NCBI GenBank assembly: GCA_963666835.2
Contig: CAXXGO010000001.1
Coordinates: forward strand, 256,001 to 320,000
DNA length: 64,000 bases
Source of the DNA: Phycisphaerae bacterium
GTDB lineage: Bacteria; Planctomycetota; Phycisphaerae; UBA1845
Direction of reading: 5' to 3'
Shown: positions 1 through 64,000 of the stretch, piece by piece
How positions within the stretch are numbered: the first letter of the stretch is position 1
Layout of the letters: every line of letters starts with the position of its first letter
The notes under the pieces: model-generated
Database searches by the model: none
What the model saw: only the letters and a program-made list of their open reading frames with translations
What the model was told of the DNA's origin: nothing
Translations under genes and position numbers: made by a program

Positions 1-1
1 G

Positions 2-619
2 CTTGAAGCTGGCGAAGGAGTCGGCGCAAACAAGGAGACCAGTCCGCCGGCGGCGAAGAATCCAAGGGTAGCCGCGACCCGGCCGGAGACGAACTCACTG
101 TCGCCCAAACCCGGGGTGGGTGGATCGAATAACAGGCCCACCGCCAACAGCGGGGCGCCGAGCACGGCCGGGCGGCAGGCCAATCGGTCGACCTCAAGGA
201 CCAAGCAACCACCATCGGATGCGGTTGACACTCATAAGGTGCAGCCGGGTGATACGATCTCAGGGCTGGCCAAGGCATACTACGGACACGAGAAGTACAT
301 TGATTTCCTCGCGAAGGCCAACCCGCAACTGGCGGATCCGGGAAGGCTGTCGGTAGGTTCCGTTGTGAGGATCCCACCCGCCCCGGCGGATGGCGATCTT
401 ACCACGACAACAAGCCCGGGGACGAGGCTGGCGGCCGCCACCCGCCCGCACCAGCAGAGAACCTACACGGTTGAATCGGGGGATAGCTTCTACTCGATCG
501 CCGGCAAGGTTCTGGGAGACTCGACCCGCTGGAAAGAGCTGTTCGATCTGAACAGTGATCTGGTCCGCGGGAACCCCAAACGCCTGCAGATCGGCCAGGT
601 CTTGGTTCTGCCCAACTGA
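2..619 (+). CDS. LysM peptidoglycan-binding domain protein (two LysM domains), 5'-partial
   Basis: Frame is open from the window start. It has two LysM motifs, HKVQPGDTISGLAKAYYG and YTVESGDSFYSIAGKVLG...LQIGQVLVLP. Confidence 0.85.
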   Translation, partial: LEAGEGVGANKETSPPAAKNPRVAATRPETNSLSPKPGVGGSNNRPTANSGAPSTAGRQANRSTSRTKQPPSDAVDTHKVQPGDTISGLAKAYYGHEKYIDFLAKANPQLADPGRLSVGSVVRIPPAPADGDLTTTTSPGTRLAAATRPHQQRTYTVESGDSFYSIAGKVLGDSTRWKELFDLNSDLVRGNPKRLQIGQVLVLPN

Positions 620-726
620 CATACTGATAACGAGATGCCCAACAGGCTGCTCCGGCACCGTCAGGCGTCGCCGGCTCCGATCGCGTGAACGTCAACCGGG
701 CCACCCGATAGTGTCCCCGCTATTCC

Positions 727-814
727 GTAGGGCATGGTCGAGGCACGAGACCTGCCGTGGTCGTTGAGCGATGTGCGACTCCGTGGCAGGTCTCATGCCT
801 CGACCATGCCCTAC
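727..814. repeat. Inverted doublet of the 30-bp GTAG-type REP (GTAGGGCAYGGTCGAGGYACGAGACCTGCC)
   Basis: Copies at 727-756 (+) and 785-814 (-). GTAG is followed by a GGCA-GGTC...GACC-TGCC hairpin. About 22 copies occur in the window. Confidence 0.85.
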
Positions 815-1061
815 GAGACTGCGGATCCCAACACGTGCGGGCGCGCGAGCACTCTCTCGATCCCCCGTGCTCGACGATCTTCAAACTCGGAATCGGCAGT
901 TTTCGCGTTCGAGTGGCGCGCGGAAGCGGGTCACGAAAGCACAGTCTCCCTGCCCAGTTGCCGATGAACCCGTAACCGAGGATTGGGGTATTTGCCGTGT
1001 CTGCCGGTTTCCTCCCCATCCACCTGAAACTGCGGGTTTATCCGGATGCCCGCCAGGCTGA

Positions 1062-1658
1062 GTGACAAAGATGACTCCTCGTAAGACAGTCTTCACAACG
1101 GGCGAAGTGGCCAAGATCTGTAACGTGGCTCCGCGCACGGTCTCCAAGTGGTTTGACTCCGGCCACCTGCGGGGATACCGCATTCCCGGGAGCAAAGACC
1201 GGCGGATCCCGCTGGATCAACTGATCCACTTCATGCGTGCTCACGGACTTCCGCTGAACGGGCTGGGCGAGACCGGGGTCCGTGTACTTGTACTCGACCG
1301 GGACATGGAGTTGTGGGATACGGTTCGCCAGGCCATGCCCGCGGAGCCCGCCTGCGATATTTCGGTCGCAACGACCGCCTTCGAGGCGGGGGCGGCCGCG
1401 AATGAGATGAAGCCCGGCGTGGTGATCGTCGATGTCACGCTGCCCGATGTCGAAACGAAAGGGCTTGTGCGTTCGGTCCGCTCCCTGGCCGACCTGCAGG
1501 AGACCCGGTTGATCGCCATTGCGACCGGCTTGACCGAGGCGCAGGGGCACGCCCTGCTACAGGACGGGTTCGACGGGTACCTGAGCAAACCGTTTGAGCT
1601 TAGCGAGCTTATGGACCAACTCGAAAAGCTCGTGTTTGCCCCCGTTGGCAGCCGATAG
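1062..1658 (+). CDS. Response regulator with N-terminal excisionase/MerR-like (HTH_17) DNA-binding domain
   Basis: FTTGEVAKICNVAPRTVSKWFDSG HTH, followed by a receiver domain (VIVDVTLPD, YLSKPF). Start may be 1071. Confidence 0.85.
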   Translation: MTKMTPRKTVFTTGEVAKICNVAPRTVSKWFDSGHLRGYRIPGSKDRRIPLDQLIHFMRAHGLPLNGLGETGVRVLVLDRDMELWDTVRQAMPAEPACDISVATTAFEAGAAANEMKPGVVIVDVTLPDVETKGLVRSVRSLADLQETRLIAIATGLTEAQGHALLQDGFDGYLSKPFELSELMDQLEKLVFAPVGSR

Positions 1659-1740
1659 TCTGCCGCCCCCTCCGCCGGCATAGCGACACCTGGTTGTCAT
1701 AAAGACCTGATCCGCCTACGTCACACCTGGGTTCTCCGGT

Positions 1741-1770
1741 GCGCCACTGCTCTTGAGCAGTGCAGGAACG
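1741..1770. repeat. Small hairpin repeat GCCACTGCTCTTGAGCAGTGCAGGAAC
   Basis: Recurs at ~3588-3616 and ~53878-53906, always intergenic. CACTGCT/AGCAGTG stem. Confidence 0.7.
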
Positions 1771-2195
1771 GCGCCAGGCGTGGATCGAACCAGGACGGAC
1801 GGCATGGGCCCACTTGTTAGCCCGTGCAGTGACAGATTAGAGGCATCAACAACGAGACAGGCCTCGTTCCTCGACCATGCCCTACCAAGCTCTGGCAGCG
1901 GTTCAATCCCCCATCGCCAAAGCGATGAGCCACCCGACCGAGCATCAGTACCTTGACCGGCAGGGATTGGCTGTACGATGTATTCGCCTGGGGCGGGTCG
2001 CTCACGCTCACCGTACTGATGTCGGGTCCCCCACCGCCAAAGCGATGAGCCATTCGACCGCTGGGAAAAAGAACGAGAACCCTGGAACCGAGGCCTGCCG
2101 TCCGGCGTCCAACAGGGAGATTGGCTCGCGGGGCGCCTCCCGAATTAGGATCGGGAGGTCTCTCCCGCACTCGTTCACTAGGGAGGATGTTCGTC

Positions 2196-3401
2196 ATGAT
2201 CGCATTTCAGATTGCCCTGCTTCACCTCGCCACAGGGGTCTTCCTGCTCCACAATGCCGACCCAACGGCACCGGTCGACGTTGGGGTCCGTGATCTCGTA
2301 GCGGGAAACAACGCTTTTGCCTTCGACCTTTATGAACAACTGGCTTCGAAGGAAGGTAACCTCTTTATCGCCCCCCAGAGCGTCTCGATCGCGCTGGGTA
2401 TGACGTATGCCGGAGCCCACGGCGATACCGCCGACCAGATGGCGGCCGTCATGCACTTTCCGTCGGAGCGGGATCAACTTAACCGGGCGTTTGCGGCCTT
2501 GCTTGCCCAGCTCGGGACGGAGTCGGGTGACGCTGCGCAGCAGCTCAATATTGTCAATGCGTTATGGGGACAGCGGGGTTACGGGTTCCTTGACGAGTTT
2601 CTCGCGCAGACTCGCCTGAGCTACGGTGCGGGGTTTCGCGAGGTGGATTTCCGACGCGCGTCAGAACAGGCTCGAGACGAAATCAACCGCTGGGTGGCCG
2701 GGCAAACTCAGCAGAAGATCCAAGAGCTGCTGCAGGCCGGCGATGTGGACGCCGCCACCGCTCTCGTGCTCACCAACGCGGTCTACTTCAAAGGCGCGTG
2801 GGCCAAGCAGTTCGACCGCGGCGACACGAGGAGCGAGCCCTTTCATTTCGGCCATCTTCGCGAGCTGAATGTGCCGCTGATGCATCAACTCGGGCAGTTT
2901 GCCTTCGCGAGTGAGCCGGACGTCGATATCCTGGAACTGCCGTTCGACGGTGGCGGCCTGGCCATGGTCGTCGTACTGCCGAAAGACATCGACGGACTGT
3001 CGAGCCTGGAAGCGGGCCTCTGTCCGGAAGCTCTGAATCGATGGGTCGGCAGCCTTCGGCGGCAGCCGGTTCGGGTGACGATCCCGCGCTTCACCGTGGC
3101 GACGAGGGTGGATCTTGCCGACGAGCTGGCCGGTATGGGGATGCCGGACGCCTTCGGCGCCGAGGCCGACTTCTCCGGCATGACCACGGCTCACAAGCTG
3201 TTCATTTCCAACGTGTTTCACGAAGCTCGCATGGAAGCGAATGAAGAAGGCGCCGAGGCCACCGCCGCCACGGCCGTGGTGATGACTAAGGGACCTCAAC
3301 CTGCGGCTTTCCTCGCGGATCACCCGTTCGTGTTCGTAATCCGTGACCGGCTCAGCGGGAGTATTCTGTTCATGGGCCGCGTTGTGGACCCCTCCGCGTA
3401 A
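2196..3401 (+). CDS. Serpin (serine protease inhibitor), probably secreted
   Basis: NNAFAFDLY, NAVYFKGAW, hinge EEGAEATAAT and FLADHPFVFVIRD...ILFMGRV motifs. GGAGG lies before ATG 2196. Confidence 0.92.
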   Translation: MIAFQIALLHLATGVFLLHNADPTAPVDVGVRDLVAGNNAFAFDLYEQLASKEGNLFIAPQSVSIALGMTYAGAHGDTADQMAAVMHFPSERDQLNRAFAALLAQLGTESGDAAQQLNIVNALWGQRGYGFLDEFLAQTRLSYGAGFREVDFRRASEQARDEINRWVAGQTQQKIQELLQAGDVDAATALVLTNAVYFKGAWAKQFDRGDTRSEPFHFGHLRELNVPLMHQLGQFAFASEPDVDILELPFDGGGLAMVVVLPKDIDGLSSLEAGLCPEALNRWVGSLRRQPVRVTIPRFTVATRVDLADELAGMGMPDAFGAEADFSGMTTAHKLFISNVFHEARMEANEEGAEATAATAVVMTKGPQPAAFLADHPFVFVIRDRLSGSILFMGRVVDPSA

Positions 3402-3460
3402 CGGGAGCCAATGGTGCGTCACACCCAGTGTCGCTTCCGCGAAGTAGTGGGGTTTCTTCA

Positions 3461-3546
3461 TCCCCTCCTCACCAAGGAGGGGCCGGGGGAGGTTCTTCTC
3501 CGTCGGAACAGCCCACCCTCGATCCCCCTAAGCACGGGGGGAGGAT
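3461..3546. repeat. G/C-rich palindromic intergenic element between convergent genes
   Basis: CCCCTCCT-cacca-AGGAGGGG and TCCCCC...GGGGGA hairpins. Confidence 0.45.
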
Positions 3547-3669
3547 CTTGAACGACCTCCCTGGAAACGGCCCCAGGTTTTCGGGTGTGCCACTGCTCTT
3601 GAGCAGTGCAGGAACAGACGCGGTGGGGAATGAACACGAGCCTCTACAAGTGGTGATGCGCTAGTGATG

Positions 3670-4035
3670 CTAGTCGGTCGCCGCCGGACGATTGCCGTGC
3701 TCGGCGCGAATGACGCTGCAGATACCGCCGCGTACGGTCCAGCTCGACTCGACCTGCATCCACCGGGGACTGCAGCAGGCCAGCAGGTCATCGAGGATCG
3801 CATTGGTAACGTCTTCGTAGAAGATCCCCTCGGCGCGATAGCCTTGAAGATATAGCTTGAGACTCTTGAGTTCCACGCAATCGGCGTCGGCGACATACGT
3901 GATTCGGATAGTGCCGAAGTCCGGCTGTCCGGTTTTCGGGCAAACGCTCGTGAACTCCTGAACAGTGTGCTCGATCACGAAGTTGCGCGCCGGTTTCGGG
4001 TTGGGGAACACCTCCAGGACAGTTCGATCAGCCAT
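3670..4035 (-). CDS. queF: NADPH-dependent preQ0 reductase (type I)
   Basis: EFTSVCPKTGQPDF, ELKSLKLY (QueF motif) and VRGGI. Confidence 0.93.
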   Translation of the reverse strand: MADRTVLEVFPNPKPARNFVIEHTVQEFTSVCPKTGQPDFGTIRITYVADADCVELKSLKLYLQGYRAEGIFYEDVTNAILDDLLACCSPRWMQVESSWTVRGGICSVIRAEHGNRPAATD

Positions 4036-4439
4036 CGCGTAACCTCATAGCCTGCCGGACGCGGCCCACGCACGCCATCGACCCGTAACAACCCCTGCTA
4101 TCGGTGAGCCGGAGCAATGTAGTAGGTGGATTCCGTCTTGGCAAGCGAGGGAGGTAACAGGGGCAGGCTCCGCTTGGACGGGCGGGGGCGATTATACGCA
4201 CGAGAGACGCGCGTCTTCGTGATAGGTGGGTGGCCCACCTCCTCCGGAGGTGGGGGAGCCGATGATACGCGAGAGAGACGACAATACGTACGAGGGTCGC
4301 AGTTTGCCGCGATAGCAGGTCGTGTTTTCAACGGCTGAAGCGATGGGACGCCTGAATCGGATGGCATAGGCTAACCTGTTAGCCCGTGGAGTGACAGGCG
4401 CGAGGCACTCGCAGTGATGCGTATCTTCCACCGCTAGAT

Positions 4440-4555
4440 GGGGCGTCGATTTAATCAATCTCGCGAGGTTCAGCTTGCTGGCTCGGAGCCAGAGCATGGG
4501 GTTTCATTCTTGACAGCCAACTCGTACGCTCGGTTTCGATCAAACCGACAGGCCC
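4440..4555. mobile_element. ~115-bp MITE-like remnant with IS1182-like terminal inverted repeats
   Basis: Left end GGGGCGTCGATTTAAT and right end ATCAAACCGACAGGCCC resemble the IS end GGGCCTGTCGATTTAAT at 47385. Confidence 0.55.
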
Positions 4556-4581
4556 AAAAGCCATGGGACGCCCGTCGATCC

Positions 4582-5160
4582 AGGTGCGGTTGGCAGATCG
4601 TAGGGCGGCAGCGAGCCCCTTGGGGCGACAGATCCTTCTAGCCCCACGGCGTAAGCCTGGGGAACCATTCGGGCGTTCCGCGCCAAGCCCCTTGTGGGCG
4701 GCAGATCGCCTCGGTGTTCGAGTGCGCCGCCGGTGATTCGACATCACACAGGGAGATGTTGGCGCCGGCCGGGTGCATAAGCCTATTCGAAGTGCCGCCC
4801 TGCCGGGCTGAAGACGCCTGAGCCGCACGTCCCCAGGGCTGACGCCCTGGGCTGGAATCGGTGCCGCCCTTGCGGGCTGGTTTCGCGAAGCACACGATGA
4901 TCGCCTCTTCGCGCGATATGCGCCTTTGCGGCAGGTCTCGTACCTCGACCGTGCCCTACAGAGACACGAACGTGGCATAGGACTTCGTGTGCCTCGCCGC
5001 TAAAGCGATGGGCCACCCGTTCAGTACCACGACCGTCAGGGAGTGGCCGTATCGTGGCATATAGTTGGCACGAAGCGCGTAAAGGCCGGTCGCTGACGCT
5101 TGCGGTACTGATTGCGATACACGCCTTTACGGCAGATGTCGTGCCTCGACCGTGCCCTAC
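4582..5160. repeat. ~580-bp REP mosaic, direct-repeat copy 1 (copy 2 at ~7923-8499)
   Basis: Near-identical sequence at an offset of ~3339. The ORF track gives identical spurious peptides for both copies. Confidence 0.9.
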
Positions 5161-5213
5161 GAAGGTTTGAGTCCATTCCGCGACCTGTTCGAGAGGCGAG
5201 ATCGTCCTGCGAA

Positions 5214-5774
5214 TCACGGCGCGATCTCCCTCCCACATTCCGGGCAAACGCCGGACTCGTTGCCGGTGAGGTCGTAGCCGCAGCCACCACAAAGCCCGCG
5301 CTTACGGCGACATCGCCGACGAAGCGGGCCGCGGATGAACACTATGGTCGGGTAGGCGGCAAAGAGGACGAAGAAGAACCCTCGGGGCACAACAAGCGCC
5401 CGCAGGAAGACGTGGCTCGGGAAGACATCATCCATGCTAGCGAAGTTCACTATTTTCCCTTTGTCGAGGTATAATGTGCCGACACAGATCGCGTGAAACC
5501 AGGCCTCGGACTCCTCATCCCAAGCATCGCTATCCGCCTGCCCGGCAAACAGGCGTAGGTAGCCGATGGTAGAGTGCCAAGAATGGGACACGGAAAAGAG
5601 GAACCTATCCGGCCCGCTATCCGACCGTCCGAGATACAAGCGTGCAGGACATGGTTTTCGCACCGGACAGACTCCGGAAACGCCCCACACTTCGACGGCG
5701 GCCATCGCCAGCGCTCCCAACGTCAACCCGACGATGATGGCCACGCGGAGCATTCTAAGCATCTTGCGAATCAC
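5214..5774 (-). CDS. Membrane protein with C-terminal zinc ribbon (CxxCGYDLTGNESGVCPECG), cassette 5
   Basis: GTG start overlaps the upstream TGA. N-terminal TM, variable loop, second TM, Arg-rich patch, then CxxC..CxxC. Confidence 0.8.
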   Translation of the reverse strand: MIRKMLRMLRVAIIVGLTLGALAMAAVEVWGVSGVCPVRKPCPARLYLGRSDSGPDRFLFSVSHSWHSTIGYLRLFAGQADSDAWDEESEAWFHAICVGTLYLDKGKIVNFASMDDVFPSHVFLRALVVPRGFFFVLFAAYPTIVFIRGPLRRRCRRKRGLCGGCGYDLTGNESGVCPECGREIAP

Positions 5775-6880
5775 GGCGCGATCGCCCTCCCACATTCGGG
5801 GCAAACACCGGACTCGTTGCTGGTGAGGTCGTAACCACAGCCGAGACACAACCCGCGCTTGCGGCGACGGCGCCGACGTCGGTGACGAAGCGGGCCGCGG
5901 ATGAAGGCGAGAGCGGGGTAGGCCGCCAATATGACAAACGGAAACCAGCTTGGCACCTCAATAGTCTGATGCACGTATTGCCGACTACGGCGTCCGCCCT
6001 TCTTGTCTTGCGACCACCCGAAGGGTCCGAGTTGAATCGTCCGGGGTATGATACCACTTGGATCCGCTACGTAGTCCCGATAGGACACGCGCACTTGACT
6101 CGGCAGACACTCGAACTCCAGGGCGTGGTCGCAACGCGGGTATGGCTCCCCGAATCTTAGGGTGAACCGACTACCTTCGCTCGCCCGCCGGGAGAAACTC
6201 ACTCTCTGGGCCCAAGACGTCCAGTGGGCTGTCTCCCCGGGGAAGGCCAACACCGCCCACGCGGCGCCGTATACAACAGCTCCGAGCATGCATCCGAGCA
6301 GAGTGACTTTGCGAATCACCGAGTAATTCGCCCGCCCGCAATCGGGGCAAACGCCGGAGACGTTGCCCATCAGGTCGTAGCCGCAGGCGATACAGAAGCG
6401 ACGCATCCGCCGGCGCCAGCGACGAAGCGGACCTCGGGCGAAGGCCAGTGCCGGGTACGCGGCCAGAAGGACAAACGGAAACCAGCTTGGCACCCTGATC
6501 GTCCGCCACTCCTTCTCGCCGATACGGTCGCAGCCCTTATCTTGCCCCCAACTGAAGCCCCCCCAGCCTATCCACTTCGAAATGACGCTGCTGGGGCCCT
6601 CCGTGAAATCATACAGGGACGCGGAGACGCGATGTGGCAGAACACGAAACCACAGCTCGTAGTTCCATTGTTTCTTCCTTCGCGGTTCGCCGGGGATCCA
6701 CTGCGCATCGCCAACGCCCAGTGTGAGCATGCTTCCAGCGCTCGCCCGGCTCCAGAAATACACTCTGCGGCCTTGGGACTCCCAGTCGGTCATTTCCTCC
6801 GGGAAGGCCAGGACCACCCATGCGGCCACATAAGCAATCGCCCCGAACGTGCATCCGAACAAGATGATCTTGCGAATCAC
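5771..6880 (-). CDS. Two fused cassettes (3+4) of the same membrane/zinc-ribbon family
   Basis: GTG 6880 overlaps TGA 6877. An internal CIACGYDLMGNVSGVCPDCG is followed by a second VIRK start motif at 6319. Confidence 0.75.
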   Translation of the reverse strand: MIRKIILFGCTFGAIAYVAAWVVLAFPEEMTDWESQGRRVYFWSRASAGSMLTLGVGDAQWIPGEPRRKKQWNYELWFRVLPHRVSASLYDFTEGPSSVISKWIGWGGFSWGQDKGCDRIGEKEWRTIRVPSWFPFVLLAAYPALAFARGPLRRWRRRMRRFCIACGYDLMGNVSGVCPDCGRANYSVIRKVTLLGCMLGAVVYGAAWAVLAFPGETAHWTSWAQRVSFSRRASEGSRFTLRFGEPYPRCDHALEFECLPSQVRVSYRDYVADPSGIIPRTIQLGPFGWSQDKKGGRRSRQYVHQTIEVPSWFPFVILAAYPALAFIRGPLRHRRRRRRRKRGLCLGCGYDLTSNESGVCPECGRAIAP

Positions 6881-7842
6881 GGCGCGACCTCCGTACCGCA
6901 TTCCGGGCAAACTCCGGACTCGTTGCCGGTGAGGTCGTAGCCGCAACCGAGACATAGTCCGTGTTTGCGGAGACGGCGTCGACGTCGATGACGAAGCGGG
7001 CCGCGGATGAAGGCGAGAGTGGGGTAGATTGCCAGGAGAATCGCAACGCCCCAAACGAACCGCGCACCGATCAGGCCGCGGACACGTTCGTTGCCCAGGT
7101 CGTTTGTCGTCGACCGGACAGCTAGACCGATGAGACGCTCACGACGTGATTGGACGTGCCCGATCCACTTGGGGTGGGTCTTCGTCCGTCGCCGTCCGGA
7201 CTGCTCTCCGTATTTGAAGGCGGAGAAGTATAGATGCCCGCGACCGACAGAGACACTTACGACGTGGCCAGAAGGGAGACGATATCCACTGATTCCCCGA
7301 ATTCTCCATGGGTTAGACCGCAGCGGCCCGACGGTTATTGTCGCAGCGAGGCTACCCGTTACGATCGCCCCCAGCGTTAAGACGACGATGACGGCCACGT
7401 GGATTGTCCTGACGGTTCTGCGGATCCACACTACTTGGGCCGTTCTGCGAAACGTGGCGACGACCCGGTTGTAGCCGCGCATCAGGGGGTGGTTCGCTGG
7501 AAGCGGATAATCGCGCCGCCACGCCAGGAAGGTTGGGATGCCGATGATCGCCAGCGGCAGCCAGAGCGGTATGACGAGGGTCGGATCGGCAGGTTTGTTA
7601 CAGGTGTAGCGGGGAAGCCAACGGTATAGAGCAGGTCCGTCCTTTCGAATCATCCAACTGAACTCGTTCAGTTGCTGATCTTTGGCGACCAGAACCCCAC
7701 CGCCATGAACGTCACCATAGTAGTGTCCGCAGCACCAAAGAAAGCCCCACCGTGCGGACAGAACGATCATCGCCGCGAGTAGCCCGCACCCCACAAGCCC
7801 CGCCCGTATGAGGATTCGTCGGTTCCGAGGATTGGTCGGCAT
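6877..7842 (-). CDS. Fused cassettes (1+2) of the membrane/zinc-ribbon family
   Basis: Unit 1 ends IPLWLPLAIIGIPTFLAWRRD with no Zn ribbon. Unit 2 starts near 7431 and ends CLGCGYDLTGNESGVCPECG. Confidence 0.75.
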   Translation of the reverse strand: MPTNPRNRRILIRAGLVGCGLLAAMIVLSARWGFLWCCGHYYGDVHGGGVLVAKDQQLNEFSWMIRKDGPALYRWLPRYTCNKPADPTLVIPLWLPLAIIGIPTFLAWRRDYPLPANHPLMRGYNRVVATFRRTAQVVWIRRTVRTIHVAVIVVLTLGAIVTGSLAATITVGPLRSNPWRIRGISGYRLPSGHVVSVSVGRGHLYFSAFKYGEQSGRRRTKTHPKWIGHVQSRRERLIGLAVRSTTNDLGNERVRGLIGARFVWGVAILLAIYPTLAFIRGPLRHRRRRRLRKHGLCLGCGYDLTGNESGVCPECGTEVAP

Positions 7843-7922
7843 GTGCCAATGGTAGTGCCCCCGACCGGTGAGGCAAGAAAACAGGTAGGGGCCGCTCTGC
7901 GGACCAACTCGCTCGCCGACGT

Positions 7923-8805
7923 AGGTGTGGTTGGCAGATCGTAGGGTGGCATCAAGCCCCTTGGGGCGACACGCCCTTCTAGCCCCAGGCGTGAGCCTGG
8001 GGGACCGTCCGGGCGTTTCGCATCAAGCCCTTGTGGGCGGCAGATCGCCTCGGTGTTCAAGTGCGTCACCGGTGATTCGACATCACACAGGGAGATGTTG
8101 GCGCCGGCCGGGTGCATAAGCCTATTCGAAGTGCCGCCCTGCCGGGCTGAAGACGCCTGAGCCGCACGTCCCCAGGGCTGACGCCCTGGGCTGGAATCGG
8201 TGCCGCCCTTGCGGGCTGGTTTCGCGAAGCACACGATGATCGCCTCTTCGCGCGATATGCGCCTTTGCGGCAGGTCTCGTACCTCGACCGTGCCCTACAG
8301 AGACACGAACGTGGCATAGGACTTCGTGTGCCTCGCCGCTAAAGCGATGGGCCACCCGTTCAGTACCACGACCGTCAGGGAGTGGCCGTATCGTGGCATA
8401 TAGTTGGCACGAAGCGCGTAAAGGCCGGTCGCTGACGCTTGCGGTACTGATTGCGTTCCGCGCCTTTGCGGCAGGTCTCGTACCTCGACCGTGCCCTACG
8501 GGGACACGAACGTGGCATAACAACGCGTGTTGCCCACCGCTGAAGCAGTGGGCCACCCGTTCAGTACCACGACCGTCAGGGAGTGGGCCGGCACTGTACT
8601 CGCCAAGGGCGGGTCGCTTACGCTCGCCGTACCGATGGTGGCCGGTCGCTGACGCTTGCGGTGCCGCGCCTTTGCGGCAGGTCTCGTGCCTCGACCTGCC
8701 CTACAGAGACACGAACGTGGCATAGGGCTTAATGTCCCCCACCGCTAAAGCGATGGGCCACCCGACGCTAGAGCAATGAGCCACCCGACTCGACCTGCCC
8801 TACGG
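7923..8805. repeat. REP mosaic: direct-repeat copy 2 (7923-8499) plus a further ~200-bp internal tandem unit
   Basis: GTAG REPs at ~8269, 8470 and 8675. GGGCCACCCGTTCAGTACCACGACCGTCAGGGAGTGG is repeated. Confidence 0.85.
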
Positions 8806-9753
8806 TCTGGGGTGGAACTTGGTGTGGATGTGCTTGAGTTGCTCTTCGTCGACGTGGGTGTATATCTGGGTGGTGGTGACATCGGCGTGGCCCAGTAACT
8901 CCTGCACGACACGCAGATCGGCTCCGCCGCCGAGCAGATGCGTGGCGAAGCAATGCCGGAGAGTATGCGGGGATAGTCGACCCTCGATCCCCGCCCGCCG
9001 GGCATACTTGCGGACCAAACGCCAGATGTTCGTGCGGTCCAGCGGACGCCCTGTTCGGGAAAGGAAGATCACCGCGGAGTGGCCGGTGCCGAGGAGGCGC
9101 GAACGAAGCGTATCGACGTAGTCGGATACGGCCTCGATGGCCATGCGCCCCACCGGGATGATCCGCTCCTTCCGCCCTTTGCCGATGCACCGGACGTAGC
9201 CGAGCTTCAGGTTGATCTGGTCGAGCGTCAAACCGGCCACTTCACTCACGCGCATGCCGGTCGCATAGAGCAGCTCCAGCAAGGCGACGTCGCGAAGATA
9301 GAACTCCTCCGCAGGGTCCGGAGCGCGGAGCAAGTTCTCGACCTGATCGTAGTGGATGGTATCGGGAATCGTTCGCCAGCGCCGCGGCGACTCCAGCAGG
9401 GCCGTCACATCCCGCCGCAGCACGCGCTCGGCGTGCAGATGCCGCAGGAACACCTTGATGCACGCGAAATGACGCGCGATCGAGGATATTGCCAGCCCGC
9501 GGCGTTGCAGTCCGATCAGGTGACGTTGCACGTCCTCGACGGAAATCTCCTCGGGCTCAACGTCGGCCGCGACGAGATCGTCCCAGAATTCCCGCAGGTC
9601 GCGCTGGTACGCGGTAACCGTCTCACCGGCTAAGCCGCACTCGAGGAAGATGTAGTCGAGGAAACGTTTGACTACCGGTGCCGGCCGGGGGTCATGCCTA
9701 ACCGACCGTTTCGCTACAAGAGTCGCCGTATTCATGAAGACCTGTCGCCGCAA
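8800..9753 (-). CDS. xerD: Site-specific tyrosine recombinase XerD
   Basis: LYATGMRVSE, GKGRKERIIP, HTLRHCFATHLL and LLGHADVTTTQIYTHV...FHPR. Start may be 9735. Confidence 0.9.
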   Translation of the reverse strand: MRRQVFMNTATLVAKRSVRHDPRPAPVVKRFLDYIFLECGLAGETVTAYQRDLREFWDDLVAADVEPEEISVEDVQRHLIGLQRRGLAISSIARHFACIKVFLRHLHAERVLRRDVTALLESPRRWRTIPDTIHYDQVENLLRAPDPAEEFYLRDVALLELLYATGMRVSEVAGLTLDQINLKLGYVRCIGKGRKERIIPVGRMAIEAVSDYVDTLRSRLLGTGHSAVIFLSRTGRPLDRTNIWRLVRKYARRAGIEGRLSPHTLRHCFATHLLGGGADLRVVQELLGHADVTTTQIYTHVDEEQLKHIHTKFHPRP

Positions 9754-9987
9754 TGAAGGACGCTACCCACGCCGCGAGTGCCACGCTGGTGCGCACCCAA
9801 CCCCGAACCGCTCGGACTCATTGTATCCGCCCGGCCGACTTATTCCAAGTGCTACTGTCTAGTTATCGGCCAGAGCGGCGTTTTTTGAACACGCGCAATA
9901 TAGGACGAGCGCGGCGGGGCTCCCGGCAGCGTTGTGCAACTTATGCGCAGCGGGCTTTGGGTGGATGAAGGTTTTTCAGCAGAGGAG

Positions 9988-10016
9988 TTGCATCAACGCC
10001 CGTTTCTCCGCATAAT
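9988..10016 (+). promoter_or_regulatory. Sigma70-type promoter for tRNA-Ala
   Basis: TTGCAT-N17-CATAAT, ending 9 nt before the tRNA. Confidence 0.65.
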
Positions 10017-10025
10017 TCAAGTCGC

Positions 10026-10098
10026 GGGGCCATGGCGCAGTTGGGAGCGCGTCTGCATGGCATGCAGAAGGTCGCGAGTTCGAGTCTCGCTGGCTCCA
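10026..10098 (+). tRNA. tRNA-Ala (GGC), CCA not encoded
   Basis: GGGGCCA/TGGCTCC acceptor stem with G3:U70, anticodon arm TCTGC-ATGGCAT-GCAGA, and T-loop GTTCGAGT. Confidence 0.95.
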
Positions 10099-10320
10099 GT
10101 TGGCGGTATCACGTCGTACGGTTCGTAAACCGGTTCGCCTTCGGGGTATCGGTGCGCCCAGGCGGTGGCGAGTGTCCTTGAGGACGAGAAGCCCGCCTCT
10201 GAGGCAAGCTGCGGCACGCTGATCGCGTTTTCGGCATGCAGAAACGACCCCGCTCAGCCGCAGGCCAGGCGGGGTCGTTGTGTCGTTCTCCGATTCCGGC
10301 CGCGGCCGGATCGCGTGCGG

Positions 10321-12366
10321 TTATGGGCAGTTCTGAGGCACGGTTGCCCCGCTCCAGACGTCGTAATCGTGGGCTCCGTTCAGCAGGTCGATCAGCCGGA
10401 GCAGGTCCTGCGAGTCGGCCGATCCGCTACGGTTGATGTCGGCCTCGCGCAACGTGCATGCGGCTCCGTTCAGGCAATCGACAAGGTGACCGATATCGGA
10501 CGAATCGGTGACCATACTCCCATCGGCGTCGCCGGGAAGCGCGAACAAGTAATCAGAATAGGTGGCCGGAAGGTCGCTTGTGTAGGTAACGCGGGTCAGA
10601 GCGCCGGGGGTAATCGGCCGGTCCAGTTGGATGGTGTAGGCGTCCACGCCGTGGTCGATGATCCGGGCGAAGTCGTTCTCCATGCCAGTGTTATCCGTCT
10701 CGCAGAGTGACCAACAGACATCGCGTGCGCCGGAGGGGGCGTCGACCAGAACGGTCGCGATGCCCTGAGGGGTTGTAGCGTCGAAGATCGGGTGCGGTTG
10801 ACCCGGGTCTACGGTGCCGTCTTCCGGGCTCACCCAGGTGACGGAACCATCGAGGCAATCTCCGCAGATATTCGTGCAGAGCACCGCTGCTCCGCAACCG
10901 CTATCGTTGTAGCCCGTTCCGGCACAATACTCGTCCCATCCGTAGCCGGGGTCACAGCATGCCGGATCGCACGAGCACACCTTCGCGCAACACTCGTCGT
11001 CTCCGCAGGCCGGGCGATAGTCGCGTCCCGAGCCCGAATCCGGCTCACAGCAGGACCAATCCGCCGCGTCAGACGGGGGTGTTCCACAAGAATCGAACGC
11101 CATGCCAAGACAGAATGCCAGGTCGTTGACTTCGACGTCGTCCGTATCATAGCCATCCGGCGGAGTTGACGGGATCGGTGGAGTGGCTTCTGGATCGCCG
11201 ATAGTCCCGTCCTGCAGCGACGAGACGTCACCGCCCAAACCCCACCACCAATACCAGGCGTTCAGATTAATGCCGTTGTTGTTGACAATCTCGAGCCAGT
11301 AGCATTGTCCGGCCACTACGGGAACGGCCGCGTGCGTGGCGCAATACTCGAAGATTGGAAACGTGATTCCGGTTCCGGTGTTAACCGGGCCGTCGACCAA
11401 CAGGGTCGGGGTGGTCGCCTCCTGGATAAACGGACCCGCGAGCAGATCGCCGGGCAAACCGTTGTTGTCTTTGTAGTAGCGCACTTCGAACGCGTCGTCA
11501 CTGGGCGTGTCGAGGTGGTAGCCGCCCCACCAGCAGAGGTTCACGATCTCACCGTCGTCCGACGGACTGAAGTCGTCTGCCGCGATCAAGTTCGCAAAAT
11601 CGCTGCCGTTTCCATTGTAGAAGTAAGGCACTTGGCACTGTGGCGCGGCGGGGTACTGTTCGCCCAATGCGTCCCACGCAGAAATAGAGAAGGTCCCGGA
11701 ACCCGGGCTGGCCGGGGGACTCCCTGCGTACGTACCGATGCGCAGAAGATAGCTTCGACCTTCCTGGGCCAAGAACACGACGGTGGATTGGGCGTCGTTA
11801 TCGCTCACGCAAGCGAGGTCGTCGTCATCGCAACCGAGTGGAAAGAGCCTTCCGTCCGTGGGTGGGCAGGTGCAGCCGTTATAGACGGCGATCTTCGTGT
11901 CGATTGTGGTTCCGCCGCAAGTCGATACCTGGACCGCCCCCGTATGATCGGAATCCCAGCAGAACCAAACGTCGTTAGCGATCGCCCCGCTTGTGTCGTA
12001 GTCCACTTGGCAACGGGCGTGCTCCGGGCCGTCTTCCGTGGCACCTATGTTATTGAACGGAAACGCTCCGAGACCAGCGATCGGCGTCGCGTTCGCGCAA
12101 TCATCGTTGACCGGTGCTTCGGTTATCCCGCGGGTTGCCGCAATTGCGCCGCTGCCGGCCGGGCTGGTCTTCTGCCCGGTCGCGACGGTGCTCTTCGTGG
12201 TCGGCGCCACGCCGCGTTGGACGATGCTCCTCTTTGAGGCCGGGAAGTCTACAGTACGTCCGGCGACTACTTCGGAATCCCGGCTGCCGTCTTCGGCGGA
12301 CCACACGGCCGGCACGCTGACGGTAAGCACCAACACGCCGCAGAACCACCTATAACCTGAGAACAT
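10321..12366 (-). CDS. Secreted Cys-rich protein with C-terminal dockerin-like duplicated EF-hand
   Basis: Signal peptide, PVNDDCANATPI and DTKIAVY module, Cys-rich CCAKVCSCDPACC segment, and GDADGS.../ADINRSG... pair. GAGGTG RBS. Confidence 0.75.
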   Translation of the reverse strand: MFSGYRWFCGVLVLTVSVPAVWSAEDGSRDSEVVAGRTVDFPASKRSIVQRGVAPTTKSTVATGQKTSPAGSGAIAATRGITEAPVNDDCANATPIAGLGAFPFNNIGATEDGPEHARCQVDYDTSGAIANDVWFCWDSDHTGAVQVSTCGGTTIDTKIAVYNGCTCPPTDGRLFPLGCDDDDLACVSDNDAQSTVVFLAQEGRSYLLRIGTYAGSPPASPGSGTFSISAWDALGEQYPAAPQCQVPYFYNGNGSDFANLIAADDFSPSDDGEIVNLCWWGGYHLDTPSDDAFEVRYYKDNNGLPGDLLAGPFIQEATTPTLLVDGPVNTGTGITFPIFEYCATHAAVPVVAGQCYWLEIVNNNGINLNAWYWWWGLGGDVSSLQDGTIGDPEATPPIPSTPPDGYDTDDVEVNDLAFCLGMAFDSCGTPPSDAADWSCCEPDSGSGRDYRPACGDDECCAKVCSCDPACCDPGYGWDEYCAGTGYNDSGCGAAVLCTNICGDCLDGSVTWVSPEDGTVDPGQPHPIFDATTPQGIATVLVDAPSGARDVCWSLCETDNTGMENDFARIIDHGVDAYTIQLDRPITPGALTRVTYTSDLPATYSDYLFALPGDADGSMVTDSSDIGHLVDCLNGAACTLREADINRSGSADSQDLLRLIDLLNGAHDYDVWSGATVPQNCP

Positions 12367-12835
12367 GTTTATCACCTCACTGTGTAAGGGGGGACGGTTG
12401 CCGTGGATTCCGCACTACCGGCGCAGATTCTCCCCTTGGTGCCAGATGAACGCCCCTTCGCGACCCCGCTGCCCCCATGACAGCCCCTCCGAAACCGTCT
12501 GGGTTGATAATAGGTTGCGCATTTGCGCAGACCACATCACACCCAGCATGTAACCAGTATATAAAACGGGCAACCGCCCATCAAATTAGGCAAGAATCGC
12601 CTGCTTGGAGCGGCCCGATAGCGATTTCTAACGGATGTTTTCGCTGGACACCTTAATCGCGAGCGGTATGGCTACGTCATCATTATTAGGGCGTTGGCGC
12701 CGGAGTCGGGTGCGACGGGCGATCGGCGTGGGCCGGGGGGCGGAGGTCCGGTTGGACTGGCGACGATGTTCGCCTATGCTCCGCGTCGCAGGATGAACTT
12801 CGATATTCACGGGCGGTCTTTCGGTCGTCTCAGCG

Positions 12836-13783
12836 TTGGCGGTCAATCACAGTGACGGGGGCCATCCCCCAACCGAAAGGTGTTCGGTGAGTAACCAGGC
12901 AGGTGATCTTCTCAGCAATCGATCGACGTGGGGCGCCCGAGTCCAGATAGCCGTTGCGATTGCCCTGGCGAGCATCTACGCGGTGGTGTTCGTGGCGAGG
13001 CCGGTGAGCTGGTGGCCTGCCGGTTTGCGGCACGTCAACCTCAAAGTGGTCAGGTGGATCTATGAGCACATCAGGGCCGTCTTGGATGCGGTCGGGGTCA
13101 CGGAAGCCCGGCACGAGTGGGAGGCAGGGGCTTTTCTCGTTCTGGTTACCGGGGTCATACCGTTCGTGGTGATGGCGCTGCAGGGGCGGTGGCGTTTGTC
13201 GGAACTGGGTCTGCGTTGCCCCAACCGTGTGGGCTGGAGAGTGGTTTGCGTCGGCTATTTGCTATCGCTGCCGCTTCTGTGGTGGATGGTGCAAAGCCCG
13301 GGGTTTGCGGAATACTACCTGGACCCATTCCGGCAGACGACACCGGCGGCGTTCTTTTCGTTTTATGCGTCGAACATGCTCGGGGAGCATTTCCTTTTCC
13401 ACGGGGTGTTGTTGGCGGCTTGCCGGTATGGACGTCGCTGGCCTGCGCCGGTGCCGATTGCATGCGGTGCCTCCGGACGGATGGGCCGGATTCTGCAATG
13501 GGTTGGGCTTGCTCAACCGACGGGTCAAGCGCGGGGGTTGCCGCGCATCGTCAATTGGCTTGGCTTGGCGCCGGGTTGCCTGCCGGCGATCTGTACGTCT
13601 GCGATTCTGTTCGGCGTGATCCACATCGGGAAGGACCCGCGCGAGATGTTGCTTTCTTTGCCGGGCGGGTTCGCTTTGGCATACATGGCCTACCGCACAA
13701 ACAGTTGGCTGACGCCGCTGATTCTCCACCTGGCCACCGCCGGCACGGCATTTGCGGCGGTTGTGTTGATGCAACAGTCGTAG
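12836..13783 (+). CDS. CPBP (CAAX/Abi) family intramembrane glutamic endopeptidase
   Basis: Multi-TM protein with GEHFLFHG, FGVIH and PLILH motifs. Start uncertain (possibly GTG 12887). Confidence 0.75.
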   Translation: MAVNHSDGGHPPTERCSVSNQAGDLLSNRSTWGARVQIAVAIALASIYAVVFVARPVSWWPAGLRHVNLKVVRWIYEHIRAVLDAVGVTEARHEWEAGAFLVLVTGVIPFVVMALQGRWRLSELGLRCPNRVGWRVVCVGYLLSLPLLWWMVQSPGFAEYYLDPFRQTTPAAFFSFYASNMLGEHFLFHGVLLAACRYGRRWPAPVPIACGASGRMGRILQWVGLAQPTGQARGLPRIVNWLGLAPGCLPAICTSAILFGVIHIGKDPREMLLSLPGGFALAYMAYRTNSWLTPLILHLATAGTAFAAVVLMQQS

Positions 13784-13812
13784 CGGGTCAAGGGCGGCGG
13801 ATTGCACACAAG

Positions 13813-15441
13813 TCAATGCGGGCCGGTGAATTCCGTCGGTGTTTCGCGCCGGCCGGACCCCCAGAGCCCGAGCCCGGCAAACACGACTGCCACCAGCACA
13901 TAGCCGATAGCGATATCATACGCCCGGTACGCCACTGCGTCCGGAGCCGCGGCGACCCAAACGAGCAGATAATCCGCGTTGTTGCCGACCAACTGATATG
14001 AGTGACACAGGCCCAGCACTGTGACCGCGGCACCGACGAGAGACCAAACCGCGGCGCCAATGAACCGCCGATCGATCAGGCATGCGCAGACGGCCGCCAG
14101 CACCATACAGGTGAAGATGTACCCCCGTTCGAGCACGATCAGTCCGTGCAGCAGGAACCCGTTCACTTCGGCTCCGGCTCCCGACTCCAGAAGGGCCTGG
14201 ATCGTCTCTCCCTTCGCGGCGTCGAACGCGCCCATCACCACCGTTGCCCCCCATGCCGCGATTGCGGGGAACAGACCCAGAGCAACGGCGGGAGCGTGCT
14301 TGAGCGGAGAGGCCTGGAACGCCTGCGCGGTGATGATGATGCCGATCCACAGGACGATGGCCATGCCTGCTTCGATGGGAACCATGGTGTCTACCAGGGC
14401 GACCGCGCCGGTCAGGCAGATCCCCGCTACGACCATGCCGTTCAGTGCGGAGTACCCGGTCCGAGCCCCGAGCCCTTTCCATCCGGGATGCCCGATGTAG
14501 ATAGTGGTGGGGAAGCAGCTTCCGAACAGAGCGGCGACTATCGTACCGATTCCGTTGGCGGATAGTGACGATCTTGCGTCATAGCTATCGCCGGCCGCCT
14601 CGGCGGATTCGATGTTCTGCAGGCTGCCGATGACGTTGAAGAGGCCCATTGGCACAATCACCGAGACGAAACGCAGCCACTGCTCGGCCGGGAGCCGAAA
14701 AACGGAAAAAAGAGCGTGGCCGGACCAGACAGGCCAGTGCCATCCGGCTTCACTCCAGGCTTGGCCGACGCTAGCCCAGGCCATGCCGCGCCCCGTCCAT
14801 TCCTGCGGAAGCAGCCACGCCAGCAGGGTACCGAGCAGGATTGCCAGGAAACCGCCGGGAATCCCGAGAGGAAAACGTACACCCGCGAAGTACGTAACCA
14901 GGACCACGGCCATGGGGACCAGGGCGATAAGTGGTCCGGACCAGATCTTGACCACGAAGACCATCGAGATGAACCCGATAGCGATCCCGGCCAGGGTCGA
15001 CAGCAGGGCCGCCCGCGGGGTGCGGCGTCGGATGCTCTCGGCGGCGAAGGCCCCGAGGAATTCGATCACTCCGCTTCCCAAGCAGGCGAGCAATCCCATT
15101 CGCCATGCCAGCTCGGCGTCACCGCTCTCGCGATACACCGGCGCGATTACGAAAAAGACGTACACGAGCAACGACGGCGTGTTGATCCCGTAAGGCAAGG
15201 CGGTAACGTCGGTCCGGCCGTTGCGTGCCGCCATGCGCCGAGCCTGCCAAGTGTAGAAGACGTTTCCTACCAGGATCGAGACGGCCGCTCCGGGCAGAAT
15301 CCGGGCGTACAACAGATATGCGGCATCCCCGCTCATCCCGCACAGCGCGCCACAGAGAGCCACGATGAGCAGGAGCTGAACGAGGTTGTCAACGAAGAGG
15401 CCGAAGAACCCGTCGAGATCTCGCCGAACGAAGAGTGGCAT
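13813..15441 (-). CDS. NCS2/AzgA-like permease
   Basis: [26 protein letters not shown] and [18 protein letters not shown] motifs; many TMs. Confidence 0.85.
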
Positions 15442-15489
15442 AGTCCCTGGAGCCTAAGCGGCGAGGGCGTTCGTGTCCAGCCGGGGCAG

Positions 15490-15538
15490 AAAGAGAGAGG
15501 GGAGCGACTCCCCGCAACGCGGGACGCCGCCCCCCTCC
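15490..15538 (-). terminator. Putative intrinsic terminator after the giant repeat gene
   Basis: Long GC hairpin GAGGGGGGCGGCGTCCCGC...GCGGGGAGTCGCTCCCCCTC followed by a pyrimidine tract. Confidence 0.5.
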
Positions 15539-15583
15539 TATTTTAATGCCCAGTCCCCAAGAACCGGACGAGGCTATGTGGGC

Positions 15584-18500
15584 TTAACGCGCTTTCTGCG
15601 CGATCAACTGCGAGACCCGCTGCCGGCTGAAGAGGATCTTGCCGGCCGTCAGCAGCAGCAATGCCAGGACCGCCAACCCCCACTCTGACGTCGTGGGAAT
15701 CGCATACACGCAATCCTCTTCGTCGATGACTCCGTCCTCGTTGAAGTCCGATTCAGGATCGCGATGCCCGCATCCGCAAATCCCCGGCACGACCTTGTGG
15801 CGGTCGAGCGGGCACTCCTCCAGGCAGTCGGCCATCCCGTCGAAGTCGCGGTCGATGTCCCAGACCCCACATCCGCAGATTCCCGCCACGATCTTGTTCT
15901 CATCGTTCGGGCAGAGCTCCTGACAGTTTGGAATACCATCACCGTCGGAATCGGCATCCGAGACGCCGCAGCCGCAGATACCCGGACTCGTCTTGTGCGG
16001 ATCGAAGATGCACAGTTCCGCACAGTCGGGCAGTGCATCGCCGTCGGTGTTCGTATCAGGCTGGCCGCACCCGCAGTACCCCGGTGAGGTCTTGTCGGGA
16101 TCGTCCGGGCAACCGTCATTGCAGTCAGCCCTTCCGTCACCGTCGGAATCGGTATCCAGGTTCCCACAGCCGCACTGCCCTGGCTCAACCTTGTCCGGGT
16201 CGTTCGGGCAGTTGTCATTGCAGTCGGCGACGCCATCGTTGTCGGTGTCCGTGTCCAGCACACCGCATCCGCAGATTCCCGGTTCAGTCTTGGCGGGATC
16301 GCTCGGGCAGCCGTCGTTGCAGTCGGCAACGCCGTCCTCGTCCGTATCGGTATCCGCCACACCACAGCCGCAGATGCCGGGATCGACCTTGTCCGGGTCT
16401 TCCAGGCAATTGTCGTTGCAGTCGGCAACGCCGTCCTCGTCGGTATCAGTGTCGGCGACTCCGCAGCCGCAGATTCCCGGCGCGGTCTTGTAGGGGTCAT
16501 CCGGGCAACCGTCGTTGCAGTCGGCAACGCCGTCCTCGTCGGTATCAGTGTCGGCAACCCCGCAGCCACAGATTCCCGGCGCGATCTTGTCAGGATCCTC
16601 CGGACAGCCGTCATTGCAGTCGGCGACGCCATCGCTATCGGTATCGGTGTCGGGAGTCCCGCAGCCGCACTGCCCCGGCTCGACCTTGTCCGGATCCTCC
16701 GGGCAGTTGTCGTTGCAGTCGGCAACGCCGTCATTGTCGGTATCCGTGTCGGCAACTCCGCAGCCACACTGCCCCGGCTCGATCTTATCCGGATCCTCCG
16801 GGCAGGCGTCGTTGCAGTCGGCAACACCGTCGTTGTCGGTGTCGGTATCAGCAACCCCGCAGCCACAGATACCCGGCTCGATCTTATCCGGATCCTCCGG
16901 GCAGCCGTCGTTGCAGTCGGCAACACCGTCGTTGTCGGTGTCCGTGTCGGCGACTCCGCACCCGCAGATTCCCGGTGCGATCTTGTACGGGTCGTCCGGG
17001 CAGCCGTCGTTGCAGTCGGCAGTTCCGTCGTTGTCCGAGTCGGTATCGGCAACTCCGCACCCGCAGATTCCCGGTGCGATCTTGTACGGGTCGTCCGGGC
17101 AGCCGTCGTTGCAGTCGGCAGTTCCGTCGTTGTCCGAGTCGGTATCGGCGACTCCGCAGCCGCAGATTCCCGGCGCGATCTTGTACGGGTCATCCGGGCA
17201 GCCGTCGTTGCAGTCGGCAGTTCCGTCGTTGTCCGAGTCGGTGTCGGCAACTCCGCAACCACAGATTCCCGGCGCGATCTTGTCCGGGTCATCCGGGCAG
17301 CCGTCGTTGCAGTCGGCGGTGCCGTCGTTGTCCGAGTCGGTGTCGGCAACCCCGCAACCACAGATTCCCGGTTCCGTCTTGTTCACGTCGTCCGGGCAGC
17401 CATCGTGGCAATCGGCGGTGCCATCGTTGTCAGAGTCGGTATCGGCAACCCCGCAACCACAGATTCCCGGTTCGGTCTTGTCTGGGTCGTCCGGGCAGCC
17501 ATCGTGGCAATCGGCGACACCGTCGTTGTCGGTGTCGGTATCGGCGACCCCGCAATCACAGATCCCCGGTTCGGTCTTGTTTGGATCGTCCGGGCAGTCG
17601 TCGTTGCAGTCGGCGACGCCGTCGTTGTCAGAGTCGGTGTCGGCAACTCCGCACCCGCAAATACCCGGCTCGGTCTTGTTCGGATCGGCCGGGCAGTTGT
17701 CGTTGCAGTCGGCGACGCCGTCGTTGTCGGAATCGGTATCGGCGACCCCGCAGCCACAGACGCCCGGCTCAGTCTTGTACGGATCGGTCGGGCAACCGTC
17801 ATTACAGTCGAGTGTGCCGTCGTTGTCTGTGTCGACGTCGGGAGTCCCGCAACCGCAGACGCCCGGCTCGGTCTTATTCGGGTCGGTCGGGCAATCGTCG
17901 TTGCAGTCCAACGTGCCGTCGTTGTCCGTATCGTCGTCCGGAGTCCCGCAACCGCAGACGCCCGGCTCGGTCTTATTCGGGTCGGTCGGGCAGTTGTCGT
18001 TGCAGTCGGCCGTGCCGTCGTTATCCGAATCCGTATCGGCGATCCCACAGCCGCACTGTCCCGGTTCGGTTTTGTCCGGATCGGTCGGGCAGTTGTCGTT
18101 GCAGTCCAACGTGCCGTCGTTGTCCGTATCGTCGTCCGGAGTTCCGCAACCGCAGACACCCGGCTCGATCTTGTTCGGGTCGTCCGGGCAATTGTCGTCG
18201 CAGTCCGGCGTACCATCGTTATCCGTATCGGTGTCGGCGACGCCGCAGCCGCACAGGCCCGGCTCGATCTTATTGGGATCGTTCGGGCAGTTGTCGTTGC
18301 AGTCCGGAGTGCCGTCGTTGTCCGTATCCGTATCCGCTACGCCACAACCGCAGATGCCCGGCTCAATCTTGTCCGGATCTTCTGGGCAGTTGTCGTTGCA
18401 GTCCAACGTTCCGTCGTTGTCCGTATCGTCGTCGGGAGTTCCGCAACCGCAGACACCCGGCTCGATCTTGTTCGGATCGTTCGGGCAGTTGTCATTGCAG

Positions 18501-21500
18501 TCCAAGGTCCCGTCGTTGTCCGTGTCGTCGTCCGGAGTTCCGCAACCGCAGACACCCGGCTCGATCTTGTTCGGATCGGTCGGGCAGTTGTCGTTGCAGT
18601 CCAGCGTCCCGTCGTTGTCCGTGTCGTCGTCCGGAGTTCCGCAACCGCAGACACCCGGCTCGGTCTTGTTCGGATCGTTCGGGCAGTTGTCGTTGCAGTC
18701 CAGCGTCCCGTCGTTGTCCGTGTCAGTGTCCGGAGTTCCGCAACCGCAGACGCCCGGCTCGGTCTTGTTCGGATCGTTCGGGCAGTTGTCGTTACAGTCG
18801 GCAGTGCCGTCGTTATCCGTATCAGTGTCGGGAGTTCCGCAACCGCAGACGCCCGGGGCGGTCTTGTTCGGATCGGTCGGGCACTCGTCGACACAGTCCG
18901 GTGTGCCGTCACCGTCATCGTCTTCGTCCGCCACGCCGCAACCGCAGACGCCCGGGGCGATCTTGTTCGGATCGTTAGGGCACAGGTCGTTGCAGTTAGG
19001 CACGCCGTCGTTATCCGTGTCGGTATCCAGGGTGCCACACCCGCAGATTCCCGGTTCGGTCTTGTTCGGATCGTTCGGGCAGTTGTCATTGCAGTCCGGA
19101 GTGCCGTCAGCATCCGTATCCGTATCCGCTACACCACAGCCGCAGATGCCCGGCTCGGTCTTGTCCGGATCGCTCGGGCAGTTGTCGTTGCAGTCGGCCG
19201 TACCGTCGCTGTCGGTGTCAGTGTCGGGCACACCACAACCGCACTGTCCCGGTTCGGTCTTGTCCGGATCGGTGGGGCACCCGTCATTGCAGTCGAGCAC
19301 GGTGTCGGCATCCGTATCCACATCGGCCACACCGCAGCCGCAGACTCCCGGCTCAGTCTTGTCCGGATCGTTCGGGCAGTTGTCGTCGCAGTCGGCCGTA
19401 CCGTCGCTGTCGGAGTCGGTATCGGCCACGCCGCAGCCGCAGATGCCCGGCTCGGTCTTGGCCGGATCGCTCGGGCAGCCGTCGTTGCAGTCGGCCGTGC
19501 CGTCGCTGTCGGAGTCAGTATCGGCCACCCCGCAGCCACAGATGCCCGGCTCGGTCTTGGCCGGATCGCCGGGGCAGTTGTCATTGCAGTCGGCGGTACC
19601 GTCCCCATCGGAGTCGTCGTCGGCCACGCCGCATCCGCAGATGCCCGGCTCGGTCTTGTACGGATCGGTGGGGCACCCGTCATTGCAGTCGAGCACGGTG
19701 TCGGCATCCGTATCCACATCGGCCACCCCGCAACCGCAAACACCCGGCTCGGTCTTGTCCGGATCGGTCGGGCAGTTGTCGTTACAGTCGGCAGTACCGT
19801 CGCTGTCGGTGTCGGTATCAGCCACACCGCAGCCGCAGATGCCTGGTTCCGTCTTGTCCGGGTCGTTCACGCAGCCGTCGTTGCAGTCGGCGGTGCCATC
19901 GCTGTCCGTGTCGGTGTCGGCGACGCCACAGCCACAGACGCCCGGTTCCGTCTTGTCCGGATCGGTCGGGCAGTTGTCGTTGCAGTCGGCAGTGCCATCG
20001 TTGTCTGTATCAGTGTCGGGGGTCCCGCATCCGCAGATGCCCGGCGCGGTCTTGGCCGGATCGCTCGGGCAGCCGTCGTTGCAGTCGGCGGTGCCGTCGC
20101 TGTCGGTGTCGGTGTCAGCTACACCACACCCGCAGATTCCCGGCTCCGTCTTGTCCGGGTCGGTCGGGCAGTTGTCGTTGCAGTCGGCGGTGCCGTCGCT
20201 GTCGGAATCGGTATCGGCTACGCCACATCCGCAGACGCCCGGAGCGGTCTTGTCAGGATCGGCCGGGCAGCCGTCGTTGCAGTCGGCGACGCCGTCGTCG
20301 TCGGAATCGGTATCGGCTACGCCACATCCGCAGACGCCCGGAGCGGTCTTGTCAGGATCGGCCGGGCAGCCGTCGTTGCAGTCGGCGACGCCGTCGTCGT
20401 CGGAATCGGTATCGGCTACGCCACATCCGCAGACGCCCGGAGCGGTCTTGTCAGGATCGGCCGGGCAGCCGTCGTTGCAGTCGGCAGTGCCGTCGCTGTC
20501 GGAATCAGTGTCCGCCACTCCACACCCGCAGACACCCGGTGCGATCTTGTCGGGGTCAGCCGGGCAACCGTCGTTACAGTCGGCGGTGCCGTCGCTATCG
20601 GAATCGGTATCCGCCACCCCGCATCCGCAGACACCCGGTGCGATTTTATATGGATCGTCCGGGCAGCCGTCGTTGCAGTCGGCAGTACCGTCGGTGTCGG
20701 AATCGGTATCCGCAATTCCGCATCCGCAGATACCCGGTTCGGTTTTGTTGGGATCATTCGGGCAACCGTCGTTGCAGTCCGCGGTGCCATCGGTATCGGT
20801 GTCGGTGTCTGCGATTCCGCATCCGCAGATGCCGGGCTCGATCTTATCCGGATCGTCCGGGCAGCCGTCGTTGCAGTCGGCGGTGCCATCGCTGTCGGAA
20901 TCGGTATCCGCCACCCCGCATCCGCAGACGCCCGGAGCGGTCTTGTCAGGATCAGCCGGGCAGCCGTCGTTGCAGTCGGCAGTGCCGTCGCTGTCGGAAT
21001 CGGTATCGGCAACGCCGCAACCGCAGATGCCCGGAGCGATCTTGTCGGGATCAGCCGGGCAGCCGTCGTTGCAGTCGGCGGTGCCGTCACTGTCGGAATC
21101 GGTATATCCCGGCCACCCCGCTTATATGGATCGTCCGGGCAGCCGTCGTTGCAGTCCCGGAGCGGTATCGGAATTATCCGCGTCGCAGTCGGCGGTGCCG
21201 TCTGTCGGGGTATCGGCCACCCCGCAACCGCACGCACCCGGAGCGGTTTTGTCGGGATCACTGGGACAACCATCCACGCAATCGGCGGTGCCGTCCTCAT
21301 CCGAGTCAGTGTCTGCGACTCCGCAGCCGCACTGCCCCGGGGCGGTCTTGTTCGGGTCATTCGGACACGTATCCAGGCAGTCGGCGACGGTATCTCCGTC
21401 GCTGTCATCATCGGGCACACCACAGCCGCACTGTCCTGGTGAGGTCTTGTTGGGGTCATCCGGGCAATCGTCGATGATGACCTCGATGATCATATCGTTG

Positions 21501-22093
21501 AAGTCGCGGTCGCCGCCGCCGGCCTGATCGTCCCAGCAAAGCACCCAGGTGGTGCTTGTCGTGTTCCCTCCGGACACGAGATAGGTGATCATGTGGTCCT
21601 TGCCGTCGCTGTTGGCGGACACATCGGACGACCACACACCGGGATTGGTCTGGTCGATCCAACGGAAGACACCTCCGCTGACATCAACTGCGTCCGCGGA
21701 GCCGCTAACGTTGAAATCGGACCCGACGACGTTGAACAAAATGTCGTGGATGCCGTCGCGTTCCCAACCGAAGGCGTGGTTGAAGCCGGCGTACTTCACA
21801 CGCACATCGACGAAGACGACTCCGTCGGTCCAGGACTGATCCGTTCGGCCGGTTATCCCCGGCCCTTGGAGCAGGTCAATCACCAGCCCTTCGTCGGCCG
21901 GCGAAGCGCCGTCCGGAAAGTCGTCGACCCGAGTCAGCGTTTCCCCGTTGGGGTACAACTGAACGAGAATGCTGTTCAGCGTCGGGCTCCCCCCGACGAT
22001 CGGGGTGTTCGCGGCGAGTGCCGGCATTGCCGACACCACAACAAACAACATGCCGACCAAACCGTACGTGCAAAGCGTAGTACATTTCCGCAT
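15584..22093 (-). CDS. Giant (~2150 aa) surface protein: signal peptide, DUF4114-like domain, ~57 Asp/Cys-rich 33-aa TSP3-like repeats, IPTL-CTERM. Frame is broken near 21100-21215.
   Basis: ORFs 21122-22093 and 15584-20914 share the repeat DxDxDGxxDCNDxCPxDPxKxxPGxCGCG. WDDQAGGGDRDFNDMIIEV motif. C-terminus AIPTTSEWGLAVLALLLLTAGKILFSRQR. Confidence 0.85.
15750..21475 (-). repeat. Coding tandem repeat, 99-bp unit
   Basis: Period 99 nt (e.g. 20281 vs 20380), with several near-identical adjacent units. Confidence 0.95.
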
Positions 22094-22982
22094 GACTCGT
22101 TTTCACCTCCGTAAGCGTTTGCCCCGCTCGCTACTACGGCTCGACCCGGTGGGAAGCGATTCGCCCGGCGCGCCCCGGGTAAACCATCGCTCCGCGATCA
22201 ACCGCGCTTCCTCCCAGCCGTAGCAAGGGCTACTTCCAGCTCCTCTGTCCTACCAGACCTCCTGTGAACGTTCTTTCTGCGGCCACACCGCGTCCGCCAG
22301 AACGAGATCATTCATAGCTACCACTCTAACGGGATCATCGCCCATAATCCAGCAAAAAACCGCCCGAAATGCCGACAAAACCGGTATCGAATGCATTCCC
22401 AAAATGCCCTTCCCAGGCCCTCCAGTATCACAACAAGAACGTCCGGGAATTATCCCGTCACATGTTGTTGGCTGCCAACACTGGGACCGCGGGTTCTCGA
22501 GGATCCAGCCACGCAATCCGCCACACATAGTGCTGCGATAGCCATATTCCATGAACACTGAATTCTATGAGCGAACTTGGACGCAATCCCGCTGAATTCC
22601 GAGTCCGAGTTGTCATACAGTGAGACACAACGCTTGAAGATTGCGGATGGAACTGCTAGAGTCCACTGAATAGGGGAGTTAGGGGGCATGGGTCCAAGGG
22701 GGTGCCTGAGCAGCCTTGGCAGGAGGGATGGGAGCATCCCCCCCAACCGAAGACGCGCGGATCGCATTCCGTAAGCGCGCGTTGGTCATACCCTGACGCT
22801 GAGACGCGGAGTTGTAGGGTCTTTGGGCGAGGCCTGGTGTCAAGAAGGGCGCTTGGTCAATGTTCAAGAAGGCGGCAGCGAGAATCTCCGGAGGTTCGTG
22901 ATCTATGGGGGCGCCTGAGGGCATTTGTAAGTCAGAGGTTGCGCGGCCTGAAGAGGCCGGAGACGGAACACGAGGTAACGCG

Positions 22983-25484
22983 ATGAACGTAACGAAGTAT
23001 CGTCTCATCATTCCCGGGCTGTTAGTGATCGCAGCTCTGTTGGGTGCGGTCGTCAACTCGGCTGCTTCGCGGGCGGCAGAGGAGGTGGGCGTCTTGGCCG
23101 ACGTTCCGGTCTCGCCGCAAAGCTGCACTACAGACGAAGACTGCAACGACGGCAACGCGTGTACCGTAGACTCGTGCGAAGCGGACGTGTGCGTGAACGA
23201 AGCGATCGTGCCGTGCGTGCCCTGCGATGATCCCCCCGTATGCCCGCCGGTCGAGTTGGTCTTCGTGATGGACACTTCCGGATCGATGGGCGATGAAGCT
23301 GCAGCGTTGTGCAACAATATCGGCCAGATCACGGCCGAGCTCGAGGCGGTCGGTGTTTCGGTGAGTTCTCACCTTCTGGGTATAACGGAGACTCCGGGCG
23401 GGGTGTTCGATTGCCTGACTTCAGATGTGGTGACTATGCTCGGCGGGAACGTTCCGGGCGATGCTGCCGGCTGTCCCTTCCCGGGGACGTTTGCGGATCA
23501 CGAGTCGTGGGGGCCGGCGACGGCCATCATCGCCGAGCGGTTTCCCTGGGCGGCTGACGCGGTACGGGTGGTGGTTCCGCTCAGCGACGAGGGGCCGTGC
23601 AACGGCAGCCTGCCGGACGGATGTAACGCTACGGGTGACGACGGTGCTTCGATAGCCAATGCCATCACAGTGGCAACCGACAACGGAGTAACGGTCTCGC
23701 CGATTACCGGCACGGGTTCGGACAGTTGTGTTACGACGTTGGCAGAGAACCTCGCTGCCGGCACCGGCGGCGTCACGTTCCAGTCAAAGGACCCCGGCCT
23801 GGACTTGGCCGGCGCGGTTCATGCGATTGTTCTGGACCTTTGTGAGCCCGCTCCCTGCGACGACGGCAATGATTGCACGGTCAATGACCGCTGCATCGAC
23901 GGGGTGTGTCTGGGCGATACCCCCGACGATCTGCTGATCCCCTGCGACGAAGATTCGGACTGCGAGCCGTACGCAAGCAAGTTCGGCTGGTTCTGCGAGG
24001 AATCGCGTTTTGACAAGTTGGCCGGTTACTGCAACTGCGAATCGCCCACCCCGCTCTGCGTTGAGTTTGACAGGGCATGTTACGAGGAGGGGGGCGTGGT
24101 GGACGCGCGGATCGTCATGGGATACGGCACCGCGGAAGTGGCCGGCGGGCAGTTTCTGATGGAGTATGACCCGAGCTGCGTCGAGTTTGTCTCGATTGAG
24201 CCTTGTGACGACTCGATCTTCGTAACGGTTATCGCGGAAGGCGTGGACGAGACCGCCGGGCGAATCTGGTATGCCGCTCTTGCCTACGACCCAGTTACGC
24301 AGACCGCCTGGTCTACGCAAGGCCCGCACGATATTGCGTGTATGACGTTCAACAAGCTGCCGGGTTGTGATTCGTGCAACATTTGTTTGCTGAGCCAGAA
24401 CCCCCAGAATACGCTACTGACAGATAATCACGGGCAGAGCGTCTGGCTGGAGAACTGTGTGTGTAGCGAGGACATCACGGTTATTCGCGATACCGAGATC
24501 GTCTGCCCGGAGAGCATGTCCGTCGATACCGATGCGGGACAGTTGTCCGCAGTGGTCACCTGGGATGATATCCAGACTTCCTCGAATTGCGGCGAGGCGG
24601 TGGAGCTGGAATGTATGGCGACGCACAGTCTGGGGATCTCTATTGACCATCTGATTCAGAACGGAGGGACGTTTCCCGCCGGAGTAGCAACGTTCTACTG
24701 CATGGGGAAGGACTCCTCGGTGTGTTACGACGAGGATGAATGTTCCTGGACGATCGAAGTCAACGCGGTTAATACTGTGGAAGCTTCCATCCAACTCTCT
24801 CCCCCGGTGAGTGCGGGGATGACTGAGCGGTGTATTGAGTTCGAGTTCTTCGCAAACTGTGTCTCGCCTCCGACGGTGGTCCAGGAGCTGGTGGTCTTCG
24901 GCGGACCGTATAGTCTTCCGGGAGTCAGCGAGGATGTGATTCTGTCGATTCCGGCCAATTTGTACGAGTGCGCCACGGCCCGAGATCCACTTCACACGCT
25001 GCGGTCTACGACCAGGATGGTGGCCGAGGACGGGGTGTGGAAGGTCAAGTTTGCCGGCGACCCGATCTATGGGGGCAACTGGCTGGTCGGCGGGGATCTG
25101 ACCAACGACGGCCGGATCGACGCTCTTGACTTGGGCGCTTTCTTCGCCCATCCGCAGGGAGAACTCGCGGAAAACCCCGTTTGCCAATCGGAGGTGGTCC
25201 ATCCGGACATAGACGGTGACGGCATCGTCGGCGCCGTCGATCAAGGGATCATCGTGCAGAATTGGGGAGAGGTATCCATGGATAGTTGTTGCCCGACGGG
25301 CGGCACGTCCTCGGTGGATCCGCCCGTGGACGAGATCTCGGTTAAGGAACTTCGCAGACGTGGACTGGGCCATTACGGGGCTGCGGACCGCAACAATGAT
25401 GCGGTCGTCAACATCGACGACGGCACCGCCGCGGGGCCAGAGACATCGCCGACGGCAAAACGGACGAGCCTGCCCCGCAGGTAG
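22983..25484 (+). CDS. Secreted VWA-domain protein with Cys-rich repeats, cohesin-like, HYR-like and dockerin-like modules
   Basis: Signal peptide, MIDAS VMDTSGSM, CDDGNDCTVNDRC repeats, VAGGQFLMEYDPSCVEF and GDLTNDGRID/DIDGDGIV. Confidence 0.75.
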   Translation: MNVTKYRLIIPGLLVIAALLGAVVNSAASRAAEEVGVLADVPVSPQSCTTDEDCNDGNACTVDSCEADVCVNEAIVPCVPCDDPPVCPPVELVFVMDTSGSMGDEAAALCNNIGQITAELEAVGVSVSSHLLGITETPGGVFDCLTSDVVTMLGGNVPGDAAGCPFPGTFADHESWGPATAIIAERFPWAADAVRVVVPLSDEGPCNGSLPDGCNATGDDGASIANAITVATDNGVTVSPITGTGSDSCVTTLAENLAAGTGGVTFQSKDPGLDLAGAVHAIVLDLCEPAPCDDGNDCTVNDRCIDGVCLGDTPDDLLIPCDEDSDCEPYASKFGWFCEESRFDKLAGYCNCESPTPLCVEFDRACYEEGGVVDARIVMGYGTAEVAGGQFLMEYDPSCVEFVSIEPCDDSIFVTVIAEGVDETAGRIWYAALAYDPVTQTAWSTQGPHDIACMTFNKLPGCDSCNICLLSQNPQNTLLTDNHGQSVWLENCVCSEDITVIRDTEIVCPESMSVDTDAGQLSAVVTWDDIQTSSNCGEAVELECMATHSLGISIDHLIQNGGTFPAGVATFYCMGKDSSVCYDEDECSWTIEVNAVNTVEASIQLSPPVSAGMTERCIEFEFFANCVSPPTVVQELVVFGGPYSLPGVSEDVILSIPANLYECATARDPLHTLRSTTRMVAEDGVWKVKFAGDPIYGGNWLVGGDLTNDGRIDALDLGAFFAHPQGELAENPVCQSEVVHPDIDGDGIVGAVDQGIIVQNWGEVSMDSCCPTGGTSSVDPPVDEISVKELRRRGLGHYGAADRNNDAVVNIDDGTAAGPETSPTAKRTSLPRR

Positions 25485-25622
25485 GAGATGCCGGTAGCGG
25501 CTTTTCTGCTGCGGAATCTGCCGGACGATTGACCGTCTCGGGAATAACGCCCATGGATTGGGGCTCAACAACCGTTAATCGCAAGGACTGGGGCACTGGC
25601 CTTCTCTTAGGAGCGATGAGGG

Positions 25623-27386
25623 ATGGAGCGAAAGCGACTGATTGGGGTGGTCCTCGCACTCGCGCTGTTCACGGGTACATTCGTTACTGGGTCATCGGCG
25701 TATGCCGATGCGCCGCGGATTGTGGATGTCGACCCGCATCCCAGTGATTGGCTGGTCAGCCCGGATACGCCCCAGAGCATCACCATCACCTTCGATAACC
25801 CGGTTACCGTCGAGGCCGGAGCCGTGATAGGACGTACGACGGAGGGGACCGTACCCGTTTCCGCGTCCCCGTTGTTCACGCCGACAACCTCGCTTACGTT
25901 GGGGTTCGATGTGGAAAGTGGCAATACCGTCACCGTCGTCTTGAATCACTCCATCGTCGACGGCGAGGGGGTAGCCCTTGATGGTGAGATCGGCGAACCG
26001 GCCGACCCTGATCTTTCCGCGGGAAGCGGCGACGGTCAGCCGGGCGGACCGGCCGTCTTGCAGTTCTCGGTACTCTTCGGCGACGCGAATCGTGATGGAA
26101 AGGTCGATATGGTTGATGCCACGGCCATCGCTCAGGCTCTTAACGCCTGCGACGGGCTGGACCCCCGTTACGATGCTCTAGCCGACCTCGATCACAGCGG
26201 TTGTGTTGATGCGGCCGATTCCGATGCTTTGAATGCCGGTTGGGAGGATACGCTTCCGGTAACCGACGGCATCGCCCCCATGGTCGATACGATGGTGCCT
26301 GCCCCACCGGGGCCGCTGTCGCTTCCCAGCGACAAGTTGACGATAGTCTTTGACGAACCGATTGATCCCGACACCGTAACGAGCGGGGTAGTTTACGCGA
26401 TCGGTAGCGACGGAACCCTGGTGAATACGTCGGCGGTCCCCGAGATAATCGGTGACAGGACCCTTGAATGTCTGTTCGACGATCTGGGATGTGCACCGGG
26501 GTATTCGGTGCGAATCAGTAACTTGCTGGCCGATCTGACGGGTACGCCGGCGCTGGGGGCAACGTTCGAATTCCAGGGCGAGGACGCGATTGCCCCGGAG
26601 ATTGACTGCCCGGCGATGGTCTTTGTCAACAGTACGATCCCGTACGGTATCCCGGCAGAAGACCTGGCGGACTTGACGGTACTCGAGACGTTCCTGACCG
26701 GGGTCGATGCTACGGACAACTGCGGAGTGACCGCGGTCGAGAACTCGTTCGACTTCGCAACGGACCTTCCACTAGGTGCCACGACCGTGACTTTCTCGGC
26801 CGAGGACGAGGCGGGGAACGTTGCCCGTTGCGACGCGACGCTGATTGTGGTTCCGGCCGTGCCGTTGGCGTGCTGGGATTTGAATGAAAACGGCGTGGGT
26901 GACCCCGAAGAGGACATCGACGGTGACGGGAAGTACACCCCGATGGACTGCCAAGGCCCGATAGGACCCTCGGGTCCCAGCGGGGCGCAGGGCGTTGACG
27001 GGCAAGCGGGCGACGCAGGGATCTCTTGCTGGGATCTGAACGAAAATGGCGAGGCCGACGCTGAGGAGGACGTCAATGAGGACGGAGTCGTTGACGTCGA
27101 GGATTGTCGTGGCACCGACGGCGAGGATGGCCAAGACGGCGAGGACGGTGAAGACGGCGAGGACGGGGAGCAGGGACCTGTAGGTCCGGAAGGTCCCCAG
27201 GGGGTGACCGGGGCCGATGGCGCGGAGGGACCGCAGGGCGAACCGGGCGAATCCCCGGCCACTCAGGAGGTGCCCGCTGACGATGGATCCACTCCGAGCA
27301 GTCCGTGCGGAGCCTTCGGGATGATCAGTCTTACCTTCATGTTCCTGGGGCTTGGCGCCACCCGGACGGCGCTCCGGAGGTGGTAA
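25623..27386 (+). CDS. Secreted protein with Ig-like, dockerin, HYR and collagen-like regions and a C-terminal Cys-Gly-TM-Arg anchor
   Basis: GDANRDGKVDMVDA...ADLDHSGCVDAAD, LPLGATTVTFSAEDEAGN, Gly-X-Y runs, and C-terminus PCGAFGMISLTFMFLGLGATRTALRRW. Confidence 0.78.
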   Translation: MERKRLIGVVLALALFTGTFVTGSSAYADAPRIVDVDPHPSDWLVSPDTPQSITITFDNPVTVEAGAVIGRTTEGTVPVSASPLFTPTTSLTLGFDVESGNTVTVVLNHSIVDGEGVALDGEIGEPADPDLSAGSGDGQPGGPAVLQFSVLFGDANRDGKVDMVDATAIAQALNACDGLDPRYDALADLDHSGCVDAADSDALNAGWEDTLPVTDGIAPMVDTMVPAPPGPLSLPSDKLTIVFDEPIDPDTVTSGVVYAIGSDGTLVNTSAVPEIIGDRTLECLFDDLGCAPGYSVRISNLLADLTGTPALGATFEFQGEDAIAPEIDCPAMVFVNSTIPYGIPAEDLADLTVLETFLTGVDATDNCGVTAVENSFDFATDLPLGATTVTFSAEDEAGNVARCDATLIVVPAVPLACWDLNENGVGDPEEDIDGDGKYTPMDCQGPIGPSGPSGAQGVDGQAGDAGISCWDLNENGEADAEEDVNEDGVVDVEDCRGTDGEDGQDGEDGEDGEDGEQGPVGPEGPQGVTGADGAEGPQGEPGESPATQEVPADDGSTPSSPCGAFGMISLTFMFLGLGATRTALRRW

Positions 27387-27532
27387 CGCCTGGGCGGAGG
27401 AGTTTCCAGGGGTCTGGAGTCAACCACTCTGACTGCGGGGAGATTCCGCGTCCATCCGGCACGGGTCTTGACTGATTCCCGCGTCTGCCATACTACAGGG
27501 TTCCAGGTGCTTCAACGAAAGGTACCCTGTTT

Positions 27533-29035
27533 ATGGCTAAGGACCCCGGTTCCTCGCAACGTGTCGAAGATCGCATCGTTTCCAGCGGCCTGACGTTCGA
27601 CGACGTTCTGCTGATTCCTCGCCGGTCGGCGATTCTGCCGTCCGAAATCAACACGAGCACCCTGCTGACCTCGAACATCCGGCTGAATATCCCTCTCGTG
27701 TCCGCGGCGATGGACACGGTTACGGAATCGCGCCTCGCCATCGCCCTTGCGCAGGAGGGCGGTATCGGCATTATCCACAAGAACCTCAGCGTGGAAGCCC
27801 AATGTCGAGACGTCCATAAGGTCAAACGGTCGGAGAGTGGAGTGATCTTAGACCCGGTAACGATGGGGCCCGACGATCCCGTCTCGCTGGCCAAAGAGGT
27901 CATGTCGCTGCAGAACATCTCGGGGGTGCCGATCGTCGGGAGCGATGGCCGGCTGGTTGGGATCATCACTCGCCGCGACATGAAGTTCCTCGAGAACGAA
28001 GAGCTTAGAATCCGCGACGTGATGACCTCAGATAACCTGGTCACGGGTCCGCCGGATACCAGTCTGGAAGACGCTTCCAAGATCCTAAATCACGCGAAGG
28101 TGGAGAAGCTGCTTCTCGTGGATAAGGACCGCCGGCTGGCGGGGCTGATCTCGATGCGCGACATCGAGCGCTCTCGCAAGTACCGCGGAAGCTGCAAAGA
28201 CGCGCGGGGACGCTTGCGGGTGGGCGCTGCCGTTGGGGTCCATGATTACGAACGGGTCGAGGGTTTGATTGCGGCCGACGTGGACGTCGTTGTGGTGGAT
28301 ACGGCTCACGGTCACAGCGACAACGTGATCAACACGGTCAAAGAGATCCGCAAACGCTATGACATTGAGATCATCGCCGGCAATATCGCCACGGAGCAGG
28401 CCGCCCGGGATCTGATCGACGCCGGAGCGAACGCTCTGAAAGTGGGGATCGGTCCGGGGAGCATCTGCACGACGCGGGTCGTATCCGGGGTGGGCGTACC
28501 CCAGTTGACGGCGATCATGAACGTCTGCCGGGCGGCGTCGGCCGAGGGCATTCCCGTTATCGCCGATGGGGGCATTCGCCAGTCCGGCGACATTGCCAAG
28601 GCACTGGCGGCCGGAGCGCATACCGTGATGTTGGGCTCGCTCTTTGCCGGACTCGAAGAGGCACCGGGCGAAACGGTCACGTGGCAGGGGCGGCGGTTCA
28701 AGGAGTACCGGGGTATGGGCTCTCTAGGCGCTATGGTCAGAGGCTCGGCCGATCGTTACGGGCAGCAGGCGTCCCAGGGTGTTCAGAAGCTCGTTCCCGA
28801 AGGTATCGAAGGACGGGTGCCGTACCGGGGGCCGCTTTCCGACTATGTGTACCAACTGGTCGGCGGGGTGCGATCGGGAATGGGCTATTGCGGCGCCCGA
28901 ACCATCGACGAGCTCCGCACCGAGACAAGTTTTTACCGGATTACCGCCGCCGGGATTACAGAATCGCATCCACACGATGTTACGATCACACGAGAGTCGC
29001 CGAACTATGCGATGGAGTACCGCAATGAACAGTAG
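27533..29035 (+). CDS. guaB: IMP dehydrogenase
   Basis: [21 protein letters not shown] pair and [13 protein letters not shown]. Confidence 0.98.
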
Positions 29036-29540
29036 CAGACGGGCTAAGGACGGCCGGGGAACGGGTGGATTGCACGGGCGGGCTTACCTGCGCCGTTTGG
29101 GCTTCGGGATGGCGCTGAGCGTCTGGATGATGATCCTCGGCGGGGGATGCCAACTCGCAGTCAGCCCCTATGCCGACGAGCTCGCGGATCAGCCGGCGGT
29201 TACCACGTTGTCCGCCGACGGTATTCGCGCGGCGAACGCGGCACCTCGCGAATCCGCTAGGAGGTTCGATCCGATCGAAATGCCACCCGGTTACGATGTT
29301 GGAGTTGATCATTTGCCTCTGTTCTTCGAGGATCCGTTCGAGGGGATGGGGAGCGAAGACGACCGGTTTGCCTGGACGGCTGAGGAGTATCTGTGTCTGG
29401 TGTACGGTCCCAGTCGTTTCCTGGTTAACGGCTTGTTTGCGCCGGTCAGCGCCGTGGTAACGCCTCCCTGGGTGACCATGAACAGTGACGGCATAATCGG
29501 CGAAAGGGATCGTGATCCGGTGCGGGCGGCCCGCAAGTAG
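29025..29540 (+). CDS. Hypothetical lipoprotein
   Basis: ATG overlaps the guaB end. Basic N-terminus, hydrophobic stretch, LGGGC lipobox-like site and HLPLFFEDP motif. Confidence 0.6.
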   Translation: MNSSRRAKDGRGTGGLHGRAYLRRLGFGMALSVWMMILGGGCQLAVSPYADELADQPAVTTLSADGIRAANAAPRESARRFDPIEMPPGYDVGVDHLPLFFEDPFEGMGSEDDRFAWTAEEYLCLVYGPSRFLVNGLFAPVSAVVTPPWVTMNSDGIIGERDRDPVRAARK

Positions 29541-29584
29541 GCCGGTTTGCGGCCGGGGGATCGTGCTCCGGCCCGCCTCGGCCG

Positions 29585-30616
29585 TTGAGGCGCAGTCTAC
29601 TTGGCGGATTGGCGGGTCGGGGTGATGCCGAAATCAAAGCTGGAGAACTCAATAGCGGAGCAGAAGCGATCATACCGGCACCGTCACAGCCCTTGACTCC
29701 GCGTTGCCCGGCTTGCGGCGAACCCGTCAATCTGCCGTCGCCGCCCGCTTGCCTGTTGTGCGGCTTCTCTTTCTGTCAGGGATCCAATACCGGCGTGGAC
29801 GTCACTCCGTACGCTCGGGCGCACGCTCGTGCTGAACCCGGCTGGAAGCGCATGGCCCAATGGGTGTGGTATTCCGGCCGCGAGCGGCAAAAGCACCTGG
29901 CGTTGATGCGTAGCTCGGCGGCGTCGCGACGCTTCGCCCGGCTGAGTCTGCTCCTGGTGTCGGTGGGGGTGGCGTTGCTGGAGACAAGCCGGACCGGATG
30001 GCGGTGGGTCTCGGCTATGGCGGAGATTGAACCGAGCAAGTCGACCGAACCGCGCGGCGTGGGTTGGCTGCACGTGGCCGGCATCCCCCCGACAGATTCG
30101 GAGCCGGGTGCCGTCGTGGACCTGTGGTGGAACCCGATTCAGACGGCGGTAACTCTGGCAGTGGCCTTGTTGCTGGGGTTTGTGGTCTGCTGCCTGGTCG
30201 TCAGGTTGCTGCGTGTCGGGGTAATGCAAGCTCACCGGCCGCCATACGCCGGCGACGAACGGATGACGGCCGCCGTGCATTACAGCACTGCGTGGGGCAT
30301 ACTGTTGTCTATCGCCGGGTTGATCGCGGCGTTTCGACCGGTCGGGTTCATCGGAGCGATGCAGCGGTGGCCCTGGTATCCGCCGGACGAGGGGTTTCTG
30401 CTCTCGGCGGCGGTCGTGGCCGGGTTCGGGGTGATGATGTGGTGGTTCTGGCTGATCCGGTTGGGAGCGACCGCCCCGGCGAAGACTCGCCGATCGGTGG
30501 TGGTCTTCTTCACGGTCACCACCCCTCTGATAGTGATCGCCACCGGAGTCGGCTGGTGGTTCGGTATTCCGGTGCTATTTAGCTTCCTCTTCGAGAGGAT
30601 GAAGCTGATGTTCTAG
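29585..30616 (+). CDS. Membrane protein with N-terminal zinc ribbon and Yip1-like TM region
   Basis: CPACG...CLLCG followed by about five TMs. It lies within the guaB-guaA run. Start uncertain. Confidence 0.6.
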
Positions 30617-30632
30617 ATCTCCGAGAGATTCC

Positions 30633-32183
30633 ATGCATCCTTCGACAATCGCCATTCTGGATTTCGGCAGTCAATACGTACAACTCATCGCGCGCCGCGT
30701 GCGCGAGAATCACGTACACAGCGTGATCGTCCAGCCGGACATCTCATCGAAGGAACTCGAGGAGATGAACACGGTCGGTCTGATCTTCTCCGGGGGACCG
30801 TCCAGCGTCTACGGCGCGGGGGCGCCGCGTTGCCGAGAGGAGCTTCTGGCGATGGGCCTTCCCGTGCTGGGGATCTGTTACGGCATGCACGTGGCGTGCA
30901 ATATTCTCGGCGGCAATGTCGGCGAGACATCGTCGAAAGAGTACGGGCGTACCCCGATCGAGACCATCGGTACGAGCCGTCTGCTGGCCCATGTTCCGCC
31001 GCAGACTTCGGTGTGGATGAGCCACGGGGACGTCGTTGACCGGTTATCTGATGACTTCGTTCCGCTCGCTACGACGGAGAGTTGTCCGTATGCGGCGGTG
31101 CATCACCGGTCCAAACCGGTCTACGGGGTGCAGTTTCACCCCGAAGTTTCACATACACCGTACGGTAACCAGATCATCCGCAATTTCCTCTACGACATTT
31201 GCGGTTGCACGGGCGACTGGCAGGTCGGACACGTCATCGATACGTCGATCGCGGCGATTCGGGCGCAGGTCGGCGGATCTGCCCGAGTGATCTGCGGTTT
31301 GTCCGGCGGGGTGGACAGTAGTGTCACGGCCAAGCTACTGCACGAGGCGATCGGCGATCGACTCACCTGTATCTTCGTCGATAACGGCTTGATGCGCAAC
31401 GGCGAGGTCGATCTGGTGGAGGCCACTTTCTGCGAACATTTCAAGATCGATCTACGCGTGGCCGACGCCGTCGACCGGTTCCTCGACAAGCTTGAAGGAG
31501 TGGACGATCCCCAGCAAAAGCGGATCATCATCGGTCACGAGTTCATCGACGTTTTCAAGAGCGAAGCGCAAGACATCCCGAATGCCAGATTCCTGGCTCA
31601 AGGGACTCTCTACCCCGACGTGATCGAGTCGGGACACAGTGCGGCCGGGGAGGCGGCCAACATAAAACTGCACCACAACGTCGGAGGTTTGCCCGCGGAG
31701 CTGGGCTTCGAACTGGTCGAACCGTTACGCGACCTCTTCAAGGACGAGGTTCGCCGCGTGGGTGAGCATCTCGGCTTGCCCGAGGAGATTGTCTGGCGAC
31801 ATCCGTTCCCCGGGCCGGGCTTGGCCGTGCGAATCCTCGGACCGGTTACGCGGGAGCGGCTGGCCGTGCTCCGCGACGCGGACGAGATCATCATCGAGGA
31901 GATCCGCACGGCCGGCTGGTACAATAAGATCGCCCAGGCCTTCGGCGTTCTGCTGCCGGTCAGTGCCGTGGGCGTAATGGGCGACGGTCGGAGCTATTCG
32001 GGGCAACAGGTGTTAGCGGTGCGTTTCGTGGAGACCACCGATTTCATGACGGCCGACTGGGTCCATGTCGACTATGACGTTCTCGGCCGGATCGCCACCC
32101 GCATCAACAACGAAGTCTCCGGAATCAACCGGGTGGTCTACGACGTCTCCTCGAAACCTCCTGCTACGATCGAGTGGGAGTAA
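30633..32183 (+). CDS. guaA: GMP synthase (glutamine-hydrolysing)
   Basis: LDFGSQY, GICYGM, QFHPEV, SGGVDS and [10 protein letters not shown]. Confidence 0.98.
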
Positions 32184-32479
32184 CCTTGTTGCCAGTGGAA
32201 CTCGCTGAGGCTCGACGCCTCGGCCTTGACCCATTTCGAGGAGTCGCGTTTCAGGTCGCGGATCACACCCACGACATCACTGGTCTTTCCGAGTCTGTAC
32301 AGAATGTGAACATGATCCTCTGTGCCGCCCACGGTCAATGCCGGCCAAGCCAGGTTCCGGCAGATTCCCGCAAGATATCGATGAGTACGCCGGTAGAACT
32401 CGTTGTTCGCCAAGAAGGCCTTGCGGTGATTTGTCGAGAATACGATGTGGATGTAGATCTGAACTAACGATTGTGGCAT
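32180..32479 (-). pseudogene. tnpA: IS200/IS605-family (Y1 HUH) transposase, 3'-truncated
   Basis: HIVFST, EDHVH and WQQGY, after which the frame runs into antisense guaA. The catalytic-Tyr helix is missing. Confidence 0.85.
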
Positions 32480-32494
32480 AATTCAGCCGTGTAA

Positions 32495-32900
32495 AGCCCC
32501 TTCGGGGTTTGTGGCATTCGGGTGGACGCCAACCCAGGGTGCGCTGCGCGACCCTGGGCTTTGCTGTTCAGCCCCTTTGGGGCAGGCAGAATGAAGCTCT
32601 CTCACACATCGCAACGCTGCGATCCACCGCTTGGCTCTCCGGGGGAGATCGCGTTGGTATTCCTTTCCGACCGACCACCGTTCTACCCTTTAGAAAACGC
32701 AGGGCCAACCGTTTGCCCGTTTCAGTATTCCGGTCCGCCGTTCAGTTGAACCACCGGCGAAACCAACGCCGCAGGCGTTATACAACAAAGCCCAGGGTAA
32801 GCGCAGCGGCGCAGCCGCGAAGCGCCACCCTGGGTGTCCGGTCGATCAAGCTCATCGAACCCTGACAGGGTTCTACAGACCGACCCCGTGGGGTTGCGTC
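32495..32900. repeat. Second palindromic repeat family (CCCAGGGT...ACCCTGGG; AACCC...GGGTT hairpins) beside tnpA
   Basis: Hairpins at ~32495-32585 and ~32760-32900. Related inverted copies at ~52240-52345 and ~55417-55522. Confidence 0.7.
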
Positions 32901-32941
32901 ACGGTGCCGACATTCCGACCCTCAAACGTCGTCCGAAATCC

Positions 32942-35900
32942 TTACCTGCTCGATTCCGCCGAAAGCTGCGCCCGGAACTCGGCGGCTTTCTCGGGATTCC
33001 CCCAGGCGTCATAGAGTCGAACCAGCAGTTCGATTGCCTTCTGAGTGTGGGTATCGTCGGATCCGTGGGCGGCGATGATGTGCGTGTGCAATTCGTCGGC
33101 GAGCTGCTCGGCTTCCTCGAACTTCTTAAGGTCAATAAGGGTCATCGCTAGCTCATACGACGATGCCAGAGTCAGGTCATCGTTGGGTCCCAGAGACTGT
33201 TGCTGCATGGACAACGTCTCTTCGAGCAGAGACCGGGCCTCATCAAGCCGGCCCAGTTTCCGGTAGGTCGTGCCCAGTTCGTACATCGAGTCGAGCGTAT
33301 AGACGTGTTGTTCCCCCAGCGCCCGGCGGCGGCCGGCGAGGGCCTCGGCGAATAGCGATGCGGCCTTTTCGAGGCGGTTCGCCGAAAAGTGGAGGTCGGC
33401 CAGCGTACTGATGCTGGTGAGGGTGTCCGGATGTTCATCGCCCAGGGTGCGGCGACGGACGTTCGTCACCTCGGTCAGGAGGCGCTCCGCGTCGTCGAAG
33501 CGGCGTTGCTCTGTATAGAGGGCGCCCAAGTTGTTCATGAATACCAAGGCAAGATCGTGCTCATCGCCCAGGGTACGTCGCGCACCCGCGCAAGCGGCAA
33601 CGAACAAGGGCTCCGCCTTGTCGGGTTCGCCCTTGGCTCGATAGAGCTTGCCCAGGCCATTCATGGCGTTCAACGTGGTCTGGTGCTCTTCGCCCAGGGT
33701 TTGTCGGCTGATATCCAGAGCCTGAATGTATAATGACTCGGCCTCGTCGTAGCGCTCCCTATTGCGGTAGAGCACGGCCAGGCTAATCATGGTATTAAGT
33801 GTGCGCCGGTGCGTTTCGCCGAATACGCGGCGGTGGGCCTTGAGGGCTTCGATGTAGAGCGGCTCGGCCTCTTCATACCGGCCCTGCCTCCTGTACAGCA
33901 CGGCCAGGTTGTTGATGATGCTCAGCGTATCGGGGTGGTCCTTACCGAGAACGTTCCGTGCGAGCGGCAGTGCTTCGAGGTTCATCGACTCGGCTTGGTC
34001 ATAGCGCCCCTGCCTTTTGTAGAGAAGGCCCATGGTGATCATGGTGGAGATCGTGGCGGGATTCTCGTCGCCCAGAACTCGGCGCTGAAGTTCAAGACAC
34101 TTCGTGTTGAGCGACTCGGCTTCGTCCAGTCGGCCCTGTGCGGAGTATATGAAAGCGAGGTGCCCCAAGGCCTGCAGGGTCCGCGGGTGTTCTTCCCCAA
34201 GCACCTGCCGGCGAAGTTCAAGGACCCGTACGAAGAGCGGTTCTGCCAGGTCATACCGCGAATTGCGCGCGTGCAAATACGCGAGGCGAGTCATGGCCGT
34301 GAGCGTTTGCGGATGTTCCTCGCCCAGCACCCGGCGGTTCGCTTCCAGAGCCTCCGTACTCCAAGTGACGGCTTTTTCGTATTCTCCGAGGTCGTCAAAC
34401 ATGCCCGCCAGACAGCTCAGAGTGACCAGGGTTGCCGGGTGCTCTTCTCCCAGGACCCGGCGGCGGGATTCCAGGCATGTTGTGAACAGCGGTTCGGCCT
34501 CTTCGAACCGTCCGCGCTCCGCGTAGAAGCTGGCGAGGTTCTGCATGGCCGTGAGGGTCTTGGGGTGGTCGGCTCCCAAGGTGCGCCGCCGGGCATCGAG
34601 CATCTCGATGGCCAGTTCCTCGGCGTCCTCGAATCGGCCTTGATCGCCGTACAGGGTAATGAGAGAGGTCAACATATCCAGAGTCTGCGGGTGGTCCGCG
34701 CCCCAGACTCTGCGATGGGTTTCCAGGCACTTGGTGAGTAAGGCCTCCGCCTCGTCATAGCGTCCTTGAATCTGATACACCACCGCGAGGTTGTTCATCG
34801 CCACAAGCGTTCTGAGGTTCTCTTCACCCAGGACCCGGCGCCGGCCCTCCAGAGTCTTGATATCGAGCTGCTCTGCCTCTTCGATCATGCCCAGTCTGGA
34901 GTACAGCAGTCCGAGATAGCCTGCGGCGTCGAGGGTCTCCGGATGATCTTCGCCTAACTCCGCTTGAATGAGACGCAGCCCCTCCTCCAATAGCGGTCTG
35001 GCCGGCTCGTGTTCGCCCAGATTGGAATAAGTTGCGCCCAAGGTCACGCGGATGGCAGCTTCCACTGCAGGCGCGTCGGGGAATCTCCCGTCAAGAGCTC
35101 CGGCGGCCTCATCCAAGGCCTCGCGAACGGTGACGTCGCGACCGAGGTCATAGGGATCCGCCGCGGCGAGCAGATCCTCATTCAGGAAGTCGACCGTTGC
35201 TCGGGAGATCGCCGCCTGACGCTCGGCTTCGGCGCGTTGGGTCTCGGCAATCCGTCTGGCCTCCCGGGCGAGATCCCGCTCGTGCGCAATACGCACGGCC
35301 TGCACGGAGATTCCGACGACTCCGACCAGCAAGGCTAAGAGCGTTGCCACGACCCCGCCGACCAGAGCTTTGTTTCGCCGAGCGAACTTGCGAAGCTGGT
35401 AAACCGTCGAGGCGCGCCTGGCCGCAATCGGTTCGTCGGCCAGGTATCGCCGGATGTCATCCGCCAGTTCCGAAGCCGACTGGTAACGCCGGTTCTTGTC
35501 TTTTTCGAGAGCCTTAGAGACGATTGTGTCGACATCGCCGCGGTAGATCTTGTCGACGACGGTGAGCGCGGTGGGATCCTGGTCGGTGATTATCCGGGCC
35601 GCCTGAGGAATGGGCACGTGGGTGACATCGTGGGGCAGGCGGTCGGCCAGCAGCTCGTAGCAGATCACACCCAGGGCGTAGATGTCCGTTCGGGTATCGA
35701 TGTTCGCGGAGATGCCGCTGAACTGCTCCGGGCTCATGTAAGGAACGGTTCCGAGCAGTTGCCCGACCTCCGTCTGCATGGTGACGGTTTGCATATCGGC
35801 GTCGGTCGCGCGGGCGACGCCGAAGTCGAGGACCTTGATCCGGCCGTCTTCGGTAACCAGGATGTTGCCGGGCTTAAGGTCGCGATGAACCACGCCTTTG

Positions 35901-36532
35901 AGGTGTGCATGGTGTACCGCGTCGCAGATGTCCGCAATCAAAGCGAACTGTTCGCGGAAGCCCAGCTTTCGATGCTTGACGTAATCGCGGATTCCTTCTC
36001 CTTGAACGTACTCCATCGCGAAATAGGGGCACCGGGCGGTTAATCCATCTTTGGTCCGCATGTCCGCGATGCCGGCATCGTAGATACGAGCGATACCGGG
36101 ATGGTCGAGCTGTCCTAAGATGCTCGCTTCGTGCTCGAAGCGTCGCAGCATTGCCCGGGAGGCCTCTCCGAACCGGACGACCTTGAGGGCGACCTTTCGC
36201 CGGGGGTGCTCCTGTTCTGCCAGGTACACCACCCCCATTCCTCCGTCGCCCAAGGTGCCGAGGATTGAGTACCGTCCGATCCGCTCCGGAACCGGGCTCG
36301 CGTCGGTGCTCTGGAAGACCCTCTCGATTTCAGAGCGCAGGCCGGCGAATTGAGAAGGCGCCTCGAGCAGGTTCTTTGCCTCTCCGGCTTGGTTGAGCAG
36401 AGCCTCTACTTCTTTGCGAATCGCCGGGTCGTTCGGGCAGGCTTGATCGAGATATTCGGATCGCCCGGCCACGTTCAGCTCGCGTGCAGCCAGGAACAGT
36501 TCGCGAACGCGTTCGAAATCCTCGGGGGTCAC
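32942..36532 (-). CDS. Serine/threonine protein kinase with TM and many TPR repeats
   Basis: GDGGMGVVY, VALK, HRDLKPGN, DFG and YMSPE, then ~42-aa LGEEHPxTL TPR repeats. GTG overlaps the sigma factor stop. Confidence 0.95.
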   Translation of the reverse strand: MTPEDFERVRELFLAARELNVAGRSEYLDQACPNDPAIRKEVEALLNQAGEAKNLLEAPSQFAGLRSEIERVFQSTDASPVPERIGRYSILGTLGDGGMGVVYLAEQEHPRRKVALKVVRFGEASRAMLRRFEHEASILGQLDHPGIARIYDAGIADMRTKDGLTARCPYFAMEYVQGEGIRDYVKHRKLGFREQFALIADICDAVHHAHLKGVVHRDLKPGNILVTEDGRIKVLDFGVARATDADMQTVTMQTEVGQLLGTVPYMSPEQFSGISANIDTRTDIYALGVICYELLADRLPHDVTHVPIPQAARIITDQDPTALTVVDKIYRGDVDTIVSKALEKDKNRRYQSASELADDIRRYLADEPIAARRASTVYQLRKFARRNKALVGGVVATLLALLVGVVGISVQAVRIAHERDLAREARRIAETQRAEAERQAAISRATVDFLNEDLLAAADPYDLGRDVTVREALDEAAGALDGRFPDAPAVEAAIRVTLGATYSNLGEHEPARPLLEEGLRLIQAELGEDHPETLDAAGYLGLLYSRLGMIEEAEQLDIKTLEGRRRVLGEENLRTLVAMNNLAVVYQIQGRYDEAEALLTKCLETHRRVWGADHPQTLDMLTSLITLYGDQGRFEDAEELAIEMLDARRRTLGADHPKTLTAMQNLASFYAERGRFEEAEPLFTTCLESRRRVLGEEHPATLVTLSCLAGMFDDLGEYEKAVTWSTEALEANRRVLGEEHPQTLTAMTRLAYLHARNSRYDLAEPLFVRVLELRRQVLGEEHPRTLQALGHLAFIYSAQGRLDEAESLNTKCLELQRRVLGDENPATISTMITMGLLYKRQGRYDQAESMNLEALPLARNVLGKDHPDTLSIINNLAVLYRRQGRYEEAEPLYIEALKAHRRVFGETHRRTLNTMISLAVLYRNRERYDEAESLYIQALDISRQTLGEEHQTTLNAMNGLGKLYRAKGEPDKAEPLFVAACAGARRTLGDEHDLALVFMNNLGALYTEQRRFDDAERLLTEVTNVRRRTLGDEHPDTLTSISTLADLHFSANRLEKAASLFAEALAGRRRALGEQHVYTLDSMYELGTTYRKLGRLDEARSLLEETLSMQQQSLGPNDDLTLASSYELAMTLIDLKKFEEAEQLADELHTHIIAAHGSDDTHTQKAIELLVRLYDAWGNPEKAAEFRAQLSAESSR

Positions 36533-37122
36533 GGTGAGTCGACCTCGCTCAATTCCCGTGACAGCCACGCCCGGGCCGTCTCCCAGTCCCCCTCGACGGT
36601 TCGTTTCGACACATCCAGCACGTGGGCTACCTCAGCCACAGTCAGGCCGCCGAAGAAGCGCAGCTCGACGACCCGGCCCATGCGTTCGCTGAGGTTGGAG
36701 AGTCGGCTCAAGGCCTCATCCAGCACCAGCAGGTCGATATCGTGCCTTGGGGCCGGGGTCAGCTCTTCGTTGAGGGTCAGTTTGTGGCGATCTCCGCCGC
36801 GCTTGGCGGCGCCACGGCGTTCGGCGTGGTTGATCAGGATCTGTCGCATGGCCTTGGCCGCGACGGCGAAGAAGTGAGCTCGGCTCTTCCATTTCTCATC
36901 CGACTGATCTACCAGGCGCAGGTAGGCCTCATGGACCAGCGCAGTGGGCTGGAGTGTGTGGTTGCGAGGCTGGCGTCTGAAGAAACTGTCGGCTACGGCG
37001 TGGAGTTGGTCGTAGACGAGGGGCAGCAGTTTTGCGGCGGCGGAACGGTCTCCACTCTCGAGGTCCGCGAGTATCCGCGTTGTCTCTGCGCGCGGTGACG
37101 ACGCCACGACATGCCCCCTCAA
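36529..37122 (-). CDS. ECF sigma factor, TIGR02999 (kinase-associated) type
   Basis: LLPLVYDQL, TLQPTALVHEAYLRL, AAKRGG and VVELRFFGGLT. Confidence 0.92.
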   Translation of the reverse strand: MRGHVVASSPRAETTRILADLESGDRSAAAKLLPLVYDQLHAVADSFFRRQPRNHTLQPTALVHEAYLRLVDQSDEKWKSRAHFFAVAAKAMRQILINHAERRGAAKRGGDRHKLTLNEELTPAPRHDIDLLVLDEALSRLSNLSERMGRVVELRFFGGLTVAEVAHVLDVSKRTVEGDWETARAWLSRELSEVDSP

Positions 37123-37697
37123 ACAAGACTGGTCACAATCTCATTGTACCGCACTTGCGATCCGAACCCAAGCGCCGACTCGTTTTGTGCGACGGATGGG
37201 CGGGTCTACCTCGCCGTCCGGTAATCTCAGGGTCTTCCCGCTTGTCGACACCGCTGCGGATGATGCCAATCGGGCGCGCAGCAACCTCGTGCACCTGGCC
37301 ATCGAAGACAACAGTGTCAATCGACCGACCATCACCTTCGTGCGGCACCAGTCCCACAGCTTGATGCGTCTGGTCACTGTCTCTCGCGGAAGATGATGGA
37401 GAGCACGTGACTGGCCGTGGAACGGACAGCGCGCCATTGAACGAAATCAGATGGCGATTCACACCATGGCGATACCGCTGCCCATCCGCGCAGCAAACAC
37501 CCGCCCCCTGCAACATCTTGTCCTCCAAGAGACGGATTCCGGGCACCGTGCTCCGCAGATTCAACGCCTATTACTCAACCTCGGCGAAGTAATCCCCGGA
37601 AATTCTACTTCGTATTGCTCCTTGGCTTTAGACTCCTATGCGTGCTCTGGCCTCGTCCCAATAATAGCACATCCGAGAACCTGGGGGTTATGCGGCA

Positions 37698-38195
37698 TCA
37701 GCCGGTCTTGACCATCATGCCGATGTCCTCCTCGAGAGCTTCCAGATCTTCTTCGTGTTCGACCTCGTCCTGGAGGATTTCAAGAGCCATGTTGTAGGTT
37801 ACGGGGTCTGCGTCTTTTGTGATTCCCATCATTTTCTGGTAAACGCTGATGGCGCACTGTTCACCCTTGATATTCTGTTTCAGCAACGCCGTCACGTTGG
37901 GGTCGTCCGGGGCATCATATCCGCAATTCGTCGCCTCATACCACTTCTCCGGTGTGCTGACGGGCGTCCCGCCTAATTGAAGAATACGATTAGCAATCAT
38001 ATCGGCGTGGCGAAGCTCATCCGCAGCATGTTCCAGCAACTCCGCGGTAATCGCCTCTTTCATCGGACCTTTAGCAACTTTTGCCCCGAGCCAGTACTGG
38101 TAGTATGCAAGCCATTCATCTGCAAATGCTCTGTTTAGGAGATTGATCACCTCCTGCACATCCATACCTACGATTGCTCGACCTTTCGTACCCAT
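37698..38195 (-). CDS. Ferritin-like (DPS-like/bacterioferritin-related) protein
   Basis: FADEWLAYYQY, DELRHA, KGEQCAI and DEVEHEED diiron motifs. AGGAGG RBS. Confidence 0.9.
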   Translation of the reverse strand: MGTKGRAIVGMDVQEVINLLNRAFADEWLAYYQYWLGAKVAKGPMKEAITAELLEHAADELRHADMIANRILQLGGTPVSTPEKWYEATNCGYDAPDDPNVTALLKQNIKGEQCAISVYQKMMGITKDADPVTYNMALEILQDEVEHEEDLEALEEDIGMMVKTG

Positions 38196-38343
38196 TTCGT
38201 TTCCTCCTTCTGAATAGCACGACAATTACATGACTAATCCGTAGAGTCCATCACGAGAACTCAGCCTCGACTGCCACTAAGTTGGCATTCTGCCCATGAA
38301 TCCCCCCAAATACCCAGACGAGTGCCGTTTCTCCCGTCCCTTC

Positions 38344-39057
38344 TCAGGATGCAGGGGCAGGCTTCCAGGTTTTCCAAACTTGGCCGACCAAGCCGGGGTC
38401 CGGCTTCAGCGTGGTACACCCTGGGGTCCAACCGGCCGGGGTTGCCTCACCCGTTTCGCGAACACACTTGAACGCTTCCACCTGTCGCAGCAACTCCGCC
38501 ACGCTACGCCCCACCGGTGGAGTCAGAATCTCCATCGCCTGAATAATGCCGTCCGGATCAATCAAGAACCGGCCCCTGATATCAACACCGGCGTTTTCAT
38601 CATAGATACCATAGACCTTACCAATCTGTCCGCCCGGATCGGAGAGCATCGGGAACGGAACCCCGCCGGGGACCATTTTGGATAGCTCTTGTTCTTGCCA
38701 AATCTTGTGTGTGAAACGACTGTCCGTACTGACGGAAAGAACTTGAACGTCGAGCTTCTTGAATTCCTCATGCCTGACGGCAACTGCCGCCAGTTCTGTT
38801 GGTCACACGAATGTGAAATCACCGGGATAGAAGCACAGTATCACCCAATGCCCCTTGTAATCAGATAGTCTGATGTTCTTGAAGACCCCATCGAGATAAG
38901 CCGCCGCCTCGAAGTCCGGCGCAGAGTTGCCCACACGTGCGGTCATTTGAAGCTTCTCCTTGTCCGCTGTTGGCCGACCACCGGAGGCCTCGTCGGTTTC
39001 AGGGCGGCCAAGTACTCCCTTCGCCGACTGCACACACCCTTCCTGTCGTTCACTCAT
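38344..39057 (-). CDS. prxU: Selenocysteine-containing peroxiredoxin (AhpC/Prx1-like), UGA at the peroxidatic position
   Basis: [12 protein letters not shown](38803-38805)-PTELAAV. The frame continues to [10 protein letters not shown]...PAGW, and a hairpin follows the UGA. Confidence 0.9.
38774..38793 (-). promoter_or_regulatory. Putative bacterial SECIS hairpin
   Basis: CTGGCGGC-AGTT-GCCGTCAG begins 9 nt after the UGA, with a G in the apical loop. Confidence 0.75.
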
Positions 39058-39099
39058 AATAACAGCCCTCATACATTGGATTGACCGATCCGTCTATTC

Positions 39100-39285
39100 A
39101 CTATGAACACCGCAGGAACGCAACGAGATCCCGCGTCTGTTGCTTCGCAAGTAGGATCCCGGCGACCAGGCTGAAGAACTCGATGAGGTCTTCCGGCAAC
39201 GCGCTTGTCCGGGATTCCAGTACCCACCGACACGGCAATCGCCACAGCCGGCGACACCATACCGGTACTACATCTGCGTATTGTG
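39100..39285 (-). pseudogene. Possible internally deleted cytochrome c peroxidase-like gene remnant
   Basis: AGGAGG RBS, an ATA-started signal-peptide-like stretch, then (other frame) EDLIEFFSLVAGILLAKQQTRDLVAFLR*. Confidence 0.35.
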
Positions 39286-39864
39286 TTCCTCCTGACTATT
39301 GGCTCCCTTTTCTAGGTGACGGCGTCCTTGTTCTAGCTGTCTTGCCTGGGCTCCACGCTACGTTCGCATGTTTAGTACCCCTGCCGAGCAGAGGCGCCAA
39401 CCGTAAGCACATGGCGCTGGCATGAATTACTGCTACTTCCCCGCACCCATGCCTGACATGCTGTGCATGCTAAAGCTCTCCTGTCATCCCCTAGAAAGGG
39501 GTCGGGAGTCTTTTGTTGCGTGCGGTCTTATCATACGACCACGCAATCTCAGAGTCGGCGTCGATCGCGAGTCTTTCCATGCCGCTTCAGGATCCGGTCG
39601 ATCAAACCCACATATAACCGTTCGGCGCGGTTTCAGCATGAGCACATGCTACTTACAATCGACGGATCGTAGCATAAAGACTCCCGGCCCGTTGTTTGTC
39701 GTCGGATTACCGGGTGCTCATCGATGAGCTCGTCGACGTCAGTAGGGGGAAGGCGGGTGCTGGAGACCGCCCAGTCGTCCAGCACCCCATGTCCTTCGCA
39801 CCACGCTTGCGTTTAAGGGTTACGTTCAGCCATATGCACTACCCACTACCCCGGCGGCGCACGC

Positions 39865-41325
39865 CTACTCCGGCAGTTCGCGCTCGGGAATGCCCAGCGC
39901 ATTCGCCACGCCCTTCCCGTATGCCGGATCGGCCTTCAGGCAATTGCCGACGTGGCGGATCTTCACTTCATCAGGCGCATCGCCCAGGGCCCGGGCGGTG
40001 TTTTCGAATAGCACTTTCTGCTGCGCGGGACTCATCATTTTGAACAGAGCTCGAGGCTGGGAATAGTAATCGTCATCGTCCTCGCGATGGCTCCATTGGG
40101 TGGCGGCGCCCTCCAAGCCCAACGGCGGCTCGCGGAAATCCGGTTGCTCCTGCCACTGACCGTAACTGTTGGGTTCGTAACCGAGCGTACTGCCATGATT
40201 GCCGTCCACCCGCATCGCGCCGTCGCGGTGGTAACTGTGGAACGGACAGCGAGGTTTATTCACCGGGATCAGATGGTGATTCACGCCAAGGCGATACCGC
40301 TGTGCGTCTGCGTATGAGAAAAGACGCCCCTGCAGCATCTTGTCGGGTGAAAAACCTATACCGGGCACCACACTGGCCGGGTTGAACGCAGATTGCTCAA
40401 CCTCCGCGAAGTAGTTCTCGGGGTTCTTGTTCAACTCGAGAACGCCGACGTCGATCAGCGGATAGTCCTTATGCGGCCAGACCTTGGTTAGATCGAACGG
40501 GTTGACCGGATATTTCGCGGCATCTTGCTCCGTCATCACCTGGATCTTCATGTTCCACTTGGGAAAATCGCCGTCCTCGATACTGCCATACAGATCACGT
40601 TGGTTGCTTTCCCGGCATTTTCCGACGATGGCCTCTGCTTCCTGGTCGGTCAGGTTCTTGATCCCTTGCTGCGTCTTTAGGTGGAACTTTACCCAGACTC
40701 GCTCGTTCTTTACGCTAATCAGACTGAACGTATGGCTGCCGTACCCGTTCATATGGCGGTAAGAGAACGGGATCCCGCGGTCACTCATCGTGATCGTGAC
40801 CTGGTGCAGAGCTTCCGGCAGGTTGGTCCAGAAGTCCCAGTTGTTGCGGGCGCTGCGCAGGTTGGTGCGCGGATCTCGCTTCACCGCGTGGTTGAGATCG
40901 GGAAACTTCAGCGGATCGCGCAGGAAGAACACCGGCGTGTTGTTGCCCACCAGATCCCAGTTACCCTCTTCGGTATAGAACTTGATCGCGAAGCCTCGAA
41001 TGTCTCGCTCGGCATCGGCCGCCCCACGCTCACCGGCCACGGTAGAGAAGCGGACGAAGACGTCGGTCTTCTTACCGATCTCGGAGAAGATCTTGGCCTT
41101 GGTGTACTTGGTAATGTCGTGGGTAACCGTGAATGTCCCGTACGCTCCCGAGCCTTTGGCGTGCATCCGCCGCTCGGGGATCACTTCCCTGTCGAAGTGG
41201 GCCAGCTTCTCGAGAAACCAGACATCCTGTAGTAGTTGCGGGCCGCGCGGCCCGGCGGTCATTACGTTCTGGTTGTCGGGGACGGGGGCCCCGGCGTTGT
41301 TAGTGAGCTTCTTTGAGTCACTCAT
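39865..41325 (-). CDS. katA: Monofunctional heme catalase (small subunit)
   Basis: [26 protein letters not shown] and [12 protein letters not shown]. Confidence 0.97.
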
Positions 41326-41367
41326 GTCTGTTACTCCTGGGGGTTATCTAAGTTCCTCTGTCCGTCG

Positions 41368-41856
41368 TCAGGCAGGCTGCCCCTCTTGCGGGCGGGCTGT
41401 CCCAAACGACTGGAGCGCCATGTAGCTAAGGCCGAACCTCTTGATGTTGTGCAGTTGCTTGTCAAACTCGTCGAAGTGGCTTTCCTCTTCATTCATCAGG
41501 GGCTCGAATACGTGTTTGGAAGCGGCGTCGGCGTTCGCACTGCATTCCAAGGCGAACTTGTTATATTTCTTCACAGGTCCACGCTCCAGCGCTGCCGCCT
41601 TGGTGAGGATTGCCTCGGGCTCGGTCTCCACTCTACCGGCTGGAACCATCTGAACGTCGCCCTTCAGAAACAGGATTCTCTCCGAAAGTGTTTCAATATG
41701 TGTCATCTCCATAACGGCGATTCGTTTAAACGGGGCGCTGAGCGGCCCGAAGCCCTGATCGTCCAAATGGAAATGCCAGTGCATGTACTGATGCACCGCC
41801 TGCAGTTCATCGGCAACTGCATTATTCAGCAGGTCTACGCTTTTCTGAGCATCCAT
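41368..41856 (-). CDS. bfr: Bacterioferritin
   Basis: ADELQAVHQYM, EMTHIETLSERILFL and EEESHF. Possibly degenerating. Confidence 0.8.
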   Translation of the reverse strand: MDAQKSVDLLNNAVADELQAVHQYMHWHFHLDDQGFGPLSAPFKRIAVMEMTHIETLSERILFLKGDVQMVPAGRVETEPEAILTKAAALERGPVKKYNKFALECSANADAASKHVFEPLMNEEESHFDEFDKQLHNIKRFGLSYMALQSFGTARPQEGQPA

Positions 41857-41969
41857 GATCATCTCCTCTGTGCCGGTCAGGGCTGTTCCACTAACCGGCA
41901 ATCCAACCCGCGCCGGCGAAAGGGTTACCGTGACCATCTTGCCGGATTGAGGTGTTCATACTCCATCTC

Positions 41970-42515
41970 TCATGGTTTTCGCCTCCTGTCCTCGGATAAA
42001 CGCACCCTACTCGTGCCCGTCTTGGAGACTTTGCGTTTCGCACTCTTGGTTCGTCCTTGGCCAGTGCTTCGCTTCAGCTTCCGCAGGCAGTCGGGACACG
42101 TCCCGCGAAAGTGGATGTGGTACTCATCGATATCGAAACCCGCCGTATCGATAACGGGTAGCGCGAGGTCATTCAGCTTAGCATTCTCGAGATCAAGGAT
42201 CTTGTCGCAGTGTAAGCAAACGAGGTGGTGATGTTGGTGGACCTTGGCGTCAAACCGGGCAGCCGCGCCGGGATGGCAGATCCGGTTGATGACCCCCACG
42301 CGAAACAGCGTATCGAGCACGCGGTATACGGTCGTCCGCGACACCCCCGCCAATCGACCCCGGACGGCGTTGAATATCTGTTCTGCCGTCGGATGGTCCT
42401 CGCGGGCGAGGACGGCCTCCAGGATGGTCCGCCGTTGGACGGTCAACGGGAGGCCTTGCCGGCGGCAAAGCTCCTCGAACTCCCGGACTCGATCTCGCCT
42501 GGCTTTGGAATGCAT
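41970..42515 (-). CDS. Fur-family repressor, PerR-like
   Basis: TVQRRTIL, DHPTAE, TTVYRVL and HHHLVCLHC...GTCPDC. It heads the bfr-katA run. Confidence 0.9.
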   Translation of the reverse strand: MHSKARRDRVREFEELCRRQGLPLTVQRRTILEAVLAREDHPTAEQIFNAVRGRLAGVSRTTVYRVLDTLFRVGVINRICHPGAAARFDAKVHQHHHLVCLHCDKILDLENAKLNDLALPVIDTAGFDIDEYHIHFRGTCPDCLRKLKRSTGQGRTKSAKRKVSKTGTSRVRLSEDRRRKP

Positions 42516-42529
42516 ACGAGCACCGGACG

Positions 42530-42560
42530 GTAACTATTACCATTCGGCAGGGCTTGTCAA
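42530..42560 (-). promoter_or_regulatory. Putative promoter/operator of the Fur-family gene
   Basis: TTGACA (42555-42560) followed by the palindrome GTAA-TAG-TTAC (42530-42540) over the -10 region. Confidence 0.45.
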
Positions 42561-43126
42561 CCATGCGGACGCTGTTCTTTTCCGATCGTCGCTGGTCTTG
42601 CCCGGACTCCGCGCTACGTGCGCGTGCGTAGTACCCCCGTTAGGTGGAAGCGCCAACCGCGCCCGCAGCGTCTTCGCGACAATCACTGCTATTTTGGTAC
42701 GCGAGCGCCGGGCGTGCTGTGTGCGCTGAGGTTTTCTTGTTAGACGTGAATGCGGGCTCGAAAAGACCGGGGGTGCTTTTCGGGCGAGGTCTGATCATTC
42801 GACCATGCGACCTCGGAGTGGGGGTTCCTCGGAATTCGTTTCACGCCGGTGCAGGATCCGCGCAATTGGGCCCACTTGCCGTTGTTCGACGCGGTCGCGG
42901 CAGAAGTACGTAGTGCTGCAGTACGGGGACTATCTCATGGAGAATCCTCTTCCCTTCAAAACGCGGGTGCGGATTGGAATAGACAATCGCGGTCGACCGG
43001 GGGTAGACTTGTCTAAGCTGCTCGGCGTAAGCGCGTGGGGCGGTGTGGTGCTTCCTGCGATGCGCGGCTCGACATGTTCCGGATTGCGAGGAGGCGTGTG
43101 GATCCAGAGCCCGGGAGGACGGCGCT

Positions 43127-43474
43127 ATGAGTATGTACTTCTACCGTTTGCAGAGCCCGACAGGTTCCATAGACACCGCCCAGGCGGAGGGGACCGGGCG
43201 GCGGGCCCAGAGCAGCGCAAAGGAACTCGAAGTGCGGCTTGACCGAGCTCTTTTGGCCTGCGAGGCGATGTGGACCATCATGCGCGAGAAGCTCGACGTA
43301 ACCGACGTCGAACTCGTTGAGCGGATAAACGACATCGACCTGTCCGACGGGGTCCTGGACGGGAAGGTCCGCAAGTCGGCGGCTTCCTGCCCTTCCTGCA
43401 AGCGGACGATCAGCACGCGGCTGCCGCGATGCATTTACTGCAGCCAACCGATCGTGCAAGATCCCTTCGCGTAA
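43127..43474 (+). CDS. Hypothetical protein with C-terminal zinc ribbon
   Basis: GGAGG RBS, LACEAMWTIMREKL...DIDLSDGVLDGK and CPSC...CIYC. Confidence 0.75.
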   Translation: MSMYFYRLQSPTGSIDTAQAEGTGRRAQSSAKELEVRLDRALLACEAMWTIMREKLDVTDVELVERINDIDLSDGVLDGKVRKSAASCPSCKRTISTRLPRCIYCSQPIVQDPFA

Positions 43475-43540
43475 CCAGAGACGTTGGGTGCGTATCGCGC
43501 ACGACGTGGTTTGCCACGACGGCGCGCATCGCGCAAGCGC

Positions 43541-43730
43541 CATGGCAGGTCTCGTACCTCGACCGTGCCCTATGAGCTAACGACACGATCTGTCACAATG
43601 CGCGCATTGCGCAAGGATCATGGCAGGTCTCGTACCTCGACCGTGCCCTACGAGCTAACGACACGATCTGTCACAATGCGCGCATTACACAACGACGATA
43701 ACAGGGCTCGTGCCTCGACCATGCCCTACG
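43541..43730 (-). repeat. Three tandem GTAG REP copies, ~78-bp period
   Basis: Copies at 43544, 43622 and ~43702 with near-identical spacers. Confidence 0.85.
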
Positions 43731-43746
43731 GAGCTCCTTTTTCGCG

Positions 43747-44820
43747 TTACGCCGAAAGGGCGGGCCGTTGCAGGCGGACCTCGGTCGGCTTCGCCCCCGG
43801 CAGTTGGGCGGCGGCGGGGCTGCGGGCCAGCGACTCGCACACTTTGCGCCCGATCCCCGTAAGACAGTAACGGAGTGAGTTGCCGAGCCGTACGGCCAGG
43901 TTCCTGGCGCGGAATTTGGCGAGGTCATACCGGAACTGGGCGACCCGGTAGGCTATCTGCGTAGGCCCGAGAAGACCGGCGACTATTGGGGCGACTTCGC
44001 AGGTGCGGAACGTCTCCGGCGCTTGCAGAAGAGCAATGGCTACCGCCGGCAGCCGGGAGTCTCTCATGCGGAACCCGGGGACCCGGCGACCGCGCGTAAA
44101 GGCCGGTCGACTCATCATGCTCCGCAGGTGCTCCTCGGTTGAGACGCAGGCTGACCGAGGCAGGCGGAGGGTGGGCCGGCTGTCGTCTGATGTGACACTA
44201 TTGCGGCATACCGGAGCCGACGGTGATTGCCTGGCGGCTCCGTGAATCTCTGCGACAGGCTTGGTTTGCTGGGACAGCAGTTGAGCAGTAGCATTTGGTG
44301 CCGAAGAGATGTCAGTATCCGGCACGGCGTGCTTCCGCTCCTCCGCGGCGGCACTGAAGGACTCATCCGGCAGGAGCTTATCAGGGTCCAGGATTACATA
44401 GGATACGTCGCCACGGAAGAGAACTCCGGAAACGGCCGGTCTGACCATGCCGGCACCGAGCCGGCTCGCCGGAACCATCTGAGATCGATCAAGTTGCGAA
44501 GCGCGGTGCACGGAGTCGACCACCAAGGCAATCGGCTCCGGAGTATCCAAAACCACCACGCAGGTCTGCGAGGTGTAGGGGACTTCGGGCAGGCCGAGCC
44601 GCAGACGCAAGTCGACGACGGTGTTCAGCTTGCCGTTGACCTTCGTAACCCCTTTGACGTAATCGACGGTACCCGGAACGCGCCAGACTTTCTCGAGAGC
44701 AGCTACGTGCCGGACCTTACCGGCCTCGATGGCGAACAGCTCGCCTCCAATCGGACAGATCAGGTAGACGCAAACCGCGGGCGGTTTATCCGGAACTTCG
44801 CTCTTGACGTCGGTGTTCAT
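43747..44820 (-). CDS. CheW-domain protein fused to a C-terminal winged-helix-like domain
   Basis: ELFAIEAGKVRHV, VPGTVDYVKGVTKVNGKLNTVVDLRLRLG and LVVDSV, then a linker and YRVAQFRYDLAKFRARNLAVRLGNSLRYCLTGIG. Confidence 0.7.
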   Translation of the reverse strand: MNTDVKSEVPDKPPAVCVYLICPIGGELFAIEAGKVRHVAALEKVWRVPGTVDYVKGVTKVNGKLNTVVDLRLRLGLPEVPYTSQTCVVVLDTPEPIALVVDSVHRASQLDRSQMVPASRLGAGMVRPAVSGVLFRGDVSYVILDPDKLLPDESFSAAAEERKHAVPDTDISSAPNATAQLLSQQTKPVAEIHGAARQSPSAPVCRNSVTSDDSRPTLRLPRSACVSTEEHLRSMMSRPAFTRGRRVPGFRMRDSRLPAVAIALLQAPETFRTCEVAPIVAGLLGPTQIAYRVAQFRYDLAKFRARNLAVRLGNSLRYCLTGIGRKVCESLARSPAAAQLPGAKPTEVRLQRPALSA

Positions 44821-44984
44821 GGACGTGATCTCCTCGGGGGCGGGCTCACGCTTGGTCCCGCCAATTCGATCAACCAACCATGTTACTATCGGAACGGTGC
44901 GATATGCTCGGTTAGTTATCAGAGCACTGGGAATAAGCCCGCGGTGCGAGGGAAACCCCCCGTGTGGAGATCGCGGGCAACCGG

Positions 44985-45554
44985 CTACTCCGTGGGGTCC
45001 GCCAGGCCCAGCTCCGCGGCTATCGACTGCAAAGCCGTGATGCAGTGCCCGATGTGCTCGGCGAGCGGAGTCTCGATCAGTTCCGCCCCGTCGCGGATGT
45101 CCTCACGAGAGACGGCCGCGGCGAACGCCTTCTGTTTCATCTTCTTGATGATGCTCTTGGGCTGGAGCCCATTGAGTCGTTCGGGGCGGACCAAAGCGGC
45201 CGCGTAGATCAGCCCGCACAGCTCGTCCGAGGCGAAAAGATACTTGCGGATGGGGCGGTCGCGGGGGCATTCGTCGAGATTCCACGGCACGTGGGAGAGC
45301 ATGGCCTCGACGACCTCTTCATCGAACCCGGCTTCGCGGAGGATCTTGGCTCCTTCGCGGGTGTGGGCGGGTGGATCGGGCCAGCGTTCATAGTCAAAAT
45401 CGTGGAGCAGGCCGGCCAACCCCCACTGTTCCTCGTCCGCCCCGGTGAGACGGGCGCATTCGCGCATGGCGGCTTCCACGCACAAGGCATGGCGGATCAA
45501 GGCCTGGTTCTTGGTGTATTCGTTGAGGATCTCCCAGGCTTTGTCGCGATTCAT
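44985..45554 (-). CDS. HDIG/HD-domain metal-dependent hydrolase
   Basis: LIRHALCVEA, GLLHDFDYE, SDELCG and KKMKQKAFAA. Confidence 0.88.
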   Translation of the reverse strand: MNRDKAWEILNEYTKNQALIRHALCVEAAMRECARLTGADEEQWGLAGLLHDFDYERWPDPPAHTREGAKILREAGFDEEVVEAMLSHVPWNLDECPRDRPIRKYLFASDELCGLIYAAALVRPERLNGLQPKSIIKKMKQKAFAAAVSREDIRDGAELIETPLAEHIGHCITALQSIAAELGLADPTE

Positions 45555-45797
45555 GTTGATCTCCGCTCTCTTTTTTGCGGCTCACCCGTCTTTGGATCCA
45601 GGGTGCAGATATCAGGCCGGCGGCTTTCCTTGATACTGTGGGGCGGAATCAGCTCGGAGCCGGCCCCCTTTTCTCACGAATCTGCGACCCCGCCCGTGCC
45701 GTCGCGGCGATACGAACTTTTCCTTTTGACCTCGGCGGATGGTCCGGTATTATCGTAGCCTTACCGAAGCCGCTGTCTACTGAACCGATCAGGGTCT

Positions 45798-46877
45798 ATG
45801 CCGCTCCCACAGAAGCACCAACCAGCAACGTTCGATCCCGCCGAGCTAGCGGTGGTGTTGAGCTACTACGATCTGGGCGTGATCGAGTCGATCACGCGGT
45901 TCGCCCGGGGTTCCAGTCGGAGTCCAAAGGTTGGGATAGTCAGTGAGCGCGGGAAGTTCCTTCTCAAACGCCGCGCCGCCGAGCGGGCCCATCCGGGGCG
46001 GGTCCGGTTCTCGCATTGGGTGCAAACTCATCTGGCCGCGGCTGGTTTTCCGTTGGCACGCCTGATCCCCACCCGGCGGGAATCGGAGACGCTGGTGCAG
46101 CTCAAGGAGCACATCTACGAGCTGTTTGCCTTCGTGGCCGGCGAGCCCTATCAGCGGTCGGCGGAAGAGGCGTTGGACGGAGGTGAGGTGCTCGCCAAGT
46201 TCCACAACGCGGCCGAGGGGTTCGTCGTGCCCGAGCGGATGGAAGTTCCGCACGGCGGTTATCACGATGCTTCCGGGGTGCGGACCGGGCTGTGCAGCAT
46301 CGGTTCAATGCTCAGCTCTCATGAGAGCCTGGCGGGTAACGAGGGCGAGCTGACGGATCTGCTGCAGTTCCTTCTCCACGGTTATAACCGGGCGGCGGAC
46401 GCTGCCAACCGTCTCGGTCTATCCGCTCAGCCGGATCGGATCGTGCACATGGACTGGCACCCCGGCAATTTGCTGTTTCGCAAACAGCGCGTTGTCGCGG
46501 TGATAGACTACGACTCGGTGCGGCAGTCGCGGACTGCCTTGGACACGGCCAACGGGGCGCTGCAGTTTTCGATCCTGGCCGGCGGCGATCCGGCCGCCTG
46601 GCCCGACGAGCTGGACGAAGAGCGGTTCTACGCCTTTCTTGACGGTTACGAGTCGGTTCACCCGCTATCTGAAGAAGAGCGGCTTTGCCTTCCGCACCTG
46701 ATGATCGAGAGCCTGATCAGCGAGTGCGTTCCGCCGATCGCCCGCACGGGCACGGTAGGTCGCTGGGCCGGGTTCCGCATCTTGCAGATGGTGCGTCGGA
46801 AAGTCACCTGGCTGGATGCCAACGCCGAACGGCTTATCTCGGCCGGCCGCACGCGCGCGATCACGGAAGATCAATAG
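45798..46877 (+). CDS. Phosphotransferase (APH / type II homoserine kinase-like)
   Basis: FLLKRR, IVHMDWHPGNLLF and VIDYD. Confidence 0.85.
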   Translation: MPLPQKHQPATFDPAELAVVLSYYDLGVIESITRFARGSSRSPKVGIVSERGKFLLKRRAAERAHPGRVRFSHWVQTHLAAAGFPLARLIPTRRESETLVQLKEHIYELFAFVAGEPYQRSAEEALDGGEVLAKFHNAAEGFVVPERMEVPHGGYHDASGVRTGLCSIGSMLSSHESLAGNEGELTDLLQFLLHGYNRAADAANRLGLSAQPDRIVHMDWHPGNLLFRKQRVVAVIDYDSVRQSRTALDTANGALQFSILAGGDPAAWPDELDEERFYAFLDGYESVHPLSEEERLCLPHLMIESLISECVPPIARTGTVGRWAGFRILQMVRRKVTWLDANAERLISAGRTRAITEDQ

Positions 46878-46964
46878 CAAGCCGCTGAAGCCGCAATCAT
46901 GCTCGCGGACCCTGAATCCCGGGAGTCCCCACTTCTGAAGAGGGCCACCCGTCCGGACCGATCC

Positions 46965-47325
46965 GTAGGGCACGGTCGAGGCACGAGACCTGCCGCAAAA
47001 GCGCGCATCGCGCGAAGACGTCACCGTCGTCTAGCTCGCGAAACCAGCCCGATAGGGCGACAGGTCTTCTTAGCCCCAAGGCGTAAGCCTGGGGGATTAA
47101 TCGTCCGTTTCGCGTCAAGCCCCCTCGGGGGCGGCAGAGACCATCGAGGTTTGGATCGGACACCGGTGATTCAACATTATACGGGAAGCACGTTGGCGAC
47201 CACCGGAACCTCTTGGAGCATCGAAGTTCCGCCCCTGGCGGGGCTGGGGCCGACTTGCGACGCGATCCCGCGGCTGACGCCGCGGGCTAAACATAGCTGT
47301 CGCCCCAACGGGCTGGTCCCGCGAG
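46965..47325. repeat. REP mosaic related to the 4582-5160 mosaic
   Basis: GTAG REP at 46965 plus AGCCC...GGGCGACA and CCCGCGGCTGACGCCGCGGG hairpins. Confidence 0.75.
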
Positions 47326-47384
47326 CCACCTAGGTGGCACATATTCGTGCAACTCGAACCATGGACGGGTGGCCCATGGCTTTA

Positions 47385-47655
47385 GGGCCTGTCGATTTAA
47401 TTGGCATGGTTCTTGATGGCAGGTGTTCGTGGCCGAGCGTCAGGAAGAGAGGCGTCGCAGGGAGGCAACGAGCATGAGCAGATGGAACCGAGCCCCGCTG
47501 CCCAGAGACCAAATACTCCTGATTCCCGAGACGTTGGGAGACCGCATCCCCGAGAATCACTCGGTGCGGCTCTTGATGGAAATCCTCGATGGACTGGATT
47601 GGGCAAGCTGGGAACAACATTACGTTCTGGTGGTGGGGCAGCCGCCGATTCGAAG
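47385..47655 (+). mobile_element. IS1182-like left end and truncated transposase N-terminus (ATG 47474)
   Basis: RDQILLIPETLGDRIPENHSVRLLMEILDGLDW...GQPP, preceded by an IR-like end. Confidence 0.7.
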
Positions 47656-48350
47656 CCGCGTTGGCTGAGCGATCGACTTTGACGTAGGCCCGCGGCGCAC
47701 AAGGCCGCCTCATGGACCATTTGAAGCGCCAAACGGGGTTCCACTCGCTCAGTGGGTTGACCGCTCCAACCACAAAGCAGATCCCACGTACCCAAACGCA
47801 GATGCTCAGGGATCAGCAGCCACAGGCCAACCAGGTTGCCGGAGACCTTGTCGGCCAGGAGCTGCCGCACACCCCGCTGTAGATCGATCGGATCGCAGGA
47901 CTCGACGCGGACGCGCTTGAGGGTCCGTTGCGTTTGAATCTTCTGCTTATCTCTTTTTGGACGACATCGGTGAAGTTTTTTTTTGAAGGCCGAACTCTTC
48001 GATGACACGTTGCACGCTCCGTATGCTGATGGTCCAGCCACTCTGCGTGAGCTTCTGGGCAATGACTTCGGCGGAGGCTTGAGGGTCGAGGAAGCGGTGC
48101 CGGATGACTTGGCGAACGACTTCGGCTGTGCGACGGTATTGGGTTTTCGGTCCGCGTTTGCGGCTTTGCAGTGCGCTGCTACCGGATTCGCGGAACGCGG
48201 CGCGCAACTGAAAGTAGCGTTGCTTGCTGAAGCCGAACTTCTGTGCAGCCTTGGTGGGGCCGAGGCCTTCGCATTCGCCTTCCAGCAACATGCAGAGTTT
48301 ACGTGTCATCTCATCGTCGTCTCGTACGGGGAACCCACTCCGCAACCGAA
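47650..48350 (-). mobile_element. Truncated two-ORF IS-like element (HTH ORF plus putative transposase) joined at an A9 run
   Basis: AAQKFGFSKQRYFQL...RKRGPK HTH. The overlapping second frame (LWLLIPEHLRLG...) is broken at the junction with the IS1182 fragment. Confidence 0.6.
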
Positions 48351-48478
48351 AGGGCGGATCTGGAAACCCTCCACCTAAAAGCGCGCGCGCCCGAGTTCTA
48401 TCCCGACCCCGTCCGATTCTCAAGTCTCAATCCGCGATGATAGCCAAGTTAACCGCCGGGTTGCCGGCCAACAAGCTA

Positions 48479-50314
48479 TCAGTCCATCGGCTCGAGCCCG
48501 TTGTTTGTGAGCACTACCGTTTCGCCGATCGCGGGGAGTGGGAAAGGGGCATAGGTATCTCCATCCCAATACAACCAGCGCAGAGAGGGGTCCTCCAGGG
48601 GCGCAGCGAAGTGGAAGGTGGCTTCGGCGGGGCGATTGTCGGCGGTCAAACCGGTTATCTCGATAACCACGTCCGTCAGGTGCACGCGTTGCCCCAGCGA
48701 CATGGGATAGTCCAACGACCGAGCCAGTTGATCCCACGGGGATTTCAGAAAACCGCCGGTCGGACGAATCGTCAATGTGTGCGCGTCCGGCCGCTGGACC
48801 AATACCGGAGCCTGATGCGGAGCCAGGATCCGAGTGTGGGCCGGGACCGGCAGACCATCGAGCGCATTGCGAATCGGCAGGTACCCCGCCCCCATAACCA
48901 GCGGAGCGGTCACCACCACCAGGGATTGCTCCTCGACCTCCACGTCCAACGGCACGTGGATACTGATGCTCTCCAGCCAGCTCCTCGGGCCGGCCGGCAT
49001 AGCGGACCGCATCGCCAGCCCTATCGGCGCCAACCCGCCGTGTACGACCACAAAGAACGCCGCCAGCGCCCGCGCGCCGAATCGGCGCCGCGGACGAGCC
49101 CCGTCGGCTTCCAATGCTCCGTGCCCAGCGTACACGTCCGCCAGCCACTGCGCCAGCAGCGCAAACGCTCCGAGCCCGACGAACAGCGTCATCCGATCCG
49201 CCGGGAACGTAGCGCAGATCGGGAGCAGTGACAGTATCATGCCACTCCCCCAGAACCCGGTCTGCCGGTTTCGCCGTAACATCGGGATTACCACCGCCGC
49301 CATTGCTCCGACCAGCCCGAGCGCAACGAACGAAAGAACCAACGCCGCGCCGAACTCCGCGGCCACGACGTAGGTCTCCGACGGAGGCAAGGCCCACTGC
49401 CCCAACAACAACACCGGCACCTGCTTCGCCGCAGATGCCAGATACTTCAACGGCTCCCGGAGCGGGTCGACATACAACCCGATCCCCATTACGCCATACC
49501 CGAGATGACTCCAGACCATCCGCCAGCCGGTCACCACTGCAGCATACGGCAGCAGCGCCGCCACGCGCCTCCGCCCGCGAGCTCGATCCAGGAACAAGGC
49601 ATGGGCCACGAGATAGGCCAGCGCCCCCACCCCGGCTTCGGCGGAGAGCAGGCTCGCCAGAAGCAGCCCCGGACCGAGAACCGCCCCGCTCTTCCATCCA
49701 TCTCGCCGCCAGCGGTCGTGGGCCAGGATCGCCAGCATCCCGAAAACACCTGCGATAAGCGCGTTGCGGTTGGCCAGGAACCCGACCGGCATCCCCCGGG
49801 CATCGTCAATGGCATAGAACAAAGCCGCCAACCCGGCGATCCAGGTCGCTCCCATGATCCGCCGAAAGAGCATCGTCGCCACAACGATCAGCAGCGCAAA
49901 CCACGCGATGCTCTGAGCGTGCATCCACGCGGGGCTTTCTGGCCAGAAGCGGTAATCCACCCAGTGCGTCAGCGCCGTAATCGGCCGCCAGAACGCCGCC
50001 CGCAGATCCTGAAGCGACCACCAGGGCCAGAACCCCTTGTCGATCAGTCGGTGGTTCTGCTCCGGATCGCCGCTGGCGAAAGTGAACAGGTCCAACGAGG
50101 GAGTTGCCGAGGCGGCAAGCGCCGGTGAACCGACCAGCTTGAGACGGTGGAAATGATCGTCTGCGACCCATCCGCCCCACAACGAGGGCAGGGCGAGAAG
50201 CACGCCCACCGTGGCCAGCATCAGCGGCAGACGCCGGTGCGTCAGATAGCGGAGCAGCCTGGAGGACTCTCCGGTTCGATCGGTTCGTTCCCCCCGGCTC
50301 TCGCGTGATGCCAT
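48479..50314 (-). CDS. Integral membrane protein, GT-C/PMT-like N-terminus
   Basis: WVADDHFH, FWRPITAL and LLSAEAG motifs; about ten TMs plus a soluble C-terminal domain. Confidence 0.65.
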   Translation of the reverse strand: MASRESRGERTDRTGESSRLLRYLTHRRLPLMLATVGVLLALPSLWGGWVADDHFHRLKLVGSPALAASATPSLDLFTFASGDPEQNHRLIDKGFWPWWSLQDLRAAFWRPITALTHWVDYRFWPESPAWMHAQSIAWFALLIVVATMLFRRIMGATWIAGLAALFYAIDDARGMPVGFLANRNALIAGVFGMLAILAHDRWRRDGWKSGAVLGPGLLLASLLSAEAGVGALAYLVAHALFLDRARGRRRVAALLPYAAVVTGWRMVWSHLGYGVMGIGLYVDPLREPLKYLASAAKQVPVLLLGQWALPPSETYVVAAEFGAALVLSFVALGLVGAMAAVVIPMLRRNRQTGFWGSGMILSLLPICATFPADRMTLFVGLGAFALLAQWLADVYAGHGALEADGARPRRRFGARALAAFFVVVHGGLAPIGLAMRSAMPAGPRSWLESISIHVPLDVEVEEQSLVVVTAPLVMGAGYLPIRNALDGLPVPAHTRILAPHQAPVLVQRPDAHTLTIRPTGGFLKSPWDQLARSLDYPMSLGQRVHLTDVVIEITGLTADNRPAEATFHFAAPLEDPSLRWLYWDGDTYAPFPLPAIGETVVLTNNGLEPMD

Positions 50315-50540
50315 TCACCATCCCCTGCAGGTAACGTCTTGTCGGATCCCCGCATCAGTAAGACGGGACGCGAGTCCGGATGTTATACCCCAGACGCACC
50401 GAAAGGTGCGTATCATCGCAATCTGCCGGCGACTCGGTGGACGGCCGGCCTCGCCCTCGCTACCGTGGTGCCTGACTGAGTTCATTCGCAATCTTATGGC
50501 CGAGCCCGCCCGTTCGCGGTGTTTTGAAAGAGGTGCTTTC

Positions 50541-52043
50541 GTGTCAGATGCCTACACCAAGTTGATGGAGAGAGTCCGGGACCTCGGGCGTTTCAGATCG
50601 ATCGAGTTCCTACTCGAGTGGGACCAAGAGACCTACATGCCGGCTAACGGGATGACGACTCGCGCCGAGGCCGCAGCTCTCGTTAGTGGTCTGGCTCACG
50701 AGCGGCTGGTCGCCGATGAGACCCGCGACCTGTTGGCGAAGGCGGAGGACACCGCGGACCGTGGGGACTTCGTCATCGATACCAACCTCCGGGAGACGCG
50801 GCGTACGTTCGACCGGGCTGCGAAACTCCCCACGGACCTGGTTAAGGAGATAGCCCACACCAGCGCTCTGGCCAAGACCGCCTGGGCGAAGGCTCGAGCG
50901 CAATCCGACTTTCCGGAGTTTGCCCCGCTTCTGGAGAAGCTCATTCAGCTCAAGAAGCGGGTTGCCGAGCACATCGGCTACGACACCGAGCCGCTGGATG
51001 TCTTGATTGACGAATCCGACCCGGGGGAGAAGGCCGCCGAGATCGAGACGCTGTTCGCCCGGCTTCGGGAGGCCATCGTTCCGCTGTTAAGGAAAGTCAT
51101 GGAGTCCCCACATCAACCGGACGGTTCGATCCTGACCCGCCGGTTCCCGTTGGACCAGCAGAAACAGCTCTCCCGGCAGGTGGCCGAGGCACTTCACTTC
51201 GATTTCGAGTCCGGGCGGTCCGATGTTTCGGTCCACCCGTTCACCACTACGATCGGCGACAGCGGGGACGTTCGGATCACTACAAGATACTCGGAGAACA
51301 ACATCGCCGAGGCCTTGTTCGGCACGATCCACGAGGTCGGGCACGGGCTCTACGAACAAGGGCTGCCTCGGGAGCACCGGCTCACCCCCTCGGCGGAGTA
51401 CATCTCCCTGGGGATGCATGAGTCGCAATCTCGTCTCTGGGAGAACCAAATCGGGCACAGCCGCCCGTTTTGGGACTACTATTGGGATCCGGTCCGCCGG
51501 TTGTTCCCCGAGGCGCTTTCCGATGTGTCGCAGGATGAGTTCTATGCCGCGATCAACCGGGTAACTCCTTCACTCAACCGCGTAAGTGCCGACGAGCTGA
51601 CATACAACCTGCACATCATCCTGCGGTTCGAGATCGAAAGGGCGCTGTTCACCGACAAACTGAGCGTGAATGACCTCCCCGACGTGTGGAACGAGAAGAT
51701 GAAGCAGCTTCTCGGCGTGACCCCGCCGAACGACCGCGAAGGATGCCTGCAGGACATCCACTGGTCGATGGGCATCTTCGGGTACTTCCAATCATACGCG
51801 TTGGGGAACTTGTACGCCGCGCAGTTGCTGGAACAGGTGCGCAAAGACCTTCCCGACCTCGACGCCCGCATTGCCGCCAACGATCACCGGCCGCTCCTGG
51901 ATTGGCTGCGGAAGCACATCCACCGCCACGGCCGGCGCTATCGCGCAAACGAGCTGATCGAGCGCATCACCGGTAAGCCCGTGACAATCGAACCGTTCAT
52001 GGAATACGTAACCGCGAAGTTCTCACAGATCTACCGGCTGTAG
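50541..52043 (+). CDS. Carboxypeptidase, family M32
   Basis: WDQETYMP, HPF, HEVGHGLYEQ, HESQS, GCLQDIHWS and GYFQSYALG. Confidence 0.95.
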   Translation: MSDAYTKLMERVRDLGRFRSIEFLLEWDQETYMPANGMTTRAEAAALVSGLAHERLVADETRDLLAKAEDTADRGDFVIDTNLRETRRTFDRAAKLPTDLVKEIAHTSALAKTAWAKARAQSDFPEFAPLLEKLIQLKKRVAEHIGYDTEPLDVLIDESDPGEKAAEIETLFARLREAIVPLLRKVMESPHQPDGSILTRRFPLDQQKQLSRQVAEALHFDFESGRSDVSVHPFTTTIGDSGDVRITTRYSENNIAEALFGTIHEVGHGLYEQGLPREHRLTPSAEYISLGMHESQSRLWENQIGHSRPFWDYYWDPVRRLFPEALSDVSQDEFYAAINRVTPSLNRVSADELTYNLHIILRFEIERALFTDKLSVNDLPDVWNEKMKQLLGVTPPNDREGCLQDIHWSMGIFGYFQSYALGNLYAAQLLEQVRKDLPDLDARIAANDHRPLLDWLRKHIHRHGRRYRANELIERITGKPVTIEPFMEYVTAKFSQIYRL

Positions 52044-52059
52044 GGAGAGTGCCCCGACT

Positions 52060-52406
52060 GGGTGGGGGACGGATTGGGATCGTAAGGAGACTCGCATTCC
52101 CAAGACCAAGTAGGGCACGGTCGAGGCACGAGACCTGCCACGAAGGCGCGCGTCGCCCAGCAGTTACGGCAGGTCTCGTGCCTCGACGCTGCCCCACAGG
52201 ATGCTCAGGCGGGCTCCGCAAGCCGAACGCTGTTGTGCAACCCACTTCGGGGTTGGTGCGGAAAGGGGCTTTGTGACCCAGGGTGGCACTAAAGCGGCTA
52301 CGCCGCTTCGTTTACCCTGGGCTTTGTTGTTCAACGCCTTCGGCGTAAGTTCGAAAGGCGCACATCGTGCGAAGACCACGGCAGGTCTCGTGCCTCGACC
52401 GTGCCC
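52060..52406. repeat. ~345-bp REP mosaic, direct-repeat copy 1 (copy 2 at ~55237-55585)
   Basis: Near-identical sequence at an offset of ~3177. Confidence 0.9.
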
Positions 52407-52764
52407 AACAACCGCCGATGCTGCCCCGTGTCCTTGTACGAGGCGGAAGTTACGTCGGAACCCTGGATTTGTGCCCCTGACGGCAAAATCCCGGGGGCGT
52501 GGGTGTATGTCTCGACCAGATTCCCCAATATAGGACGAAAAATCCTTGCATTGGGGTATTTACCCGTGTTAAATTGAAGCTTGCTGTGGTTGCTTGGGGC
52601 TTTGTTGCCCGCGGAACATTGCAGCTTGGCCGCGGGTGAGCTTGAGCCTCGGTGGCTGCAGAAAGCTACGGCACAGTCCCGCGCGATCGCCGCCGGGGGA
52701 TCCGGGCAAATTGGTCGGCCAAGCAGGTCGCGCCGCGCCGGCGCAGAAACGAAGGAGGGCAGTC

Positions 52765-53832
52765 ATGCGAATCTCAACGTCTGCAGAACGTGGGTTGGTC
52801 GTACTGGCCATGGTGGTTTGTTTGGTTGCTAGCGCTTCTGACGCGGAGGCGTGGGAACTGCGCTGGCAACCGGTCAGCGCATCGGGCTTCCACACGATGG
52901 TCGATCATTCCGGCGATCTGGGGACGCCATCAGTAATCGGATTGCCTGAAGGCGGGGTGACGGTGGAGTTGGAGCTACGCGTAAGGTGGGATGATGAACC
53001 GGGAGCTCCCACACTCGTTGACTACCAGGGTACCATAGACTCGACGAGCTACTCGACCGGTGCTGGCGATCCGGTTGTCCCGCTCGGCTGGCCTGGCAGC
53101 CCCGAGGACGGCTGCTACATCGACACGGACCGCCCGGACTTTGTGTATTTCGGCGAGGCGCCGTTGACGACCGTGGACACCAGCACCCTGGACTATATAT
53201 GGGGCTCTTCGTGCATGGGGTCGCCGCCCGAAGACGACGGAACTGACCGTTACGCCGGAACCCTCATCGTCGAGATCCCCGCCGGTGCGGCGGGTGACTA
53301 TGAGATTGCTCTCGTGCACGACTATGCAAGGACTTTCGCGAATACGGGTGGCGAACTCTTGCCGGCGTGGATTACGTCGGCCGTCATCTCCATCGGCGAC
53401 TGTCAAGCCAACGGCATTGCCGACGTGGACGACATTGCCGGCGGGACGAGCGTGGACTGTAACGGCGATTCGATCCCCGATGAGTGCCAGCCGGAGCTTG
53501 ATGGTGACGGCGACGGCGTGCTGGATGCGTGCGACCCCTGCCCACTGGATAACCCCGACGACACGGACGGTGACGGGGCGTGCGATTCCGACGACGTCTG
53601 CCCCGGCTTGGACGATTTCGCCGATGCGGACGGCGACACCGTGCCCGATTGTCTCGACCAATGTCCGGGGGACGACGACAGTATCGATTTCGACAATGAC
53701 GGTACCCCCGATTGCCTCCAGGCCATCCCGACGACTTCGCAATGGGGCCTGGTGGTTCTGGCTCTGCTGCTCCTGGCGGCCGGGAAGGTCTGCTTCGGGA
53801 CCCGCCGCCAACGCGCGGTCGACGCTGGTTAG
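52765..53832 (+). CDS. Secreted TSP3-repeat protein with IPTL-CTERM (paralogue 1)
   Basis: AAGGAGG RBS, signal peptide, DxDGDGxxDxCDxCP repeats and AIPTTSQWGLVVLALLLLAAGK...RR. Confidence 0.85.
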   Translation: MRISTSAERGLVVLAMVVCLVASASDAEAWELRWQPVSASGFHTMVDHSGDLGTPSVIGLPEGGVTVELELRVRWDDEPGAPTLVDYQGTIDSTSYSTGAGDPVVPLGWPGSPEDGCYIDTDRPDFVYFGEAPLTTVDTSTLDYIWGSSCMGSPPEDDGTDRYAGTLIVEIPAGAAGDYEIALVHDYARTFANTGGELLPAWITSAVISIGDCQANGIADVDDIAGGTSVDCNGDSIPDECQPELDGDGDGVLDACDPCPLDNPDDTDGDGACDSDDVCPGLDDFADADGDTVPDCLDQCPGDDDSIDFDNDGTPDCLQAIPTTSQWGLVVLALLLLAAGKVCFGTRRQRAVDAG

Positions 53833-54005
53833 GCAACATAGGGTGAGCCCCGGCTACTTGGCTTGGGTCTTCGGATGTGCCACTGCTCTTCAGCAGGGCA
53901 GGAACGGAACACGGGGTGGATTGGACCCGAGTCTTCAAGCAGGGTCACGCACTGGTCCGCCACGCAGGTCGCGACAAGCGGGCGAAGAAACGAAGGAGGG
54001 CAGTC

Positions 54006-55085
54006 ATGCGAATCTCAACTTCTGCAGAATGTGGGTTGGTCGTACTGGCCGCGGTAGTCGGTCTGGTTGCGATTGCGCCTGAAGCGAACGCGTGCGAACT
54101 CCGCTGGCAGCCGGTGGGCGCTTCGGGTTTCCATACGATTGTTGACAATACCGGCGATCCCGGCACGCCGTCGGTGATCGGCCTGCCTGAAGGCGGGGTA
54201 ACGGTGGAGCTCGAGTTACAGGTGAGCGGCTGGCGCTACTATCCCGGAACACCGCCACTCGGTGCCTATCAGGGTACCGTTGACTCGACAAGCTACTCGA
54301 CCGGTGCCGGAGATCCTCTTGTCCCGCTTGGCTGGCCCGGTAGCCCCGAGGATGGCTGCTACATCGACGTCGACCGGCCGGACTTCGTGTTTTTCGATCT
54401 GACGCCGGTGGCCGCCGTTGACGTGACCACCCTCAACTACGAATTGGGCTCCACGTCCCTCGGCGGGTTTCCCGCGGATGACGGAACCAGAACCTACGGT
54501 GGGACGGTCATCCTCGAGGTCCCCGCTGGCGCGGCCGGTGACTACACGGTTACCCTGCTGGCAGATTGGAACAAGACGTTCATGTTTTTCCCGTTGGAAG
54601 ACCCGCCCGGGCCCTTCTGGTTGCGAACAGCGGCCATCATCTCCGTCGGGGACTGCCAGGCTAACGGCATTGCCGACGTCGATGACATTGCCGGCGGGAC
54701 GAGCGTGGACTGCAACGGCGATTTGATTCCCGACGAATGCCAGCCGGAGCTTGATTACGACGGCGATGGGGTGCTGGATCCGTGCGACCCTTGCCCGTTG
54801 GATAATCCCGACGATACGGACGGGGACGGAGCGTGTGATTCCGACGACGTCTGCCCGGGCCTGGACGATTTTGCCGACGCGGACGGTGACACCGTGCCCG
54901 ATTGCCTCGATCAGTGTCCCGGGGACGACGATAGCGTCGACGCTAATCATGACGGCATCCCCGATTGTCTCCAGAGCATTCCGACGACTTCGCAATGGGG
55001 CTTGATCGTTCTCGCTCTGCTGCTCCTGGCGGCCGGAAAGGTCTACTTCGGAACCCGCCCCCAACGCGCGGCCGACGCCGGCTGA
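54006..55085 (+). CDS. Secreted TSP3-repeat protein with IPTL-CTERM (paralogue 2)
   Basis: Same RBS/start context and architecture; ends SIPTTSQWGLIVLALLLLAAGK. Confidence 0.85.
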   Translation: MRISTSAECGLVVLAAVVGLVAIAPEANACELRWQPVGASGFHTIVDNTGDPGTPSVIGLPEGGVTVELELQVSGWRYYPGTPPLGAYQGTVDSTSYSTGAGDPLVPLGWPGSPEDGCYIDVDRPDFVFFDLTPVAAVDVTTLNYELGSTSLGGFPADDGTRTYGGTVILEVPAGAAGDYTVTLLADWNKTFMFFPLEDPPGPFWLRTAAIISVGDCQANGIADVDDIAGGTSVDCNGDLIPDECQPELDYDGDGVLDPCDPCPLDNPDDTDGDGACDSDDVCPGLDDFADADGDTVPDCLDQCPGDDDSVDANHDGIPDCLQSIPTTSQWGLIVLALLLLAAGKVYFGTRPQRAADAG

Positions 55086-55133
55086 CCGACATGGGCCAAC
55101 AGGTTGCCCCATGACATGATGTTAGCATCATTT

Positions 55134-56030
55134 GTAGGGCATGGTCGAGGTACGAGACCTGCCGCGGAGGCGCGCGGGTGCCATCCATCCCGACGTTTGC
55201 CAGGCTGGAGCAGCCACACCGCCTCACCGCCGGGACGGGTGGGCGACGGATTGGGATCGTAAGGAGACTCGCATTCCCAAGACCAAGTAGGGCATGGTCG
55301 AGGTACGAGACCTGCCACGAAGGCGCGCGTCGCCCAGCAGTTACGGTAGGTCTCGTCCCTCGACGCTGCCCTACAGGATGCTCAGGCGGGCTCCGCAAGC
55401 CGAACGCTGTTGTGCAACCCACTTCGGGGTTGGTGCGGAAGGGGGCTTGTGACCCAGGGTGGCACTAAAGCGGCTACGCCGCTTCGTTTACCCTGGGCTT
55501 TGTTGTTCAACGCCTTCGGCGTAAGTTCGAAAGGCGCACATCGTGCGAAGACCACGGCAGGTCTCGTGCCTCGACCATGCCCTACACCTGCCTATGCAGC
55601 CCTACCCATACCGGCGGCGTTATCTGTCATACTGACGGGTGCCGTGGTCCACGCTTGCGTGGCCATGAAGGTTCTTTGGGTAGGCCGAGTGCGAGGGTGT
55701 CAACGTCGTCGCGCGGCCGCGCGACAAACCGTCCCGAAGGGCCGGAGGACGATTAGCGGAATCGCGCGAAAACCGAGTGCAGGCAGGATGCCTACGCTAC
55801 CCGAAGACCACGGCAGGTCTCGTGCCTCGACCATGCCCTACACCCGCTACGCTACGCGAAAACCAACGGCAGGTCTCGTCCCTCGACCATGACCTACACC
55901 CGCCGACGCTTCTCTGCGAGGGCGTTTGCGTAATCAGAAGACGCGCGTCGCGCAGCAGTTACGGCAGGTCTCGCGCCTCGACGCTGCCCTACACCCGCCT
56001 GTGCAGCCCTACCCATACCGGCGGCGTTCG
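55134..56030. repeat. REP cluster (seven GTAG REPs) including direct-repeat copy 2
   Basis: Copies at ~55134, 55287, 55345, 55556, 55812, 55868 and 55963. Confidence 0.85.
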
Positions 56031-56055
56031 GTTACTATCGATGAGCGCCGATCCC

Positions 56056-56925
56056 TTACCAGATTCTGATTGTCCCGTTGTGGGTCTCGACCGTCAGGAG
56101 CCCGGTTCCGGCACCGAGGGTACCGACCAGCATCCGGCGTGACGCCGACTTGTCGGTCAGCGGCAGTTGGCACGTAATTCGGCCGTTCGCGGTATTCGCG
56201 CGCAGCCGGGTCGACGCGTCGTCGCCGACAATAAGGTGAACCGCTCCATTGCGGGTGTCGATCGCCCCGTGCGGTGCCAGACAGTCACGGAGATCGGCCT
56301 GCACCGACCCGTTGTGTGTCACTAACTTGACATCTTGACCACTGAAAGTCGCCTCGATTTCGCCGTTGTGAGTCTCGGCGTGCAGGCGATCGCCTTTGGT
56401 CTCCAGGATGAGGCGCCCGTTGTGGCTAGTCGCCGTAACGGCGGCCGCCATCCCCCTCGCGTCGATATACCCGTTGTGCGTAGTGAGATCCAACCGAACA
56501 TCCTCTGCCACCGTAATCTCGAAACTGACCTTCGCGCTCCAAGTACGCGCTCTGGGACGCGCCCACCGCCAGCCGACCCGGTAGCTTCCTCCTTTGGCCG
56601 GCTCGACGAACGTCTCTATTGCGGCCATGGCCGCTTCGGCGTCCTGGTGGGTGCATCCCCCCGCCTTCTTGATCACCCTGACCGTTCCCACCTCCCCGAC
56701 CGGCGCGCCGGTACATGTTATGGAACCGTTGTGGGTACGCACTTCAAGGGCGGTGACCTCCCCGAGTTCAACTGCTTCCCGAGCCTCATCGGTTACCGTT
56801 CGCGCAACGTCCAGCGATCTGGTTTCGGTCTGCACGACCCACGCGGACGGCCCGCCCCTGCACCCGGCCAGGGCTAGCCCCATCAACAAGATCGCGATCC
56901 CGACGAATCTGAAACAAGTTGTCAT
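56056..56925 (-). CDS. DUF4097-type beta-strand repeat lipoprotein
   Basis: LAGC lipobox, repeated THNG-x-I motifs and AAGGAG RBS. Confidence 0.85.
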   Translation of the reverse strand: MTTCFRFVGIAILLMGLALAGCRGGPSAWVVQTETRSLDVARTVTDEAREAVELGEVTALEVRTHNGSITCTGAPVGEVGTVRVIKKAGGCTHQDAEAAMAAIETFVEPAKGGSYRVGWRWARPRARTWSAKVSFEITVAEDVRLDLTTHNGYIDARGMAAAVTATSHNGRLILETKGDRLHAETHNGEIEATFSGQDVKLVTHNGSVQADLRDCLAPHGAIDTRNGAVHLIVGDDASTRLRANTANGRITCQLPLTDKSASRRMLVGTLGAGTGLLTVETHNGTIRIW

Positions 56926-57209
56926 TTTCCACTCCTTGACATCGTAACGGGCACCTACGGTCGCCCCCCGCGTCCCATATATCCCGAATTCGATCGAAAG
57001 AGGCAAGTATTTCGGCTTGGTCGAAAAGTGCCGGTTCACCTCCACAATTGCCGTCGGCGAAAGCTGCGCCTTACTCGGCATTTATTGCCTGTCCACGGAC
57101 GTAGCTGACGGTCGATAGCACAAGGTCTTGTGGTCCACTCACCTCGCGGGGCTATATGTGCCGCCTCGGGGCGCGGGCGGCTCCGACGAAGAAACGTCCG
57201 AGAAATCAC

Positions 57210-57250
57210 TTGACGTTGGGGGTTTGTTAGGTCATAATAAATACCGAACA
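57210..57250 (+). promoter_or_regulatory. Sigma70 promoter with overlapping palindrome, upstream of lexA
   Basis: TTGACG-N17-CATAAT, and TGTTAGGT-N10-ACCGAACA. Confidence 0.6.
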
Positions 57251-57645
57251 AAGGATGCACGGGCGACCAAGGATGGTAGTGCTTCGGCTTATGACCAGAG
57301 AGAACACTCAACCTTCCGGCCGCAGTCGCGACTTGCGGCAGGCCGACGCGGATTTGCCTCTCTGCGTGTTTGGCCCGGGGGGTGATTACCGCACGGCCTG
57401 GATCCCGGAGACGTCCAAGGCCGACGGGTGTAATCGTCTGGTATTGCGGTCGGCGCCGATTCTGTCGCGGCCTGCTGCAGCGCCGCCGGCAATCGTGGCG
57501 TGGTGGGCCCGATTGGGCGACACTTTGTCGGCGGCGCGAAGTGAGGCGAGGCGACTGTTGTCTTTGCGTTCTCGCTTGCAGCGCGGTCTTCTACCATTGG
57601 TGGTAACTGGGCCCGGTGGCTTGCACCCCCATGCGGAGACGGACG

Positions 57646-58281
57646 ATGGCTCGAAAGAAACGAACCGAGACGGACGAAGCCCACTGCCTTACCCCAAGGC
57701 GGATCGAGATCCTGACGTACATCCGGGACTACCGCCACAGCGAGGGCTGTTCCCCGACATTGCAGGAGATCGCCGATCATCTCGGAATCGGAAAAATCAC
57801 CGTATTCGGGCATGTCGAGGCCTTGCAGGAAAAAAAGCTGCTCACCAGGCGGTCGAACAAGGCACGCTCTTTGGAGCTGACGTCCTCGGTCCGATTGCCG
57901 GATGACCGTCCGACGATTCTGCCGCTGGTCGGGCGAATTGCGGCCGGGGCTCCCATCGAAGCAATCGAAATGCCGGATACCGTCGACCTCGAGCAGGTGT
58001 TCAGCAGCCGGTACCCGGTCCGCGCTCTCACCGTTACCGGCGACAGCATGATCGACGAGCACATCAGCGACGGCGACTTGGTCGTTTACGAAGAGCGGTC
58101 CAATGCGCGCAACGGTGATACGGTGGTCGCCCTGGTCGACGGCGAGGAAGCCACTTTGAAGAAGTTCTATAAAGAGAAGAAGCGTATCCGCCTGCAGCCC
58201 GCCAACGCCGCATACAAACCGATCTACAGCCGCGACGTTCAGATTCAGGGGGTCGTCATCGGCGTGATTCGGCGCTATTAG
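57646..58281 (+). CDS. lexA: SOS repressor LexA
   Basis: SPTLQEI HTH, IAAG cleavage site, GDSM and ATLKK. Confidence 0.95.
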   Translation: MARKKRTETDEAHCLTPRRIEILTYIRDYRHSEGCSPTLQEIADHLGIGKITVFGHVEALQEKKLLTRRSNKARSLELTSSVRLPDDRPTILPLVGRIAAGAPIEAIEMPDTVDLEQVFSSRYPVRALTVTGDSMIDEHISDGDLVVYEERSNARNGDTVVALVDGEEATLKKFYKEKKRIRLQPANAAYKPIYSRDVQIQGVVIGVIRRY

Positions 58282-58449
58282 CCGGCTTTCGCGTGGGACT
58301 TGTTTCTCGCCGACGGCCGGTCCCTCTTCGACCCACCAGGAAGGTCCGAGAACGCATCCTCGCACGGCGTTTTCGCCGGGTGCTTGCCGGGACCGTCTGC
58401 CCGCACTAGCTTGGGCGGCTCTTACTCTTCTTACTGAGAGGTTGCGCCG

Positions 58450-59853
58450 TTGGATCTGCTGGGTGTGAGAAACGTGCCCTTCATGGCTCGTCGGAACTAC
58501 TACTGCGAGTTCCGGCAATTGATCCCATGGAGCGTTCTGGCCGGCCTGGTGGAGGGGCAGTTCGCCAGTGTGGTGGTCTCGAAGACCTTCAACGGCAGCG
58601 CGCTGCTGATTGCAGTCGCAAGTGCCACACCAATGGCAGCTTTCTTGTTCAGTCTGGTGTGGGGGATGTTGTGCGTGGGGCGTCCCAAGATCCGGTTGGC
58701 GATGATCTTCGGGGCTGGGGCGGCCCTTTGCGCGGGGACCACCGCCGCCATTCCCGCCATGCCGTACGGAGCAATCTGGTTCATCGCCCAGATGGCCGCC
58801 GCCCAGATTCTGCTGGCCGGGGTAGTCACCGTGCGCTCGGCGTTCTGGAAATCCAACTTCCCGCATTCGGCAAGGGGGCAGATCACGGCCCGTCTTCAGG
58901 TAGTGCGGTTCATCGTCAGCATTCTCGTTGTTCTGGTCGCGGCCGTCTTGTGCGACCGGGATCCGGCCTCGTACCGCTATCTGTTCCCCGGCGCTGCGTT
59001 GTGCGGCTTGTGGGGGGTGGGGATGCTCCGCCGAATCCACATTCGCGGCGAGCGTAGCGAGCTGCGGGGGCACATCCGGCGAAGCGGCGATGGGAGTTTC
59101 CAAAGGGAGATCGTCGAGCCGTTCAATATAACCACGCTGCTGTCGCCCGGGCACGTGCTCGGGCAGATGTATCGTGTATTGCGCCAGGATCGGCGTTTTC
59201 GGAACTACTGCGCCGCGCAGTTGTTGATCGGTATCGCCAACCTGATGACGATTTCGATCATCGTTCTGGTCGTCTCGCGAGATCTGCAGTTGGGATACCA
59301 CTCCGAATTCTGGGTCACCCTGGTGCTGATCCAAGCTCTGCCGCGGCTGACGATGCTAGGTGGGCTACACCGCTGGGGGGTGCTCTTCGATCGCTTGGGT
59401 GTCGTTCGTTTCCGCGTGGTTAATGTCTGCTGTTGGATTATGTCCCTGCTGTTCGGTATGGTCGCCACGTTGATAACCGTTGCCAGCGATGAGTTTGGCG
59501 ATACGCAGTTTCTTCTGGCGGTGTTCTTCTTCACCATGCGGGCGCTCGTCCAGGGGCTGGCCTTCAGCGGTGGAGCCCTGGCGTGGAACCTCGGCCATCT
59601 CCATTTTGCCCGCGCCCAGGAAGCCGAAATCTACATGGGGATCCACGTATCTCTCACGGGCATGCGCGGACTGATCGCCCCGCTGGCAGGCATGTGGCTC
59701 TGGCAGACGTTCCAGGCAATCGGCTGGCCGGTGTGGTTGGTGTGGGCTCTGGCAATCAGCCTGTCCTTGGCCAGTTTGGCAATCTTCGCATCGATGGCCC
59801 GCCAGGAGAGACGTTTCGGCAGCCCCCGGCAGTCCGACGGCGTCGCAGACTAA
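58450..59853 (+). CDS. MFS transporter
   Basis: About 12 TMs, with RGQITARL and YMGIHVSLTGMRGLIAP motifs. Confidence 0.75.
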   Translation: MDLLGVRNVPFMARRNYYCEFRQLIPWSVLAGLVEGQFASVVVSKTFNGSALLIAVASATPMAAFLFSLVWGMLCVGRPKIRLAMIFGAGAALCAGTTAAIPAMPYGAIWFIAQMAAAQILLAGVVTVRSAFWKSNFPHSARGQITARLQVVRFIVSILVVLVAAVLCDRDPASYRYLFPGAALCGLWGVGMLRRIHIRGERSELRGHIRRSGDGSFQREIVEPFNITTLLSPGHVLGQMYRVLRQDRRFRNYCAAQLLIGIANLMTISIIVLVVSRDLQLGYHSEFWVTLVLIQALPRLTMLGGLHRWGVLFDRLGVVRFRVVNVCCWIMSLLFGMVATLITVASDEFGDTQFLLAVFFFTMRALVQGLAFSGGALAWNLGHLHFARAQEAEIYMGIHVSLTGMRGLIAPLAGMWLWQTFQAIGWPVWLVWALAISLSLASLAIFASMARQERRFGSPRQSDGVAD

Positions 59854-59894
59854 TCTGCGATGCTCCAGCGATTTCCACTGTGATTGCGCGCGGT

Positions 59895-61136
59895 TCAAGC
59901 GGGCTTACGGCCGGCAACTTGGCCTTGCCGGACCCCGGAAGCATACACGGCAATCGGCGGATCATCCGCGTCGAAAACATGACCCCAATCGGCCTTACGC
60001 TTCCACGAAGAAACGGGCAATACCGCCAAGTCCGCGACCTTGCCAACGGTTATCGAACCGGCCGTCTCGGCGAAACCCAAAGCCCGCGCCCCACACAACG
60101 TACCCAGAGTAATAAGGTCTTCGGGCGAAAGATCCGGATATGCGCGGTGCAGAGAACGCAGCTCGTCCAGAATCGACAAGCTCGGGTTGGAGGCCAGGCT
60201 GTCCGTCCCGATACACACGTTCACCCCACGGCGCATCATCTCGCGAAAGCGGTGTGGATCGTGCATAAAAGCATCATGGGTGCGCGGGCAATAGGCAACA
60301 CTCGCGCCCCGAGCGGCAATAAGTTCGATATCCGCGTCTGTCACATAGTTGGCATGCGCGATCACCGTCGCCGGGCCCAGGACGCCGGTCCGATCGGCGA
60401 GTTCGACCGGACCACAGCCGGATTGTGGAATCTGCTCGTCCCAGACGCCCAGCTCGCGCAGGTGATCCGCCAGCGGCCCGGTGGCGTATTGTGTAAACTC
60501 CGCCTCGTCGGCGCTTTCCGCTAGATGGATTGCCAAGGGCAACGCGCCCTCTGCTGCCCGCCGGGCACAGGCTCGCAACGCATCCGGCTCCACCGTGTAC
60601 GGGGCATGGGGTGATATGCCGATCCGGACCCGCGAGTTTGGACGCAACGCGCGGCACACGGCATCCAGCCGCGTGGCCAGCAGATCACGGCGGTTGCCGA
60701 TAGCCGCCACTTCTCCGAAAGACACACCGCGCAGCATGGAAGTGCCCAGGATCTCGCGCGTCCAATCCGGATGCCGCGTGATGTCACCGACAAGGGTCAC
60801 CCCGGCCGACACCGACTGGTCGATCCCCGCCGCTACCGCCGCCTGCACCTGTCCTCGAAGCGGCTCCTCTCTGATGGAGCGCTCTGCGACCTGCCGCAGC
60901 CATGCCACGAAACCGTCACCGGGGGGCACTTGCCCGGCCGGCCCGCTTAGCTCCAGGTGAGTGTGGGCGTTAACCAACCCCGGGCAGATCACCGCGTCAC
61001 CGAAATTCACCACCGCATCGCTCGCCAGATCGCGGGCGCGCCCCACTTGGGCAATCCGTCCATCACGGATTACGACCGCGCCGCCTTCAATCACCGGGGC
61101 GTCAACCGGCACCAGGAACCTGCTCTTGAGCATCAT
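59895..61136 (-). CDS. Amidohydrolase family (nucleoside deaminase-like)
   Basis: PGLVNAHTHLE, SPHAPYT, IHLAES and GTDSLASN. Confidence 0.88.
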   Translation of the reverse strand: MMLKSRFLVPVDAPVIEGGAVVIRDGRIAQVGRARDLASDAVVNFGDAVICPGLVNAHTHLELSGPAGQVPPGDGFVAWLRQVAERSIREEPLRGQVQAAVAAGIDQSVSAGVTLVGDITRHPDWTREILGTSMLRGVSFGEVAAIGNRRDLLATRLDAVCRALRPNSRVRIGISPHAPYTVEPDALRACARRAAEGALPLAIHLAESADEAEFTQYATGPLADHLRELGVWDEQIPQSGCGPVELADRTGVLGPATVIAHANYVTDADIELIAARGASVAYCPRTHDAFMHDPHRFREMMRRGVNVCIGTDSLASNPSLSILDELRSLHRAYPDLSPEDLITLGTLCGARALGFAETAGSITVGKVADLAVLPVSSWKRKADWGHVFDADDPPIAVYASGVRQGQVAGRKPA

Positions 61137-61215
61137 GGGCTTCGCCCGAACTCCCGCAAACGCAACGCGCTTCTTTCTAAATGACACATACACGACACTT
61201 CACCGGCATAACGCG

Positions 61216-62697
61216 TCACGCGCAAGCCGTCCCGCCCGCTGTGTCCGGCATCATCTTATGATAATCCGTGCGGAGTTGATACTGGTGCGCCGCAGCGAGC
61301 AAACGCCCTTCGGCAAAGGCGGGGCCGGCCAACTGCAGCCCGACGGGCATTCCGTCCGAATCAAACCCGCAGGGTACGCTCATCGCACAGAAGCCCCCGA
61401 GGTTGGCGGCAATCGTATGGACGTCCGTCACGTACATGTCCATCGGAACGCCCGTTTTTTCCCCCAGGCTAAACGCCGCCGTCGGTGACACCGGACCGGC
61501 AATCAAATCAACCTCCGAGAACGCCTGTTCATAATCCCGCTTGATCAGCGTTCGTACCTTGAGTGCTTTCGCATAGTAGGCGTCATAGTATCCGCTCGAG
61601 AGCACGAATGTGCCCAGCATTATCCGCCGCTTCGCCTCCGCCCCGAAGCCTTCACCCCGCGACCGGGCATAAAGATCAGCGACGTTCTCCGGTTGGTCCG
61701 TACGGTGCCCGTAATGCACGCCGTCAAACCGGGCTAGATTGCTGGAAGCTTCCGCCGAGGCGATTATGTAGTAGCACGCCACGGCATAGCGCGAGTGCGG
61801 TAGCCGAACCGGAACAACCTCCGCACCCGCACCACGCATTTCCTCGACCGCGGCCGCTACGCACTGGGCGACGGCATCGCTCGCCTCGGCAACGTCGTCG
61901 CCGCCCGCGCACACTCCAATCCGCAGCCCTTTCAACGGGCGGTCCAAACCGGCGACGTAGTCCGCTGCCAGTGAATCCACGCTCGTTGCGTCCCGTGAAT
62001 CGTGGCCGGCAATAACTCCCAACAGCAGCGCCGCATCGCGCACATTCGTAGTGATCGGGCCGATCTGATCGAGACTGCTCGCAAACGCCACGAGTCCATA
62101 ACGCGAGACCCGCCCATACGTAGGCTTGAGCCCCACGACCCCGCAATGAGCGCTAGGCTGCCGGATCGACCCGCCGGTATCGCTCCCCAGAGCCCCAGGC
62201 ACTACGCGGGCCGCCACCGCTGCGGCTGACCCACCCGACGACCCGCCGGCCACGCGCTGCAGGTTCCAGGGGTTGCGTGTGGCACCGCGAAAACCGTGCT
62301 CGGTGCTGGACCCCATCGCGAACTCGTCGAGGTTGGTCTTTCCGACGATGATCGCCCCGGCCTGCTCCAGCCGCTCCACAACCGCGGCGTTGTAGGCCGA
62401 GCGATACCCCGCCAGCATCTTCGAGCCGCACGATGTGCTCCCGAAATCCGTGCAGATGTTATCCTTGACCGCCAGGGGCACGCCCGCCAAAGGTCCCACC
62501 TCCGCACCGCGCGCCCGGGCCTTGTCAATCTGACGGGCACGCGATAACGCTCGTTCGCCGGTGCAGTCCAGAAACGCCCCGAGCCGAGAATCCTGTTCTT
62601 CCAAACGGTCGAGAGAGCGACGGACAACTTCTTCCGCGGAGCAATCTCCCGCTCGAACCCGGGCCGCAATGTCGGTAATGGTCTCGGGGAGAGTCAC
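61216..62697 (-). CDS. gatA: Asp/Glu-tRNA amidotransferase subunit A
   Basis: KTNLDEFAMGSS, GGSSGGSA, SDTGGSIRQP and KRRIMLGT...YYDAYY. Confidence 0.96.
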   Translation of the reverse strand: MTLPETITDIAARVRAGDCSAEEVVRRSLDRLEEQDSRLGAFLDCTGERALSRARQIDKARARGAEVGPLAGVPLAVKDNICTDFGSTSCGSKMLAGYRSAYNAAVVERLEQAGAIIVGKTNLDEFAMGSSTEHGFRGATRNPWNLQRVAGGSSGGSAAAVAARVVPGALGSDTGGSIRQPSAHCGVVGLKPTYGRVSRYGLVAFASSLDQIGPITTNVRDAALLLGVIAGHDSRDATSVDSLAADYVAGLDRPLKGLRIGVCAGGDDVAEASDAVAQCVAAAVEEMRGAGAEVVPVRLPHSRYAVACYYIIASAEASSNLARFDGVHYGHRTDQPENVADLYARSRGEGFGAEAKRRIMLGTFVLSSGYYDAYYAKALKVRTLIKRDYEQAFSEVDLIAGPVSPTAAFSLGEKTGVPMDMYVTDVHTIAANLGGFCAMSVPCGFDSDGMPVGLQLAGPAFAEGRLLAAAHQYQLRTDYHKMMPDTAGGTACA

Positions 62698-63005
62698 GGC
62701 TTAAGTGTCGTCCTGTTCGAGAACCCGGGGCACCGAAAGAGCGTTCCTTGTCGATCCGGGGCGTTGCGTAGAGCATGTTCCGTTGAGAGCGACGGCACAA
62801 CCTGGTCTTCGCGCAGGGCATCTGCGGAGATTGCCGGATGATCCAGGGGCAGAACGTCGGAGGTGTCCAACTCCTTGAGCCGCTCCATGTAGGCCAACAC
62901 CTGGGCCAACTGGCCCGCATATTGTGACAACTCTGTGTCGCTAATGGCCAGCCGGGCGAGATGGGCAATGTGCCGAACGGTAGTTTCATCCAATGGGGAC
63001 GCCAT
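62694..63005 (-). CDS. gatC: Asp/Glu-tRNA amidotransferase subunit C (probable 1-nt indel near the 3' end)
   Basis: VRHIAHLARL, LREDQV and ALRNAP; directly upstream of gatA. Confidence 0.92.
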   Translation of the reverse strand: MASPLDETTVRHIAHLARLAISDTELSQYAGQLAQVLAYMERLKELDTSDVLPLDHPAISADALREDQVVPSLSTEHALRNAPDRQGTLFRCPGFSNRTTLKP

Positions 63006-63490
63006 ACCGGTAAACCCTCTGCGAAGCCCTCATAGTCCAGCGAGCCAATGAGATGGTTACCTCAAGCGTAGGTGCGGTCAAGCGCGGACCGGAGCAAGCG
63101 AGCGTTGCCCTGTGACTCCAAAACAGGCTCAGCCGGAAAGGTGGCAAGATAGCAGCCGCCGGCAAGGGTGTCGCCGCCCGTGAATGGTGAAGCGCAACAG
63201 TCCAGTCAACGCTAAGCCGGGTTATTCGCGACGTTTGCACGAATGCGCACAACTTACTGTAACGGCGCCCCGTGGTTGACGTCATGGAAACACAGCGAGC
63301 TTCCACGCCAGGGACAAGCCCTGGCGCTACATTGACTCACGGCCTGGTCTTCGCTTGGATTAATAGTCCGGGCTCAATAGCCCCCATCGAACGGGGTGGG
63401 AAATCGAGAACGCGGACGCCTCCTCCCAACCTCGACGATTCGGAAGCGGCGCCGCCTGGTACGTCGTAGTTCGCCTCAGCGTGCGACTCG

Positions 63491-63970
63491 CTAGACGGTC
63501 ATATCGAGCTCGCCGCCCGTGCCGGATGGGGTGTTACCTCCGGTATCGAACGCCCCGGCTCCCGTACCGGCCACAATCGACGTTGTTGTCTGCTGGATCG
63601 AGATAGTCGTCGAGGAGCTGAAGATGCCGATATACTGCGACCGATCTCCCGCCCCGCCGGCAAGCTGGTTCATGGTCTGCTCCCCGGAGTCCTGTTGGCT
63701 GTCCAACAGGGCCATGAGGATCATCGCCGCGATCAGAAACTGCAGCAGCTTATCGGCCTCGCTGTTGCCGCCGATTGACTGCATGAACTGCTGCACCGTT
63801 GAAGAAAGCTGCGAAATGGTCTGCGAGCTTTCAATCGACGTTGCCGTCGTCGTAAGCGACGCGGAACCGGCGGTTGCCGCCCCTGCGGTGGACTGTGCGA
63901 TGTTAGCGTTCGGCTGGACGCTCGCCGCCTGGCTCGTGTAGCCGGCACTAATCGGTGAAATCGGATCCAT
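63491..63970 (-). CDS. Hypothetical Ser/Thr/Gln-rich protein
   Basis: GAGGGG RBS, 159-aa ORF with one hydrophobic helix, ends GGELDMTV. Confidence 0.6.
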   Translation of the reverse strand: MDPISPISAGYTSQAASVQPNANIAQSTAGAATAGSASLTTTATSIESSQTISQLSSTVQQFMQSIGGNSEADKLLQFLIAAMILMALLDSQQDSGEQTMNQLAGGAGDRSQYIGIFSSSTTISIQQTTTSIVAGTGAGAFDTGGNTPSGTGGELDMTV

Positions 63971-64000
63971 GGTTCTATCCCCTCACAACTCCCGGTCGCG

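Follow-up and report, generated by a model that had tools for sequence, protein, structure and literature searches.

Five tandem units on one plan

The window analysed here is a stretch of 64,000 nucleotides from the genome of a Phycisphaerae bacterium. Its minus strand carries, from 7842 to 5214, five tandem units spread over three open reading frames (ORFs; Table 1). Each unit is laid out as a transmembrane (TM) segment, a variable beta-domain, a second TM segment, an arginine run and a Cys4 ribbon, so that the common plan proposed in an earlier note on this DNA is borne out by the ORFs and their translations. The sequence RGPLR..RRR-CxxCGYDLxxNxSGVCPxCG is present in four of the units (units 2–5). 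The earlier note described unit 1 as lacking the ribbon; we find instead a decayed ribbon that still aligns to the intact ends of paralogues and keeps a GY and an ECG remnant. The similarity noted among the 3′ ends of the units holds at the DNA level, with 71–88% identity across 160–170 nt, and the longest exact stretches that these ends have in common measure 14–32 nt. The 3′ end of unit 2 is nearest to that of unit 4, despite their unrelated loops.

All genomic copies of the junction motif GCGCCGTGATTCGCA, three in 6.0 Mb, lie in the array (at 5208, 5765 and 6871). At every copy GTG and TGA overlap by 4 nt, confirming the stop/start overlaps previously seen in one motif at 6877, 5771 and 5214. 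All five loops are open frames. They had been called highly variable, but they are not all unrelated: the loops of units 3 and 4 are 37% identical and the loop nearest to that of unit 3 belongs to another array. The junction at which units 3 and 4 are fused has one extra base in comparison with a similar junction in another array. Beyond unit 5, a stub (VIRRTISP) begins at 5217 and enters a GTAG-type REP, an 11-mer of which has 411 exact copies in the genome. The stub and its passage into the REP had been recognised before and taken for an empty last slot; the more plausible view is that a unit was lost here and only its truncated start is left. Stubs are also found at the end of array A2, inside array A5, and in L062 and L081. 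The G+C content of the array (61%) matches that of the genome, and a promoter scan returned one site against 1.1 expected by chance.

Table 1. Positions of the array, its units and its surroundings in the window
Feature	Position	Strand	Remarks
ORF of units 1 and 2	7842–6877	-	In-frame fusion; ORF/translation
ORF of units 3 and 4	6880–5771	-	In-frame fusion; ORF/translation
ORF of unit 5	5774–5214	-	ORF/translation
Unit 1	7429–7842	-	TM, short beta loop, TM, decayed ribbon; fused in frame with unit 2
Unit 2	6877–7428	-	TM, loop, TM, Arg run, ribbon; ribbon codons 6954–6895
Unit 3	6320–6880	-	GTG start at 6880; fused in frame with unit 4; AlphaFold2 model
Unit 4	5771–6319	-	Same loop subtype as unit 3
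Unit 5	5214–5774	-	GTG start at 5774; stand-alone ORF; unrelated loop
Stub VIRRTI...	5161–5217	-	Start of a lost sixth unit; enters REP
Junction motif	6871–6885, 5765–5779, 5208–5222	-	4-nt GTGA stop/start overlap
Downstream flank	4569–5161	.	REP composite, direct repeat of 7910–8500
Upstream flank	7910–8500	.	REP composite, direct repeat of 4569–5161; more REPs up to ~8780
xerD	8800–9723	-	XerD-type recombinase, housekeeping; context, outside the system
queF	3670–4035	-	Context

Predicted fold and extent of the family

Hydropathy analysis gives two TM peaks in four of the five units and one peak over threshold in unit 3. An AlphaFold2 model of unit 3, computed from a 125-row alignment, has a mean pLDDT of 93 and contains a helix (residues 2–25), eight beta strands (31–131), a second helix (133–159) and the Cys4 ribbon. 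For each unit the predicted fold is of this kind: two helices form a hairpin, and the eight beta strands make up a domain inserted between them. Under the positive-inside rule the beta domain would be periplasmic and the ends of the protein cytoplasmic. The beta domain would then be the putative toxin-binding part, facing the periplasm, and the arginine run and ribbon, in the cytoplasm, may act as a shared anchor or assembly tag.

The family is very large. A profile built from 23 units matches 51,167 clusters (50% identity) at E ≤0.001, 11,974 clusters at E 1e-10 and 140 at 1e-30, counts that include ribbon-only matches. Matches to the family profile are found in 29 of 30 relatives, and the records with homologues are Phycisphaerales or Phycisphaerae by title; a phylum-wide sample of 150 other genomes, with 24 candidates scored per genome, gave a single weak match (E 1e-10).

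Searches with four unit proteins against Pfam returned ribbon matches only, all below threshold (DZR PF12773 and DUF7129 PF23455, 12–16 bits against gathering cut-offs of 25–31, E 0.01–0.2). The CxxC-x11-CxxC spacing of these two families also occurs in the ribbons of the array, which are putative Cys4 zinc ribbons; however, the array ribbons score under the curated cut-offs, and the TM-beta-TM body had no counterpart among the families and solved folds searched. With the 23 units, NCBIfam gave weak ribbon matches only (best E 0.0014), PADLOC two matches only (E about 0.03) and PHROGs none. Zinc fingers were the only matches among PDB sequences, the ESM Atlas returned only unnamed Planctomycetota clusters, and structure comparison with BFVD found no match at E 0.001. 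Against 48,161 chains, VIA-align reached a best Z of 5.2 (rmsd 5.2 across 83 residues) for a generic beta meander. Our literature search found no description of this family, and the accessible sections of PMC7159879, PMC3482391, PMC12419801 and bioRxiv 10.1101/471110 do not describe it; the supplements of PMC3482391 could list it.

Some relatives of the array genes follow RHS toxins

In this genome a ribbon-tailed ORF follows 5 of 22 RHS ORFs, compared to 4 of 2,099 other long ORFs. We also inspected 69 RHS loci in relatives, where four RHS ends had been picked for known adjacency and 75 had not. A ribbon-tailed gene comes after 11 of the 75 unselected ends, a count from kin that are not independent, the background above being that of this genome alone, and after three of the four picked ends; a wider adjacency rule gives 15 of 79. 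Immunity genes usually occupy the position that follows an RHS tip. Six of the RHS partners are of the TM-beta-TM-ribbon type (L193, L195, L196, L206, L209 and L218, the last three unselected), and two of these six share a 4-nt overlap with the stop of the toxin gene. Of the six corresponding toxin tips, four carry 7–15 cysteines, one of these four being AMOP-like below cut-off, and one tip has an HExxH motif, suggesting toxins that act outside the cytoplasm. The body of unit 1 aligns with the gene after the L206 RHS end (109 aa, 27%, pairwise E 2e-8).

Genes of other kinds come after about 85% of RHS ends, and the majority of family members do not adjoin an RHS. Neither the window nor any of 58 array loci contains an RHS core, and the arrays are therefore orphan. 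We found no cognate toxin for the five units and no homologues of the L196 toxin tip. Among 19 mostly unrelated pairs the similarity of toxins and that of their partners are uncorrelated (r −0.02, p 0.62); one duplicated pair co-varies.

Three observations on individual RHS loci are recorded here. The RHS tip at L206:4356-4823 has a weak match to the AMOP domain (E 1e-4, below cut-off). At L038 (G000:C6:1059000-1080000) an RHS cassette cluster includes four tips that each have ribbon-tailed membrane genes after them. At L037 (G000:C1:1491000-1497500) a ribbon-gene array lies by another RHS cluster and includes a likely orphan homologue of an L038 gene.

Homogeneous polyimmunity loci are described, in the available text of PMC3482391, as tandem paralogues without toxins. 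The array resembles them in being a locus of one-type tandem paralogues free of RHS toxin genes, with kin behind polymorphic toxins, and fused multi-unit proteins occur in both. It has five tandem paralogues, where at least four are needed, and no RHS core in the window; family members occupy the post-toxin slot that the definition asks for in the six TM-beta-TM cases, three of them unselected. The extended loci given in that text come from proteobacteria, bacteroidetes, firmicutes and actinobacteria only, and its single mention of a ribbon is unrelated. Since relatives of the array genes stand directly behind RHS toxin genes in related bacteria, the array probably keeps a reserve of antidotes to the toxins of rivals, and immunity genes separated from their toxins would accumulate in arrays of this sort. 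On balance we lean slightly towards viewing the locus as an orphan homogeneous polyimmunity locus directed against RHS toxins and reshuffled by homologous recombination in the ribbon block, where the immunity function is deduced from gene order.

The units could also form a receptor or adaptor repertoire, with variable periplasmic domains that sense many ligands and a constant ribbon that binds one cytoplasmic partner common to all; the proximity to RHS genes would then be a side use. The same ribbon, N- or C-terminal, is found at many other loci of the genome; in P0269, P0253 and P0264 it lies inside a CstA loop and is appended to MFS transporters. The ribbon is thus not specific to immunity, which would suit a receptor repertoire, as would the strong constraint on it and the neighbours of the arrays, which judged by eye are unrelated housekeeping-like genes. 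However, the same inspection by eye revealed no signalling gene recurring beside the arrays, and a repertoire of receptors leaves unexplained the enrichment behind RHS ends with its 4-nt overlaps. We consider this explanation credible but unlikely.

Other arrays in this genome and in relatives

Besides the array between queF and xerD, the genome holds six loci of this kind, making seven in all. In the six others xerD is absent, the order of subtypes differs, and chimeric starts, stubs and broken units are present; across the seven loci we count stubs, one nonsense codon, one frameshift and one decayed ribbon. One single unit lies between 443-nt repeats that are 97% identical and resemble a REP joined to what we presume to be a RAYT fragment. 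Using this family as query we obtained 96 loci of other genomes, which contain 56 distinct arrays. Here 86 of 112 internal junctions have an RTGA overlap, and 47 of those 86 start xIR. The coupled layout recurs in many genera, and arrays occur across Phycisphaerales. A metagenome pattern scan produced three stretches, in which there was no array of this type.

Two of the arrays in this genome border a shared 3.5-kb element, the copies of which are 91% identical and carry ArdC-N, AAA and resolvase genes. This company, with a tyrosine integrase gene, raises the question of anti-phage membrane proteins, acting in entry exclusion or as decoy receptors and kept as a variable repertoire; a membrane location and a variable outer domain would fit such a role. 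The position of family members behind RHS ends is left unexplained by it, and we judge an anti-phage role to be improbable. The two element copies are at L034 (G000:C3:438664-446991) and L035 (G000:C5:26695-37262), with the tyrosine integrase at the C5 copy, and the C3 array (L034) is interrupted by a gene with an FGE-sulfatase domain.

Probable exchange through the ribbon-coding block

Arrays A3 and A5 begin with genes that share 92.6% identity across 757 nt; inside the ribbon codons this similarity stops, and the two sequences run on into different unit types. Among 25 units, DNA similarity at the gene start tracks that of the pre-ribbon part (r 0.52, p 0.002), and similarities before and after the ribbon are unlinked (r 0.02). 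The A3/A5 breakpoint and this decoupling indicate that the exchanged unit runs from ribbon to ribbon, so that any new unit would remain translationally coupled to the one preceding it. Among 273 pairs with unrelated loops, the three most similar 3′ ends all lie within the array studied here. Order and content differ among arrays, which together with the crossover inside ribbon codons upholds the idea, already put forward in the earlier note, that the constant ends serve as recombination blocks. Reshuffling is therefore likely to proceed by homologous recombination in the constant ribbon-coding block and not by an integron, and a dedicated recombinase would not be needed. Where units are deleted or REPs inserted, one would expect stubs, decayed ribbons and fusions to remain.

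Pooled over 12 non-independent pairs with alignable loops, dN/dS is 0.57/0.86 (about 0.66) for the loops and 0.13/1.22 for the ribbons, which have the lowest dN and the highest dS. The comparison of loops with ends that had been suggested earlier thus finds the ends far more constrained; TM and ribbon parts are under purifying selection, and the constraint on the ribbon is strong. For the loops, a dN/dS below 1 is compatible with relaxed and with diversifying selection alike. Synonymous identity in the ribbons of this array is 73 of 100, a value reached by 304 of 12,650 random quartets (p 0.024, uncorrected). The excess of synonymous conservation at the ends, which the earlier note had proposed as a check, is accordingly present in this array but in none of the five others tested, and foreign genomes are mixed.

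The same ribbon block might simply breed duplications and deletions, in which case the arrays would be decaying by-products of neutral accumulation with relaxed loops. The stubs, nonsense codon, frameshift and decayed ribbon among the seven loci agree with such decay, as does the loop dN/dS. It is harder to reconcile with five open loop frames, with a unit 3 that models so well (pLDDT 93), with purifying selection on TM and ribbon parts and with a coupled layout kept in many genera, and we regard neutral accumulation as rather improbable.

Movement of domains via conserved coding motifs is known from Type III methyltransferases (available text of PMC3467074). In the lpl cluster of S. aureus, as presented in the accessible part of PMC2568036, the exchange unit likewise spans two adjacent ORFs with crossovers in a conserved coding block; the lpl block is central in the gene, whereas here it is the C-terminal ribbon of overlapping genes with no intergenic DNA. 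The esaG, tipC and tsaI arrays of firmicute type VII secretion (PMC9484751, in the portion at hand) are also strings of non-identical paralogues in which conserved gene-end blocks drive recombination, loss and expansion. They belong to another protein family and phylum, and the arrays described here differ further in that the conserved block spans the stop/start overlap and in that one genome holds seven loci.

The proposal of an orphan polyimmunity locus can be extended, far more tentatively, to Phycisphaerales at large. One antibody-like scaffold, with a constant hairpin and ribbon and a swappable periplasmic beta-sheet, might neutralise numerous RHS toxins that are unrelated to one another and act outside the cytoplasm, and might be stockpiled and shuffled in coupled arrays in which ribbon DNA is a recombinase-free cassette joint; we treat this as possible, although it could well be wrong. 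The immunity reading gives a very large unnamed family a function that can be tested, and the named toxin/partner pairs are amenable to testing in E. coli. If true, polyimmunity loci would extend to planctomycetes, and one fold adapted to many unrelated toxins, with its exchange joint in coding DNA, would be a new design of bacterial immunity repertoire.

Relation to integrons, rAID and xerD

The earlier note had suggested an integron-like cassette system or a switching antigenic-variation locus beside xerD. The best score to IntI (TIGR02249) in this 92% complete genome is 89.4 bits against a cut-off of 265 and falls on xerD itself, and the array contains 0 RYYYAAC..GTTRRRY core pairs of the attC type. 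The genes overlap, and 18 junctions fold no better than synonymous recodings of themselves (mean z −0.3), on which ground a junction hairpin was rejected. The traits of rAID are likewise absent from this array, which has 4-nt overlaps in place of intergenic repeats and no G+C skew (0.61, as in the genome).

The xerD gene lies 960 nt upstream of the array on the same strand. Its best matches are 48–77% identical and were found in 30 of 30 relatives (none from the same genus), yet no array of this type was present in the xerD regions of 18 out of 18 relatives, which does not support a mechanism linked to XerD. The spacing between queF and xerD is 650–900 nt in 5 of these 18 regions compared to 4.8 kb here. 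We infer that the array is a lineage-specific insertion and that the proximity of xerD, a housekeeping gene, is incidental. The block likely entered between xerD and queF, and the same event would have duplicated the REP composite.

Cassettes run by XerD in the manner of integrons or rAID are largely refuted, and these or a switching locus are in our estimate very improbable. The place of xerD just upstream on the same strand would favour them, as would the XerC/D genes that adjoin some polyimmunity loci (available text of PMC3482391) and a relative in which a run of N-terminal-ribbon genes follows xerD. Apart from the absence of an IntI above cut-off, of attC cores and of intergenic repeats, and the array-free xerD regions of relatives, such cassettes are at odds with the six other loci, which have no xerD, with a genome-like G+C content and with a crossover that falls in coding DNA. 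The rAID-1 arrays, in the accessible part of bioRxiv 10.1101/471110, share with this locus a co-directional array downstream of an XerD-family gene and a likely orphan immunity content. They and integrons differ from it by their dedicated recombinase, intergenic repeats and G+C skew, and rAID-1 cargo comprises many families, compared to one family here.

Several features around xerD vary among relatives. A conserved gene directly after xerD in 10 of 18 relatives is without a tblastn match in this genome (92% complete); it encodes about 200 aa with an HELYH motif and no Pfam match (for example L014:3792-4412). At L023:5543-9862 (G011), the run of N-terminal-ribbon membrane genes right after xerD numbers five; these are of a different subfamily at the same spot.

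Flanking repeats

The array sits between two direct repeats of ~590 nt, which the earlier note did not mention, with a core identical at 425 of 431 positions (Table 1). Elsewhere in the genome, copies of 100 nt or more reach no more than 85% similarity to them, and the two values together point to local duplication or conversion. A ~350-nt repeat family, present at 4600–4960 and 7950–8300 in the window, has about 40 genome copies at ~70% identity and terminates in the GTAG-type REP, with >400 copies. The genome has nine matches to Y1 transposases. Mobility driven by REPs was rejected as a general rule: at least 20 bases of repeat sequence lie immediately downstream of two of the seven loci, compared to 16% of long ORFs. 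Further along the window, ARAGORN reports a 94-nt tRNA-Ala(CGC) at 23033–23126, one of three such anticodons in the genome, which may be spurious.

Pace of turnover

Six runs from two studies contain the region. The contigs that tile the array show 0 differences in X1 and 2 in X3. The X3 allele of the nearby serpin gene (window 2121–3401) differs at 34 sites and has 4 nt inserted close to its start, and the DNA around it is almost identical. Contigs break at 31–32-nt repeats between units, among them one of 31 nt at 5883 and 6989, so that they cannot reveal deletions through these repeats, and in four runs no trustworthy alternative joint was found among them. A joint of 6409–6980 in X5 and X6 was set aside, at least the X6 contig having 14 mismatches in 74 bases and being paralogue-like. 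Depth in X3 is 9.6 across units 3–4 compared to 13–17, with other single-copy pieces at 10–14. As contigs of two studies contain the same array, turnover is either slow or unseen. In one unit of array A3 we observed a variant with seven loop residues and three other positions changed.
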